This document shows, piece by piece, positions 1 through 64,000 of a stretch of 64,000 nucleotides of DNA (within the stretch, counting starts at the first letter, position 1; each line of letters begins with the position of its first letter). The DNA comes from Alphaproteobacteria bacterium. GTDB lineage: Bacteria > Pseudomonadota > Alphaproteobacteria > UBA828. A program made the position numbers and the translations under genes. Location of the stretch: positions 160,001-224,000 of the forward strand of contig CAXXVO010000012.1 in NCBI GenBank assembly GCA_963422645.2, written 5' to 3'. Under the pieces are notes generated by a model. That model had not been told where the DNA came from. It saw nothing but the letters and a program-made list of their open reading frames with translations, and searched no databases.

Positions 1-70
1 GATATGACTACAGGCGACCGTTCGCGCCCGGCCGCTGACGGGCGCCCGTCACGCCGGCCGGAGTCGCAGC

Positions 71-187
71 ATGGTTGCCCACGTCGAGACCGTCGCCTTC
101 AAGGGGATCGAGGCGTTGCCGGTCGACGTGCAGGTGCATATCGGCGCGGGCATGCCCGCGTTCACGGTGGTGGGACTCCCGGACAAA
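71..187 (+). pseudogene. comM: comM/YifB Mg-chelatase-like ATPase, 5' fragment
   Basis: ATG at 71 reads MVAHVETVAFKGIEALPVDVQVHIGAGMPAFTVVGLPDK, the typical ComM N-terminus; stops at the IS110 insertion. Confidence 0.9.
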
Positions 188-299
188 ACAGTCATGGTCC
201 CCGCGGTTCTGAGCCACCCCGTGGCATGAAACAGGAGCGGTTCGGCTGACGTTTTCCTTGCGCTTGCACCCATTTGCCGTGTCAGGATGGGTATTGGCG

Positions 300-470
300 G
301 AGGTGGGGACGTGTGAGCGTCGTTATATCGGTGACGTAGTTCCCGATGACAAAACTGCTTCCGGCGGCCGGCTCCGCACCCCGTATTGTACCCGGCCCGT
401 GGCCGTGGACGCGCGGCAAATTGCACCGCACCCGCTCGTCGGATGCGTGTTCTTCCGACCGCTGTCCCCG
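300..470 (+). ncRNA. candidate IS110 bridge RNA (boundaries approximate)
   Basis: Within the 353-bp non-coding left end; target-like GACAAA (348-353) and donor-like CGCGGCAA (412-419), each followed by a hairpin. Confidence 0.45.
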
Positions 471-540
471 CCTCCACCGTGGCGATGCCACGGCGTGATC
501 GTACGCCGCCGTGGCGAGAGCGCAAATGAGGAGGAAGGCG

Positions 541-1791
541 ATGAAGACGGAAGGCTTGCACGTCGTCCGGCCGCGCGCGGCGGGTCTGGACGTGCACAAG
601 ATGGAGATCACCGCGACGGTTCGCCTCTGTGAGGGCGAGGGTGAGCCGGTGGTGGAGACGCGCTGCTTCGGCACGCTGCCGAGCGGTCTGGAGGAGATGG
701 TCGCGTGGCTGACCGGTCACGGCGTCGAGGCTGCGGTGATGGAAGGGACCGGGGTCTACTGGCAGGCGCCCTTCGCGGCCCTGGAGGCGGCCGGGCTCGA
801 GGCGATCCTGGTGCATGCGCGTCAGGTGAAGCAGTTGAAGGGGCGCAAGACCGACGTGGCGGACAGCGTGTGGCTGGCCTGCGTGTGCCAGTTCGGGCTC
901 TGCACGCCTTCCCACGTTCCGCCTGAGCCGTTCCGGGAGCTGCGCGCACTGAGCCGCCAGCGCCGCGTCCTGGTCAGGCAGCGCTCCGCCGTGCGCAACC
1001 GCGTGCAGAAGATCATCGACCGCGCCGGTGCGCGCATCGGCGGCATCCTCTCCGACGTCTTCGGCGTCAACGGCCGGAAGATCCTCGACGGCCTGGCGCA
1101 GGGGACGGCGCGCGAGGTCATCCTCGCCTCGCTCACCAGCCACGTTGCGAACAAGCTGGAGGGGCTCGGCGAGGCGCTCACCCTGAGCCTGGGCGACAAC
1201 GACCGCTTCATGCTCAACGACCTGCTGGAGGAGCATGACGCGCTTGAGGCGCGCATCGCGTCCTACACCAGGAAGATCGACGGGCAGATGACACCGTGGG
1301 AGGAGCAGCTCCGTCTGCTGACCACCATCCCCGGCATCGACCGCACCGCCGCCTCGACCATCCTCATCGAGATCGGCCCCGACATCGGCGTGTTCGCCTC
1401 CAAGGAGCACTTCGCCGCCTGGGCCGGGCTCTGCCCCGGCAACAACGAGAGCGGGGGCAAGCGCCGCAACGCACGCACCCGCATGGGCTCCAAGACCCTG
1501 CGCGCCTGCCTCGTCGAGTGTGCCCACGGCGCGGCCCGAACCAAGGGGTGCCAGTTCGAGGCTCATCACCGCGCCCTCGCCGCCCGGCGCGGCTACAAGC
1601 GCGCCATCGTCGCCGGCGCTCACAAGATGCTGCGCATCATCTATGTGGTGCTCAAGACCGGCAGGCCCTACTACGACCGCACGGCCGACTACGACGCTCT
1701 GATGGTCAAGCGCAACGCTCCTCGGTGGATCCGCATGCTCCGCCGCTACGGCTACATCGAGCCCGTAGGCGCGGAACTCAAGGCCGCCTGA
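541..1791 (+). CDS. IS110 DEDD recombinase/transposase
   Basis: GLDVHK, VMEGTG and RKTDVADS RuvC-like motifs; TIPGI and CPGNNESGGK Tnp20-type motifs; purine-rich RBS before 541 (alternative start 526). Confidence 0.93.
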   Translation: MKTEGLHVVRPRAAGLDVHKMEITATVRLCEGEGEPVVETRCFGTLPSGLEEMVAWLTGHGVEAAVMEGTGVYWQAPFAALEAAGLEAILVHARQVKQLKGRKTDVADSVWLACVCQFGLCTPSHVPPEPFRELRALSRQRRVLVRQRSAVRNRVQKIIDRAGARIGGILSDVFGVNGRKILDGLAQGTAREVILASLTSHVANKLEGLGEALTLSLGDNDRFMLNDLLEEHDALEARIASYTRKIDGQMTPWEEQLRLLTTIPGIDRTAASTILIEIGPDIGVFASKEHFAAWAGLCPGNNESGGKRRNARTRMGSKTLRACLVECAHGAARTKGCQFEAHHRALAARRGYKRAIVAGAHKMLRIIYVVLKTGRPYYDRTADYDALMVKRNAPRWIRMLRRYGYIEPVGAELKAA

Positions 1792-1955
1792 GCGGCCCGC
1801 ATCTCGTCAGCCGGCTACGCGGGACCGCTTCGGACCACATCGGGGAAGTCCACCGCTCGTCTCCGCCGCGCCGACCCTGGCGGTCTCAGCCAACGCCGTG
1901 ACCTCGGGGTTGGAGCGTCACCGCGCGTCCCTCGCCAGAATCTGTTTCACGGCAA

Positions 1956-2346
1956 GCGGTAGCGGAGAGCCGGGTGAGCGGGTGCGGGGCGCGCTCTCCG
2001 GCCTTGGCCTGTCGCTGCCGGTGAGGCGGATCACGGTGAACCTCGCGCCGGCGGACATGCAGAAGGAGGGCAGCCACTTCGACCTTCCCATCGCGCTCGG
2101 GCTGCTGGTGGCGATGGAGGTGCTGGCGCCGGACGATCTTGCCACCTACGTCGCGCTCGGCGAGCTCGGCCTCGACGGCGCACTGATCCCGGTCGCGGGC
2201 GTGCTGCCGGCCGCCATCGGTGCCAACGCGCACGAGCGCGGCCTGATCTGCCCGGCGGCCAACGGAGCCGAGGCCGCCTGGGCCGGCGGCGGCGAGGTCG
2301 TGGCGCCCGCCGACCTGCTGGCGCTCATCAACCATTTCAAGGGCAC
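1956..2346 (+). pseudogene. comM: comM middle fragment (+2 frameshift near 1971-1975)
   Basis: AVAESR then ERVRGALSGLGLSLPVRRITVNLAPADMQKEGSHFDLPIALG...GELGLDG...LINHFKG. Confidence 0.92.
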
Positions 2347-2353
2347 TGTAGGG

Positions 2354-2473
2354 GGACGAAAGTCATTGCGAATCCGGAAGATGCCGGGAAGAAGGCGGAA
2401 GATGGCGGACGGTCAAGGGGTTGGCGGCGTTTCCGGGGTCTGGCGGGCCGGACGAAAGTCTTTGCGAATCCGG
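2354..2473 (+). repeat. left-end transposase-binding repeats (spaced pair)
   Basis: GGACGAAAGTC[A/T]TTGCGAATCCGG at 2354-2377 and 2450-2473. Confidence 0.85.
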
Positions 2474-2616
2474 CCCGGAAAGGGCCGTGAATTGGCTGGA
2501 AGCGGGGATTTTCGGGGCGTTTCAGGGGTGCTGAAAGGCCTGTAAATCGGCGCGGTTCCGGGGGTGCGGATTCGCCGGTAAATCGGGGTGCGGCGCGGTG
2601 CTTCGCCTCGCCCGGT

Positions 2617-3555
2617 CTACGATGCCGGCGTTGTCCCCGCGCCGGCCTCCTTCCCTTCGAGATCGGCGCGCCGCGGGTCGCGTGCGATCTCCTCGTCGGA
2701 GAAGGGCTTTCGCCCGGGGTTCCCGACCTCCCAGCTTTCCATCCATGGCAGCGACTGGCATCCGCAGTTGATCGTCTCGGCGGCGGGTCCGGCGGGATCG
2801 CGGGGGTACATGAGCGTGGCGCCGCCGACGTCGAAGGGCCTGGCGGCTTCCCTGGTCTGTCCGTCGACGGCGTCGTGGGCGATGCGGCTTCTGAGCTTTC
2901 CGGAGCGTCGCCACTGCTTCCTCAGCCCCGGCAGGATCCCGGCGGCCTGCTCCATGCGCTGCTGTCCGGCCATGGAGTATGCGCGGCCGAGCTCGGTCCG
3001 CACGATTGTCAGGGCGCGGGACCTGCCGCCGCTCTTGAGGATGGCGGCGACGCGGCCGGTGGTCTCGCCGACGGGGACCGAGCCGGTCATGGCGAGGCCG
3101 AGTTCGGTATTGACGCGCTCGGCAAGCGTCGTGGAGACGTCCTTCATCCTGTCGGTGAGGAAGGATCGCATGGCGAGGAGCTGGCGGGTGTCGACCTCGG
3201 GCAGGACGGCGGCGATGCGGAAGTCGGGGGCATCGAGGCGCATGGCGGCGTCGACGGGGGCGTCCATGGTATCGATGCCGGCGTCCCAGGCGCGGGTTGC
3301 GCCCTCGGCCATGGCCTGCCCGGCGTCTGCGCCGAGGCTGTCGAGGGCGTCCCGGACGGAGGCCTGGAGGGATGGCAGCGCCCATGCCTGGTAATCGGAG
3401 GGCGCGCCGGCGAGGGTGGCCCGGATGTCGCGCTCGGCGCGCCCGAGGATGCGGCCGACCTCGGCGGCGGTGTCCTTCTGGATGCGGGGCAGGGCGCGGG
3501 CGCGGCGGGATCGCTCGCCCTTGAGCCTGCGCTGGCGCTGACGGTCGGTAGCCAC
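2617..3555 (-). CDS. phage head morphogenesis protein (Mu gpF / SPP1 gp7-like)
   Basis: RALTIVRTELGRAY...KQW...R.R.AH...DGQ...F...LMYPRDP...ETINCGC. Confidence 0.85.
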   Translation of the reverse strand: MATDRQRQRRLKGERSRRARALPRIQKDTAAEVGRILGRAERDIRATLAGAPSDYQAWALPSLQASVRDALDSLGADAGQAMAEGATRAWDAGIDTMDAPVDAAMRLDAPDFRIAAVLPEVDTRQLLAMRSFLTDRMKDVSTTLAERVNTELGLAMTGSVPVGETTGRVAAILKSGGRSRALTIVRTELGRAYSMAGQQRMEQAAGILPGLRKQWRRSGKLRSRIAHDAVDGQTREAARPFDVGGATLMYPRDPAGPAAETINCGCQSLPWMESWEVGNPGRKPFSDEEIARDPRRADLEGKEAGAGTTPAS

Positions 3556-3558
3556 GTG

Positions 3559-4989
3559 CTACGCCTCGCCGTCGTCGGCGTCCTCGTCCTGCGGGGGCTC
3601 GCGGAAGGCGTCTTCTTCGGCCCGTCCGGCGGCGTCTTCGCGCGCCGCCTCGAGTTCGGCGTCGGCGTCGATCTCGACGCCGAGGCGCCCGGCGACGGCG
3701 GCGATGACGCGGAGCGCGGTGGCGTCCGAGAGCAGGCCGCGCTCGATGGCGAGCGCCGCGGCGCCTGCGGTCTGGGCGAGCGCGGCGGCGTGTCGGGAGG
3801 CGTCGGCGACCACCATCTCGGGCCATTCGACGGAGACGGCGAGGGCGGGGTCTGCGGGATCGGGCCATGATGCGCCGGAGGGGTCGAGCCTGCGGGCGAT
3901 GGCGTAGTCTGCGGCCCGGCGCAGGATCTCGGTCCACAGCCTCTGGCGCATCTTGAGGGTCTTGAAGGCGGGATCGCCCATCTCTGCGGCGGTTGCGCGG
4001 TTGACGTCGCCGCCGCCGCCGAACCAGTGCTCGGGCATGCCGGCGCCGCCGAGCAGGTGGTTGCGGAAGAGGCGGGATGTTGCGTCGAGGTCGCGGCCGC
4101 CGAGGTCCGGGGCGAGCGCCTGCCATGTCTCGCTCTCGTTGTGGACGCGGACGGTTCCGGGCGTGGGCGCCGTGGCCCTTGCGGCGCGCTCCTCGACCTC
4201 TTCCTGACTGGCGCCGGTCATGGTGACGTCCCAGACGAAGGCGCGGAGGAAGTGGGCGCGGTCGATCTCTCCGAAGAGGTGTCGCTCGTATCCGTCGAGC
4301 CAGTCGATGGCGGCGAGCAGGTCGGAGCGTCCGCGGGATGCGCCGGGCCTGGCGTTGGCGCGGAAGTAGAGGATGTCGCCCGAGGTCATGGTCTCGCGGA
4401 TGGCGCGGGCGGCGGGCGCGAGGACGGTTTCGGGTCCGCCGACGGCGGTGCGGTAGCGCCGGGCTTCGCCCCTGCGGTCCTTCTTCGTCACGATGCCGAT
4501 GGGGCGGGACGCGTTGTCGGGGTCCATGACCACGGTCTCGACGGCGTCGGGGTCGAGCCACGCCATGCGGACGTGGCCGGAGGCGGGGTCTGCGAAGACG
4601 GGCCATGCGGTCTCGCCGGCGAGCGCGAGGTCGCGCATGAGCTCGGGGAGGCGGAGCGGCATGTCGGTGACGGGATCGCGCCACCATGCGTCGAGCCATT
4701 TCTGGGCGTCCGGGTCGGGGACGCGCACGCGCACGCCGTCGGCGAGGAGGAAGGCGACGGGGAGCTCGACGAGCTGGCGGGCGAGCAGGTTGGTTTCCCA
4801 GAGGTGCGTCGCGAGCTTCCTCATCCTGCTCTGGGTCAGCGGCGAGAGGTCGCGGCGTCCGTCTCCGGTGAGCGGGCGCCACTGGTCCTCGTCCCTGTCG
4901 ATTCCCTTCCCCGCCGCCTCCCGGAGGGCGGTAGCGTGCGGCGGGGCGCCGCCGAGCATGCGGATGAGGGCCGAGCGGATCACCGCCAC
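3559..4989 (-). CDS. phage portal protein
   Basis: About 476 aa between terL and gpF; GTG start at 4989 with GGAGG RBS; PEHWFGGGGDVNRATA portal-like motif. Confidence 0.75.
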   Translation of the reverse strand: MAVIRSALIRMLGGAPPHATALREAAGKGIDRDEDQWRPLTGDGRRDLSPLTQSRMRKLATHLWETNLLARQLVELPVAFLLADGVRVRVPDPDAQKWLDAWWRDPVTDMPLRLPELMRDLALAGETAWPVFADPASGHVRMAWLDPDAVETVVMDPDNASRPIGIVTKKDRRGEARRYRTAVGGPETVLAPAARAIRETMTSGDILYFRANARPGASRGRSDLLAAIDWLDGYERHLFGEIDRAHFLRAFVWDVTMTGASQEEVEERAARATAPTPGTVRVHNESETWQALAPDLGGRDLDATSRLFRNHLLGGAGMPEHWFGGGGDVNRATAAEMGDPAFKTLKMRQRLWTEILRRAADYAIARRLDPSGASWPDPADPALAVSVEWPEMVVADASRHAAALAQTAGAAALAIERGLLSDATALRVIAAVAGRLGVEIDADAELEAAREDAAGRAEEDAFREPPQDEDADDGEA

Positions 4990-6365
4990 ATCCCCTCCCC
5001 GGGCCGCCCGAACATGGTGAGGGGCTGGCGCCCGGCAAGGCGGGAGGGTGTGAAGGCGTCGCGGGGATCGCCCTGCGCCCAGGCGCCGGCCGGGGGCGGG
5101 CGGCTTTCGGCGGCAGCCGCGCAGGCCAGCGCTGCGGCCCAGAAGCGGTCGGCATGGCCGTCGGTCTCGCCGTCGGCGGCGAGGCGGGGGCTGCCGGTGG
5201 GTCCGACGGTCTTGCGCACGGCGTGCAGGTCGGCGCGGAGCACCGGGTCGCCGGAGGGCACGCGGATGGTGCGGTCTTCGAAGCGCTCCTTCAGCGCGGT
5301 GGCGAGGTCGAGCTTGCGGGGTCCGGTGAACAGCACCCCCTCGACACGGGTTGCGCCGTAGCGGCGTTTGGCGTCCTCGACCGGCTTCTCGCCCATGCCG
5401 GTCTGGTCCATGGCGATGCGCACCGGTCTGTAGCGCTCCACCAGGGCATCGAGGGTATCGTCCTGCTCCCTGAAGGTCTTGCCCCTGAGGGTTCTGATCT
5501 CGCGGGTCCAGGCGACGTCGCCGACCGTCTCGATCACCCAGGCGACCCAGAGATCGTTGCGCCGCGCGATGTCGTTGCCGATGAACACGGGGCCGCCGGC
5601 GTGGCCCGCAGGCTCGCCGGCCGCCTCGTCTTCGGCGCCGTCGATCAGGTCGTAGGGGAGCCAGGCCGAGGCCTCGTCGAGCCACTGGCACTCGTATTCC
5701 TGGCGCCACAGGTCCTCGTCGGCGAGGCCCGCGCGCAGCTCGTCGATATCGGCGGGGTAGCCGTCCGCGACCGCGCGGTGGATATCGACGGCATGACGCG
5801 ACCAGCGCCCGTCGTCGCTTGTCATGAGTTCGTAGAACTTGCCCGCCTTGCCCCTGGGCGTGGAGGTGATCCTGATCTTCCAGCCGCGGGTGATCGAGGG
5901 GAAGAGCGCGCCCCAGATCGCGCGGCTGTCGCGGTGCAGGGCGAACTCGTCGAGATAGACGTTGCGGGAGTAGCCGCGGGCGGTGTCGGGGTTGGCGGGC
6001 AGCGCGGTGACGACGTTGCCCGAGCCGGCGTCCCATTCGTGGGCGCGGAAGACCTGGTCGCCGATCGCCAGGTCGTACTCCAGGGCCTCCAGCGCGAGCC
6101 CGTAGGCGCGGGCGTGGGCATGGATGCCGGCGCGCATGGCCTCTCGCGCCTGGCGGTCGCCGCGCGAGAGGATCAGCCAGGGCGAGGCGCGGCCGCGCGC
6201 GCGGGCCTCCATGACGCTGTCGACGATCTCCAGGGTTGCGGTGAAGGTCTTGCCGATCTGGCGCGACCACATGCCGATCTTGAAGCGGCTGCGGTCGGCG
6301 AGCCAGCGGTGCTGGTAGGGGTAGAGCGGCATGGGCGCCGCCGGCCGCCGGCCGGGGCCGCTCAT
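4980..6365 (-). CDS. terminase large subunit (Mu gp28-like)
   Basis: LYPYQ, SRQIGKT Walker A, YLDEFA Walker B, ITSTPRG, GNDIAR, DQTGMG, HADRFWA; ATGA overlap with the terS stop. Confidence 0.93.
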   Translation of the reverse strand: MSGPGRRPAAPMPLYPYQHRWLADRSRFKIGMWSRQIGKTFTATLEIVDSVMEARARGRASPWLILSRGDRQAREAMRAGIHAHARAYGLALEALEYDLAIGDQVFRAHEWDAGSGNVVTALPANPDTARGYSRNVYLDEFALHRDSRAIWGALFPSITRGWKIRITSTPRGKAGKFYELMTSDDGRWSRHAVDIHRAVADGYPADIDELRAGLADEDLWRQEYECQWLDEASAWLPYDLIDGAEDEAAGEPAGHAGGPVFIGNDIARRNDLWVAWVIETVGDVAWTREIRTLRGKTFREQDDTLDALVERYRPVRIAMDQTGMGEKPVEDAKRRYGATRVEGVLFTGPRKLDLATALKERFEDRTIRVPSGDPVLRADLHAVRKTVGPTGSPRLAADGETDGHADRFWAAALACAAAAESRPPPAGAWAQGDPRDAFTPSRLAGRQPLTMFGRPGEGMWR

Positions 6366-6498
6366 GCGTCGAAGATCCCGTAGACGTCCTGGCGGACGCG
6401 GCGGATCGCGGCCCTGGGGTCGGCGCTGTCTGCGGCCTGCTCCTCGGCCTCGGCGAGGCGCTTGTCCACGGCCGAGGCGGCGTCGGCGAGGATCTTGC

Positions 6499-8657
6499 CC
6501 CAGGTTGGCACTTTTTGTGTTCTGCTGTCGTTTATCGCTTTGATATGGCGCAATATTTTTCTCTGCCGATTCCAACATGGCACTACATTTTGTGAGATTC
6601 TGTCAGCTCGTCAGGCGGGTCCTCGTGCGGTGGATGGCGGGGTCAACACCCGCCGCCGAGGAGATTTGGGCGACCTCGGCGGCCGGGCGCGTGTCCTGGC
6701 GGTTGACGATCAAGGTGCCGTCGGTCTGGCGCAGTCGCGTGGTGATCCGCACCCAGGTCCGCATGCCCTCGCGGATCGATGCCCAGCACTTGTGGATGCC
6801 CCGCGCGGCCAGTCGGGTACGGATCAGATGCACGGCGTGATAGGCCAGCACGGCGATCAGCAGGTGGGCCGCGATGCGACGGTCGAGCTGGTGCCAGATC
6901 GGGCGAAGGCCGAGCTCGGATTTCAGGCTGCGGAAGGTGGCCTCGATGTCGGTGATGCGCCAGTAGGTCCGCAGGATCGTCTCGATATCCCAGTCGACGT
7001 GGCTGGTGCGCAGCACATAGGCGCCGGCGCCCTCGTCGGCCTCGTCGTATTGCGGCCTGCGCTTGAAGCGCACGGCGGCGGCGTTGGGGCCGGTTTTCGC
7101 CTTCTCGACCGTGACCTCGTAGTGTCTGGCGACGGTGGAGAAGCGCTGCTTGAGACGGCCAATGCTCTCCAGCACCCTGTCGTAGCGCTTGAGGCGGCCC
7201 TTGACCGGCAGGCCGCTATGGAGCCTTTCCAGCGCCGCCTCGAAGCGGTTCCGCCTGAGGCCGATGATCGCGTTCTCGGCCTTCTTCTTGCCCTCGCTGA
7301 CGACGTAGAGCCGCGCCTCGCCGTCCTCGCTGGCAAGCCGCCAGGCGCGCACCTCGTGCCGCGCGCTGGTGATCAGCAGAGCCTCGGGCCCGCCCTCGGG
7401 CAGCGGCGGCCTGGCGCCGCGGCTGACCGCGATCCAGTCGTAGCCCTGCTCGCCCAGCCACGCGACGTTCTCCTCGGTGGCGATGCCCGCGTCCATGACC
7501 ACCGTGGGCTTCGGCGCCGTGCCGCCGCACACCGCCTCGAGCCTGACCAGCGCGTCCTCCAGCGTGCCCGGCTCGCTCACGTTGCCCGGCAGGATCTCGC
7601 AACTGCGCGGGAAGCCTGCGCCGTCGAGCGCCAGCGCCAGCGTGATCAGCGGACAGTCGTCGCGCTTCTGCTTGGAGCGCCCGAACCTGGGAAGCTGGCC
7701 GTGGGTGTGGCCGTGGTAGTGGACATTGGTGAGATCGTAAAAGGCGATCGTTTCGGGCAGGTCGAGCAGCGCGCGCTCGCGGTTGAACAGCTCCCGCTGA
7801 ATGGCGGCCCGGTGGCGCCAGAGCAGGTCGCCGATGCGGTAGAGCGTCTTGCGCCGCAGCGCCTTGCGGTCGCCCTCCAGCCCCAGGAGCTCGGCGGTCG
7901 CGCTGTCGCGGCGCAGCCAGCGGCTGGTGTCACGCTCGCTGGCGGGATGGACCATCCTGGCGACGATCAGCGCGCTGGCGATGCGCCCGTCGCGGCCCTT
8001 GATATCGAGGCCGTGGAGGATGTCGGCGAAGCCGAGGTCGTCGAGGGCCTTGAGGCACAGGCGCTCGCAGCCGACCGTGCGCGGGTTCTCGTGCTCCAGG
8101 GTATCGAGGTCGACGGTGGCGATGTCGGGCTTGCGCGCCTCTTCCTGTATCGCCTCGGGGCGGAACCCCCTGGCCCTGAGCTTGGCGACGATGTCCTCGG
8201 CTGCGGCCTGCACGTCCGGCGCGGCTTCGAGCAGCGGCGGGCGGCCGTTGAGCAGCGCCTCGGCGAGTCCGGCAACTTCGCGCCATTTCTCCTTCGGCAC
8301 CGGATAGTCGGTGCCGAGGTTGAGAAGCGTGCGCTGCCTGACCTTGTCGCCGATGCGCTGCGAGAGCACGAGGCGATGGCTGCGGACCGGCTTGCCTTCG
8401 GTAGTGTGGGTCTTGGTTGCCCTGATGAACATGTCGCCCGGCACGTTTTGGTCGTGGCGGGTTCAGATATGTCGGCTTTGGTGGTGGGGTCAAGGGAAAT
8501 CCTGCAAACCCACCATTCCCTGGCACTACAAAGGGAGTTCGAGACGGCAATCGCAAATGTAGGGGCGTGCCCTTCTCGTCAACGCTATATCTGGTGTGTC
8601 AGCCGGAAAAACCTGGCCAATTCGGCCCCGAACAAACGGAAAAAGTGCCAACTTGGG
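6499..8657 (-). mobile_element. IS1634-family insertion sequence
   Basis: IRs CCCA(G/A)GTTGGCACTTTT; TTGC duplicated at 6495-6498 and 8658-8661. Confidence 0.9.
6603..8432 (-). CDS. IS1634 DDE transposase
   Basis: MFIR...LVLSQRIGDKVRQRTLLNLG, FYDLT, FGRSKQKRDD, VVMDAG, IEATFRSLKSELGLRPIWH. Confidence 0.92.
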   Translation of the reverse strand: MFIRATKTHTTEGKPVRSHRLVLSQRIGDKVRQRTLLNLGTDYPVPKEKWREVAGLAEALLNGRPPLLEAAPDVQAAAEDIVAKLRARGFRPEAIQEEARKPDIATVDLDTLEHENPRTVGCERLCLKALDDLGFADILHGLDIKGRDGRIASALIVARMVHPASERDTSRWLRRDSATAELLGLEGDRKALRRKTLYRIGDLLWRHRAAIQRELFNRERALLDLPETIAFYDLTNVHYHGHTHGQLPRFGRSKQKRDDCPLITLALALDGAGFPRSCEILPGNVSEPGTLEDALVRLEAVCGGTAPKPTVVMDAGIATEENVAWLGEQGYDWIAVSRGARPPLPEGGPEALLITSARHEVRAWRLASEDGEARLYVVSEGKKKAENAIIGLRRNRFEAALERLHSGLPVKGRLKRYDRVLESIGRLKQRFSTVARHYEVTVEKAKTGPNAAAVRFKRRPQYDEADEGAGAYVLRTSHVDWDIETILRTYWRITDIEATFRSLKSELGLRPIWHQLDRRIAAHLLIAVLAYHAVHLIRTRLAARGIHKCWASIREGMRTWVRITTRLRQTDGTLIVNRQDTRPAAEVAQISSAAGVDPAIHRTRTRLTS

Positions 8658-9059
8658 TTGCGCCGGTCCTGGCGGATCGCCAGCGAGGCGCGCACGGTCT
8701 CGGCGAGCGCGCGGGCCGCCGCTGCGGCCTCCTTCAGATCGCCTCCCTCTGCGGCGTAGAGCAGGGTGTAGATCTGTTCCTGCGCCATCCTGAGGCTGGC
8801 GTCGGCCAGAGCGGCGGTCTCGTCCGGCGTGGCGGCGACCAGGGCCTCGGCCTGCTCGGTGGCGTGGCGGATGCGCTCGATGCGGCGCTCGAGGTCGCGG
8901 CCGTACTCGTGCAGCGCCGACTTGCCGATGGCGTGGCCGCGCTCGGCGAGCCAGTCCGCCAGCGCCTCGTAGCCGGAGAACGCGCCCTCGATCAGGCGGC
9001 GGTCGAGTTCGCGCCGCAGGTCGGCTGGCAGCAGCGCCGTCTTCCTGCGGCGCGGCACG

Positions 9060-9262
9060 TCAGCCCGTCCTCAGGGTGGAGATGTGCGACGGCCGGCGGA
9101 TTCCGGGCTCGCAGTCCACCTGGTAGTCGGCGACGTCGTAGCCGTGGCGTGTCAGCGTGGCGCGCCAGGGATCGATCTCGGAGCGGACGACCGCGATCAG
9201 CTTGCGGCTTTCGAGATAGGCCATCTGGTCGCGGATCCAGCGCTCGGTAACGCCGATGTAGC
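9060..9262 (-). pseudogene. 3' remnant of Mu gp26-like gene upstream of terS
   Basis: ...IRDQMAYLESRKLI...ATLTRHGYDVADYQVDCEPGIRRP resembles the wHTH-like protein preceding DUF3486 in Mu-like prophages; no start codon. Confidence 0.6.
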
Positions 9263-9264
9263 TC

Positions 9265-9535
9265 CTCCTACAGCTTGACCGCGGGAGGCAGCGGAGCGGA
9301 CGGCGACGGCGGGGCTCGCGGGCGCGACGGCGCAGACGGCGAGGACACCGCCGCCTTCGGCGGCACGGCGCGCGGCGGCAAGGGCGGCCGGGGAGCGTAT
9401 GACCGACGCAACGCCGCAGACGGCGCAGACGGAACCGCCTCCGCCCCCGCCGGCGCAAGCGGCGTCAGCCGCCAGACCCAGCTCACCGTGCCCTCCCCGG
9501 TCTCCGCCGGCTATATCGTCATCGAGTGGGGCTGA
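9265..9535 (+). pseudogene. 3' remnant of glycine-rich tail fibre-like gene
   Basis: Gly-rich GGSGADGDGG...GGKGG...ending GYIVIEWG; 5'-truncated at the junction near 9265. Confidence 0.55.
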
Positions 9536-9540
9536 TCGCG

Positions 9541-10596
9541 ATGCGCCGCACCCTCGTCCCCGCAGGCGGCGGCATCGACAGCACCGCCCTCGCCCTCCTC
9601 GTCCTGCGCGGGACCGAAGACGAGGTCGTCCTCTCCTGCTACCGCGAGCCGGCCCGCGAACTCCCGGAGCGCATCGCCCGCGAGCAGGCCGCAAGCGAGG
9701 CCGTCGCAGACTGGCTCTCCCGCAACGTCCGGCCCGTGCGCCACGTCAGCCGCGACGCCCTGCGCGTGGAGACCGGCCCCCGCGCAAGATGGCCAATTCG
9801 GGACGGGAGAGGATGGGAGGGCGTCTGCGACCCCACATTCGGCCCCTGGGGCATCGACCGATACGCAACCCACGCCGACGAGGCCGAGCGCCACCGCGCC
9901 GACCGGGTGATGCCCGGCATCACCTCGTGGGACACCGCCGACGACATGCACCGCATGTACTGGTATCCCGTCTACCGCGCGCGCACCGCCGTCCCCATGG
10001 AACTCCCCTTCTTCCCCGGCTGGGAGGACGGCGCGCAGTGGCCGCCGTCGCGGGACGACCCCTTCGGACCCGTCGCCGGGCGCTTCATGCTCCAGGCCCT
10101 GCTCCCGCCCGGGCTGGAGGCGCTCACCTGGCGATGCACCGTCGCGGCAGAGCCCTGCGGACGCTGCCCCCGATGCCGCCTCAACGCCTTCTTCGAGCGC
10201 TTCTGCCGGGGACGCCCGGCGGACCAGGTCGCCCGCATCGACGACGCCCTCGAGCGACACCGCGGCGCAGGCCGGTGGTACGCCGACGCCGACCCCGGAA
10301 GATGGACCGGTCACGACGGATACGACGCCGCAGAACGCGCCGTCGAAGACCCCGAATGGTGGAAGGCCGAACTCGAACGCCCGTGCCGCCCCCCGGCGCC
10401 CGCCCCGGTCCCGACCGCGCCTGAAACCCCCACGCACCGCCCGTGCACGGGCCCTGAACCCCCCGCGCAGCGCTCCTTCATGGCCCATGCACAGGCCGGT
10501 TTTTCCAGCCCGGTTCAGCCCCGAAAACCAGCCGATTTTCCAGGCCATTCGCAAAGACTTCCGGCCGCGATTCGCAAAGACTTCCGGCCGGCTACA
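9541..10596 (+). CDS. QueC-like PP-loop ATP pyrophosphatase with C-terminal Cys4 cluster; no stop before the element end
   Basis: N-terminal LVPAGGGIDSTAL (SGGxDS-like) and TWRC-x5-PCGRCPRC; frame reads through the right end into comM. Confidence 0.6.
10547..10590 (-). repeat. right-end transposase-binding repeats (tandem pair)
   Basis: ATTCGCAAAGACTTCCGGCCG at 10547-10567 and 10570-10590; inverted relative to the left-end motif. Confidence 0.85.
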
Positions 10597-11618
10597 GGCA
10601 CGCAACTGCTGGCACCACCGAAGGCGGCGGTGATTGCGCGATCCCCGCACTATCCCGACCTGCGCGACGTCAAGGGGCAGGAAACCGCCAAGCGCGCCCT
10701 CGAGCTTGCCGCCGCCGGCGGCCACAACCTGCTGATGATCGGCCCGCCGGGCACCGGCAAGTCGATGCTGGCATCGCGCCTGCCCGGCATTCTGCCGCCG
10801 CTCGCGCCCGAAGAGGCATTGAGCGTGAGCATGATCGCCTCGGTCGCGGGTCTCCTCGGGAGCAACGGGCTGACCCGCAGCCGGCCCTTCCGCGACCCGC
10901 ACCACTCGGCCTCGATGGCGGCGATGGTGGGCGGCGGTGTCCGCGCCCGCCCCGGGGAGGTCTCGCTTGCCCATCTCGGCGTGCTCTTCCTGGACGAGCT
11001 GCCCGAGTTTCCCCGCCCCGTGCTCGATGCATTGCGCCAGCCGATCGAGAGCGGCGCGGTCGCTGTCGCGCGCGCCAACGCCCACGTGCGCTATCCCGCG
11101 CGCTTCCAGCTCGTCGCTGCGATGAACCCCTGCCGCTGCGGCTACCTGTCGGACCCCGCGCGCGCCTGCACCCGCGCGCCTCGTTGTGCGCAAGACTACC
11201 AGGTGCGCATCTCAGGCCCGCTCTACGACCGCATCGACCTCCACGTGGACGTTCCGGAGCTCTCCGCAGCCGACCTCGCGCTACCCCCGCCTGCCGAAGG
11301 CTCGGCCCAAGTCGCGGCCCGGGTGGCGGCCGCCCGCGCAGCCCAGCGGGCGCGCTTCCACGCCTTGAGCGCGCCGCCCGACGTCCGCACCAATGCGGAG
11401 GCAGAGGGCGAGTTGCTCACCCAAATCGCCACGCCGGACGAGGGCGGACGGGACCTGCTTACCGAAGCGACCGACCGGCTCAGGCTCTCGGCCCGCGGCC
11501 ATCACCGCGTGCTCAAGGTCGCGCGCACGATTGCGGACTTGGGCGGCGCCGAGGTTGTCGCGCGCTGAGCGCGCGCGCCGAAGCGCTCTCCTACCGCCGC
11601 ATCGGCCCCTACGGATAA
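10597..11618 (+). pseudogene. comM: comM 3' fragment (AAA+ domain); premature stop at 11566-11568, last residues in another frame
   Basis: DLRDVKGQ, GPPGTGKS Walker A, PFRDPHHSAS, GVLFLDELPEF, AAMNPCRCG, RISGPLYDRID; AEALSYRR tail out of frame. Confidence 0.93.
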
Positions 11619-11652
11619 CGGGCTCAGCCGGGCGAGACTGCTCCGGCCGCCA

Positions 11653-12015
11653 TCAGGCCTTGGCGATCATGCGCCCGAGGCGGCGGCCGCCGCAGAGGTG
11701 GACGTGGAAGTGCGGCACTTCCTGGCCGCCGTCGATGCCGGTGTTTGCGATGGTGCGGAAGCCGTCCTTCTCGAGCCCCAGCGAGCGGGCGATCTCGCCC
11801 ACCCTCTTGAAAAAGCACCCGACCTCCTCGGCCGAGGCCTTCTGCGTGAAATCGTCGAGCGAGATGTAAGCGCCCTTCGGGATCACCAGCACGTGCACCG
11901 GCGCCTGCGGCGCTATGTCGCGAAAGGCCAGGACGGCGTCGTCCTCGTAGACGGTATCGTTCCGAATCTCGCCGCGCAGAATCTTGGCGAAGATATTGTC
12001 GTTGTCATAGCTCAT
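11653..12015 (-). CDS. hinT: HIT-family nucleotide-binding protein
   Basis: MSYDNDNIFAKILRGEI...PHFHVHL histidine triad. Confidence 0.9.
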   Translation of the reverse strand: MSYDNDNIFAKILRGEIRNDTVYEDDAVLAFRDIAPQAPVHVLVIPKGAYISLDDFTQKASAEEVGCFFKRVGEIARSLGLEKDGFRTIANTGIDGGQEVPHFHVHLCGGRRLGRMIAKA

Positions 12016-12359
12016 CGCTTGTCCCCGGCCTTTTGCTTCCCAGCCTCGCGCGCGAGTCCGGAGACGCCGCGCCTCTTGGAGAGTTCGCCGAACACGTCGG
12101 CCGGCTTGACGCCTGCGGCCGACCACAGGACCAGCAGGTGGAACAGCAGGTCCGCGCTCTCGGAGACGAGACCCTTCTTGTCGCCAAGGGCGCCGGCGAG
12201 CGCCACCTCGACGCCCTCCTCGCCGACCTTCTTCGCGACGTGCTCCCGGCCGCGCGCGAAGGTCCGTGCGACGTAGGAGGTCTCCGGGTCGCCGCCCTTG
12301 CGCTTCTCGATGACGCCGTACAGCTCCTCGATGATGCTGCCGTCCTGCGAGCCTTTCAT
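12012..12359 (-). CDS. hisE: phosphoribosyl-ATP diphosphatase
   Basis: SYVA...KKVGEEGVE...ESADLLFHLLVL. Confidence 0.95.
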   Translation of the reverse strand: MKGSQDGSIIEELYGVIEKRKGGDPETSYVARTFARGREHVAKKVGEEGVEVALAGALGDKKGLVSESADLLFHLLVLWSAAGVKPADVFGELSKRRGVSGLAREAGKQKAGDKR

Positions 12360-12412
12360 GCTGCCGCCCCGTCTTGCTCAGCGCGTCTGCGTATCAGAAT
12401 TCGCATCCGCCG

Positions 12413-13168
12413 TCATGGCCGCACCGGGATGCCGGCGGTGCGCATGTGCGCCTTCGCTTCGCCGATCGAGTGCTCGCCGAAATGGAAGATGGAGGCCGCC
12501 AGTACCGCTGTTGCGTGGCCGTCGCGGATGCCCTCCACCAAATGATCCAGCGTGCCGACGCCGCCGGAGGCGATGACCGGGATGGTGACCGCGTCCGCCA
12601 CGGTCCGTGTCAGCTCGATATCGAAGCCCACGCGGGTGCCGTCGCGATCCATGGAGGTCAGCAGGATTTCCCCGGCCCCGGCGTCCGCCATGCGCCGGGC
12701 CCAGGCGATGGCGTCGATCCCCGTCGGCTTGCGCCCACCATGGGTGAAAATTTGGAAACCGCCCGCGACCCGCTTGGCGTCGATGGCGACGACGATGCAC
12801 TGGGTGCCGAACTTCTCCGCCGCCTCGGCGACGAAGGCGGGGTTGTGAACGGCGGCGGTGTTGATCGAGACCTTGTCGGCGCCCGCCAGCAGCAGCGCGC
12901 GGACATCCTCGATGGCGCGCACCCCGCCGCCCACGGTGAGCGGCATGAAGCAGACTTCGGCGGTACCGGCGACGACGTCGTAGATGGTGTCGCGCTGCTC
13001 GTGGGAGGCGGTGATATCCAGGAAGCAAAGCTCGTCCGCTCCCTGCTCGTCATAGACCCTGGCCTGCTCTACCGGGTCTCCGGCATCCACCAGATCGACG
13101 AAGTTCACGCCCTTGACCACGCGCCCGGCGTGAACATCGAGGCACGGGATGACGCGCATCTTCAGCAT
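12413..13168 (-). CDS. hisF: imidazole glycerol phosphate synthase cyclase subunit
   Basis: RVIPCLDV...[30 protein letters not shown]. Confidence 0.97.
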
Positions 13169-13192
13169 GGCGCGGAACCGGGAGCAGCGCGT

Positions 13193-13918
13193 TCAGGCGG
13201 CGAGCAGCGCCAGCGCCAGCGCCGGGTCGATGCGGCCGTCATAGAGAGCGCGGCCGCAGATCACACCGCAGACACCGTCCGCCTCGTATGGCTTGAGCGC
13301 TTCGAGGTCGGCGTGGGAGGCGACGCCGCCGGACGCGATGACCGGTGTTTCCAGCACCCGCGCCAGCGCTCCGGTCGACGCCGCGGCGACGCCCTCCAGC
13401 GCCCCGTCGCGCGCGATGTCGGTATGGATGATCGCGGCGGCGCCGGCGTCTTCAAAGCGTCGCGCCAGCTCCAGCGCCTCCATGTCCACCGTCTCGGCCC
13501 AGCCTTCCACCGCAACCCGCCCGTCGCGGGCGTCGATGCCGACCGCGACCCGGCCGGGGAAGGCCCGGCAGGCATCGCGCACCAGGTCAGGATCGCGGAC
13601 CGCCACTGTGCCGAGGATCACCCGGCGCACGCCGCGCGCGAGCCACGCCTCGATCGTCGTCATGTCTCTGATGCCGCCGCCCAGTTGCACAGGTAGATCG
13701 ACCGTTTCGAGGATCGCCCCGACCGCGTCATCGTTGACTGGCTTGCCGGCGAAGGCGCCGTCGAGATCGACGATGTGAAGCCAGGCGAAGCCGGCGGAAG
13801 CGAAGGCCCGTGCCTGCGCCGGGGGGTCGTCGGAGAAGACCGTGGCCCGCGCCATGTCACCCTGCACGAGCCTGACGCAAGCGCCTCCCTTGAGGTCGAT
13901 CGCAGGGAAAAGGATCAC
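13193..13918 (-). CDS. hisA: ProFAR isomerase
   Basis: [37 protein letters not shown]. Confidence 0.97.
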
Positions 13919-14487
13919 GGCGCCGGGTCCGGCGGCCGGTCCGTCCGATTGGTCAGGTCCTTGCAGTAGTAGTGGCCGGCGATCGACTGGCCGTCCACGA
14001 ACGCATATTTCGGATGCGTGCCCCAGCGCTTGAAACCGAGCGACTCATAGAGCGCGATCGCAGCCTCCTGGGTTTCGCGCACGCTCAGGTTCATCACCTT
14101 GTAGCCGCGCGCCACCGCTTCGACCTCGGCCACCTCCAGCAGCCTCCGGGCCAGGCCGTGCCCGCGCGCCCAAGGAGCCACGAAGTGGGTATCGATGAGG
14201 CAGGAGAGGCGCCAGGCCTCCTTCTGCGGCGGCGCCGACACGAGCTGGACCGACCCGGCCACCACGCCGTCCATGCGGCCGATGAAGAGCAGCCGCTCCG
14301 GCACGACGGTCACGCCCCGCCAGTAGCGCTCGAAGGAAGCAGGCTGGGGCGGGCGCACCCAGCCGAAACCGGCGCCGTCGTTGATCGCGGCGGAAGCGGC
14401 CTCACAGAGCTCGGCGAGCTCGCGTTTGCGCAGCCGCTCGACCGTGCCGACCTCGATCCGGGGACCCACTGTCGCGAGTTGGCTCAT
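13915..14487 (-). CDS. GNAT N-acetyltransferase
   Basis: [16 protein letters not shown] acetyl-CoA motif, [10 protein letters not shown]. Confidence 0.88.
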
Positions 14488-15128
14488 GGCTGCCACCGAA
14501 GAAAGTTGCCGATCACGGTCAGGCCCACCTCTTGGCTCTTCTCGGGATGAAACTGCGTGCCGACCATGTTGTCACGGCCCGCAACCGCCGTGACCGGGCC
14601 GCCATAGTCCACTCTCGCGAAGACCTCGTCGGGCTTGCGGCACGTGAGTCCGTAGCTGTGGACGAAATAGGCGTGGGCATCGTCGGGCAAGCCTTGCAGG
14701 ACCGGATGCGCCTCGCCTTCCAGGGCGAGATCGTTCCAGCCCATGTGGGGGACCTTCAGCGCCTCGTCGTCGGGCTCGAGCGGCGCCACCTCGCCGTCGA
14801 TCCAGCCGAGCCCTTCGTGCTCGCCGTGCTCGTGGCCCACGCGCGCCATGAGCTGCATGCCGACGCAAATGCCGAGAAAGGGCACGCCCCGGCGCAGCAC
14901 CGCGTCTTCCAGCGCCTCGATCATGCCTTCGCGGGCGGCGAGCCCGGCCTTGCAGTCGGCAAAGGCGCCAACGCCGGGCAGGACGATCCGCTCCGCCTGC
15001 CGCACCGTCTCGGGATCGTCGGTCACCAGCACCGACTCCGTCGGGGTCGCGTCGGCTGCGGCACGCTCGAAGGCCTTGGCGGCGGAGCGCAGATTGCCCG
15101 AACCATAGTCGATGATCGCGGTGGTCAC
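14484..15128 (-). CDS. hisH: IGP synthase glutamine amidotransferase subunit
   Basis: [29 protein letters not shown]. Confidence 0.97.
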
Positions 15129-15134
15129 GGCGCG

Positions 15135-15602
15135 TCAGCTCCAGAAGCCGGGGTTCGGATCGAGATCGCGCGGCCGGGGCGACGGTGCCGCGGCGCCGAA
15201 TGCCGGTCGTGGCATCGACGCCTGCGCCATGGCCTCGGCGTAGCGGATGAGCGCCTGCGCGCGGCTCGGCGCCGCCACCACCTCGGCCAGGCGGTAGCCG
15301 CGGGCGGCAAGCCCGGCCCGGCGCAGGTCGTTCGCCGACATGCCGGCCAATACGGCATAGCCGAAGCCGAGCACCACCGGCAGAACCGGCCCGAGACCCA
15401 GCACCAGCGGCACCGCAACGATCGCGGCCAGCGCGGCAATCAGCAGCAGCGCCGCGAGCCACAGTCCCTCCGCGAGCGCCCAGAAGGGTGCGAAGAAGAA
15501 CGCGAGCCAGTTGAACCCTTCGCGCACGAACACGGCGCGGCCCAGCGCGCCGTCGTCCCCGCCGCCTTCGCCGGCCGGTATGTGGATCGTGTAGAAGCGC
15601 AC
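15135..15602 (-). CDS. DUF2628-like membrane protein
   Basis: MRFYTIH...FVREGFNWLAFFFAPFW, hydrophobic core; usual hisB-hisH position. Confidence 0.75.
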   Translation of the reverse strand: MRFYTIHIPAGEGGGDDGALGRAVFVREGFNWLAFFFAPFWALAEGLWLAALLLIAALAAIVAVPLVLGLGPVLPVVLGFGYAVLAGMSANDLRRAGLAARGYRLAEVVAAPSRAQALIRYAEAMAQASMPRPAFGAAAPSPRPRDLDPNPGFWS

Positions 15603-15603
15603 C

Positions 15604-16221
15604 CTAAGCCTCCAAGCTGCCGCCGAGCACGCCTTTGGTCGACGGCACCTCGCCGGCCATGCGCGGGTCGGGCTCGATCGCCTGGCGCAGCGCCCGCGCA
15701 AGGCCCTTGTAGCAGGCCTCGATCATGTGATGACTGTTCTCGCCGTACATGACCTCGATGTGGAGCGTGAGCCCCGCCGCCTGCGCGAAGGCCTGGAACC
15801 ACTCCTTGAAGTGCTCGGTATCCATGCCGTCGAGGCGCGGCTTCTCGAAGGTGACGCGCCAGATCAGGTAGGGCCGGTTGCTCGCATCGAGGGAGACGCG
15901 CGCGCACGCCTCGTCCATCGGGATCACCGCGCTGCCGTAGCGCCGGATGCCGCGCCGCTCGCCCAGCGCCTTGCTGACCGCCTCACCGATGGCGAGCCCC
16001 GTGTCCTCGACGGTGTGGTGCAGCGTCACGTCGATATCGCCCTTCGCGTCGCACTCGATATCGATCAGGCTGTGGCGCGAGAGCTGCTCCAGCATGTGAT
16101 CGAAGAAGCCGATCCCGGTGGCGATCTGCGAGCGGCCGCGCCCGTCGAGATCGACGGCGACGGTAATGCTCGTCTCCTTGGTAACCCGCTCGACGCGGGC
16201 CGTGCGCGTGTGCTGGCTCAT
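15604..16221 (-). CDS. hisB: imidazoleglycerol-phosphate dehydratase
   Basis: RVTKET, FFDHML, HHTVED, NSHHMIE, PSTKG. Confidence 0.97.
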
Positions 16222-16372
16222 GCCGCAGACCGATGATCCGGGGAGAACGGCGCCTTGTAGCAAGAACCACCGCCGGCTGCCAGCCTCGACCGGCCGCGCC
16301 CCTTCGCACTTCCCGCCGGCGCCGGACCGGGGCATGATGGCGCGAGACGAGCGCTGACCAGGAGACCGCGTC

Positions 16373-17170
16373 ATGGCCGGAACCTTCGACATCAACATCG
16401 ATTGCGGCGAGAGCTTCGGCAACTGGGTCATGGGGGCGGACGAGGCGCTCATGCCCCACGTCACCACCGCCAACGTCGCCTGCGGCTTCCATGCCGGCGA
16501 CCCCATGACCATGATGCAGACCGTCGCGCTCGCCAAGGAGAACGGCGTGGCCGTGGGCTCCCATCCGGGCCTGCCGGACCTCATGGGCTTTGGCCGCCGG
16601 GTGATGGCGATCACGCCGGACGAGCTCTACGCCTACGTGATCTACCAGACCGGCGCGCTGCGGGCGGCACTGGAGGCCAAGGGCATGGCGCTCCACCACG
16701 TCAAGCCCCACGGCGCCCTCTATCGCATGCTCAACGACGACGAGGCGCTGGGCGAGGCCTTCGCCCGCGCGGTGATCGATCTCTGCCCCGAGCCGATGAT
16801 CTATTACCCGGCGCCGGTGGAGCGTCACGCGGTCACCAGGATCGCGGCCGACATGGGCATCGACGTGGTGGGCGAGCTTTATTTCGACCTGCCCTACGAC
16901 GATGACGGCACGCTGGTGCTCAAGCGCTCCAACGAGGGCGCGGACCTCGACGAGACCCGCCACAAGCTCGGCCTCTTTCTGGAGACCGGCGCGACCCTCA
17001 GCATCAACGGTGCGCGCGTGCCGATCGCGGCGCGCAGCATCTGCCTCCACGGCGACGGGCCGAACGCGGTCGATCTCGCCACCACCATCGGCGCGACCCT
17101 CTCGGAGCACGGCTATGCGCTGGAGCCGCTCGAGCCGGCGCCGACCATCCAGCACCAGGCCGCCGAGTAA
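16373..17170 (+). CDS. pxpA: LamB/YcsF family 5-oxoprolinase subunit A
   Basis: [38 protein letters not shown]. Confidence 0.9.
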
Positions 17171-17399
17171 GGGACTGGAAACGCAGCGCCGGTTGAGGCA
17201 TGTTCCGGGCTCGCGACCCTGAAGAGTCGCGGCAGGCAGACCAGAGGAGTAGTCGTCGATGAGCGACGATCACGGCCCTTCGCTCGAGGAACTGACGCGG
17301 GCACGAATCCCTTACGTGGCGGGGCTTGCCCTCGCCGTCCTCATCATCGGCGTCCTCGCCGGGCTCTCGGCCGGCGGCATCGTTCCCTAAGGAGCCTGC

Positions 17400-18350
17400 T
17401 CAGGCGCTGGCCGGGGCAGCGGGCAGCATCCCCTCCTCGCGCATCCAGCGGCAGAGATCCTCGAACATGGTGCGGAGCGGCACCGGCCTGAAGCCGAGCT
17501 CCCGCATCGCCTTGTCGCACAGCATTATCTGGTTCTGGTTCGTGACGAAGTGGATCTCGTCGCTGACGTCGGGATTGCGCTCGCTCGTCGCCCGCGGCGC
17601 TTCCACGCCGACGATCTCGGCCGCGATCCCGGCTGCGGTGGCGAACTTCTCGTTGGCGCCGGCGAGGATATAGCGCTCCCCTCTCCTCCCCCGCTCGTAG
17701 GCGCTGATATGCGCCTTCGCGGTTTCGTCGATATGGCAGAAAGCGCCGCCCCCGGCGCCCACCGTCGTCATGGCGCCGCTCGCGATCGCCTGGACGAAGG
17801 GGCCCCAGATCACCCGATCGTAGGGGCCGACCACGTTGCCGGGGTTGACGCAGACAGCATCGAGGCCGCCGGCTGCGGCTTCCAGAACGATGTCTTCGGC
17901 CGCCTTCTTGGAACTGCAGTAGTTGACCCCGATCTCGTCGGCGTTTGAGGGCGCGGTCTCGTCGATGGGCATGCCGTGGTGAAGACCCCATGTCGCACCC
18001 GTCGACGTGTGAATGAAGCGCCCGACGTTCCTGGCCTTCGCCGCCTCGACGACGGCGCGGGTGCCCGCCACGTTGGCGTGGGTCTGGGCCTCGTCACCGG
18101 CGGAATCGAAGCTCACGTTGCCAGCCACGTGGAACAGGGCATCCACGCCTTCGGGAATGGCACCGGCCAGAAAGTCCCGATCCCCGATGTCGCCCACCAC
18201 CCGAGTGGCCGGAAACTGCCGCAGATAGGTGAGGTCCGAGGTCTCGCGGTGCATCGCGATCACCGACCAGCCGGCTTCCCCCAGCTGCTTCACCAGGTTG
18301 ACGCCGATAAAGCCCGATGCGCCGGTGACGAACGCGGTCTTTCCAGTCAT
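17400..18350 (-). CDS. NAD-dependent epimerase/dehydratase (extended SDR)
   Basis: VTGASGFIG, YCSSK. Confidence 0.88.
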   Translation of the reverse strand: MTGKTAFVTGASGFIGVNLVKQLGEAGWSVIAMHRETSDLTYLRQFPATRVVGDIGDRDFLAGAIPEGVDALFHVAGNVSFDSAGDEAQTHANVAGTRAVVEAAKARNVGRFIHTSTGATWGLHHGMPIDETAPSNADEIGVNYCSSKKAAEDIVLEAAAGGLDAVCVNPGNVVGPYDRVIWGPFVQAIASGAMTTVGAGGGAFCHIDETAKAHISAYERGRRGERYILAGANEKFATAAGIAAEIVGVEAPRATSERNPDVSDEIHFVTNQNQIMLCDKAMRELGFRPVPLRTMFEDLCRWMREEGMLPAAPASA

Positions 18351-18375
18351 GCCTCTTTCCCCGATTACATGCGGC

Positions 18376-19884
18376 CTAGCGCCAGATCGGCTTGCCCGAG
18401 CCCGGCAGGCCGTAAGAGTCCCACTTGCCCGTCACCCGCTCCACGATCTCGTCCGCCATCTGGATGCGCGTGCCCCAGGCCCGGCTGGTCTCGGGCCCGA
18501 ATTTGGTCGTCGCATCGAGGCCAATCTTGGCGCCGAGCCCCGGCTCCGGGCTCGCGAAGTCGAGATAGTCGATCGGCGTGTTCTCGACGATGGTGATGTC
18601 GCGCGCCGGGTCCATGCGGGTGGAGACCGCCCACATCACGTCCTTCCAGTCGCGCGCGTCGATGTCGTCGTCCACCACGATCACCCATTTCGTATACATG
18701 AACTGCCGCAGATAGGACCAGACGGCCATCATCACCCGCTTGGCGTGGCCCGCGTACGCCTTCTTGATGGAGACCACGGCGATCCGGTAGCTACAGCCCT
18801 CCGGCGGCAGCCAGAAGTCCACGATCTCCGGGAACTGCTGGACCAGCAGCGGGATGAAGACCTCGTTCAGCGCCTCGCCCAGGATGCTCGGCTCGTCCGG
18901 CGGGCGCCCGGTATAGGTCGAGAGATAGATCGGGTCGCGCCGCATGGTGATGGCGGAAACCGTGAACACGGGGAAGGGCTCGACCGCGTTGTAGTAGCCG
19001 GTATGATCGCCGTAAGGCCCTTCGTCCTCATAGTCGTCGAGGCTGACATGCCCCTCGATGACGATCTCGGCTTCGGCCGGCACCTCGAGCGGCACCGTCT
19101 TGGCCCGCACGAGCTCGACCTTCTGGCCGCGCAGGAGGCCCGCGAACTGATACTCCGAAAGCGTATCCGGCACCGGCGTCACCGCCGCGAGGATCGTGCC
19201 GGGATCGGCGCCGATCACCGCCGCAGCCGGCAGCGGCTCGTGCTTCTCCGCCGCCCAGCGCCGATGCTGCTGGGCGCCACCCCGGTGCGCGAGCCAGCGC
19301 ATCAGCGTCGTGTCGCGGCCCGTCACCTGCATCCGGTAGATGCCGAGGTTGTAGTTATCAATGCGGGACCGGCTCGGCCCCCTGGTCACCACCAGCGGCC
19401 AGGTGATCAGCGGCGCCGGCTCCCCCGGCCAGCAGGTCTGGATCGGGAGGCGGGCGAGATCGATGTCGTCGCCCGTGAGCACCACCTCCTGCACCGGCCC
19501 GTCGCCGAAGGTACGCGGCTTCATCGCCCGCACAGTGTTGAGCAGCGGCAGCATCTCGACAGCCTCGCGCCAGCCGCTGGGCGGCTCCGGCTGGCGCAGG
19601 AAGGCCAACGTCTCGCCCACCTCACGCAGCCCGCCGGGCTCCCGGTTCATGCCCCAGGCGACGCGCTCCACGGTGCCGAAGAGGTTGACCAGCACCGGCA
19701 TGTCGTAGCGCCTGCCGTCATCGCCGACGACGTTCTCGAAGAGCACCGCCGGCCCCTCTTCCGCGATCAGGCGGGTCTGGATCTCGGTCATCTCCAGATG
19801 GGGCGAGACCGGCGCCGAGACCCGGCTCAGGCGGCCCGCGCTCTCCAGGCGGGCGATGAATTCGCGCAGCGATCGATAGGCCAT
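18376..19884 (-). CDS. ubiD: UbiD-family decarboxylase
   Basis: [35 protein letters not shown]. Confidence 0.95.
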
Positions 19885-20014
19885 GGGCACCTCGGCGGGA
19901 GGGCCACATTCATGGGCAGACGCCGGCGCCCGTCAAGCCCGCGCAACGCCGCTCCGCTCGCGTCGCCGCCGATCCGCCGGTCCCCCGCAACGCCCGAAGC
20001 GAAAGCAAAAATTG

Positions 20015-20042
20015 GTGAGATTAAGTGAGATTCGGTGAGATT
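20015..20042 (+). repeat. three GTGAGATT direct repeats with 10-bp period
   Basis: GTGAGATT at 20015, 20025 and 20035. Confidence 0.85.
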
Positions 20043-20308
20043 AGAGCGTGTCCGTCTTTGACGGACGCGCGACAGGCCGCGACCGCGGCCCGCCGCTTCA
20101 GCGGCGCCCTCGCGCGCCCGCGCGCGTGGACGCGCGACGCGGAGGCGCCGGCCCGGCGCGCCGGTAGGTGCGCGAGATCGCAGGACGGCCGGCTGCCGTG
20201 AGCGATACAATGCGAGATCGTTTCCGTGTGAAACGGATACGCTCTGAGTCTGCTTTCGGAACGCAGGCAGCCGTCCGGGGCGCCGCCGCCGACCACGAGG
20301 CGACGCGC

Positions 20309-20794
20309 TTATCGGCGGAACTCGCCCTCCACGGCCCGGCGGATGGCGGAGACAGTCTCCGTCGACAGGCCGTCCGTCTGCGCGGCCCCGCCGCCGCGCG
20401 CGGCGGCTTCCGCGAGCGTACGCTCCCGCTCGACTCTGAGCCTGTCGGCGCTTTCGATGCGGCTGAGGGCGAGCGCAAGGCGGGCGACCTCCTCAGTCTT
20501 CACCGGCTCCTCACGCTCGCCGAGGCCAGCAACGCAACTCAGCGCCAGCGTCCGCAGGGTCTCGATCGCGAGCAGGTCGGTGCGGCCCGCGGCGCGCTCC
20601 CCGGGCGCGCCCGCCCAACCCGCAGCCGCGCGCTCGGCCTCGTTCTGCCGCCCGATCAGGCCTTTCACCCGCCTCGCGTAATGGTCGATGGCCGCGCGCG
20701 AACCATGTCCGTTGCCGGGAGCGGGCGGTCGTGTCTCGGCCGGCGAGCGCCCGCTCATGCTGCCCGTCGTGCCCTTTGTGCGTTTCTGTGTCAT
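20309..20794 (-). CDS. stand-alone DUF3486 (Mu gp27-like) protein, probably N-terminally altered
   Basis: SRAAIDHY..., LLAIETLRTLA, VARLALALSRIESA, GLSTETVSAIRRAVEG C-terminus. Confidence 0.55.
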   Translation of the reverse strand: MTQKRTKGTTGSMSGRSPAETRPPAPGNGHGSRAAIDHYARRVKGLIGRQNEAERAAAGWAGAPGERAAGRTDLLAIETLRTLALSCVAGLGEREEPVKTEEVARLALALSRIESADRLRVERERTLAEAAARGGGAAQTDGLSTETVSAIRRAVEGEFRR

Positions 20795-21163
20795 GACGCG
20801 ATGCTGACGCACCCGCCATGCGCCGTGCACCGCACCATGGTGCCTGGTGCAACGCTCATCACCATCCTCTGCACTACAAGAATCTCTGATTAATCCCTTT
20901 CCATCAATCAGTTATAAACTTTCCTCTCTCCTCATGCGGATTCGGCCTCAAGTATCAGATACCAAATAGATACCGCTCCATTTCGATCTAATGCGTACTC
21001 TCGTCGCTTCAACGCTCTAAGGATTCGGTCGTGTCGTGGAGGCGGCGGACGTCGACAGCGGTGTACGGCTGGACACATGCCGGATTTCGTTCCGTGGAGA
21101 GGAATACGAGCTTCCGGTCGGCGGTGCGCAGGGGTAGTCTGGCGAGACGGGGGAGCGCCAGAT

Positions 21164-21218
21164 ATGTCGGAGCGCGACTACGAGCTGCTGGTCATAGGCT
21201 CCGGACCCGCCGGCCATC
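21164..21218 (+). pseudogene. 5' stub of FAD-dependent pyridine nucleotide oxidoreductase (SthA/Lpd-like), truncated by IS4
   Basis: GGGGAG RBS then MSERDYELLVIGSGPAG, cut at the IS end. Confidence 0.7.
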
Positions 21219-22326
21219 CAATGGCATTCACTTAGCGGTTTTCGACTGTTCACTTAAGGAGTCGTGTTCTTGCGCTGTCGGTTGCGTGCGTTTCTGTCGT
21301 TCAGGTGTTCAGGCGACGGCCCGCTTTGCGCGTGCCCACTTGCCGCGGGGTTTGCGCGACCTGCGTTCGCAGGACCGGCCGGGGCGCGGGCGCTGACGCG
21401 CCTGGTTGATGCAGGAGAGGACATGGCTGAGGGTTTCGGCGACCATCGCCGTATGGCGCAGCAGCAGCGCTTCGAGGTTGCGCGCGACGGTGGCGAGGCC
21501 GTTGCTGAAGTTGGCTTTCATCGCCGGCTTGCCGTCGGCAGGGCGCTCGGCGTCGAGGCTTGCGTTGCTGCGGTTGGTGAAGAGCCGGGTCATGGCGATG
21601 AGGTTGAAGTGGGCGAAGAGCTCCTGGCGGACGCCGCGCTCGGTCTGGCTGTGGAAGGCCTCGACGGCCATGGCCTGTTTCGAGGTCTTGTAGAGTTCCT
21701 CGATTCCCCAGCGCGCGTGATAGAGCTCGGCCAGTTCCGCGACGCTCCAGGCCTTGGGGTCGAGGAGGGTGGTGGCGAGGATGAAGACCGTGCTGCCGGT
21801 GCGGTAGCGGACCAGTCGCAGGCGCAGCGGGGTGGCGTCGACGTGCGGCGTCTTGCGGCGCAGCTTTCTCAGGGTGTCCTTTCCGGGAGCGACGGTGATC
21901 GGCGCGTCCGTGCGGCCGTCGGCGATGAAGGCGCTCATCGAGGGCGGCGCCTGCCTTCTTCTTGATCCGGAACACGGGGTGCAGGCCGCGGGCGACATGG
22001 GCGTGCAGCATCTCCCAAGAGTAGTAGCCGCGGTCATAGACCACGATGTCGTTGGCCGAGAGCGCCTTGAGGTGGGCGAGGGCGGCCCTTCTTTCGTCGC
22101 CGTGCGCGACCAGGTCGAAGTCCACCGGGATGTTCGCGTGCAGCCGGTAGAGGCAACTCAGCAGGCCCTGCGGGTAGTGGGCCGCCTCGGAGGGCGTGCG
22201 GTAGCCGGCCTTGAGCAGCGGCCGCGGCAGGTTGAGCTTGGAGCCGTCGACCGCGAACACGCGGTGGCCCTTCCAGGCCGGGCCGTCGGCGCGCTTGAGG
22301 ATCTCGGCGTGCAGCGTCTTGATCAC
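21219..22326 (-). mobile_element. truncated, frameshifted IS4-family element
   Basis: VFAVDGSKL, VYDRGY, YHARWGIEELYK split over two frames (shift near 21935); end sequence CAATGGCATTCACTTA; 5' part missing. Confidence 0.82.
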
Positions 22327-22329
22327 CGC

Positions 22330-23648
22330 GGGCTCCAGGAACGGAGCTGAGCGTTGCGGGGCAGAGGCTCGGCGGCAGCGAGGCGCCGGAGGAGGCTCGG
22401 GCGAGCGAGGCCGAGGCCGGTCTCGAAGCGCTTGCGGACTGGCTGCGCGGCGAAGACGACGAGGGCCGCACGGGCTTCGAATCGCGACCGGTGACAGGCC
22501 GCGACGTCCTGACCGGGTCTTCGTTCGCGCTCACGGAGGGCTCGACGGAGGCCGGCTTCGGTGCGGTGTGGGGCCGGGGCGCGATCTCGCGCTTCGACGG
22601 GCGTCAGGGCGACCTCACGCTCGACGGCGAAGTGCTGAGCAGCATGCTGGGCGCCGACTGGACGGGCGGGCCAGGGACCGCGGGGTTCATGGTCGCTCAT
22701 TCCCGCGGCGAGGGCAGCTACCACGCGGGGGCGGGCGGGGGCGAGGTCTCCTTGACCTTGACCGGGATCTACCCCTATGGCCGCTATGCGGTGGATGAAG
22801 GCCTGTCCCTATGGGGTGTGCTCGGCCACGGCGCCGGCAAGCTTACTCTCACGCCGGAGGGCAGCACGCCGCTCAAGGCCGATATCGATCTGACGATGGC
22901 GGCAGCAGGCACCAGGGACACGATTCTCGAAGGTGACGACGACGGAGCAACGCTGGCGTTGACGGCCGACGGGCTGGCGGCCTCGAAGGCCAATGTGACA
23001 CGCCTGCGTCTGGGCCTCGAGGGATCGCTGCCGTCAACGCTGGAGGGCGGGGCCCTGCTCACGCCGAGTGCCAAGATCGGGCTGCGCCATGACGGCGGCG
23101 ATGCTGAGACAGGCTTCGGAGCTGACATCGGCGCTGGGCTCTCCTGGACGGATGCGGCACGCGGCCTGAATGCCGAAATCCGTGGTCGTGGATTACTGAC
23201 CCATGAGGACGGGGGCTTCCGGGAGCGCGGCTTCGCCGCCTCGCTTGCCTGGAACCCGACACCGGGCTCCGCACTCGGCCCATCGATCGCCCTGCGCCAG
23301 ACGGCGGGCGCTTCAGCGAGTGGCGGCATGGATGCGCTGCTCTCGCGGGGGACGATGGCGGGCCTCGCCGCCAATGACAACGACAATGACGTGGATGTTG
23401 CACACCGTTTGGAGGTCAAGCTGAGCTATGGACTGCCCGCGTTCGGCAGCCGATTCATCGGCACACCCGAAATGGGGTTCGGGTTCTCGGATACGGGCCG
23501 CGACTACAGTCTGGGCTGGGGCCTCGGTCTTGCGCGGCAAGACCGGACATCCCTCGATCTCTCCCTTGAGGGGACGCGGCGCGAAAGCGCGAACGATGAC
23601 GGCAAGCCGGAGCACGGAATCGGCCTCAGGCTAAAAGCACGTTGGTAA
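22330..23648 (+). pseudogene. 5'-truncated autotransporter beta-barrel domain
   Basis: VWGRGA, MLGADW, GLRHDGGDAETGFG, C-terminal GLRLKARW; passenger domain missing. Confidence 0.78.
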
Positions 23649-23874
23649 GCGTGGGTTTGCCCTGAGGCGTGGTTGCCAATCCTGGGAGCGATTCAGCCCC
23701 GAGTACTGCGGCCCGCCATCGCTGAGCACTGGATGGTAACGGACCGGCGAACACGACGATCGTGATGGGCATTGAGTAATTGGCTGCGAGTGTTTTCGTC
23801 GCAACGATTGGCGGGTAGCCGAAGCGCCAAGCTGTTGTTCAGCACGGTGGAATGACGCCGATCGGCGCGATAAC

Positions 23875-23974
23875 CTCAGACTTCCTGACCTCTGCTGATT
23901 TTAGGTGACACGAGCCGCGCGGATTCCGAGGCCCCGTCGATGTCGTAGACTATGCGCAGACGGGTGCCGGGGAA
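23875..23974 (-). mobile_element. ISNCY-like element copy A, terminal piece
   Basis: Matches 32203-32302 including the IR CTCAGACTTCCTGACCTC. Confidence 0.9.
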
Positions 23975-24073
23975 TGAGCGTGCGCCCAGCATTTGATGGT
24001 GCGGTTTTCGGATTATTTGATGTTCGTGATGCGGCGCTTGGTTGATCTGCGAGAGCGGTGAGTGGCCTGGCTT

Positions 24074-24943
24074 TCATCGAGACCGCAGGAGCATCTCGTT
24101 CCAGTCCTTGGCGTGTCGTGGGCGCAACCTTTTCACCCTTGGATCGTTGAGCACGAGATGCTCGGCGGCAGTGTCGCCGGCGCTGTCTGCGTCGTAGGCA
24201 CAGACGATGCGACGTGGCTTCCACTCCTTGATCCAGGGCGGGACCGAGCTGGCGATGCCGGCGGTTGAGGCGACGACGGCGCCGTTCTCGCGCGTCCCCT
24301 CGACGCGCAGGCTTCGTGCAGAGATGGCGTCGACGGCGCTCTCGGTGAGGATGACGAGGGCGGGCTGGTTTCGGTCGCAGTGGAGCCAGAAGCCGCCACG
24401 CGCCTTGCGCGATCCCGGGGCCATGCCCCTGAAGCGTTTTGTTCCGGGCTGCGGCGCGGTGCCGAGGATCTCGGCGCCGGTCGTGTGCCCGCTGGCGTTT
24501 CGGCAGATGAAGACGGCGTTGATCCTGTCATCGGCGTAGAGGAGGCCTCGGCCGTGGCAGGCTTCGAGCACGTCGGTGCCGATAGCGCGTTGGCGGATGA
24601 GGGCGTCCCGGACCCTGGGCCAGGCGCGGGGACTGGGCCTTGGCAGCCGCAGGCGTCGCGGGGCGGCTGGGATGGTGGTGATCTCCCTCCGCCCCTCATG
24701 GCTTCCGAGGAAGCGGAGGGCTTCCGGGAAGCGGCATCCCGTCGCATGGATGACGAGGTCGATGGCGCCACCCCCTCCCGTGCCGCGCAGGTGATCGAAG
24801 AACTTCTCGCCGTTGATGCTGATGACCGAGCCCCCGCGCTTGAAGCGCGCCCGGTCGGTCGGGTCTCTGCGGTAGCCGAGGGCGGCGGCGACCCGGTCGA
24901 GGGGGATGTTGCGGCAGGTGGCCAGGGGATCGCCGCCGCTCAT
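24074..24943 (-). CDS. DUF3991/Toprim primase-like protein
   Basis: FFDH...GGGGAIDLV N-domain; ILTESAVDAIS, CAYDADSAG, KDWNEML Toprim motifs. Confidence 0.82.
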   Translation of the reverse strand: MSGGDPLATCRNIPLDRVAAALGYRRDPTDRARFKRGGSVISINGEKFFDHLRGTGGGGAIDLVIHATGCRFPEALRFLGSHEGRREITTIPAAPRRLRLPRPSPRAWPRVRDALIRQRAIGTDVLEACHGRGLLYADDRINAVFICRNASGHTTGAEILGTAPQPGTKRFRGMAPGSRKARGGFWLHCDRNQPALVILTESAVDAISARSLRVEGTRENGAVVASTAGIASSVPPWIKEWKPRRIVCAYDADSAGDTAAEHLVLNDPRVKRLRPRHAKDWNEMLLRSR

Positions 24944-24986
24944 TGCCGGGTCCCGGCGAAGGTCTGCTTGGAAGGGAGGCTGACGG

Positions 24987-25043
24987 CGTTCCCGTTCCTG
25001 TACCCTTCAACGCTTAAGAGTTCCGGGAACGGGAACGGGAACG
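24987..25043. repeat. inverted GGGAAC hexamer array (candidate iteron origin)
   Basis: GTTCCC-GTTCC (24988-24998), AT-richer spacer, GTTCC, then GGGAAC x3 (25025-25042). Confidence 0.7.
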
Positions 25044-25045
25044 CC

Positions 25046-26044
25046 TCATCCCGCACTTCCGTTGATGGCGGCAGGGGATTGCGGCTCCCGGTGCGCCTCG
25101 GCGGCTGCGAGGCGATAGCCACCCCTGGGCGCCCGTTCGATGCGCCCCTCCCTGGTGAGGCTCTCGATGGCGGCAACGACGGTGGCGTTGCGGGCAGCGG
25201 CGCGTGAGCGGATCTGGGCTTTCGAGAGCGGCTTTTCGGCCTGCTCGATCGCCTTGAAGACGCGCTGCTCGACGGTGGCGGGCTCGTGCCTGTCTTCATC
25301 TGCCGCGTCCTGGTGCAGACGGAAGGCCGGCCCATGTCCGCCGTCGACGAGTTCCAGCTCGATGTCGTTGAGGCCCCGGGCGTCGCGCTGCTCGACCGTC
25401 ATGACGATCTTCTTGTCGCGCCGGCGCAGGTACAGATTTGAGTCACCCCAAGCGTGCAGCTCGCTGCTCCCGCGCAGGGCCTGCCCCGGCCGGGTGCCGC
25501 CGCTCTTGCGGGCGTGGTGGACGAGGAGGACGGCGGTTTCGAAGCGGCGCTGCAGTTCGCGCAGGAAGCCGAGGATGGGGGCGATCTCTGCGACGGCGTT
25601 CTCGTCGACGCTGTGCAGGCGGACCAGGGGATCGAGGATCAGGAGGCGCGGTTCGATGCGCTCCACGGTCTCCTGCAGGCGCTGACGGTCGATGCGCTGG
25701 TCGAGACGCAGGGTGGGCACGTCGATGACGGCGATGTCGAGTTCGTCGAAGGGGGTGGCGGCGGCGCGGGCGATCCCCTGCAGACGCTTGCGCACCCTGT
25801 GGCCGGCGTCCTCGGCGGCGAAGAGCAGCACGGTGCCGCTTGCGCTGGGGCGGTAGTGGCGCAGGCATGGGACGCCGGTGGCCACGGCGACGGCGAGATC
25901 GAGCGCGAGCAGGGATTTGCCGCACTTGGGCTCGCCGCCGACGATGCCCACGGCCTGCTCGGCCCACAGCGTGTCCACCATCCACTGTTGCGCCCGGGGG
26001 CGATCCTCGAGCTGCATCGGCGCCCGTGTCGGGAAGCCCTTCAC
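25046..26044 (-). CDS. AAA_25 / RepA-like RecA-fold helicase with C-terminal wHTH
   Basis: GGEPKCGKS Walker A, AEDA, LILDPL Walker B, LVHHARK, LRGSS; GTGA-coupled to the upstream ATPase. Confidence 0.85.
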   Translation of the reverse strand: MKGFPTRAPMQLEDRPRAQQWMVDTLWAEQAVGIVGGEPKCGKSLLALDLAVAVATGVPCLRHYRPSASGTVLLFAAEDAGHRVRKRLQGIARAAATPFDELDIAVIDVPTLRLDQRIDRQRLQETVERIEPRLLILDPLVRLHSVDENAVAEIAPILGFLRELQRRFETAVLLVHHARKSGGTRPGQALRGSSELHAWGDSNLYLRRRDKKIVMTVEQRDARGLNDIELELVDGGHGPAFRLHQDAADEDRHEPATVEQRVFKAIEQAEKPLSKAQIRSRAAARNATVVAAIESLTREGRIERAPRGGYRLAAAEAHREPQSPAAINGSAG

Positions 26045-26874
26045 CGCCGTGCCCTCTTCGGCTTGGCGGGCTCGCCCAGGATCTCCATGAAGAGCTTCTC
26101 GTCGAGAACCTCGCGGTTCTTCTCGGCGCCGGCGGCGAGCAGCATGTCGCCCATGACGGTAAGCGCCCTGGGGTTGCCGCCGGCGTGGGTGACCAGGGTG
26201 TCCTTGAGCTCTGCGCTCATGAGGCCCGGATTGCCGGCCTGCTCGACCAGATGGTCGAGCAGGGCCGCGAGGTCGCCGGCGTCTGCCTGGGTCATGACCA
26301 GGCGCTGGCGCAGGCGCGAGGCGATGGGCTGCAAGTCGGGCTGGCGGAGCCTGTCGATCAGGCGGCTGTCGCCGGCGAAGACGACCGAGAGGATGGCGCG
26401 CGAGTCGAAGTCGGTGGACGCCAGCAGGCGGATCTCGGAGATCACCGAGGGCAGCAGCTCCTGGGCCTCGTCGATGAGCACCACGGGCCGCATGCGGGTG
26501 TCGTCGACATGGGTGAGCCATCGCTCGCGCAGGTTTTTGAAGCTGGCCCAGCGGTTGTTGTACATCAGGTCGACGCCGAACATCCCGCCGATCTCGCGGT
26601 AGAAGTCGGACAGCCTGGAAGAGGGGTGGGTGATGGCACAGACCCTGAGCCCGTCCGAGCGGCCGAGGCGGTCGGCGAGCACGCGCAACGCCACGCTCTT
26701 TCCGGTGCCGGGCTCGCCGGCGATCAACGCGAAGCCGCCCTGGCGCACAAGATGATGCTCGATTCTGAGGCAGAAGCTGTCGACGGCGGGGCTCACCATG
26801 AGGCTGTCGACCGGAAGGTCGGTGGCGAAGGGGTTCCATTTGAGCCCGTAGAAGGTGAGCAGCTCGCGGTTCAT
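26041..26874 (-). CDS. ExeA-type AAA+ ATPase (transposition helper)
   Basis: FYGLKWNPF, GEPGTGKS, LIDEAQ, IASR, GGNPR. Confidence 0.9.
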   Translation of the reverse strand: MNRELLTFYGLKWNPFATDLPVDSLMVSPAVDSFCLRIEHHLVRQGGFALIAGEPGTGKSVALRVLADRLGRSDGLRVCAITHPSSRLSDFYREIGGMFGVDLMYNNRWASFKNLRERWLTHVDDTRMRPVVLIDEAQELLPSVISEIRLLASTDFDSRAILSVVFAGDSRLIDRLRQPDLQPIASRLRQRLVMTQADAGDLAALLDHLVEQAGNPGLMSAELKDTLVTHAGGNPRALTVMGDMLLAAGAEKNREVLDEKLFMEILGEPAKPKRARR

Positions 26875-28346
26875 GACGGATCTCCCTGATCGTCGTCCTC
26901 GCCCGGACCGGGCGTCTTGTTATGGGGTACCCAGGCCGGCGGCAGGCCTGTTGCGGCCTGGGCGTCGAGCACGCCCTTGAGCAGCGGCGGAAGTTCGCCG
27001 ACGCCCGCGCTGGCGCCGCCATGGTCGCTGCCGGGTCTCGCAGGACGGCGGACGCCATCGGCGTTGCCGCGCTTGTCGAGGGGGTACAGCGTGCACAGCC
27101 GCTCGCCGCTTCGGCCTTCCACCAGATCGACGCCGCTGAGGTCCCAGCGCGCATAGCGGACCCAGAGCGTCCTCAGGTGGCGCCACGGCTGTGGCACCTG
27201 GTAGCGGATGCCCTCGACCGAGACGGTGCCGTCCGAGCGCCTGAGCGTGCGCTTCCTGGCGATGCGGAAGGCCGCCTTGAGCTCGTCCGAGGCGGGGCAG
27301 GGCCTCGATGCCTTGACGCTCCCGGCGAGGCGTTCATGCGGCGTCATGCCGAGCTCGCGGTGCACCCGCCGATGGTAGTCCTGCTCCAGCCAGGCTATGG
27401 TGGCGTCGTTGAGCATCTTCAGGGTGAGCGCGTCGACGCCTTCGAGCTGAGCCATCAGGCGGCCCTCGACCGTGCCCCAGAACGACTCGATTTTTCCATT
27501 TTGATGGGGGCTGTAAGCGAGTGTCGTGGCCCCCACGATGCCGAGGCGGTGCAAGCCCTCCTCGACCTCGCCCGCCGTCATCGGCCCGCCGTTGTCGGTC
27601 AGCAGGGACCTGGGCAAGTCCCTCTTCATGAAGGCCTGACAGAGCCCGTGGACGAAGACCTCGGCGGTCTCCTCCAGGTACCACTGCAGGTGGCAGCCAA
27701 GCCTGGAGTGGTCGTCGAGGAAGCCGAGCAGGATGGGCGTCTGCCATTCGCCCGACGCCGTCAGCACGCGGCGCTTGCCGTGGTGGAAGTCCCCGTGCCA
27801 CAGCGCGTGACTGCGAGACACCTCGTAGCTAAGGACCTCGCGGGCTTCGACCGCCGGCTTGTCCTCACCCTCGTGCCACTTCCTGGGGCGCTCGCGCACC
27901 AGGCCGCGATTGCGCATCGCCCGCGTCAGCGTCGCGTAGGACGGCATCGGGCCGAGCTCGGGATGGGTCGCAACATGAGCCTTGAGGGTCTCGTAGTGGA
28001 GCTGCGCCGCCCACGAGGGATGGACCCGGTACTGCTCGCGCAGCGCCGCGATCAGCCCCGCCGACATGGACCGCTCGCGGCCGACGTCGGTCCGAGGCTT
28101 CCGGCGCAGCGCCTTGACCGGGTCCTGCTCCTCTGCCCGCGCCCGGTAGTACCAGCGCTCGATCGTCGAGGCCGCAAAGCGCACCGGCCCCTTGCCCGAC
28201 GGGTGCTCCCAGTCGCGCTGCGACAGACGCTCGAACTCGGCCCCCAGCTGGCCTGCAGGCGGCGGTGAAGCCAGAAGCGGCCCCACCACCGCAAAGCGCA
28301 GCCGGGCCCACTTCTCGCGCCTGGCGCCCGCGTCGTCCTTGTCCAT
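26871..28346 (-). CDS. DDE integrase/transposase (rve core with Mu-transposase-like C-terminus)
   Basis: WHGDFHH, LDDHSR, LTDNG, NGKIESF; YHRRVHRELGMTP; DGTVSVEGIRYQV. Confidence 0.92.
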   Translation of the reverse strand: MDKDDAGARREKWARLRFAVVGPLLASPPPAGQLGAEFERLSQRDWEHPSGKGPVRFAASTIERWYYRARAEEQDPVKALRRKPRTDVGRERSMSAGLIAALREQYRVHPSWAAQLHYETLKAHVATHPELGPMPSYATLTRAMRNRGLVRERPRKWHEGEDKPAVEAREVLSYEVSRSHALWHGDFHHGKRRVLTASGEWQTPILLGFLDDHSRLGCHLQWYLEETAEVFVHGLCQAFMKRDLPRSLLTDNGGPMTAGEVEEGLHRLGIVGATTLAYSPHQNGKIESFWGTVEGRLMAQLEGVDALTLKMLNDATIAWLEQDYHRRVHRELGMTPHERLAGSVKASRPCPASDELKAAFRIARKRTLRRSDGTVSVEGIRYQVPQPWRHLRTLWVRYARWDLSGVDLVEGRSGERLCTLYPLDKRGNADGVRRPARPGSDHGGASAGVGELPPLLKGVLDAQAATGLPPAWVPHNKTPGPGEDDDQGDPS

Positions 28347-28395
28347 TCCGGCATCCCTCCCTCGCCGCATCGGAGAGATGCCCATGTAGAACGCC

Positions 28396-29013
28396 CTATC
28401 CGGGCGTGACAGGAACACTTTCTGCGGGCGGCGCCGAGCCATCGCCGAGCCCGCAATAGCCCGTCCACGGCTTGAACCAGATCAGGCTCAGGAACAGACG
28501 CTCACCGAAGCGTCCGCCCCGCATCTGCCGCAGCACGAAGAGCAGCGGCACCTCCTCGGGTGGCATCACCAGTTCGCCACGCTTCGCTCCCCAGGGCTCC
28601 GTCGCCGGGAACGCCTCCAGCCACCACTTCCGCCAGCGGCGCAGTGTGGCGACCGAGACCCCCCACTTCCGCTTGATCGTCTGCAACCGCACCCCGCCTC
28701 TCAGAACCAGTGCACTCAACAGAACGAACAGGGCGCCCAGATAAAAGCGGCGCCCGAAGAATCGTACCGATGGTGGGGTCGCTCGCAGGCGGCAATCCGC
28801 GCAGCAGAAGCTGAACCGCCGCGTGCCCTCTTCCCTCAACTCGGCTGCCAGACCGTACGGCTTGCGCGGATACGTCGCGCTGTGCAGCTTGCCGGGGCAG
28901 TGTCGGCAGCCCGCCTCGCGGCAGCGCGCCGCCTCGGCCTCATCGACCTCGCGCAGCCAGGCCCAGACCAGGGCGTTGCAAAGCATGGAGTGGCGGAAAA
29001 TGTTGTGCGACAT
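28396..29013 (-). CDS. Zn-binding/HTH accessory protein (DUF6431-like)
   Basis: CRHC...FSFCCADCR...PPSVRFFGRR, SVATLRRWRKWW; first gene of the element. Confidence 0.6.
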   Translation of the reverse strand: MSHNIFRHSMLCNALVWAWLREVDEAEAARCREAGCRHCPGKLHSATYPRKPYGLAAELREEGTRRFSFCCADCRLRATPPSVRFFGRRFYLGALFVLLSALVLRGGVRLQTIKRKWGVSVATLRRWRKWWLEAFPATEPWGAKRGELVMPPEEVPLLFVLRQMRGGRFGERLFLSLIWFKPWTGYCGLGDGSAPPAESVPVTPG

Positions 29014-29061
29014 TGGGGCCGTCTCTGGCGATTGTGACCGTCACCACGAGACAAAGCCCCC

Positions 29062-29086
29062 CGGCGAACTTCTTGCAAGTTCGCCG
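29062..29086. promoter_or_regulatory. perfect 10-bp inverted repeat upstream of the transposon operon
   Basis: CGGCGAACTT-cttgc-AAGTTCGCCG. Confidence 0.5.
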
Positions 29087-29163
29087 AGGGGCACCCGCCC
29101 CAAAACCTCAACAAATCCGAGCGGATCAGGCCCCGATCCCCGCTGAAAGACCGCGCGCGCTCA

Positions 29164-29413
29164 GGGAAGACCGTTTCGGTGGCGTTCAGGTCGCTCAGAA
29201 CCGCATCGATCCAACGGTCGCAGGCGTCGTTTGCGAGGCCAAGAATGTGGACCCGCAGGAGGCCATTGCCAGGATCCGGCAGGATGTCGGCATCGGCGGT
29301 GAGCAGCGCTTGAAGCAGTTTCCGGGGATGGGGCTTGTGGCCCTGCGCCTGCATGACGGGAAGCATCATGCGGGTTTCGGCGCGGTAGGCGATCATCCGG
29401 ATGACGTCGAGGA
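29164..29413 (-). pseudogene. ISNCY-like copy A transposase fragment
   Basis: Matches 32298-32547; ends where the Mu-like terminus begins. Confidence 0.9.
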
Positions 29414-29490
29414 TGTAGACGGACGAAAGTCGTTGTGAATCGGGTCAAGGGGTGGAATCAGGCGGAATCGGGCGGAAGGTGGCGGAATCT
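29414..29490 (+). mobile_element. orphan Mu-like terminus
   Basis: TGTAGACGGACGAAAGTCGTTGTGAATC vs TGTAGGGGGACGAAAGTCATTGCGAATC at 2347; cut by IS21. Confidence 0.8.
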
Positions 29491-29692
29491 TGTCAATCGG
29501 CTTTCAATACTGACCCCCGATCGGCGTGCAAAATTGACCCCCCTGAGTGGCACGGCGGAGGTTGTCCCGGTAGCCAATAGGGGGGACCCGCGCGGCTTCG
29601 TGTGGCGCCCTGCGCTACGCGGAGCGAAGCCGCGTGGGGGGTCCCTGTTGGCCCACCGGGGCAACCGGGCCGCAAGGGAGGCCGGCGGCGGG

Positions 29693-30421
29693 TCAGGAGC
29701 GGTTCTTGAAGCGCCAGCTCTCGTTGCCGGTCTCGATGATCTCGCAATGATGGGTGAGGCGATCGAGCAGCGCTGTGGTCATCTTGGGGTCGCCGAAGAC
29801 GGATGGCCATTCGCCGAAGGCGAGGTTTGTGGTGATGACGATCGAGGTGCGCTCGTAGAGCCGGCTCATCAGATGGAAGAGCAGCTGCCCACCGGCCTGG
29901 GCGAAGGGCAGGTAGCCGAGCTCGTCGAGGATGACGAAGTCGCGGCGGACGAGCTGGTCTGCAGTGCGGCCCTGGCGTCCGGCGCGAAGCTCGGCCTCGA
30001 GGAGGTTGACCAGGTCGACGACGTTGTAGCACCGGCCGCGCGCGCCCTTGCGGATGCAGGACCGCGCGATGGCGACGGCGAGATGGGTCTTGCCGGTACC
30101 GGTGCCGCCGACCAGCACGATGTTGCGTTTGCCCTCGAGGAAGCCGCCGCCGGCGAGCTCCTGGATCAGGGGCTCGTTGACCGGCGAGGCGGCGAAGTCG
30201 AAGTCGGCCAGCTCCTTGACCGTCGGCAGCTTGGCGGAGGCCATCTGGTACTTGATCGAGCGGGCCCTCTTGTCGGCGATCTCGACCTGCAGCAGCGTAC
30301 CGATGATCTGTTGCACCGGATGGCGGCGCTTGAGCCCGTCGGCAAGGATGTCGTCGTAAGCGGCGCGCATACCTGCGAGCTTCAGCTGGGTCATCATCTC
30401 CAGCACATCATGACGCTCCAT
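29693..30421 (-). CDS. istB: IS21 helper ATPase
   Basis: [30 protein letters not shown]. Confidence 0.95.
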
Positions 30422-31922
30422 GACCGGCCTCCCTCAGGCTGTCGTAGCGCTGACAGTCGGCTACCGGCTTGTGGCGAAGCTGCAGGCCCTCGGGCGTCGG
30501 GATGATTGCCGGCGGTGCCGGCTGGCGCTGCCGGGCGAGGATGTTGAGCACCACGTCGGCGCTGCAGGCACCGCAGTCGAGCGTCTCGGCACAGGCCGCC
30601 TCAACCGCCTCCAGTCCGTCCTCCAGCACCGCCGCGAGCACCTTGACGAACTGCCGGTCGCCGTCGTCGTGGCCCGCGAGCCGGGTTCGCAGGCGGCCGA
30701 GCGCGTTGGGCAACTGCCAGTCCTTGAAGGGCGCGCCATTGCGTAGCGCGCCGGGCTTCCGCGTCAGGATCGGCACGTAATGCCACGGATCGTAGACGAA
30801 CCGGCCGCGCCCGAAGCTGCGGGGGTGCTCGGCAACGGTCTCGCCGTCCTGGCGGATGACGATCCGATCGGCATAGGCCCGCACGTCCACCGGCCGGCCG
30901 ACGGCGCGGGCCGCGACGCTGTACTGGTTGTTGTCGAAGCGCACCAGACAGGTCTTCGAGACCGACACCTCGCTGGCATGGAAGCCGTCGAAGGGGCCGC
31001 GATACGCCATCAGGAAGGGCTGCTCCTCCTCGAACACCTGCCACACCGTCTTGCCCGGGATTGTCGGATGCGGATGCTTCTTGGCGTCCTCGATGCACCG
31101 ATCCATCAGCCACTCGTTGATCTCGGCGTAGGAGCGGCCCCGCGGGATGGGCACGAACAGGCGGCCGCGAAGGTCACCCACCTGCTTCTCGACCTGCCCC
31201 TTCTCCCAGCCAGCCCCTGGCGTGCACGCCACAGGCTCCACCAGATGGTGCGAGCACAGCTCCTGGAAGCGGCGGTTGTAGTCCCGCTTCTTGCCCACGA
31301 AGATCGTGCTCACCGCCGTCTTCATGTTGTCGTAGATGCCCCGCCGGCAGACCCCGCCGAAGAAGCGGAAGGCACGCTCGTGCGCCTCGAAGACCATCTC
31401 CTGGCTCTCGCGGGGAAAGATCTGGACCAGATACATCCGGCTGTGGCACAGCCGCATGTGCGCCGCCTTCACCCTGGTCGTCGCGCCCGACAGACGCGCG
31501 TACTCGTGGCTCCAGTCGAACTGGTAGGCCTCGCCGGGATCGAAGATCAGCGGCACATAGGCCTGCGCCGGCGACAACAGCCGCCACCGGCGCCGCCAGG
31601 CCCTGGCATAGCGGCGAACCGCGTCATAGCCGCCCTTGTAGCCCAGCGACACAAGGTCTTCATGAATCCGCAGAAGAGACAGCCGATCCTTGCGTGCCTT
31701 CTTCTCGTTGGCCTTCAGCTGGCGCTCAAGCTCCTCCACCCACAGCCCAAGCTTCGGCATCGGCTGGATCTTGCGCTCGTAGCTGTGCGAGGTCGCATCG
31801 CCCCGCACCACCTTGCGTATCGTGTTCTTGGAAACCCTCAAATCCCGGGCGAGCTTCTTGATCGGAACGCCCTTCACCAGATGATCCCGACGGATCTTCG
31901 CGATCGTTTCCACAACCAGCAT
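30408..31922 (-). CDS. istA: IS21 transposase
   Basis: [25 protein letters not shown]. Confidence 0.95.
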
Positions 31923-32041
31923 CTCCCCCACCACCCCGTCCGTCCAAACGACGAGGTGTGTTCATGGACACAAATCCAAGGGGGTCAATTTTGGACGCCG
32001 ATCACCCCCAATAGGGGGTCACTTTTCCACGCTTAACAACA

Positions 32042-32199
32042 ACGGCGGATGACCGCCGCTCGGGGCCCGCCGCACGCCGACAGATGAAGCGCGAGATGGG
32101 CATGCCGGCGGCCTCGGCGCGCTCGCGGATGCGCTGCCATTCGGTGTCCGTGGCCATCACCGTGCGCGGGTGCCGTCCCGGGTCCGGTGCCTCTTGCAT
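32042..32199 (-). pseudogene. ribbon-helix-helix (MobC/CopG-like) fragment between two IS
   Basis: RTVMATDTEWQRIRERAEAAGMPISRFI. Confidence 0.5.
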
Positions 32200-32202
32200 A
32201 GT

Positions 32203-34717
32203 CTCAGACTTCCTGACCTCTGCTGATTTTAGGTGACACGAGCCGCGCGGATTCCGAGGCCCCGTCGATGTCGTAGACTATGCGCAGACGGGTGCCGGGG
32301 AAGACCGTTTCGGTGGCGTTCAGGTCGCTCAGAACCGCATCGATCCAACGGTCGCAGGCGTCGTTTGCGAGGCCAAGAATGTGGACCCGCAGGAGGCCAT
32401 TGCCAGGATCCGGCAGGATGTCGGCATCGGCGGTGAGCAGCGCTTGAAGCAGTTTCCGGGGATGGGGCTTGTGGCCCTGCGCCTGCATGACGGGAAGCAT
32501 CATGCGGGTTTCGGCGCGGTAGGCGATCATCCGGATGACGTCGAGGAGGAGGCGCTCGCGCGCGGGCAAGGCATCGAGCTGCTCGGCTTCGTCGAGGTCG
32601 CCGGCCCGGCAGTGCTTGGGCGTCTCCCTGCGGCTGGCCCTGACGATGTCGCGGACATCCTGGAGGTCCCTGACTTCCCTCCTGAGTTCCGCCGTCGGCT
32701 GCTTCTTCCGGGCCGTGTCGGCGATGCGGTTGCGCAGGCGGCCAAGCTGGCGGTCGAGGCGATGGATTGCCTTGTCATAGGCCCGCCGCAGCGGGTTGAC
32801 GACCATGGCGGCGGGATCGAGAGGCTCGAGCTCGTGGGTCGGCAGGGCGTCGAGATTGAACTCGTCACGCATGTACTTGAAGAAGTTCTCCTGCGACCAG
32901 CGCGAGAACATGGCGCCCGCAACCTCAGCCATCGGCTTGTGCGGATCGGTGGTGATCAGCGGCACCTGACGGCCGTTGTCGAGCAGGCGGCGGATCTGGC
33001 GCACCCTGAAGCCGTTCGGCAACGTCACCGGCTTCTCAGCCAGCCGCATGGTGGCGCTGCCGTCCGCCGCCGGTCCGTGAATGGGAACGGTCATCGCGCC
33101 GAAGTCCTCGGCCGGCCAGTCCTCGCCCCTGAAGTTCTTGTGCCAGGTCAGGCAGGCGACGCCGCGCCTCGCCAGCCGGCGGAACAGATCCGGGCTCCAG
33201 CCCTCGCGGTCGAAGACCAGGGTGAGCGCCGGCTGGCCGGGATGCTCGGCGGTCAGGTCCGGCGCCCCGGCGCCAACGATCCCAAGCTCCTGCAGCGCCG
33301 GCACCACGTCGGCTTCGATGGCCGCGACCATCTTCGGGTCCAGCGGCTTGTGCAGACAGAGCAGCGGCTTGCCGCCCAGAGCGTTGATCCAGTAGCTGGC
33401 GCTCGCCGGCAGGCACAGCTTCTCGCGCGAGACGAAGTGCTTGGGCAAGCGCCCCTTGCGGCCGGAGTAGACCTTGACGTGCCCGTCGATGGCCAGCGTC
33501 GCCCAGAGCTCCGGCTCGTCGGCCTGCCAGCGCCTGGCAAGGGCGAGCTGCCACGCCCGCACGCCGGCCTCGTCGTCGGCGATGAGAGCGATCTTGCGGC
33601 GCAGCGTCTTGACCTCGGGGCAGCGATCGAGGCCGAGAATGGCGCCCCATTCGCCCGGCGCCTGGTAGCGCAGGCTCTCGGGGTTGCGCACCCGCGCCAA
33701 GGTCATGAAGGCCAGGAAGAGCAGGATCGTAGGCAAGCCGTAATAGCCCTTCGGCAGCAATGGCAGGAGACCGGTCTCGGAGAGAAGACCTTCCTTCAGC
33801 AGGGCCGGCAGGGCGGCGAGCACGCCGCCGAAGCGGACACCGCGGGCGGCGGCGGCGAACTGCGGTTCGACCGGCCCCGCCTGTCCACAACTGGCCAGAA
33901 CCCGAGCCGGAACATCGCAAGTCGCACGCCCCATCGGCGCCTGCCGGTCCCGCCGATCGCGCGCGCTGCGATCCGTTTGCGGCTGCGCTTCCAGCCCCGG
34001 CGCCGTCTCCGGCCCCGGGGCACCGGTACTCTCTTCATCGACACGGCCTTCAGGAGCCGCACCCGCGTCAGGCGGCGCAGCCAGCGCTGAGCGTCCGGGC
34101 TCCCCATCCGCCTCCGTGTTGCCGATCAGTCCCTGACGGCGCCACTTGTTGACCGATGGCGCTGACACGCCGAGAACCCGGGCCGCCGCAGAGCCGCTCA
34201 GGCCCGATGCCAGCAACGCCGTCGCCTTCTCCGCCAACTCCGGAGTGAACACCGACGGCCCGCGACCGCGCCGGGGCTTCATGAACCCCGCTTCGCCCTC
34301 GGCCAGGTAGCGCCGTCGTGCGCGCTGCACCGTCGCGCGCGAGACAGCGAAAGCGTCAGCCAGTTCCTGCGGCGAGACCGCGCTGATCGCCGCGAGGCGG
34401 CCGATCCGCAAGAGCATGGCCGTGCGGTCATCGGCGGCGTGGCTGTCAAAGGGAATGAGGTTGGAAAAGTAGGTGAAGGTGTCGTCCGAGATCAGGACGG
34501 CGAAGCAGCTGTTGCCGATCGAGACCGCCTCTGGAGGGCACATTGGGAGGGTACTGGGCATGGTTGAGACCGTGCAATTGGTATCAAATTATAATATCAG
34601 ACCTCGGGCGCGACACCCAGCGAAAAACCGCCTGAAACAACCGAAATGTATCAGAATTCAAGGAGTTCCCGGCACGCTGCCCAGAACAGCCAGCATCACG
34701 AGGTCAGGAAGTCTGAG
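32203..34717 (-). mobile_element. ISNCY-like element copy B (complete)
   Basis: Perfect 18-bp IRs CTCAGACTTCCTGACCTC (32203-32220, 34700-34717); no target duplication seen. Confidence 0.88.
32204..34561 (-). CDS. large DDE transposase with N-terminal HTHs (785 aa)
   Basis: AIDGH, VFDREG, RWSQENFFK; stop codon lies in the IR. Confidence 0.85.
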   Translation of the reverse strand: MPSTLPMCPPEAVSIGNSCFAVLISDDTFTYFSNLIPFDSHAADDRTAMLLRIGRLAAISAVSPQELADAFAVSRATVQRARRRYLAEGEAGFMKPRRGRGPSVFTPELAEKATALLASGLSGSAAARVLGVSAPSVNKWRRQGLIGNTEADGEPGRSALAAPPDAGAAPEGRVDEESTGAPGPETAPGLEAQPQTDRSARDRRDRQAPMGRATCDVPARVLASCGQAGPVEPQFAAAARGVRFGGVLAALPALLKEGLLSETGLLPLLPKGYYGLPTILLFLAFMTLARVRNPESLRYQAPGEWGAILGLDRCPEVKTLRRKIALIADDEAGVRAWQLALARRWQADEPELWATLAIDGHVKVYSGRKGRLPKHFVSREKLCLPASASYWINALGGKPLLCLHKPLDPKMVAAIEADVVPALQELGIVGAGAPDLTAEHPGQPALTLVFDREGWSPDLFRRLARRGVACLTWHKNFRGEDWPAEDFGAMTVPIHGPAADGSATMRLAEKPVTLPNGFRVRQIRRLLDNGRQVPLITTDPHKPMAEVAGAMFSRWSQENFFKYMRDEFNLDALPTHELEPLDPAAMVVNPLRRAYDKAIHRLDRQLGRLRNRIADTARKKQPTAELRREVRDLQDVRDIVRASRRETPKHCRAGDLDEAEQLDALPARERLLLDVIRMIAYRAETRMMLPVMQAQGHKPHPRKLLQALLTADADILPDPGNGLLRVHILGLANDACDRWIDAVLSDLNATETVFPGTRLRIVYDIDGASESARLVSPKISRGQEV

Positions 34718-35169
34718 TCTGTGCTACTGCTATGTGTCCTCTACGGCTCGATCACCATATAGCACACAAACCAGCACGCAATACACATGGGCATAGTATC
34801 CTGACCTCTCCATAACGCAGCTTGCCTCAACCACATCGCACACGGTCACCGCACAGTCCCCATCCACTCAGGAACCATCCCTTTGCCTAGTATATCAGCA
34901 CAGTCTACTTCCCCATATGCAACTCGAGCACCCTACGTTGCACGCAGACGCCCATGATCACGAACCTGAAAGCCCCTTGCGCCAGCTCCCAATACCTTGT
35001 AATGTGTAACTGCCCAGGTACCCCTCTCTCTTATGGAACAAGCCAGTTCCTTTTGCGTCAACGCCCCCACGCCGCGGGGGTGCCTACTCTCTTGAGCGCG
35101 AGAGGATGATGAACGCCGCGTCGCGAACAAGATGAGAGGACAGCGATACTCAGGATGAGCCGGAGAAGT

Positions 35170-36708
35170 TCAGGAGCGCAGTATAGGGATCAGCTGCATC
35201 GGTTCCGGGTGCGCCAGGATTTGCAGGATGTTCCAGCCTTGCTTTCGAGCGGTGACGATGACGCTGCGCATTCCGGCGAAGTTGCAGGCGCCTTGCAGGG
35301 AGCGGAAGCCGCCTGAGATCTTCTCATGCACTTTGTTCATACGGATGTCACGCTCCGCCTCGTTATTCGTGAACGGCGTGCGCAGGTCGGTGAGGAAGCG
35401 CAGGCAGCCCTCCTTATGCTTTTGAAGGCGGCGCGCGAGGTTGTGGCCGATGCGGCGTTTCTTTCGCCCTCGCTTTGCGATCTGGAGCGGCGGTTGGGCC
35501 TCATGGAAGGCGATGGCTTCTTCGAGGATACGGTCCCATGCCCTTGAGATGCGGGCCACCAGGGAGGCGGGGACTTGACGGTCTTTCTCACGGGCGAAGC
35601 GGGCGGCCCTGCGCGCGCGCTGAAGCAGGCGGTGCATGCTCGCCGCCCATTCCTCCTTCTCGATGTCGATCAGGGCCTGGAGTTCGCGCAGGTGATGTGC
35701 GTTGCAGGCGCCGTGGCGGACGCCCTTGATGGTGAAGTAGGGGGCGAAGTCGTCGTGGACGAGGATGCCTTTCAGGTTCTTTTCGACATCGCCGCGTCCC
35801 TCGCCGATGCGCAGGACGGTGAGCAACGGGGTGCACAGCACATGGAGCCAGCGGGTACGGGCGGCGATACGCAGGCCGGTCTCGTCGAGGTGCTTGACCG
35901 GCGCCTGCGTGCGGATCAGATCGGCGACATGGTCGAGGAAGCCCTCGAAGCGCTGCGCTGTGCGCCGGCCCATGGCGGCGATCGTGGCAGTGGAGATGGA
36001 CACCGCGAAGATGTCGCTCATGAGTTCGGCCAGACGCTTCTCGGGCACGAACTGGGCGTACAGCAGGTAACTCACCCAAGCGGTGATGCGAGGGCCGTAC
36101 TGGACCGGGGCGGTGACGCCCGGCGGGAAGGCGGCTCGTGTCAGCGTGCCGCATGCGCCGCAGAGGCAGCGATGGGCGCGGTGTTCGGTGACCTCGAGAG
36201 GCTGCGGCTCGGGTACGTCGAAGACCTGCCGACAGGCGGGCGCGCCTTGCCGGTCGGCGTCCGAGAGCTCGACGCCACAGCCGGAACAGGTGGAGGGGTG
36301 GTGATCGACGACACGGTCCGGGCTGTCGCTCCGCGCGAGGGTGGTTCCCTTGTGGCCGGGCTGGCCGCCACTGGGCCCGCCGGACTTTCCGCGCTGGCTT
36401 TGGGTGCGCCTCTGGGCTCCGCTTTTCTTCTTGAGCCCGTCGCTGGCGGGGGGCTTGCTGCTTGTGGTGCTGTTGAGGGCCGCGCTGCGCTCGAGTTCGG
36501 CGATGCGCTCGCGCAGGGCCGCGTTCTCCTGCTCGAGTGCGGCATTTTCCCGGGCGAGCGCGGTGGCTGATCGCAGCAGCCCCTGCCCCCATTCCCGGAC
36601 GGCAACGACGACAGTGGTTGCGAGGGATGATGGCTCGAGAAGCTCCTTCAGGCAGCAGAAGGCCTCGTTACGGGCGGCGAGGTCTTCGTGCCAGTGCGAC
36701 ACCGTCAC
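35170..36708 (-). CDS. IS66 transposase TnpC
   Basis: NSTTSSKPPASD, GGQPGHKG, CxxC, QVFDVP, HLDETG, CNAHHLREL, TNNEAERDIR. Confidence 0.93.
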   Translation of the reverse strand: MTVSHWHEDLAARNEAFCCLKELLEPSSLATTVVVAVREWGQGLLRSATALARENAALEQENAALRERIAELERSAALNSTTSSKPPASDGLKKKSGAQRRTQSQRGKSGGPSGGQPGHKGTTLARSDSPDRVVDHHPSTCSGCGVELSDADRQGAPACRQVFDVPEPQPLEVTEHRAHRCLCGACGTLTRAAFPPGVTAPVQYGPRITAWVSYLLYAQFVPEKRLAELMSDIFAVSISTATIAAMGRRTAQRFEGFLDHVADLIRTQAPVKHLDETGLRIAARTRWLHVLCTPLLTVLRIGEGRGDVEKNLKGILVHDDFAPYFTIKGVRHGACNAHHLRELQALIDIEKEEWAASMHRLLQRARRAARFAREKDRQVPASLVARISRAWDRILEEAIAFHEAQPPLQIAKRGRKKRRIGHNLARRLQKHKEGCLRFLTDLRTPFTNNEAERDIRMNKVHEKISGGFRSLQGACNFAGMRSVIVTARKQGWNILQILAHPEPMQLIPILRS

Positions 36709-37370
36709 GTGTCTTCGGCCTCGACGGCCATCATGGCGGCGAGCACGGCGAGGCGTTCGCCCGGCGGCAAGGCCTGGTAGCGCCGGCCCCAGTTGGCTGC
36801 CTTGCGCTTGATGCGCTGGCGGTCGGTGAAGTTCCGGCCTGCGTGGCTGGCCCAATGCATCCGGTCGGGGGCGTAGTTGAACCAGACGACCTCGGTTCGC
36901 ACCAGACCCTGGGTCGTGACCTGCAGCGCCAGCCGGCGCCATCCCGCCAGCACCTCGTCATAGAGCGCCGACGGATGGCCCGAGATCATGACCTGGCAGG
37001 GCAGAGCCTTGAGCAGCGCGAGAAGCGCGACGTGGCCGGCCTCCTCGTACTCGAAGCGGTAGCGCTGCGCCGAGCGGCGGGTCGCGTGCAGATAGGGCGG
37101 ATCGCTGTAAACCAGCTCCGGGCCCAGGAACGGGAACGAGGCCAGGAAGTCATGGGCACAGCCGTGAACCAGATCGACCGGGTAGTCGCAGACGAAGGCC
37201 TCGAGCGCCTGCGCATCGCGGTCGATGCCGATCGAACGCACGGCCGGCGGCTTGCGCTTCATCAGCGCCCCGCCCCCAAGGTGGCTTTCGATGTAGACGG
37301 AGTGCGGCGGCATCAGCGCAATCAGCGCTTGGCACAGACCTGCTGTCGCCTTCGAGCCGAAATACCCCAT
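36705..37370 (-). CDS. small DNA adenine methyltransferase (Dam/D12-like)
   Basis: YFGSK, YIESHLGGG SAM-binding motif, GID, VYSDPPY catalytic motif. Confidence 0.88.
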   Translation of the reverse strand: MGYFGSKATAGLCQALIALMPPHSVYIESHLGGGALMKRKPPAVRSIGIDRDAQALEAFVCDYPVDLVHGCAHDFLASFPFLGPELVYSDPPYLHATRRSAQRYRFEYEEAGHVALLALLKALPCQVMISGHPSALYDEVLAGWRRLALQVTTQGLVRTEVVWFNYAPDRMHWASHAGRNFTDRQRIKRKAANWGRRYQALPPGERLAVLAAMMAVEAEDT

Positions 37371-37670
37371 GGACCGCTCCCGTCACGCGAGAGAGCAGTC
37401 CATAGTCCCGCAACTCTATGAGGTCAAGAACCAATCGCGGTGGCAGAACCAGGCCGCGGCCGCCGCCATAATCACCGTCCTCAACTCAGGATTGGGGTAC
37501 CTGGGTAGTTACTGTAATGTAACTTACTATTCGGGAGAAAAAGCACTCTATAGATTTTCCAATGTAACGAACGTCTACAGTATCAAGTCTTCGCACCCCG
37601 AATCGGTTCTGAGTTCTGGACCAGTCATAAGAGCCTCGTGGCCAGGCCGCAAGCGCGCGATCAGGTGACC

Positions 37671-38414
37671 CTATTCCTTCGGTCGATCGGCTGAGGGCGC
37701 GGGGCTTTCGGCTCTCGAGTCTCCTTCGTCTTCATCCAACCTGCCCCCAAGCTTGGCGTCGGGTGGGCTGACGATGCCGCCGGAGATCACGAGCTTGACG
37801 CCTTCCTCCACGGTCATGTCCAGCGGGATGCAGTCCTTGCGCGGCACGAACAGGAGGAAGCCCGAGGTCGGGTTGGGCGTGGTCGGCAGAAACACGTTGA
37901 CCATTTCCTCCTCTGTGACCCGCTGCACCTCGCCCCGCGTGGGGCTGGTGATGAAGCCGATGACCCAGATGCCCCGGCGCGGATACTCGATCAGCACGAC
38001 TTCGCGGAAGGCGTTGGCCGACTGGGCCAGCACCGCATCGAAGATCTGCTTGAGCACACCATAGATCGTACGTACCACGGGCACGCGCGAGACCAGGTTC
38101 TCGCCGAAGCGGACCAGGAAGCGGCCGGCAACGTTGGTGAACAATGCGCCGACCACCGTGACCAGGATGAGCACGATCACGATGCCGACGCCGGGAACGT
38201 TCCGGCCCAGAACGTCAGAGGGGTTGTAGGCGTCCGGGATCAGCGGAACGACCGCGCGATCGAACACGTCGACCACCAGCCAGAGCAGCCATAGGGTGAT
38301 GCCGATCGGCGCGGTGACGACGACACCGGTGAAGAAGTACGTCCTGAGGCGTGCGAAGAGGCCGCGCTTGCGCGGCGGCTGGATCAGACGAGGGGGCGGC
38401 GTGCTCTCGTTCAT
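37671..38414 (-). CDS. DUF502 membrane protein
   Basis: YFFTGVVVTAPIGIT, VLIEYPR, FLPTTPNPTSG. Confidence 0.9.
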   Translation of the reverse strand: MNESTPPPRLIQPPRKRGLFARLRTYFFTGVVVTAPIGITLWLLWLVVDVFDRAVVPLIPDAYNPSDVLGRNVPGVGIVIVLILVTVVGALFTNVAGRFLVRFGENLVSRVPVVRTIYGVLKQIFDAVLAQSANAFREVVLIEYPRRGIWVIGFITSPTRGEVQRVTEEEMVNVFLPTTPNPTSGFLLFVPRKDCIPLDMTVEEGVKLVISGGIVSPPDAKLGGRLDEDEGDSRAESPAPSADRPKE

Positions 38415-38704
38415 CTCGGAGAGTGACGCCGGCGCCCCGGTCCCTCGGGGTGATCGAGCGTTCTCGTCATGATCCCGCGGCCCCGCTTGTACTCCCTCAT
38501 GTGTACCTGCCGCATAGCGTTGCCGCCAGATCATTCGTTGTGCGGCAATGGTGAGCGGGCCCCCTGATTCGGCCCTCTGCGGCGGCTTGGCGGGCTATGG
38601 CACGGCGCCTATCATGACGCCGGAGAGCGCACCTTCGCGTGGCCGGCGGCGCGGCCGAGGCTGCGGGCCGGAAGGGATTGCGCGCAGCAAGGGGGGAGGA
38701 GCCG

Positions 38705-39652
38705 ATGTCCAGACAACTCATCGTCGCTGCGGCCCAGATGGGCCCGGTCGCGCGCACGGAGACCCGCTCGCAAGTTATCGACCGATTGATCGCGATGCTG
38801 CACAACGCGCACCGGGCGGGCGCCACGCTCGTGGTGTTTCCGGAACTTGCACTCACCACCTTCTTTCCGCGTTGGGTCATCGACGATCCCGAGGAGCTCG
38901 AGAGCTATTTCGAGACCGAGATGCCGAACAACGAGACCCAGCCGCTCTTCGCTGCCGCGCAGGAACTGGGTATCGGATTCCACCTCGGCTACGCTGAGAT
39001 GGTCATCGAGGACGACGGTTCAAAGCGCTATTTCAACACGGCCGCCCTGGTCGATCGCGAGGGGCAGATCGCCGGGAAGTACCGCAAGGTCCATATCCCT
39101 GGTCATGCAGAGCCCCAGCCGGGCCAGATCCACCAGCATCTCGAGAAGCGCTACTTCGAGCCTGGCGACCTGGGCTTTCCCGTGTTCCGCACCATGGACG
39201 GCATCATGGGGATGTGCATCTGCAACGACCGGCGCTGGCCCGAGACCTACCGGGTGATGGGCCTTCAGGGCGTCGAGCTGGTCATGCTCGGCTACAACAC
39301 GCCGAGCACCAATCCCTTCGCCAAGGGACAGGAAGCGCCGCATCTCGGCATGTTCCACAACCACCTCTCGATGCAGGCGGGCGCCTACCAGAACGGTACC
39401 TGGGTGGTGGCGACGGCCAAGGCCGGCACGGAGGAGGGGATCCACCACATGGGCGGAAGCTGCATCATTGCGCCGACCGGTGAGATCGTGGCCCAGGCCC
39501 AGACCGAGGGCGACGAGGTGATCGTTGCGCCGATCGATCTGGAACGCGGGGTCTATATCCGCGAGACCATCTTCAACTTCGCCGCACACCGGCGGATCGA
39601 GCATTACGGACTTATCTCCAGCCGGGCCGGCGCGGAGCCGCCGCCCGCTTGA
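38705..39652 (+). CDS. N-carbamoyl-D-amino-acid hydrolase (nitrilase family)
   Basis: FPELALTTFFPRW, YRKVHIPGH, ICNDRRWPE triad. Confidence 0.88.
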   Translation: MSRQLIVAAAQMGPVARTETRSQVIDRLIAMLHNAHRAGATLVVFPELALTTFFPRWVIDDPEELESYFETEMPNNETQPLFAAAQELGIGFHLGYAEMVIEDDGSKRYFNTAALVDREGQIAGKYRKVHIPGHAEPQPGQIHQHLEKRYFEPGDLGFPVFRTMDGIMGMCICNDRRWPETYRVMGLQGVELVMLGYNTPSTNPFAKGQEAPHLGMFHNHLSMQAGAYQNGTWVVATAKAGTEEGIHHMGGSCIIAPTGEIVAQAQTEGDEVIVAPIDLERGVYIRETIFNFAAHRRIEHYGLISSRAGAEPPPA

Positions 39653-39675
39653 GTGCCGCTGGCCGGCGGGCCGCC

Positions 39676-40647
39676 TCAGAGGGTGAGGACGATCTTGCCG
39701 AAGTGAGCGTTGGCGCGCATGTGAGCCTGCGCCTCCGCCGCCTGCTCGAGCGGGAAGGTGCGATCGATGGGCAGGCTCAGCGTGCCGTCCTCCACCGCCT
39801 CCCAGATGTCGGCGCGCATGGCGGCGTTGATGGCACGCACCTCCTCCACTGAACGGGTGCGGAAGGTCACGCCGATGTAGTCGATGCGCTTCAGCGCATG
39901 CAGGTCGAAGTCGAAATCGGCGGTGAAGCCGCCGAGGCGACCCACGTTGACGATCCGCCCCAGCACCGCCGCTGCTTGCATGGTCTGGTTGGCGAGCCTG
40001 CCGGTGACCTGGTCGATGGTGAGGTCCACGCCCTTGCCGCCGGTGGCTTCGCGCGCCTGCTCAACCCAGCCGGGATCGCTTGGGTCCAGGGCGAGGTCTG
40101 CACCGAACTCGGCGAGACGGGCGCGCCTGCCGGCATCGCGCGAGGTGGCGAGCACCGTGCCCGCGCCCTTGAGGCGGGCGATCTGGATCGCCATGAGCCC
40201 CACGCCTGAACTCGCGCCCTGAATCAGGACGGACTCTCCTGCGGCGAGGCGGCCGTTGGTGATGAGTGCGTCGTGCATGGTCTGGAGCGCGATGGGGAGC
40301 GTCGCCGCCTCGACCGGATCGGACGCTGACTTGGGCACGGGGCACACCCGGCCCCAGTCGGTGACGGCGTATTCGGCGTAGCCGCCGGCGCCAGAGCACA
40401 TGACCTGATCGCCCGGCCGGAATTCCGGTACTTCGGCACCGACAGCAGCGACCTCTCCGGCCCATTCGAGGCCCGCGATCGTGCCCGCGCCGCCGAGCGC
40501 TCCGTGCGGCCGGCCTGCCGCCATGATCAGGTCCGCCCGGTTCAGGCCGCTGGCGGAGACCTTGACCAGGACCTCGTTGGGCTTGGGCTCGGGCACCGGC
40601 ACATCGCGAACCGCCAGACCTTCGTCACTAAGCACCACTGCCTTCAT
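39676..40647 (-). CDS. MDR-family NADPH:quinone oxidoreductase
   Basis: GLNRADL, GGYAEY, IQGASSGVG, HFGKIVL. Confidence 0.88.
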   Translation of the reverse strand: MKAVVLSDEGLAVRDVPVPEPKPNEVLVKVSASGLNRADLIMAAGRPHGALGGAGTIAGLEWAGEVAAVGAEVPEFRPGDQVMCSGAGGYAEYAVTDWGRVCPVPKSASDPVEAATLPIALQTMHDALITNGRLAAGESVLIQGASSGVGLMAIQIARLKGAGTVLATSRDAGRRARLAEFGADLALDPSDPGWVEQAREATGGKGVDLTIDQVTGRLANQTMQAAAVLGRIVNVGRLGGFTADFDFDLHALKRIDYIGVTFRTRSVEEVRAINAAMRADIWEAVEDGTLSLPIDRTFPLEQAAEAQAHMRANAHFGKIVLTL

Positions 40648-40916
40648 GCGCCGACTCCCGCGGGGGTTCCCATCGTTGCCCCCCTTATATCCTGCGTCGT
40701 CTCAATTCGCTCGGGTTGGCACCACCTCGGGCGGGTCTCTCCCTCTGTGTGCGCGGCAGGGCTGTCGTCAGGCGCCCAAGATTGACCGACACAATGATGT
40801 GAAACATAAGTCCATAAGTGTGAGATATGCGGGTTGCCATGCAGGCGTCCGGCGCGCGCAAGGCACACTCGGCGAGAGATGACGCGTTGATGACGGGACC
40901 TGTGGATCGGCGACGG

Positions 40917-43343
40917 ATGCGAAGGGTAGTGGTCGCGATCCTCCTGCTGACAGGGGTCGCATTGGTCGGGGCCTGTGGCGGCGGGGGCGGCGACGCAAAT
41001 CCGCAAACAACGGCCCCGCCTGCGCCGGACCCGCCACCCACGCCGGACCCGCCGCCGATGCCGGATCCGGAGCCTCCGGTTGTCTCGCCCGCATGCGTCG
41101 AGACCGTCATCGGGTGCCTGGTGCAGGAGAGCTATGAAGCGGAGCGCCGAACGATCGCGGATGCGCACAGCGGCGAGGACGACTTCAAGAATCAGTGGGG
41201 CCTGGCGCCGCTCCGGGCTGATATTGCCTATGCGCAACTCCAGCTAAAGCACGGTATCGGAAGGGAAGTCGGTAACGGTCAGACAGTCGGTCTCATCGAC
41301 ACCGGGATCGATGCCGGACACCCGGTGTTCGCCGGCAAGACGATAAGCGAGCACTTGTCTGGAAGTGCGCAGGACGAGACTGGCGACGAATTTTCCCACG
41401 GGACGGCGGTCGCGAGTGTCATCGCGGCAAGGCGGGACGCCGTGTTCGACTACGCCGGTGCGAGCCCCGCGCACGGCGTAGCCTGGGGTGCCGATATCGC
41501 GATGTTGGCTATCCCGACCAGCTCGGGAGGCGGCACTTACGTTCCGATCCATTTGTCCGGTCAAACCAGTGCCGACGACCGATGGGCGTCCAGGCTCAAT
41601 CACATGATCGATTGGTCGATTGGCGGGCGCATGCTCGATTTCGTCAACGTCAGCGTCGGGTACCACGGGATCATCGATCAATACAGCGAGCAGGAAGTTC
41701 GTGACAGTTTCGGCGCTTCGATAGCTGCGGTCGAACAGGCGGGCGTCGTCGACAAGACAGTCTTCGTTTGGGCCGCCGGTAACGCGCACGGAGACCATTG
41801 CCATGCGGCCGACTTCGCGAAAAACCCGGACTTGTGCGTGAACGGGACCATCAACGCCAAGTCGGTCGAGTTCATGCCGGGTTGGCCGGCGCGCGTTGCC
41901 GAGCTGCGCGGACACCTTGTCGCTGTCGTGGCCGTTGCCCCGGATAGCGACGGGGATGGAACCTACGAGATTGCCGACTTCTCCAATCGCTGCGGAATCG
42001 CCAAGGATTGGTGCATCGCCGCACCGGGGGAGGACGTGCGGGTAGCGTACTTCGGGCCTTATGAAGGGATTCTTGGAGCCCGGCGTAACGGCAACGGCCG
42101 CGGAACATCCTATGCAGCGCCCATGGTGACCGGCGCGCTCGTGGTGATGAAGGATTATTTCCGAGACGAACTCTACAACACCGATCTGGTCGCTCGGCTC
42201 CTGGCAACCGCCGACAAGGGCGGCATCTATGCGGACGCAGATGTCTATGGCCAGGGTCTCTTGAACCTGGCTGCCGCGACCACGCCCGCCGGTACACCCG
42301 GTATTGCGCTCGGCCCGCGGGTCGCGGATACCAGCGTCGATCTGACGGCAACCGGCCTCGGGCTCGGCGATGCCTTCGGCGACGGGCTCTCGCAGGCGCT
42401 GGCAGGCCGAGAAATCGCGGCGTTCGACGAGCTCGGAGCGCCATTCTGGTACGCGCTCGGCTCGCTCACCGCTCCCGCGGACGGCCCCTCCGCAAGCGCG
42501 CGGTTGTAGAGCTTCATGGCGCAACGGCTCGAAGGACAGGAGCCCGGCACTTGGCGCCCAACCGTTGGCGCGGCCGAGAACGGCGAAGAGGACGGCAATT
42601 CCGCCCCGCTTCGGCTGGGCTTGCTGGCATCGCCCGGGTTGGGGAAGGGGAGCGGGCATCTCTCCCTCGCCGGGCGGGCGCTAACAGTCGGCGCTACGGG
42701 GGAGCGCGGTCTCAGCGCCGCGGCCTTCTCGACCGAGGGCCTGGACGGGCGGGCGCCCGTGTCGGGCGCCACGTTTGCCTGGCGGCCGGAAGGAGCCGCT
42801 CTCAGCCTGCGCGGCGGCCTGGTGGGCGAGCGTGAGAACCTTCTCGGCTCACATGCGGCCGGCGCCTTCGGGCGCATGGCGGCTGCATCTGCCTTCGCCG
42901 GGGTTCAGGCGGGTGCGCATGTCGGCCCGTGGCGGCTCTGCGTCAACACTGAGGTCGGCTCAGTCAACGCGTCGGTGCAGGGCGGACTGATCGCCGACGT
43001 CTCGCCGCTCACCACGAGCGCCTTCGCCCTGCAAGCGACGAAGACGTTCGCCGGCGAGGGCACGCTCACACTCTCGCTCTCGCAACCTCTCCGCGTCGAG
43101 GCCGGCCGCGCGCGTCTTTCCGTTCCTGTGGGTCGCACGAAGGATGGAAGGGTGCGGCGCCACTCGATGATGGCCGATCTCGTGCCCTCGGGCCGGGAAA
43201 TCGAAGTCGCTGCCCAGTGGCGGCAGCCGCTCGCAGCGGCGGGCGAGCTGCGGTTCGGTGTGGCCTGGACCCGCCATCCGGGACACGCTGCCTCGGCAGA
43301 TCCCGATCTGACCTTCCTCGCTGCATGGCGCCGAATCTTTTGA
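40917..43343 (+). pseudogene. S8 subtilase lipoprotein with beta-rich C-terminal domain, split by in-frame TAG at 42507-42509
   Basis: LVGAC lipobox, Pro-rich linker, IDTG / HGTAV / GTSYAAP triad; downstream ORF 42516-43343 is in the same frame and ends in F. Confidence 0.8.
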
Positions 43344-43477
43344 TAGGGTGTAGTGTGAGTTGGCGGGTGCCTTGCGCTCCGGAAGAGAGGGGACAAGTCG
43401 TACCGGCGAGGTGATTCACGTACGATCGCAAATCCCCTATGCCCTTGACGGCATAGTGTTATAGCCAGTCGTAACCG

Positions 43478-43506
43478 TTGACGCTTATCATGGTCATGCT
43501 CAAACT
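43478..43506 (+). promoter_or_regulatory. candidate sigma70 promoter of the HU gene
   Basis: TTGACG-17 nt-CAAACT upstream of GGGAG RBS and the displaced ATG at 43573. Confidence 0.4.
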
Positions 43507-43578
43507 TTCGCCGTCGAGTCGGTCGTCACGATACTCAGTATCGAACCCACGAAAGTGAAATGGGAGCAAGCAATGAAC

Positions 43579-45466
43579 GTAACTGCCCAGGTTCTTGCTG
43601 TGAAAATTCTCTGGGATTCGGCACAACGCTACCCACGCGACGCCCGTGTGCTCCTCTGGGGTCGCCGGGTTTCACAGCTCACGATGCCCCTCTTGCGGAC
43701 TGCGACCGGTAAGCTACCCCGATGTGGCCCGAAGTCCGCCCGCGCGACGGGCACCGATTTTCATTCTATGGGGTGGTCCAGCACGGCGTCGACCATGATC
43801 GTTTATGAGAATGGCTCCGCTGTTGGAGAACCCGTGCCAGGTGAGCTTACGCGCACTTGACGGTGGCGATGAGCCGATCCGATGGGCTGGTCAGGGCTTC
43901 GATGATATTCCAGCCCTGCTTTCTGGCGGTGGTGATGACGCTGCGCAGGATGGCGAAGTTCTCGGCCCCCTGCGCGGACCGGAAGCCCCCGGAGATCTTC
44001 TGGCGCAGCTTCATCATCCGAAGGTCGCGCTCGGCCTCGTTGTTCGTGAACCCGACCTCGAGGTCGATCAGGAACCGGAGCACCGCGCATTTGTGGTCGC
44101 GCAGCCTCAAGGCCAGATTGTGACCGATCCTTCGCTTCCGGCGCTTCTTCCTCTTGCCAGGCGAGAACGGTGGTTGGCTCTCGTGAAAGGCCAGCGCATC
44201 GGCGATGATCTCGTCGTATCGGCGCTCGATCAGCGCCACAAGCCTCGCCGGAACGGCGATATCCTTGTCCAGCGCGATGCGGGCGGCGCGATTGGCTCGG
44301 CGCAGGAGCTGCTGCATCCGCCGGGCCCAAGCCTCCCCTTCGATGTCCACCAGCGCCTGCAACTCCCGCAGGTGATGGGCGTTGCACAGGCCGTGCTCCA
44401 CCCCTTCCATCGCGAAGTACGGCTTCCAGTGATCGTGCACGACGATGCCGGAGACACCCGAGAGCAGGGCGCCGCGCTTGCCGCTGACCCGGTACGCCGC
44501 CAGCAGCGGCGTGCAGATCACATGAAGCCACTGCGTCTGACCGCCGATCCGCAAGCCGGTCTCGTCCATGTGTTTCACCCGCGCCGTGCCCGCCGCCAGG
44601 TCCTGTATGTGCAAGGCCGCGTCCCGCAGCCGCTCGGCCGCCCTCTCGCTCATCGTCGCCAACGTCGCAGCCGTCACCGGCGCGCCGAAGAGCTCGGCCA
44701 TCACCTGCGACAGCCGATCCTCCGGCAGGAAGTGAGCGTGCTGAAGGTAGACCGCCACCCCGGCAATGCGCGGGCCGTACTGCACCGGCGCCGACACCCC
44801 GTCGGGGAACGCCGCCCGGGTCACCGTCCCGCAATGCCCGCAGCACTTGGCATGCGCCCGGTGCTCGGTCACCTCCAGGGGGCTCGGCTCGGGCAGATCG
44901 AACACCTGGCGGGCGACGGGCGTTCCCGCCCTGGCCGCGTCCGAAAGCGGCGAACCGCATCCCTTGCAGGAAGCCGGGACGTGATCCTTCACCCGATCCG
45001 GGTGATCGGCGCGGCGCAGCGTCTTGCCCTTGTGGCCGGGCTGGCCACCGGGCTTGCGGCCCGATTTGCCGCGCAGGCTTCGGGTTCGCCGCTTCGAATT
45101 CGGCTTCCTCAGCCCATCGCTCGAAGGCGGCTTGCCGCTGTTGCCGCTGTTGAGGCCGAGACGGCGCTCCAACTCCTCGATGCGCTCGACGAGACGCGCG
45201 ACTTGCTCTTCCAGCCGCGCGTTCTGCTGCCGAAGCCAGGCATTTTCCTCCCGAAGCCGGGCGTTCTCCTCCTCCAGGCGGGCGATCTTCTGCGCGGGCG
45301 TTTCGGGCGCTGCTCCCGTCGAAGGGCCGCGCGGCGACTCGGGATTGCTCATGTCGTTGTTGAGTCATTTCCCGAAATTCCCGTCAAGCCCTTTCCACCA
45401 ACTCCGAACGAGAAACGCCTCAATCCACTGGCCCAAAATGACAAATCAGACGACCTGGGCAGTTAC
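43579..45466 (-). mobile_element. IS66-family element inserted at the HU start codon
   Basis: IRs GTAACTGCCCAGGT; 8-bp duplication CAATGAAC at 43571-43578 and 45467-45474. Confidence 0.94.
43847..45352 (-). CDS. IS66 transposase TnpC
   Basis: Leucine zipper, NSGKPPSSD, HMDETG, CNAHHLREL, TNNEAERDLR. Confidence 0.94.
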   Translation of the reverse strand: MSNPESPRGPSTGAAPETPAQKIARLEEENARLREENAWLRQQNARLEEQVARLVERIEELERRLGLNSGNSGKPPSSDGLRKPNSKRRTRSLRGKSGRKPGGQPGHKGKTLRRADHPDRVKDHVPASCKGCGSPLSDAARAGTPVARQVFDLPEPSPLEVTEHRAHAKCCGHCGTVTRAAFPDGVSAPVQYGPRIAGVAVYLQHAHFLPEDRLSQVMAELFGAPVTAATLATMSERAAERLRDAALHIQDLAAGTARVKHMDETGLRIGGQTQWLHVICTPLLAAYRVSGKRGALLSGVSGIVVHDHWKPYFAMEGVEHGLCNAHHLRELQALVDIEGEAWARRMQQLLRRANRAARIALDKDIAVPARLVALIERRYDEIIADALAFHESQPPFSPGKRKKRRKRRIGHNLALRLRDHKCAVLRFLIDLEVGFTNNEAERDLRMMKLRQKISGGFRSAQGAENFAILRSVITTARKQGWNIIEALTSPSDRLIATVKCA

Positions 45467-45468
45467 CA

Positions 45469-45744
45469 ATGAACAAGGCTGAGCTGATCAAGGCTGTCGC
45501 GAGCAGCGCGGACATCTCCAGTGCCGACGCGGTGCGCGCGGTGGACAGCGTGTTCGGCGCCATTACTGACACGCTACGGAGCGGCTCCGATGTCAGATTG
45601 GCGGGGTTTGGGTCGTTCAGCGTCGTCGAAAGGAAGGCCACGACCGGGCGAAACCCCCGTACCGGCGAATCCATTTCGATTGCCGCCTCCAAGCAGCCGA
45701 AGTTCAAGGCCGGCAAGACGCTCAAGGACGCGGTCAACGACTGA
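45469..45744 (+). CDS. hup: DNA-binding protein HU
   Basis: MNKAELI...GFGSF...GRNPRTGE...PKFKAGKTLKDAVN. Confidence 0.96.
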   Translation: MNKAELIKAVASSADISSADAVRAVDSVFGAITDTLRSGSDVRLAGFGSFSVVERKATTGRNPRTGESISIAASKQPKFKAGKTLKDAVND

Positions 45745-45767
45745 TCGGCGTCCCGCTTGGCAGGCGC

Positions 45768-45843
45768 GGGCGGTTAGCTCAGCTGGGAGAGCGCTTGGTT
45801 TACACCCAAGAGGTCGGCGGTTCGATCCCGTCACCGCCCACCA
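45768..45843 (+). tRNA. tRNA-Val (TAC)
   Basis: Cloverleaf; CTTGG-TT-TAC-AC-CCAAG anticodon arm; GGTTCGATCC; CCA. Confidence 0.96.
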
Positions 45844-46014
45844 GGCGTTGGTTGTTCCAGGGTTGCAAAGCGCGGAGACTCACCCGTGGAGGTCGTACCC
45901 CGAAGCGGGTGGTCTCTATCCGCCTGGAGTCCCAGCCAAGCAACTTGACCCCGCCGGACCCCTGCTCTACATGGTGACGGCCGGCGCGGCGACGGCACGT
46001 CGGCCGGATCCTGC

Positions 46015-46093
46015 GGGGGTGTAGCTCAGCTTGGTTTAGAGCGCCGGCCTGTCACGCCGGAGGTCGCGGGTTCGAGTCCCGTCACTCCCGCCA
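46015..46093 (+). tRNA. tRNA-Asp (GTC)
   Basis: GGGGGTG/CACTCCC acceptor stem; CCGGC-CT-GTC-AC-GCCGG; GGTTCGAGTCC; CCA. Confidence 0.96.
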
Positions 46094-46265
46094 TAACCCC
46101 GGAGCGCCGTTCTGGAGCGCCGGGACGGGAAGAGCTGCAACGGGGTGCCGATTTGATGCAGGCCGCGGGATTCGGGGGTGGCCAAGAATGGCTACGGCAC
46201 GAATGCCGTAGGGGCCCTGCGCGTGGCCTGAGGGCCGCTGATCGCCGGCTTGCGGGTCGTGGCCG

Positions 46266-46640
46266 ATGATTGCATCGACCGGGCTGCTCCTCGAATACCT
46301 GCCGATCGTCATCTTTCTCGGCATCGCCGGCGTGATGGCGATCGCCGCCATCGCGGGCTCCTACGTGCTCGCGCCGCAACGGCCCGACCGGGACAAGATC
46401 GCCGCCTACGAGTGCGGCTTCGACGCCTTCGAGGATGCGCGCGGCCGCTTCGACGTGCGCTTCTATCTCGTGGCGATCCTCTTCATCATCTTCGATCTCG
46501 AGGTCGCTTTCCTGTTTCCGTGGGCGGTCTCGTTCAGCGAGATCGGGCTCTACGGTTTCTGGTCGATGATCGTCTTCCTCGGGCTGCTGACCATCGGCTT
46601 CGTCTACGAGTGGAAGAAGGGCGCGCTCGAATGGGAGTAG
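46266..46640 (+). CDS. nuoA: NADH-quinone oxidoreductase subunit A
   Basis: [29 protein letters not shown]. Confidence 0.97.
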
Positions 46641-47185
46641 GGACCACGACCGTCGGCCTGCCGGGCCAGCCGCTGCCGGCGGGTGAGGCCCAGGACCAGG
46701 CGCTCGCGCTGGTCAGCGACGAGTTGAACGACAAGGGCTTCGTCGTCGCCCAGCTCGACAGCGTCATCAACTGGGCGCGCACCGGCTCGCTCTGGCCGAT
46801 GACCTTCGGGCTCGCCTGCTGCGCGGTCGAGTTCATGCAGACCATCGCGTCCCGCTACGATATCGACCGCATCGGCATGGTGCCGCGCGCGAGCCCGCGC
46901 CAATCGGACGTGATGATCGTCGCCGGCACGCTGTGCAACAAGATGGCGCCCGCGTTCCGGCGGGTTTACGACCAGATGCCGGAGCCCCGCTACGTCATCT
47001 CCATGGGAAGCTGCGCCAACGGCGGCGGCTATTATCACTACTCCTATTCGGTGGTGCGGGGCTGCGACCGTGTCGTCCCGGTGGATGTCTATGTCCCCGG
47101 TTGTCCGCCCACGGCCGAAGCGCTGCTTTACGGCATCATGCAATTGCAGCGGAAGATCCGGCGTACGGGGACCATCGCGCGCTAG
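46631..47185 (+). CDS. nuoB: NADH-quinone oxidoreductase subunit B
   Basis: [28 protein letters not shown]. Confidence 0.97.
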
Positions 47186-47209
47186 CGCGCGTCGAGAGCG
47201 GGCGAGGGG

Positions 47210-47833
47210 ATGGACACGGCCGGACTACGCGACCTCGGCGAGCATGTCGCGACCAGTCTCAGCGACTACGTGTACGCGGCCGAGGTCGTCCGCGACGAGC
47301 TCACCGTCGACGCGCGCGCCGACCAGGTGGTGCGTGTCCTGAAGTTCCTGAAGGACGATCCGCGCTGCCGCTTCGAGCAGCTCACCGACCTCTGCGGCGT
47401 CGATTACCCGGAGCGTGACCCGCGCTTCGATGTCGTCTACCACCTGCTCAGCATGAGCCACAATTGCCGGCTGCGCCTCAAGATCGGTATCAACGAGGAC
47501 CAGCCGATGCCTTCGGCGACCGAGATCTACCCCTCCGCCGGATGGTGGGAGCGCGAGGCCTGGGACCTCTACGGCATCTACTTCGCCGGCAACCCGGACC
47601 TGCGCCGGCTGCTCACCGATTACGGCTTCGACGGCCATCCGCTGCGCAAGGACTTTCCGCTTACCGGCTATGTCGAGCTGCGCTACGACTCTGAGCAGAA
47701 GCGGGTGGTGTACGAGCCGGTGAAGCTCACCCAGGAATTTCGCCGCTTCGACTTCCTGAGCCCCTGGGAAGGCGCGTCCTACCCGCTGCCGGGCGACGAG
47801 AAGGCCGGTGACGCCGGCGAGGACGGGCGCTGA
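47210..47833 (+). CDS. nuoC: NADH-quinone oxidoreductase subunit C
   Basis: [18 protein letters not shown]. Confidence 0.97.
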
Positions 47834-47835
47834 CC

Positions 47836-49014
47836 ATGAGCGAGCGCCAGATCCGCAACATGACCCTGAACTTCGGGCCGCAGCATCCGGCGGCGCACGG
47901 CGTGCTGCGCCTGGTGCTGGAGATGGACGGAGAGGTGGTCGAGCGCGCGGACCCCCACATCGGCCTGCTCCATCGCGGCACCGAGAAGCTGATCGAATAC
48001 AAGACCTACCTGCAGGCCGTGCCCTACTTCGACCGGCTCGACTATGTCGCGCCGATGAACCAGGAGCACGCTTACGCGCTCGCCGTCGAGGCCCTGCTCG
48101 GGCTCGAAATTCCCGAGCGCGCGCAGTACATCCGCGTGCTCTACAGCGAGATTTCGCGCATCGCCAACCATCTGATGAACATCTGCACCATGGCGCTCGA
48201 CGTCGGTGCGATGACCCCCTTCTTCTGGGGCTTCGAGGAGCGCGAGCTGACCATGGAGTTCTACGAGCGGGCCTCGGGCTCGCGCCTCCATGCTGCATAC
48301 TTCCGCCCCGGCGGCGTCGCCTACGATCTCGCCCCGGAACTGCTCTCGGATATCGGTGCGTGGAACGAGAGATTTCCCAAGGTCATCGACGACATCGAGA
48401 ACGTGCTGACCGAGAACCGTATCTTCAAGCAGCGCACGGTCGATATCGGTATCCTGAGTGCGCAGGAGTGCTTCGACTGGGGGCTGACCGGGGCGGTGCT
48501 GCGCGCCTCCGGCGTTTCCTGGGACCTGCGCCGCAATCAGCCCTACGAGGTCTACAGCGATCTCGACTTCGGCGTGCCCATCGGCTCCAACGGCGATTGC
48601 TACGAGCGTTATCTCGTCCGCATGGAGGAGATGAGGCAATGCGGCAAGATCATCACCCAATGCCTTGAAAAAATGCCGGATGGACCGGTCAAGGTTCAGG
48701 ACAACAAGATCACGCCGCCGTCCAGGGCCGCGATGAAGGAGTCGATGGAGGCGCTGATCCATCACTTCAAGCTCTACACCGAGGGCTACCATGTGCCGGC
48801 GGGCGAGACCTACCGGGCGGTGGAGGCGCCGAAGGGCGAGTTCGGGGTCTATCTCGTGGCCGACGGCACCAACCGGCCCTATCGCTGCAAAATCCGGGCG
48901 CCGGGCTTCGCGCACCTGCAAGTGCTCGATCACATGAGCAAGGGCCACATGCTTGCGGACACGGTGGCCAACCTCGCGAGCATGGACATCGTGTTCGGGG
49001 AGGTCGACCGGTGA
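47836..49014 (+). CDS. nuoD: NADH-quinone oxidoreductase subunit D
   Basis: [29 protein letters not shown]. Confidence 0.97.
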
Positions 49015-49604
49015 CGGGCGAAGCCGGCAACGGCGCCGAGGCTTTCGTCTTCACGCCCGAGAACCGAGCCAAGGCGGACGCGGTGATCGCCAAGTACCCG
49101 GCGGGCTGCCAGGCCAGCGCGGTGCTGCCGCTGCTCGACATTGCCCAGCGCCAGAACGACGGCTGGATCTCCCAGGCGGTGATGGAGCACGTCGCCGAAG
49201 TGCTCGACATGGCGTCGATCCGGGTCTACGAGGTTGCGACCTTCTACTCGATGCTGAACCTGGAGCCGGTCGGCCGCAATCACGTCCAGCTTTGCCGCAC
49301 GACGCCGTGCTGGCTGCGGGGATCGGACGCGTTGCGCGACGCCTGCCGCGAGGAGCTCGGCATCGGCCTCGGTGGAACGACCGAAGACGGCCTCTTCACG
49401 CTGACCGAGGTCGAATGCCTCGGCGCCTGCGTCAACGCGCCCATGGTGCAAATCAACGATCACTTCTACGAAGACCTCGATCCGGCGCGCATGAAGGAAA
49501 TTCTGCGCGCCTTCAGGGCCGGGAGCCCGCCCGAGCCGGGCCCGCAGACCGGCCGCCAGACCTCTGCGCCCGCCTCCGGCCTGACCACACTGACCGAGCT
49601 CTGA
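49011..49604 (+). CDS. nuoE: NADH-quinone oxidoreductase subunit E
   Basis: [21 protein letters not shown]. Confidence 0.96.
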
Positions 49605-49606
49605 AC

Positions 49607-50917
49607 ATGCTCAGCGATTCCGACCGCATCTTCACCAACCTCTACGGCGCCCAAGACTGGGGCCTGGCCGGTGCCCGCGCGCGGGGCGACTGGGACGGCA
49701 CGGCGGCGCTGATCGCCAAGGGGCACGACTGGATCATCGATCAGGTCAAGGAGTCGGGCCTGCGCGGGCGCGGCGGCGCCGGCTTCCCGACCGGGCTGAA
49801 ATGGTCCTTCATGCCCAAGGAGGAGGCCCCCGGGCGCCCGCACTACCTCGTGGTCAATGCCGACGAGAGCGAGCCCGGCACCTGCAAGGACCGGGACATG
49901 ATGCGCCACGACCCGCACAAGCTGATCGAGGGCTGCCTGATCTCGGGCTTCGCCATGCGGGCTCATGCGGCCTACATCTACATTCGCGGCGAGTTTTACG
50001 ACGAGGCGGTCGCGCTCCAGGCGGCGATCGACGAGGCCTACGACGCGGGCCTCATCGGCAAGAACCCCTGCGGGACCGACTGGTCCTTCGACGTCTATCT
50101 GCACCGCGGCGCCGGCGCCTACATTTGTGGCGAGGAGACCGGGCTGCTCGAGAGCCTTGAGGGCAAGCCCGGGCGGCCCCGGCTCAAGCCGCCCTTCCCG
50201 GCGGCGGTCGGTCTCTACGGCTGCCCGTCCACGGTCAACAACGTCGAGACCATCGCGGTCGTGCCCACCATCCTCAGGCGCGGCGCGGAATGGTTCGCCG
50301 GTATCGGCCGGCCCAAGAACACCGGTACCAAGGTCTTTTGTATCTCCGGCCACGTCAATCAGCCGTGCAATGTCGAGGAGGAGATGGGCATCCCCATGCG
50401 CGAGCTGATCGAGAAGCACGCGGGCGGGGTGCGCGGCGGCTGGGACAACCTGCAGGCGGTGATCCCCGGCGGCGCCTCGGTGCCGCTGCTGCCGAAGTCG
50501 ATCTGCGACGAGGTGCTGATGGACTTCGACTCGCTGATGGCCGAGAAATCCGGCCTTGGGACGGCGGCGGTGATCGTGATGGACAAGTCGGCCGACGTGG
50601 TCGAGGCCATCGCCCGGCTCTCCCACTTCTACATGCACGAGAGTTGCGGCCAGTGCACGCCCTGCCGGGAGGGCACCGGCTGGGTCTACCGCGTGATGCT
50701 GCGCCTGATCAGGGGCGAGGCGTCGGTCGAAGAAATCGACATGCTGTGGGACGTGGTGGGGCAGATCGAGGGCCACACCATCTGCGCCCTCGGCGATGCG
50801 GCGGCGTGGCCGGTGCAGGGGCTGATCCGCCATTTCCGGCCCGAGCTCGAGCGGCGCATCCTGGCCGAGAAGGTCGGCAGCGGAGACGCAACTGCCGCGG
50901 CAGCGGCAGCGGCCTGA
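49607..50917 (+). CDS. nuoF: NADH-quinone oxidoreductase subunit F
   Basis: [32 protein letters not shown]. Confidence 0.97.
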
Positions 50918-50928
50918 GGACGCATCCG

Positions 50929-52989
50929 ATGACGACGCTCACCATCGATGGCGCCGAGATCACGGTCGAGCCCGGCTCGACCGTGATGCAGGCCTGCGTG
51001 CAGGCGGGCAAGGAGATTCCGCACTTCTGCTATCACGACCGGCTCACCATCGCCGGCAACTGCCGCATGTGCCTGGTGGAGATGGAGCGCTCGCCCAAGC
51101 CCATCGCGTCCTGCGCGATGCCGGCGGCGGAGGGCATGGTGATCCGCACCGACACGCCGGAGGTGAAGAGGGCGCGGGAAGGGGTGATGGAGTTCCTGCT
51201 CATCAATCACCCGCTCGACTGCCCGATCTGCGACCAGGGCGGCGAGTGCGACCTGCAGGACCAGGCCATGGCCTATGGCCGGCACTTCAGCCGCTTCAAC
51301 GAGAGCAAGCGCGCGGTGCGCGACAAGGATGTCGGGCCGCTGATCGAGACCATCATGACGCGCTGCATCCATTGCACGCGCTGCATCCGCTTCGCCGACG
51401 AGATCGCGGGGGTCGAGGAGTTCGGCGCGGTCTTCCGCGGCGAGCACATGGAAATCGGCACCTATGTCGAGAAGGCGGTCTCCTCCGAGCTCAGCGGCAA
51501 CATGATCGACCTCTGCCCGGTCGGCGCGCTGACCTCGAAGCCCTACGCCTTCGTCGCGCGCTCGTGGGAGTTGCGCACGACCGAGACGGTCGATGTGCTC
51601 GATGCCGTGGGCTCCAACATCCGGGTCGATGCGCGTGGGACCGAAGTACTGCGGGTGGTGCCGCGCCTCCACGACGACATCAACGAGGAGTGGCTCTCCG
51701 ACAAGAGCCGCTTCGCCTACGACGGGCTGCGCCGCCGCCGCCTCGACCGCTGCTACGTGCGGCGAAAGGGCGCGCTCGAAGCCGCAAGCTGGGCCGAAGC
51801 ATTCGACGCCATCGCTGCAGCGGCAGAGGGTCTGGACGGCAGCCAGATCGCGGCGCTTGCGGGCGATACGGCCGACTGCGAAGCCATGACGGCGCTCGCC
51901 GACCTGATGGGAGCGCTGGGCTCGCCCCATCTCGATTGCCGGCAGGACGGCGCCAAGCTGGATGCCACCAGCCGCGCCTCCTACCTCTTCAACACGACCA
52001 TCGGCGGGATCGAGGAGGCCGACGCGATCCTCCTGATCGGTGCCAACCCGCGCTGGGAAGCGTCGCTCGTCAATGCGCGTATCCGCAAGCGCTGGCGCCG
52101 GGGCGGGCTCAAGGTCGGCGTCATCGGCCCTGAGGTGGAGCTGACCTATCCCTACCACCATCTGGGCGACGGGCCGGAGACCCTCGCTGCCCTCGCAAAG
52201 GGTGGAGATGCCTTCGCCGATGTTCTGAAGATGGCCGAGCAGCCGATGCTGATCGTCGGCATGGGCGCGCTCACGCGGCCTGACGGCGCCCAGGTACTGG
52301 CCCACGCCAGGGCGGTTGCGGAGGCGACCGGGATGGTCGCCGAGGGCTGGAAGGGCTTCAACGTGCTGCACACGGCCGCCGCCCGCGTCGGCGGGCTCGA
52401 CCTCGGCTTCGTGCCGGGCGAGGGGGGCCGCGATGCGGCGGCGATCTGCGAAGGCGCCGGCGACGGTGCGATCCGCCTGCTTTACCTGCTGGGCGCCGAT
52501 GAGAATGCGCTGAAGCGGCCGGAGAACTGCTTCGTCGTCTACCAGGGCCACCACGGTGATGCCGGGGCGCGGATCGCCGACGTGATCCTGCCGGGCGCCG
52601 CCTACACCGAGAAAGACGGCACCTACGTCAATCTCGAAGGCCGGCCGCAGCGGGCCTTTGCCGCGACCGCGCCGCTCGGCGACGCGCGGGAGGACTGGCG
52701 CATCCTGCGCGCTCTCTCCGCCCGTCTCGGCAAGCCTCTGGCCTACGACACCCTGGATGAGCTTCGTGCCCGCATGGTGGAGCGAGCGCCGGCGCTCGCC
52801 GCGATCGGTCAGGTGACCGCGGCGCCATGGGTCGAATTCGGCGCCGCCGGCGCCATGGATGAGGCGCCCTTCGCGTGCCCCATCGGGGATTTCTACCAGA
52901 CCGATCCGATCACCCGCGCCTCGGTCACCATGGTCGAGTGCAGCGCGGCCTTCGTCGCGGCGGTGGAGGGGGGCGCCAGCGATGGCTGA
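50929..52989 (+). CDS. nuoG: NADH-quinone oxidoreductase subunit G
   Basis: [33 protein letters not shown]. Confidence 0.97.
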
Positions 52990-53998
52990 GGTGGGCGTCT
53001 GGAGCACTTACTTCTACCCGCTCTTCCTGACCGTCGGGTACATCCTCGCGATCGTGGTGCCGCTGCTGCTGGTATTGGCCTTCATCACCTATTTCGAGCG
53101 CAAGGTCTGGGCGGCAATCCAGCTGCGCAAGGGGCCCAATGTCGTGGGTCCTTTCGGCCTGCTGCAGCCGGTGGCGGACGGGATCAAGTGTCTCTTCAAG
53201 GAGACCATCATTCCTGCCGGCGCCAACCGGATGCTCTTCGTGCTGGCGCCGATGGTGACCTTCAGCCTGGGGCTCATCGGCTGGGCGGTGATCCCCTTCG
53301 ACCAGCATCTGGTGCTCGCCGACCTGAACGTGGGGCTGCTCTACCTCTTCGCGGTCTCTTCCCTCGGGGTCTACGGCATCATCATCGCGGGCTGGGCCAG
53401 CAACTCGAAGTACGCCTTTCTCGGCGCGCTGCGCTCGGCGGCGCAGATGGTCTCCTACGAGGTCTCCATCGGCTTCGTGCTGGTGACGGTGCTGCTCTGC
53501 GTCGGCTCGCTCAACCTCAACGACATCGTCGAGGCGCAGAGGGGGCTCTGGTTCTTCATCCCGCTCTTCCCGATGTTCGTGATCTACGTGGTGTCCGCGC
53601 TGGCCGAGACCAACCGCACGCCCTTCGACCTGCCGGAGGCCGAGGGCGAGCTGGTTGCCGGCTACCAGGTGGAATACTCGTCGATGACCTGGCTGCTCTT
53701 CATGATGGGGGAGTACGCCAACATCGTCCTCTTGAGCGCGCTCAGCGTGATCCTCTTCCTCGGCGGCTGGCTGCCGCCCTTCCACGTCGAGCCGCTGATG
53801 GCGGTTCCCGGCGTGGTCTGGTTCCTGCTGAAGACTGCGGTCGTTGTCTTCTTCTTCACCTGGACCCGCGCGACGCTGCCGCGCTACCGCTACGATCAGC
53901 TCATGCGGCTTGGCTGGAAGGTGTTCCTGCCGGCCTCGCTCGCCATGGTCGTGATCGTCGCAGGCGCGCTGCACGCGTTCGACTGGTTGCCGAGGTAA
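52982..53998 (+). CDS. nuoH: NADH-quinone oxidoreductase subunit H
   Basis: ERKV...[31 protein letters not shown]. Confidence 0.97.
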
Positions 53999-54062
53999 GT
54001 CACTCTGGCGACGGCAGGTGGCCTGTGCTATGGCCGCGCCCGGCGCCAAATAGGAGGTCGCC

Positions 54063-54551
54063 ATGCCAGCGATTGAGCAGACAGTTCGATCCTTGCTCCT
54101 GACGGAGCTGGCGGTCGGACTCGGCGTGACCTTCAAGCAGATATTCAAGCGCAAGGCGACGCTCAACTACCCCTATGAGAAGGGCATGCTGAGCCCGCGT
54201 TTCCGCGGCGAGCACGCGCTCCGCCGCTATCCCAACGGCGAGGAGCGCTGCATCGCCTGCAAGCTGTGCGAGGCGATCTGCCCTGCGCAGGCCATCACCA
54301 TCGAGGCGGAGCCGAGGGAGGACGGCAGCCGGCGCACCACCCGTTACGACATCGACATGGTGAAGTGCATCTACTGCGGCTTTTGTGAGGAGGCCTGCCC
54401 GGTCGACGCCATCGTCGAGGGGCCGAATTTCGAGTTTGCCGCCGAGACCCGCGAGGAGCTGCTCTACAACAAGGACAAGCTGCTCGACAACGGCGACCGC
54501 TGGGAGCGGGAGATCGCCGCCAACCTGAGCGCGGAGGCACCTTACCGCTGA
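54063..54551 (+). CDS. nuoI: NADH-quinone oxidoreductase subunit I
   Basis: Two CxxCxxCxxxCP motifs. Confidence 0.97.
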
Positions 54552-54600
54552 GCCGGCATCGGCAGGGGCGGAACGGTAAGCCAAGCGGGATCGCGGCACG

Positions 54601-55230
54601 ATGATCATCCAGACGATCATGTTCTACGTCCTCGCCGTGGCGACGGTGGGCGCGGGCGTCATGGTGATCGCCTCGCGCAACCCGGTTCACTCGGTGCTCT
54701 TCCTGATCCTGGCGTTCTTCAACTCGGCCGGGCTCTTCGTGATGATGGGTGCCGAGTTCCTGGCGATGATCCTGATCATCGTCTACGTCGGCGCCGTCGC
54801 CGTGCTCTTCCTCTTCGTCGTGATGATGCTGAACATCAACTTCGCGGAGCTGCGCGCGGGCTTCCTGCAATACCTGCCCATCGGCGGGGTCATCGGCATC
54901 ATCCTGCTTGCCGAGCTTGTGCTGGTCTTCGCCTCGGGCGTCATCGACATCGAGGTGCCGACGACGGTCGCGTCGCCGACGCCGGCCGCTGACGAGATCT
55001 CCAATACCCAGGCGCTGGGCGACGTGCTCTACACGCACTACGCCTACCTCTTCCAGGGCGCGGGATTCATCCTCTTGATCGCGATGGTGGGCGCCATCGT
55101 GCTCACCCACCGTCGGCGCACCGACGTGAGGCGCCAGCGCATCGCCGATCAGGTGGCGCGCGATCCCAAGGCTGCCGTTCAGGTCACCGACATCGAGCCG
55201 GGCGCGGAGGGGACATGGAAATCGGACTGA
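54601..55230 (+). CDS. nuoJ: NADH-quinone oxidoreductase subunit J
   Basis: [26 protein letters not shown]. Confidence 0.96.
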
Positions 55231-55523
55231 CCCATTATCTCACCGTGGCCGCGATCCTCTTCACCCTCGGCGTCGTCGGCATCTTCCTCAACCGCAAGAA
55301 CGTCATCATCATCCTGATGGCGATCGAGCTGATGCTGCTTGCCGTCAACATCAATCTGGTCGCCTTCTCGACCTTCCTCAACGACATGGTGGGCCAGGTC
55401 TTCGCCATGCTCGTGCTCACGGTCGCGGCTGCAGAGGCTGCGATCGGCCTCGCCATCCTGGTCGTCTACTTCCGCAATCGCGGCAGCATCGCCGTCGAGG
55501 ACGTCAACGTGATGAAGGGTTAG
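55215..55523 (+). CDS. nuoK: NADH-quinone oxidoreductase subunit K
   Basis: [17 protein letters not shown]. Confidence 0.96.
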
Positions 55524-55529
55524 GGGCCG

Positions 55530-57458
55530 GTGCTCTATTACGCCGCGCCCATTTTCCTGCCCCTCTTCGGGGCGGTGATCGCCGGCCTGTTCGGCCGGGT
55601 GATTGGCGCGCGCGGTGCCCAGTTCGTGAGCTGCGGCGCGATGGGCGCCGCGGCGGTGATGGCGATCGTGGTCTTCACCGAGGTCGTGCTCCAGGGCGAG
55701 ACCGCGACCATCGTCCTCTTCGACTGGTTCGCCTCAGGCGATCTCGACGTCGACTGGCTGCTCAGGTTCGACGAGCTGACCGCAGTGATGGTCTTCGTCG
55801 TCTGCGTGGTCTCGTTCCTGATCCACGTCTATTCGATCGGCTACATGGCGCACGACCCCCATGTGCCGCGCTTCTTCGCCTACCTCTCGCTCTTCACCTT
55901 CTTCATGCTGGCGCTGGTCAGCGCCGACAACTTCCTGCAGATGTTCTTCGGCTGGGAGGGCGTCGGCCTCGTCTCCTATCTGCTGATCGGATTCTGGTAC
56001 AAGCGGCCGGCGGCGAATGCCGCGGCGATCAAGGCCTTCATCGTCAACCGGGTGGGCGACTTCGGCTTCGCGCTGGGCATCCTCGCCATCTTCCTGATGT
56101 TCGACACCGTCTCGTTCGACGCCGTATTCGCCGGCGCGCCAGGGATGGTGGACGCCGAGCTCACCTTCCTCGGCCATTCCTTCGACTTCCTGGAGGTCGC
56201 CTGCATCCTGTTCTTCGTCGGCGCCATGGGGAAATCGGCGCAGTTCCTGCTGCACACCTGGTTGCCGGATGCGATGGAAGGGCCGACGCCGGTCTCCGCG
56301 CTGATCCATGCCGCGACCATGGTGACCGCCGGCGTCTTCATGGTGGCGCGGCTCTCGCCGATCTTCGAATACGCGCCGATCGCGCTCTCGGTGGTGACCT
56401 TCTTCGGCGCGACGACGGCGATCTTCGCCGCGACCATCGCGATTACCCAAAACGACATCAAGCGGGTGATCGCCTATTCGACCTGCAGTCAGCTCGGCTA
56501 CATGTTCTTCGCCTGCGGCGTGTCCGCCTACGGCGCCGGCATCTTCCACCTGACCACGCATGCGTTCTTCAAGGCGCTGCTCTTCCTCGGTGCGGGCGCG
56601 GTGATCCACGCCATGTCGGACGAGCAGGACATGCGCAAGATGGGCGGCATCTGGCGCATGATCCCGGTGACCTACGTGCTGATGTGGATCGGCAACCTGG
56701 CGCTCGCCGGGATCTTCCCCTTCTCGGGCTTCTTCTCGAAGGACATCATCCTGGAGTCCGCCTTCGCCTCGCACACCGGACTCGGCATGTACGCCTTCGG
56801 ACTGGGCATCCTGGCGGCGTTCCTGACCGCGTTCTATTCGTGGCGGCTGCTCTTCCTGACCTTCCACGGCAAGCCGCGCGCCGATGAGAAGGTGATGGCG
56901 CACGTGCACGAGGCGCCGGCGGTGATGTGGGTGCCGCTGGTGGGGCTCGCCATCGGCGCCATCGTGATCGGCTACCTGATGCTGCCGATGGTGGCGACCG
57001 ACATCGACTTCTGGGGCACCTCGATCCTCGTCCTGCCGATCCATAACGCGCTGGAGGAGGCGCACCACGTCGACTTCTGGGTCAAGGCGCTGCCGATGGC
57101 GGTGGGCGTGCTCGGGATCGCCGGCGCCTTCCTGTTCTACGTGCTGAAGCCGGATCTGCCCGGCCGGCTCGCCACCCGCGCGCGGCCTGTCTACCTCTTC
57201 CTGCTCAACAAGTGGTACTTCGACGAGCTCTACGACATCCTCTTCGTGCGCTCCGCCAAGTATCTCGGGCGCAACCTCTGGAAGCAGGGCGACGGCGCCG
57301 TGATCGACGGCATCGGGCCGGATGGCATCGCCGCCGCGACGCTCTCGGTCGCACGTCGCGCGGTGAAACTTCAGTCAGGCTACGTCTATCACTACGCCTT
57401 CGCGATGCTGCTGGGGCTTGCGGCCATCGTCACCTGGTATCTGATCGCCGGCAGGTAG
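55530..57458 (+). CDS. nuoL: NADH-quinone oxidoreductase subunit L
   Basis: GWEGVG, WLPDAMEGPTPVSALIHAATMV, HAFFKALLFL. Confidence 0.97.
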   Translation: MLYYAAPIFLPLFGAVIAGLFGRVIGARGAQFVSCGAMGAAAVMAIVVFTEVVLQGETATIVLFDWFASGDLDVDWLLRFDELTAVMVFVVCVVSFLIHVYSIGYMAHDPHVPRFFAYLSLFTFFMLALVSADNFLQMFFGWEGVGLVSYLLIGFWYKRPAANAAAIKAFIVNRVGDFGFALGILAIFLMFDTVSFDAVFAGAPGMVDAELTFLGHSFDFLEVACILFFVGAMGKSAQFLLHTWLPDAMEGPTPVSALIHAATMVTAGVFMVARLSPIFEYAPIALSVVTFFGATTAIFAATIAITQNDIKRVIAYSTCSQLGYMFFACGVSAYGAGIFHLTTHAFFKALLFLGAGAVIHAMSDEQDMRKMGGIWRMIPVTYVLMWIGNLALAGIFPFSGFFSKDIILESAFASHTGLGMYAFGLGILAAFLTAFYSWRLLFLTFHGKPRADEKVMAHVHEAPAVMWVPLVGLAIGAIVIGYLMLPMVATDIDFWGTSILVLPIHNALEEAHHVDFWVKALPMAVGVLGIAGAFLFYVLKPDLPGRLATRARPVYLFLLNKWYFDELYDILFVRSAKYLGRNLWKQGDGAVIDGIGPDGIAAATLSVARRAVKLQSGYVYHYAFAMLLGLAAIVTWYLIAGR

Positions 57459-57462
57459 CGGC

Positions 57463-59001
57463 ATGACCGATTGGCCGATCCTGTCCACCGTCACCTTCCT
57501 GCCGCTGGTGGGCGTATTCTTCATCCTGCTTATTCGTGGGGACGAGCGGCAGATCGCGGCCAACTCCCGCCACGTGGCGCTATGGACCTCGGTGGTCACG
57601 TTCGCGCTCTCGATCTTGCTGGTCGCGGATTTCGACACCTCGACCGCCGAGTTCCAGTTCGTCGAGTTGGTGCCGTGGCTGCCCGAGCACAACATCGGCT
57701 ACCACCTGGGCGTCGACGGGATCTCGATCTTCTTCCTGATCCTGACCACGTTCCTGATCCCGATCTGCATCCTCGCCTCGTGGGAGGCGATCGCGACGCG
57801 CGTGCGCGAATTCATGATCGCCTTCCTGGTGATGGAGACGCTGATCGTCGGTGTCTTCTGCTCCCTCGACTTCGTGATGTTCTACATCTTCTTCGAGGGC
57901 CAGCTGATTCCGATGTTCCTGATCATCGGCATCTGGGGCGGCGCGCGGCGGGTCTATTCGGCCTTCAAGTTCTTCCTCTACACGCTGGTGGGCTCGGTGC
58001 TCTTCCTGCTGGCGATCCTGTTCATGTACCTCGACGCCGGCACCACCGACATCCCGATGCTGCTCGTGCACGAGTTCGCGCCGGCGATACAGACCTGGCT
58101 CTGGCTCGCGCTCTTCGCCTCCTTCGCCGTCAAGCTGCCGATGTGGCCCTTCCACACCTGGTTGCCGGACGCCCACGTGGAGGCGCCGACGGCGGGCTCG
58201 GTGATCCTCGCCGGCATCCTGCTGAAGATGGGGGGCTACGGCTTCCTCCGCTTCTCGCTGCCGATGCTGCCGGATGCGAGCGCCTACTTCGTGCCCTTCG
58301 TCTATTCGCTGAGCGTGGTCGCGATCATCTACACCTCGCTGGTCGCGCTCATGCAGCAGGACATGAAGAAGCTGATCGCCTACTCCTCGGTCGCCCACAT
58401 GGGGATCGTCACCATCGGCATCTTCACCTTTACCGGCCAGGGCATCGAGGGCGGCATCATCCAGATGCTGAGCCACGGCATCGTCTCGGCGGCGCTCTTC
58501 CTCTGCGTCGGCGTGGTCTACGACCGCACCCACACCCGCGAGATCGCGGACTACGGCGGGCTGGTGCACCGCATGCCGATCTACGCCTTCGTGCTGATGG
58601 TGTTCACGCTGGCCGCGATCGGCCTGCCCGGCACCAGCGGTTTCGTCGGCGAGTTCATGGTGCTGGTGGGCGCCTTCCAGTCCAACACCTGGGTCGCCAT
58701 GCTGGCGCTCACCGGCGTGATCCTGGGCGCCGCCTACATGCTCTGGCTCTACCGGCGCGTGATCTTCGGCGAGCTCACCAAGGAGAACCTCAAGTCGATC
58801 ACCGACCTCAACTGGCGCGAGGTCGGCATCTTCGCGCCGCTGGTCTCGCTTGCACTGGTGCTGGGGCTCTATCCCGAGCCCTTCCTCGACGTGCTGCACG
58901 TCTCGGTCGAGAACCTGATCGCGCAGACCAAGGGGGCGCCGCCGCTGCCGATCGCCGGGCCTGAGAGCGTGCCGGTGCCCGCGCTCGCGGCGCTGAATTA
59001 G
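57463..59001 (+). CDS. nuoM: NADH-quinone oxidoreductase subunit M
   Basis: [28 protein letters not shown]. Confidence 0.97.
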
Positions 59002-59011
59002 GGGCGGGGCG

Positions 59012-60472
59012 ATGCAACCCTTCGTCGAGCCGGACTATCTGCCCGCGCTGCCGGAGCTCTTCCTCGCAGGCGCCTCGGTCGTCCTGCTGATGGCCGGCGT
59101 CTTCATCGGCGACCGCTCGACCCGGCTGATGACCTGGCTCGCCTGCGTCGCCATGGCCGCCGCCTTCGTCATGGTGCTGATACTCCCCGACGAGCGGACG
59201 ACCACCTTCTTCGGGCTCTTCGTGGTCGACCGCTTCGCCGCCTTCATGAAGTGCCTGGTGTTGGTGGGAGCGGCGGTGACGCTGATCGTCGGCCTCGGCT
59301 ACGTGAAGCGCGAGGGGATGAACCGCTTCGAGTTCCCGGTGCTGATCGTGTTCGCCACCCTCGGCATGATGCTGATGATCTCGGCGAACGACCTGATCGC
59401 GCTCTATGTGGGGCTCGAGCTGCAGAGCCTCTCGCTCTACATCGTCGCCGCGTTCCGCCGGGATTCGCTGCGCTCGACCGAGGCCGGCCTCAAGTACTTC
59501 GTACTGGGCGCGATCTCGTCGGGCCTGCTGCTCTACGGCTGCTCCATGGTCTACGGCTTCACCGGCGTGACCGGCTTCGAAGGGATCGCCGAAGCGCTGG
59601 CCACCACCGTGCCGGGTAACGTGGCGGCGGAGACGGGCGTCCTGATCGGGCTCGTGTTCATCGCCGCGGCGCTGGCCTTCAAGGTCTCGGCGGTGCCCTT
59701 CCACATGTGGACGCCCGACGTCTACGAGGGCGCGCCGACACCGGTCACCGCCTTCTTCGCGGCGGCGCCCAAGGTCGCGGCCATGGCGCTGCTGCTCCGG
59801 GTCTTCCTCGGCCCCTTCCACGAGCTTGCGGGCCAGTGGGACCAGATCATCATCTTCATCTCGATCGCCTCGATGGGCCTCGGCGCCTTCGCCGCCATCG
59901 GCCAGAAGAACATCAAGCGGCTGATGGCCTACAGCTCCATCGGTCATGTCGGCTACGCGCTGGTCGGGCTCTCGGCGGGCACGCCCGAAGGCATCCGGGG
60001 CGTGCTCGTCTACATGTTGATCTACATGGTGATGACCCTCGGCGGCTTCGCCTGCATCCTCGCCATGCGCCAGCGCGGCCAGATGGTAGAGGAGATCAGC
60101 GATCTCTCCGGCCTCTCCAAGACCAACCCGGCTCTTGCGTTGGCGATGGCGATCTTCATGTTCTCGATGGCGGGCATCCCGCCGCTCGCCGGCTTCTTCG
60201 GCAAGCTCTACGTGTTCCTGGCCGCGGTGGATGAGGGGCTCTACGGGCTCGCCGTCTTCGGGGTGTTGGCGAGCGTTGTCGGCGCCTACTACTACATTCG
60301 GATCGTCAAGGTGATGTACTTCGACGAGCCGACGGAAGGCTTCGACCGCCCGGTCGGCCTGGAGCTTTCCGCCGTGCTCGCGGGCACGGGCATCATCACG
60401 CTCTTCTTCTTCGCCTACCCGGCGCCCATTCTGGCCGGGGCGGAAGCCGCTGCCGCGGCGCTCATGCCCTGA
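59012..60472 (+). CDS. nuoN: NADH-quinone oxidoreductase subunit N
   Basis: [28 protein letters not shown]. Confidence 0.97.
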
Positions 60473-61275
60473 GCGCGACCCCCGCCACCACGCCCCTGCC
60501 GCCGGCGACGCTGCCGCCGGGCTACGCTCTGATCGCCCTCGACGAAGCCGGCAGCACCAACGACGAGGCCAAGGAGCGCGCGGCCCGCGGCGCGCCGGAG
60601 GGCACGGTCGTCTGGGCGCGCGTACAGCGGGCCGGGCGCGGCAGACGGGGCCGCTCCTGGGTCTCGCCGCCGGGGAATCTCTACTTCTCCGTGATCCTCC
60701 GCCCGGCCTGCGAAGCGCGGAGCGTAGCCCAGCTCTCCTTCGTTGCCGCGCTTGCCGTCCTCGACCTCGTGGATGGAGCGTTGCCCGGCCAGGCGCGCTG
60801 CAAGTGGCCGAACGATGTGCTCGTGGATGGCGGCAAGGTCGCCGGCGTTCTTCTTGAATCCGCGCTCGGGCCGGGCGGGCGCGTGGACTGGGTGGTGCTC
60901 GGCATCGGCGTGAACCTCGCAAGCCATCCGGGGCTCGAGGGTCCCGTTCCTTCGACGAGCCTCTCCGCCGCTGGCGCGCCGGCGCTTGCGCCGGAGGACG
61001 CGCTCTGCTCGGTGCTGGTGGCTCTTGCCCAGCGTCGGCGGCAATGGGAAACCCAGGGCTTCGCGGCGGTACGAAGCGCCTGGCTCGCCCGCGCCCACGG
61101 TCTCGGCGGCCCCGTGACGGTCGTGAATGGCGAGCGGCGCCTGACTGGGGTCTTCGAAGCCCTCGACGAGGAGGGCGCGCTGGTGCTCGCTCAGCCGGGC
61201 GGGGAGCGACTCTCGATCGCGGCCGGCGATGTGTTCTTCGGCGATGCGGAAGCGGCGCATGCTGCTCGCGGTTGA
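60469..61275 (+). CDS. birA: biotin-[acetyl-CoA-carboxylase] ligase (start uncertain)
   Basis: [37 protein letters not shown]. Confidence 0.92.
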
Positions 61276-62050
61276 CGCCGGCAACACCAACACCGTCTTC
61301 GCCGTGTTCGACGAGGCCGGGGAAGGGGAAGAGGCACCGCGCGGCCAGTGGCGGGCCATGACCGACGCCCGGCGGACGAGCGACGAGTACGCGGTCTGGC
61401 TCGGGCAGCTTCTGGCGCAGGCCGGCGTGCGCCTCGCCGATATCGACGAGGCCATCGTCTCCAGCGTGGTGCCGCAGGGGATCGGCGCGCTGAAATCCCT
61501 TTGCGCCGACCATTGCGGCTGCGAGGCGCAAGTGGTCGGCGAGCCGGGGGTCGAGCTCGGCATCGCGGTCAACGTGCCCCGGCCCGAGGAGGTGGGGGCC
61601 GACCGGCTGGTCAACACGATAGGTGCCCATATCCGCCATCCGGGCGCGCTCGTCATTCTCGACTTCGGCACCGCGACCACCTTCGATTCCGTGAGCGCCG
61701 AGGGGGCGTACGAAGGCGGCATCATCGCGCCCGGTATCGGACTTTCGCTGGAGGCACTGCACCAGGCCGCTGCGCAGTTGCCGCGCATCGCGGTCAAGCG
61801 CCCCGAGCAGGTGATCGCCAAGGCGACGGTGCCGGCCATGCAGTCCGGCATCTACTGGGGCTACGTGGGGCTGATCGAAGGGATCGTTGCGCGTATGAAG
61901 GCCGAGATCGCGGCACCGGTGACGACGGTCGCAACCGGCGGGCTGGCCGGCCTCTTCGGCGATGCCACGGACGCGATCGACGCGGTCGATCCCGATCTGA
62001 CGATTCGAGGCCTGCGCGAGACTCACCGGCGCAACCGGGAAAAGCGATGA
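61259..62050 (+). CDS. coaX: type III pantothenate kinase
   Basis: [27 protein letters not shown]. Confidence 0.95.
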   Translation: MLLAVDAGNTNTVFAVFDEAGEGEEAPRGQWRAMTDARRTSDEYAVWLGQLLAQAGVRLADIDEAIVSSVVPQGIGALKSLCADHCGCEAQVVGEPGVELGIAVNVPRPEEVGADRLVNTIGAHIRHPGALVILDFGTATTFDSVSAEGAYEGGIIAPGIGLSLEALHQAAAQLPRIAVKRPEQVIAKATVPAMQSGIYWGYVGLIEGIVARMKAEIAAPVTTVATGGLAGLFGDATDAIDAVDPDLTIRGLRETHRRNREKR

Positions 62051-63732
62051 ACGAGCCCTCGACGGCTGCCGCGCCCAGTATGCAGCGCGACGCGCTGCAC
62101 TTCCTGCCGCTCGGCGGGGCCGGCGAGATCGGCATGAACCTCAACCTCTACGCCTGCCAGGGCCAGTGGCTGATGGTCGATCTCGGCATCACCTTTGCAG
62201 GCGACACGCTGCCCGGGATCGACGTGCTCATGCCGGACCCGGCCTTTATCGAAGAGCGTCGGAAGGACCTGCTCGCGATCGTGCTGACCCATGCCCACGA
62301 GGACCATCTGGGTGCGGTCGCCTATCTCTGGCCGAGGCTACGCTGCCCCGTGTACGCGACCCCCTTCGCAGCCGCGGTGCTGCGCGAGAAGCTGGCGGAC
62401 GCGAAGCTGCTCTCGGAGTTGCCGCTGACCGAAGTGGCGCTCTCGGGCCGGCTCGACCTCGGGCCCTTCGCGCTCACCTTCATCTCGCTCACCCATTCGA
62501 TTCCCGAGTCGAACGCGCTGCTCATCGAGACACCCTACGGGCGGGTCATGCACACCGGCGATTGGAAGATCGATCCTGACCCGTTGGTCGGCGATCCCCT
62601 GGACGAGGCCGCGCTGCGGCAGGCGGGTGAGGCCGGCGTGCTTGCGCTGGTGGGCGATTCCACGAACGCGACGGTCGAGGGAGAGTCGGGGTCGGAGGGC
62701 GAGGTGCGCGAAACGCTCACGCGTCTCATCGCCGAGCGCGAGCACGGCCTCGCCGTCACCCTCTTCGCCTCCAACGTCGCTCGGCTCGAATCGGTGGCGC
62801 TGGCGGCGCGGGATGCGGGACGAGAGCCGGTGCTGGTCGGGCGCTCGCTCCATCGCTACGTGCGGGCGGCGCGCGGCTGCGGCTATCTCGACGGCGTTCG
62901 GCTGCTCACGGAGGACGAGGGCGCGCCGCTGCACAGCGGCCAGGTGGTCTATCTCTGTACCGGCTGCCAGGGCGAGCCGCGCGCTGCGATGGCCCGGATT
63001 GCCGGCGACAGCCACCCGCGGGTGAGCCTCGGCGAAGGCGACACCGTGATCTTCTCGTCGAAGATCATTCCCGGCAACGAGCGGCCCATCGGCGACCTGC
63101 ACAACCGGCTGCTGCGGCGCGGTATCGAGGTCATCACGGAGGAGGACGCGGGCGTCCACGTCTCCGGCCATCCCTGCCGGGGCGAGCTACGCCAGATGTA
63201 CCAGTGGATCCGGCCGCAGATCGCGGTGCCGGTGCACGGCGAAGCGCGCCACATGCAGGCCCACGGCGCGCTGGCCCGCGCGCTGCAGGTGCCGGAGCCG
63301 GTCTTCGTCGAGAACGGCGACCTGCTGCGCCTCGCGCCGGGGCCGGCAAGGGTGATCGGCCGCGCGCCGGCCGGGCGGCTCGCGCTGGACGGCGAGCGGA
63401 TCGTCGCAACCAATCACGTCTCGATCGGCGCGCGGCGCAAGCTGATGCACAATGGGGCGGTCTTCGTCTCGGTCGTGGTCGACCGCAGCGGGCGCACCCT
63501 GGTCTCGCCCCAGGTCTCGGGCCGGGGCATCCTGGACGGCGAGGGCGAGCAAGAGGCGCGGGAGGCGATTGCGGCAGACGTGGCAGACGCGGTGGACTCG
63601 CTGCCGCGGGCGCAGGCCCGGGAGGAGAGTGCGATCGAGCAGGCGGTGCGGCAAGCCATCCGGCGCGCGCTGCGCGCGAGCCACGGCAAGCGCCCGGTGA
63701 TCGATGTGCAGATCTCGCGGGTGCCGGGCTGA
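62047..63732 (+). CDS. rnj: ribonuclease J
   Basis: PLGGAGEIGMN, THAHEDH, HSIPE, HVSGH, PVHGE. Confidence 0.95.
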   Translation: MNEPSTAAAPSMQRDALHFLPLGGAGEIGMNLNLYACQGQWLMVDLGITFAGDTLPGIDVLMPDPAFIEERRKDLLAIVLTHAHEDHLGAVAYLWPRLRCPVYATPFAAAVLREKLADAKLLSELPLTEVALSGRLDLGPFALTFISLTHSIPESNALLIETPYGRVMHTGDWKIDPDPLVGDPLDEAALRQAGEAGVLALVGDSTNATVEGESGSEGEVRETLTRLIAEREHGLAVTLFASNVARLESVALAARDAGREPVLVGRSLHRYVRAARGCGYLDGVRLLTEDEGAPLHSGQVVYLCTGCQGEPRAAMARIAGDSHPRVSLGEGDTVIFSSKIIPGNERPIGDLHNRLLRRGIEVITEEDAGVHVSGHPCRGELRQMYQWIRPQIAVPVHGEARHMQAHGALARALQVPEPVFVENGDLLRLAPGPARVIGRAPAGRLALDGERIVATNHVSIGARRKLMHNGAVFVSVVVDRSGRTLVSPQVSGRGILDGEGEQEAREAIAADVADAVDSLPRAQAREESAIEQAVRQAIRRALRASHGKRPVIDVQISRVPG

Positions 63733-63745
63733 GCGGAGCGGGACC

Positions 63746-64000
63746 ATGATCGGACGCCTGAACCATGTCGCCATCGCCGTGCCCGACCTCGCGGCGGCGA
63801 GCGCGCTCTACCGCGGGACCCTGGGCGCCGAGGTCTCCGAGCCCCTGGACCTGCCGGAGCACGGGGTGACGACGGTCTTCGTCACACTGCCCAACACCAA
63901 GCTCGAACTGCTGCATCCCTTTGGGGAGGGTTCGCCCATCGCGGGCTTCCTCGCGAAGAACCCGGCGGGCGGTATCCATCATCTTTGCTACGAGGTGGAC
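63746..64000 (+). CDS. mce: methylmalonyl-CoA epimerase (runs off the window)
   Basis: RLNHVAIAVPDL...EHGVTTVFV...KLELL...GGIHHLCYEV. Confidence 0.92.
   Translation, partial: MIGRLNHVAIAVPDLAAASALYRGTLGAEVSEPLDLPEHGVTTVFVTLPNTKLELLHPFGEGSPIAGFLAKNPAGGIHHLCYEVD

Follow-up and report, generated by a model that had tools for sequence, protein, structure and literature searches.

Structure and boundaries of the element

The window analysed here is the whole 64,000-nucleotide stretch of DNA, to which all positions refer. At 23975-29163, it carries an element of 5,189 bp (5.2 kb) with five genes, together with the following features:

23970..23974, no strand: left GGGAA, 5-bp target-site duplication
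23975..23985, plus strand: primase-side terminal inverted repeat, TGAGCGTGCGC
23991..24022, plus strand: subterminal direct repeat ATTTGATG, in two copies 24 bp apart
24074..24943, minus strand: predicted primase, 289 aa, zinc-less ZBD-like N-terminus followed by DUF3991 and Toprim_2 (Pfam)
24985..25045, minus strand: hairpin (palindrome) right after the helicase stop, three GTTCCC-type hexamers per arm, 19-nt loop
25046..26044, minus strand: predicted helicase, 332 aa, GTG start, AAA_25 RecA-type core (E 3e-36) and C-terminal winged-helix-like tail
26041..26874, minus strand: predicted AAA+ ATPase of the MuB/TnsC type, 277 aa (AAA_22, E 6e-19)
26871..28346 (ORF open up to 28442), minus strand: predicted DDE transposase, 491 aa from M33 (rve, rve_3 and HTH_32 in Pfam)
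28396..29013, minus strand: Zn-ribbon and HTH protein, 205 aa, DUF6431-like (HTH_23, E 0.0018)
29153..29163, plus strand: zf-side terminal inverted repeat, GCGCGCGCTCA
29164..29168, no strand: right GGGAA, 5-bp target-site duplication
32203..32547, no strand: target-site twin without an insertion, within the intact IS of 2.5 kb (32203-34717)

The exact boundaries, the TG...CA ends, the 11-bp imperfect inverted repeats and the GGGAA duplication, all proposed in an earlier sequence-only reading, were borne out, as were the five co-oriented genes (all on the minus strand, with Pfam support) and the ATGA and GTGA start/stop overlaps. Indeed, the termini read TGAGCG...CGCTCA, the inverted repeat matches at 10 of its 11 positions, and the TGAGCG terminus is also kept in relatives of the element. 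The subterminal ATTTGATG repeats are putative transposase-binding sites, and Tn6049 as well as relatives of the element have similar xTGATG motifs at their ends. When the flanks of the element are joined, they form 345 bp with 100% identity to 32203-32547, and therefore the empty site is present in the window itself. In addition, the empty-site joint (23969 to 29164) was bridged by Logan contigs from three of four runs. The target IS, at about 32203-34717, carries a 785-aa PF21804 Transposase_29 gene and has 74 matches longer than 2.4 kb in the host genome. The same reading had placed the insertion in a duplicated IS, which is correct for the intact twin (32203-34717) and needs amending for the interrupted copy, a 345-bp remnant (23875-23974 and 29169-29413) and not a whole IS.

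Core transposition genes

Domain and profile comparisons showed that the predicted core set opens with a Zn-ribbon/HTH protein, continues with a DDE transposase of the rve type and closes with an AAA+ target-DNA ATPase of the MuB/TnsC type. In the Zn-ribbon/HTH protein, the residues C36, C39, C70, C71 and C74 are invariant and HTH_23 was detected in 20 of 27 family members; its link to DUF6431 comes from an Atlas search lead and from the RefSeq name of the equivalent gene in distant relatives, with a Pfam match to DUF6431 in only one of the 27 members (E 0.074). Homologues of the transposase begin at M33 (position 28346), and its catalytic residues D186, D251 and E287 are invariant. The best curated match of the transposase was NCBIfam IS481 (NF033577; E 9e-34, 117.3 bits, cut-off 224), and RefSeq labels the Tn6049 transposase as IS481 too; membership of the IS481 family was rejected, as this score lies below the cut-off and the element has five genes in 5.2 kb against a single-gene IS of ~1 kb. 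The IS21 model matched weakly (37 bits, cut-off 160), the Mu-transposase C-terminal domain (Mu-transpos_C) was not detected in the transposase by Pfam, and an hhalign comparison of the transposase family with the Mu-type transposase of the window (30408-31934) returned a probability of 0.5%. Note that the AF2 model of the transposase has a mean pLDDT of 54 with an unfolded catalytic core, and that its residues 361-420 form a confident beta-strand block. For the ATPase, a profile of 24 sequences matched MuB (8xvb, E 2.9e-7) and ShCAST TnsC (7m99, E 3.3e-3).

A helicase and a hairpin in the fourth gene position

The fourth gene position (slot 4) was shown by homology to hold a probable RepA(RSF1010)-like hexameric helicase with a winged-helix tail. 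Its AAA_25 score reaches 125 bits for a cut-off of 27 in Pfam, RepA of RSF1010 (1g8y) was matched with an E-value of 8e-9 in the PDB search, and 21 helicase sequences show no variation in the Walker A, Walker B, DEN, HHxRK and GQxLRGS motifs. The helicase gene overlaps the ATPase gene by GTGA, which points to translational coupling, and it lies directly 3' of the ATPase gene in 56 of 83 rows, most of the others being contigs that end too early. This synteny is kept in relatives down to ~50% transposase identity and the gene occurs in three major transposase clades. Over 32 loci, the pairwise identities of transposase and helicase are correlated with r=0.90 (Mantel 0/999), compared with 0.95 for the core ATPase. 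Since the helicase keeps the same position in relatives and co-diverges with the transposase, its status as a core gene in the lineage of this element, rather than random cargo, is supported. The helicase search of 72,556 plasmids gave only two weak matches. The complex prediction for ATPase and helicase returned a score of 0.00 ('no answer') and bears on neither side.

The hexamer-periodic hairpin behind the helicase gene was found in 23 of 31 helicase-bearing loci versus 1 of 11 small-protein loci. RNAalifold on 18 loci gave 17 pairs, six of them with compensatory changes, which would also be expected for a double-stranded palindromic protein-binding site. No Rfam family matched the hairpin in a scan of the element, which gave only chance miRNA matches far below the gathering scores.

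An optional primase gene

The last gene of the element scored above the Pfam cut-offs for both Toprim_2 (37.4 bits, cut-off 22.1) and DUF3991 (41.6 bits, cut-off 24.5), and the modelled protein (AF2, pLDDT 87) is predicted to have a DnaG/T7-gp4-type primase fold. Foldseek returned 39 matches with E<=0.001, led by DnaG of Aquifex, Twinkle, the primase of T7 gp4 and the core of E. coli DnaG, with T4 gp61 also among the leading matches. The acidic Toprim residues E201, D205 and D251 do not vary. In the model, the first 80 residues adopt a ZBD-like fold (Foldseek rank 47, 1d0q), and no invariant Cys of a CHC2 zinc-binding domain was present in this region of the family alignment.

The primase gene forms a clean ~960-bp optional module with a patchy occurrence inside the closest clade, and a sub-lineage to which this copy belongs has gained it. 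Its relatives are the last gene in eight rve+AAA_22 loci lacking the helicase and in 29 IS21-like loci with ParB-like, IstA and IstB genes, and those outside transposons are primase domains fused to MobV relaxases. The primases of the Tn6049-like lineage and of the second rve/AAA_22 lineage share one clade. In all, three transposon architectures have taken up a related primase at this position.

Placement in the Tn6049 family

The transposase shares 49.8% identity over 93% of its length (residues 10-467 of 491, E 2e-130) with the Tn6049 transposase of the pHS87a and CH34 plasmids, and we assign the element to the Tn6049 family on this homology. The sequence-only reading knew of no described transposon family with such a gene set; this view has to be abandoned, given the transposase identity and the same gene order in Tn6049 (PMC2864759, PMC4739549). 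Indeed, Tn6049 (Cupriavidus metallidurans CH34 and the P. aeruginosa plasmid pHS87a) has the order Zn-ribbon/HTH, DDE transposase and GspA/ExeA-like AAA ATPase, and both transposons duplicate 4-5 bp of their target, end in short and imperfect repeats and carry CATCAA-type motifs in subterminal positions. Both are also multi-copy in their hosts: the available parts of the published descriptions give a 12-bp IR and a 4-bp DR for Tn6049 (PMC4739549) and 12 copies of it in CH34 (PMC2864759). In these parts of the Tn6049 literature (PMC2864759 and PMC4739549 among it), a helicase- or primase-bearing form is not mentioned. Our literature search, covering mostly openly accessible journals and without the 2009 paper that named Tn6049, retrieved no transposon of such a design. 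Tn6049 has been named, yet never studied mechanistically so far. What is new here is the genome copy number, the core helicase, the conserved hairpin, the SSB-tail-like slot-4 protein, the optional primase, the presence of primases in two other transposon types and the movement of a copy whose primase gene is disrupted by an IS.

The two transposons differ in size and in slot 4: Tn6049 is 3.5 kb long and has a small protein in this position, whereas the 5.2-kb element has the helicase, the hairpin and the primase. The small protein of Tn6049 has about 64-90 aa and an acidic C-terminus ending in ...DF/PF. All 12 small slot-4 proteins compared end in acidic residues followed by F (nine of them in P-F), a C-terminus resembling the SSB tail DDDIPF, whose protein partners are known. 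An Atlas search with the small protein retrieved unnamed clusters only. Relatives with four genes (no primase) are multi-copy, with eight identical copies in one genome, as are relatives with three genes and the small protein (no helicase).

Likeness to other mobile and replication systems

Like the element, Mu, Tn7 and Tn552/Tn5053 combine an rve-fold DDE enzyme with a MuB/TnsC-type ATPase, terminate in TG...CA, duplicate 5 bp of target and have asymmetric ends that contain subterminal repeats. These systems depend on host replication proteins, in the case of Mu through the PriA restart pathway; unlike them, the element encodes its own putative helicase and primase and has no detected Mu C-terminal domain, TnsA-like nuclease, TniQ or resolvase. 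In IS21, too, the DDE transposase comes with an AAA+ helper (IstA/IstB), but the ATPase of the element is AAA_22/MuB-like and not IstB/DnaC-like.

On the replication side, RSF1010 (IncQ) has a host-independent helicase/primase pair. Its RepA is the match of our helicase, and its RepB' primase is fused to the MobA relaxase, while the primase family of the element is kin to Mob-fused primase domains. However, the RepB' fold differs from the Toprim/DnaG-type fold of the element's primase, and the element has neither a RepC-type initiator nor a relaxase and keeps these genes inside a DDE transposon. T7 gp4 and Twinkle have primase domains that align with our primase model, and their RecA-type hexameric-helicase core is also found in our helicase. 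The helicase and primase would amount to a split gp4-like pair, although each is encoded by a gene of its own, the gene order is reversed, the primase has no zinc-binding cysteines and sequence identity is no more than 14-20%.

Copies in the host genome and mobility

The host genome (5.9 Mb) contains eight full-length copies of the 5,189-bp element with at least 99.8% identity, plus ~35 partial matches; overall, the element is present in about twenty copies (19-29 assembled copies per position). Such a recurrence of the same 5,189 bp is far beyond chance. The 5-bp duplications occur at this copy and in relatives, and five of the eight full copies have no target duplication; the missing duplications fit replicative intramolecular events and, equally well, recombination between copies. 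One copy has a 1.76-kb IS inserted in its primase gene, and this split copy was found at at least two further sites, one of them with a perfect 5-bp duplication. The ~20 intact copies could provide the primase in trans to the disrupted one. These results support a single mobile unit of all five genes between exact ends, and the element appears to be an active, multi-copy DDE transposon of the Tn6049 family. Note that the MAG labels cover many phyla, although the binning of repeats is unreliable.

In run X17, the word depth of the element was about 345-500 against 20 for the unique flank, an excess similar in magnitude to the 19-29 copies assembled at each position, even if depth is not a copy number and carries no weight here. 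The Logan contigs of this run also contain a lone single-contig skip of 5,591 bases (23898 to 29490).

A putative element-encoded primosome

The reading that we favour, with a confidence of about one half, is that an element-encoded primosome serves replicative transposition. The helicase would load at or near the hairpin and would form with the primase an element-encoded primosome, which would start DNA synthesis on a branched transposition intermediate, be it a strand-transfer fork of the Mu type or an intermediate of the copy-out kind. A primosome acting there would lead to replicative transposition with less need of host restart by PriA/DnaB/DnaC/DnaG. Given the undetected Mu C-terminal domain and the IS481-like match below the cut-off, Mu-type and copy-out mechanisms are both compatible. 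In Tn6049 proper, the small slot-4 protein may instead recruit host SSB-binding replication proteins. Against this reading, neither the helicase nor the primase is essential to the Tn6049 family, as four-gene forms and Tn6049 spread without the primase or without the helicase, and the copy with the split primase gene has moved as well. Cointegrates would also have to be resolved without a resolvase or a TnsA-like nuclease of the element's own.

More tentatively, at somewhat less than an even chance, bacterial DDE and AAA+ transposons may follow a hitherto unrecognised principle and ensure replisome assembly on their transposition intermediate via a dedicated accessory slot, filled by an SSB-tail mimic that would hijack host restart proteins (Tn6049), by a RepA-like helicase with a loading hairpin, or by a helicase and a DnaG-like primase, the primases having been recruited separately by IS21-like and Tn6049-like/rve-AAA_22 lineages. 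If so, the five-gene form would be a transposon with a complete private primosome, whose replicative transposition would not need PriA/DnaB/DnaC/DnaG of the host and could work in widely differing hosts, which would explain the spread of such elements.

To our knowledge, phage Mu is the only case in which the hand-over from transpososome to replisome is understood, and there it uses the PriA restart pathway of the host. A compact, five-gene and naturally very active transposon that codes for a helicase and a primase and offers a candidate loading site would bring this hand-over within reach of tests with a handful of proteins. In addition, bacterial DDE elements would join the short list of transposons carrying replication enzymes, which as far as we know comprises Casposons, Polintons and Helitrons. 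The SSB-tail-like protein of Tn6049, together with the IS21-like and rve/AAA_22 elements that bear a primase, suggests a recurring design and not one oddity.

Alternative roles of the helicase and primase

Instead of copying, the helicase and primase may be involved in target choice or repair, e.g., in sensing or binding forks or single-stranded DNA, as TnsE of Tn7 does in target choice, or in filling or priming the 5-nt gaps left after conservative insertion. The core ATPase is of the target-DNA activator type, slot 4 is exchangeable with a tiny SSB-tail-like protein that could equally be a fork-targeting adaptor, and the primase is dispensable in cis. We nevertheless consider this role unlikely, since all catalytic motifs of the RecA-type helicase and of the Toprim primase are invariant and would be superfluous in a mere adaptor, and since the repair of 5-nt gaps requires no primase.

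Less likely still is a self-replicating episome, the bolder of the two options in the sequence-only reading. An excised circle with the hairpin as origin would then be maintained or amplified by helicase and primase like a mini-IncQ plasmid before reinsertion. The resemblance of the helicase to RSF1010 RepA, the kinship of the primase with plasmid relaxase-primases, and a winged-helix-like tail that could act as initiator on the adjoining iteron-like inverted hexamer array as origin would all suit such a circle. However, the element has no separate RepC-type initiator gene, and it combines Mu/Tn7-like TG...CA ends with a MuB/TnsC-type ATPase, a combination that we do not know to act through circles. 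Moreover, four- and three-gene relatives spread without the helicase-primase module, and the Logan contigs of the four runs show the empty-site joint and no end-to-end circle joint, although contigs drop rare forms and rare circles may escape them. The excised self-replicating circle thus found no support.

Very improbable, finally, is a passenger role unrelated to transposition (defence, counter-defence or remnants of a plasmid replicon once captured), which the patchy ~960-bp primase indel and the helicase-free Tn6049 proper would allow, but against which stand the co-divergence of the helicase with the transposase almost as tight as that of the core ATPase, the GTGA coupling, the near absence of helicase relatives on sequenced plasmids and the related primases at the same position in three transposon architectures. 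Random cargo, named in the earlier reading among the outcomes that would overturn it, is at odds with the syntenic, co-diverging helicase.

Boundaries, gene content and family of the element

The element is a five-gene relative of Tn6049, and its main features in the window, together with the intact twin of its target, are as follows.

23975-29163: the element, 5,189 bp, five genes on the minus strand, ends TGAGCGTGCGC (start) and GCGCGCGCTCA (finish), inverted repeat matching at 10 of 11 positions
25046-26044, minus strand: helicase (AAA_25) gene
24985-25045, minus strand: hairpin
24074-24943, minus strand: primase (DUF3991-Toprim) gene, 289 aa
32203-34717: IS of 2.5 kb, twin of the target, with a 785-aa PF21804 (Transposase_29) gene and 74 genome matches longer than 2.4 kb

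GGGAA is present on either flank, and the flanks fused with a single GGGAA give 345 bp that match 32203-32547 at 100%, which is therefore an exact empty site within the window; in three of four public runs, contigs also span the 23969→29164 joint. The exact ends and the GGGAA duplication proposed by the sequence-only reading are thereby borne out. Its view of an insertion into a duplicated IS stands in part: the IS at 32203-34717 is real, but the interrupted copy is merely a 345-bp remnant of it. The five genes that it described are present (Zn-ribbon/HTH protein, rve transposase, AAA_22 ATPase, AAA_25 protein and DUF3991-Toprim protein), and the ATGA/GTGA gene overlaps are real; the transposase measures 491 aa, since its homologues begin at M33, and the AAA_25 gene starts with GTG. 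Note that the region is flanked by an IS66-family transposase gene (35170-36942, minus strand) and a DDE_Tnp_1 transposase gene (21301-22326, minus strand), and that a gene with an rve domain and a Mu-transposase C-terminal domain lies at 30408-31934 (minus strand).

The family, for which the same reading knew no described counterpart, already has a name, since, across 93% of its length, the transposase shares 49.8% identity with that of Tn6049 (pHS87a and CH34 replicons). Tn6049 was described as a 3.5-kb element with a gspA-like ATPase and 12 copies in CH34 (PMC2864759), and as having a 12-bp IR and a 4-bp DR (PMC4739549); excerpts of these and two other papers name the element and give no mechanism. 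On pHS87a, the Zn-ribbon protein is annotated as a 181-aa ‘transposase’, and the three genes after it as ‘IS481 family transposase’, ‘AAA family ATPase’ and hypothetical protein (90 aa). Our transposase reaches 117 bits against the curated NCBIfam IS481 model (cut-off 224) and is therefore not an IS481 member by NCBIfam. The ATPase family profile matched MuB (E 2.9e-7) and ShCAST TnsC (E 3.3e-3) in the PDB, so that the core pairs a DDE enzyme with a target activator of the MuB/TnsC type. Comparison of copies within genomes gave three size classes, i.e., 3.44 kb (without helicase), ~4.37 kb (four genes) and 5.16-5.19 kb (five genes), all with TGAGCG-type ends and most with 5-bp duplications. 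Farther relatives (28-30% identity) are found on plasmids of Streptomyces, Acidithiobacillus and Geobacillus; the gene upstream of the DDE gene is named ‘DUF6431’ in two RefSeq records and ‘transposase’ in Geobacillus, and of these records only that of Streptomyces has an annotated AAA ATPase.

The peptide ...ATGLPPAYLPK... is kept close to the C-terminal end of nearly all family transposases (L009-L090, surveyed loci). By analogy with TnsB and TnsC, in which the transposase C-terminus is a hook for the ATPase, this peptide could serve as such a hook.

The helicase and its hairpin

Judging from its distribution and co-divergence, the helicase is a core gene of the family and not cargo. Our survey comprised 83 rows (80 genome loci found with the transposase profile, two plasmid loci and the window). 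The AAA_25 gene directly follows the ATPase gene in 56 of them, so that relatives do not mostly lack it, as random cargo would imply; a small ORF takes its place in 12 (L082 among them), and the remaining rows mostly end too early for the fourth slot to be judged. In the transposase tree (quick IQ-TREE search on 68 distinct sequences, SH-aLRT support, midpoint root, careful search unfinished), helicase forms occur in all three major clades, and small-protein forms, Tn6049 included, are nested within one of them. Moreover, pairwise identities of transposase and helicase are correlated over 32 loci (r=0.90, Mantel 0/999), those of transposase and ATPase at r=0.95. Walker A, Walker B and the DEN, HHxRK and GQxLRGS motifs are invariant across 21 helicase sequences. 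The sole PDB sequence match was the RSF1010 replicative helicase RepA (E 8e-9), and 72,556 plasmid records yielded only two weak matches.

The helicase stop is followed immediately by a hairpin, with two or three tandem hexamers per arm (GTTCCC in the window element; CTTCCC, GTTTCC or GTTACC in relatives) and a loop of ~14-23 nt with a common CCCTACAG-like core. A crude criterion of 6-nt periodicity detects it at 23 of 31 helicase-bearing loci versus one of 11 small-protein loci, several of which (e.g., L042, L072, L089 and L090) carry plain G+C-rich terminator-like stems right behind the small gene. RNAalifold, run on the 18 of 25 listed hairpins with full arms, predicted 17 pairs, six of them with compensatory double changes, and an Rfam scan matched no family. 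Such conservation would be equally expected from a single-stranded DNA or RNA hairpin and from a duplex palindrome bound by a dimeric or hexameric protein. We regard the hairpin as a candidate loading or docking site for the winged-helix tail of the helicase. In a literature search that was incomplete, the helicase/hairpin/primase form of the Tn6049 family was not found in print, nor were the SSB-tail-like protein or the primase-bearing IS21-like and rve/AAA_22 elements described below.

An alternative occupant of the fourth slot

The small proteins of Tn6049 and its nearest relatives (n=12, 64-76 aa) share a PxLSDE...Y..Q.RRY core, and their genes follow that of the ATPase (L068:10283-10483, L089:5803-6018 and 10 other loci). 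The last residue is F in all 12, preceded by acidic residues, and nine end in P-F (...DEIPF, ...DELPSF, ...SDEPF; ...ADNDF in Tn6049). This terminus looks like the C-terminal tail of SSB (DDDIPF), to which PriA, the chi subunit, RecQ and further proteins bind. Provided that the resemblance is genuine, the fourth slot would serve the replication machinery in helicase and small-protein versions alike.

The primase and its relatives

The AlphaFold2 model of the primase (pLDDT 87) found as top Foldseek matches Aquifex DnaG, Twinkle, the T7 gp4 primase fragment, the E. coli DnaG core and T4 gp61. Its N-terminal domain is similar to the zinc-binding domain of primases but without the conserved cysteines, and E201, D205 and D251 are invariant. 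Relative to four-gene elements of the same clade, the gene is a clean ~960-bp indel, with the hairpin on one side and the terminal 48 bp of the element on the other. It is present in five of the 13 rows of the nearest clade, and individual lineages may have gained it; its divergence nevertheless runs in step with that of the transposase (80-82% vs 78-80%; 50% vs 63%), which favours an ancient presence followed by repeated loss. Many primase clusters (74-94% identical) lie on ~5.2-kb contigs.

The primase profile, run against metagenomes, returned 80 loci. The Tn6049-type helicase gene adjoins the primase in five (all five genes being visible in three), an unrelated IS21 lies nearby in two, and 36 are others, of which the four annotated are all MobV-relaxase/primase fusions. 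The remaining groups and these fusions are located as follows.

L103:778-4547, L098, L099, L101, L102, L109, L113 and L121 (8/80): second rve/AAA_22 lineage, distant IS481-like rve (~29% identical), primase immediately after the ATPase, no helicase
L115:902-4856 and 28 more metagenome loci within L116-L172 (29/80): IS21-like elements of ~5 kb on contigs of similar length, four genes (ParB/KorB-like protein, IstA, IstB, DUF3991-Toprim primase)
L146:5185-6927, L173:5200-6957, L151:2911-4794 and L136:4930-6675: MobV (Mob_Pre) relaxases of ~580-630 aa fused to the primase

The IstB of the IS21-like loci exceeds the cut-off of NF038214. The C-terminal domains of MobV relaxases are the closest non-transposon relatives of the primase, in agreement with the plasmid matches; a DUF6753 gene is close to three of the four fusions, and one fusion lies beside a T4 coupling protein. 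In a primase tree, built like the transposase tree by a quick search with a midpoint root, Tn6049-like primases group with those of the rve/AAA_22 loci in one clade (95); IS21-type primases form a separate clade (99) and relaxase-fused primases a third (99). Thus, DDE + AAA+ transposons have acquired related primases more than once.

A possible replicative mechanism

Sequence analysis establishes gene content, homologies, conservation, the cis element and copy number, and on this basis we propose that Mu/Tn7-like strand transfer, or possibly IS3/IS481-like copy-out, would produce a branched intermediate. The helicase would load on it, perhaps via the hairpin, the primase would prime the lagging or complementary strand, and host polymerase would then copy the element. 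Counting against this model, helicase and primase are each dispensable in relatives and a resolvase is absent; non-replicative roles of both proteins are possible but less likely. The same holds for a self-replicating episome, one of the two options that the sequence-only reading offered. Rare circles would not show in the contig data of the four public runs.

Copies in the host genome

The element is an active multi-copy unit. The host genome (5.9 Mb, 67% G+C), which is extremely rich in ISs, holds eight full-length copies with at least 99.8% identity and 35 partial matches, several of which are halves of copies broken by other ISs; the number of assembled copies over any element position is 19-29. 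A 5-bp duplication flanks the window copy (GGGAA) and, of the other copies that are full or can be reconstructed, two split ones (CAAGG, CCTGC); two copies show 4-bp flank matches. Five of the eight full copies have no duplication, a pattern that both recombination between copies and intramolecular replicative events could produce.

The genome also contains a natural primase knock-out. Two 6,957-bp composite copies (C11:80741-87697 and C18:61466-68422) are 100% identical and carry, at element position 462-465, a 1.76-kb IS that interrupts the primase gene and has 47 copies of its own in the genome. They lie in different flanking sequences, and a perfect 5-bp duplication surrounds the C18 copy; therefore, a copy without intact primase has moved. 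The same IS/primase junction occurs at a third locus (C13:129934-132381). The primase either acts in trans, which is conceivable because ~20 intact copies exist, or is dispensable.

At two further sites (C3:162385-166181 and C6:430794-436755), copies adjoin or interrupt one another, with truncated left ends arranged head-to-tail and one inverted copy terminating in another at position 1582. Protection against self-insertion thus seems weak, or else these arrangements are rearrangements.
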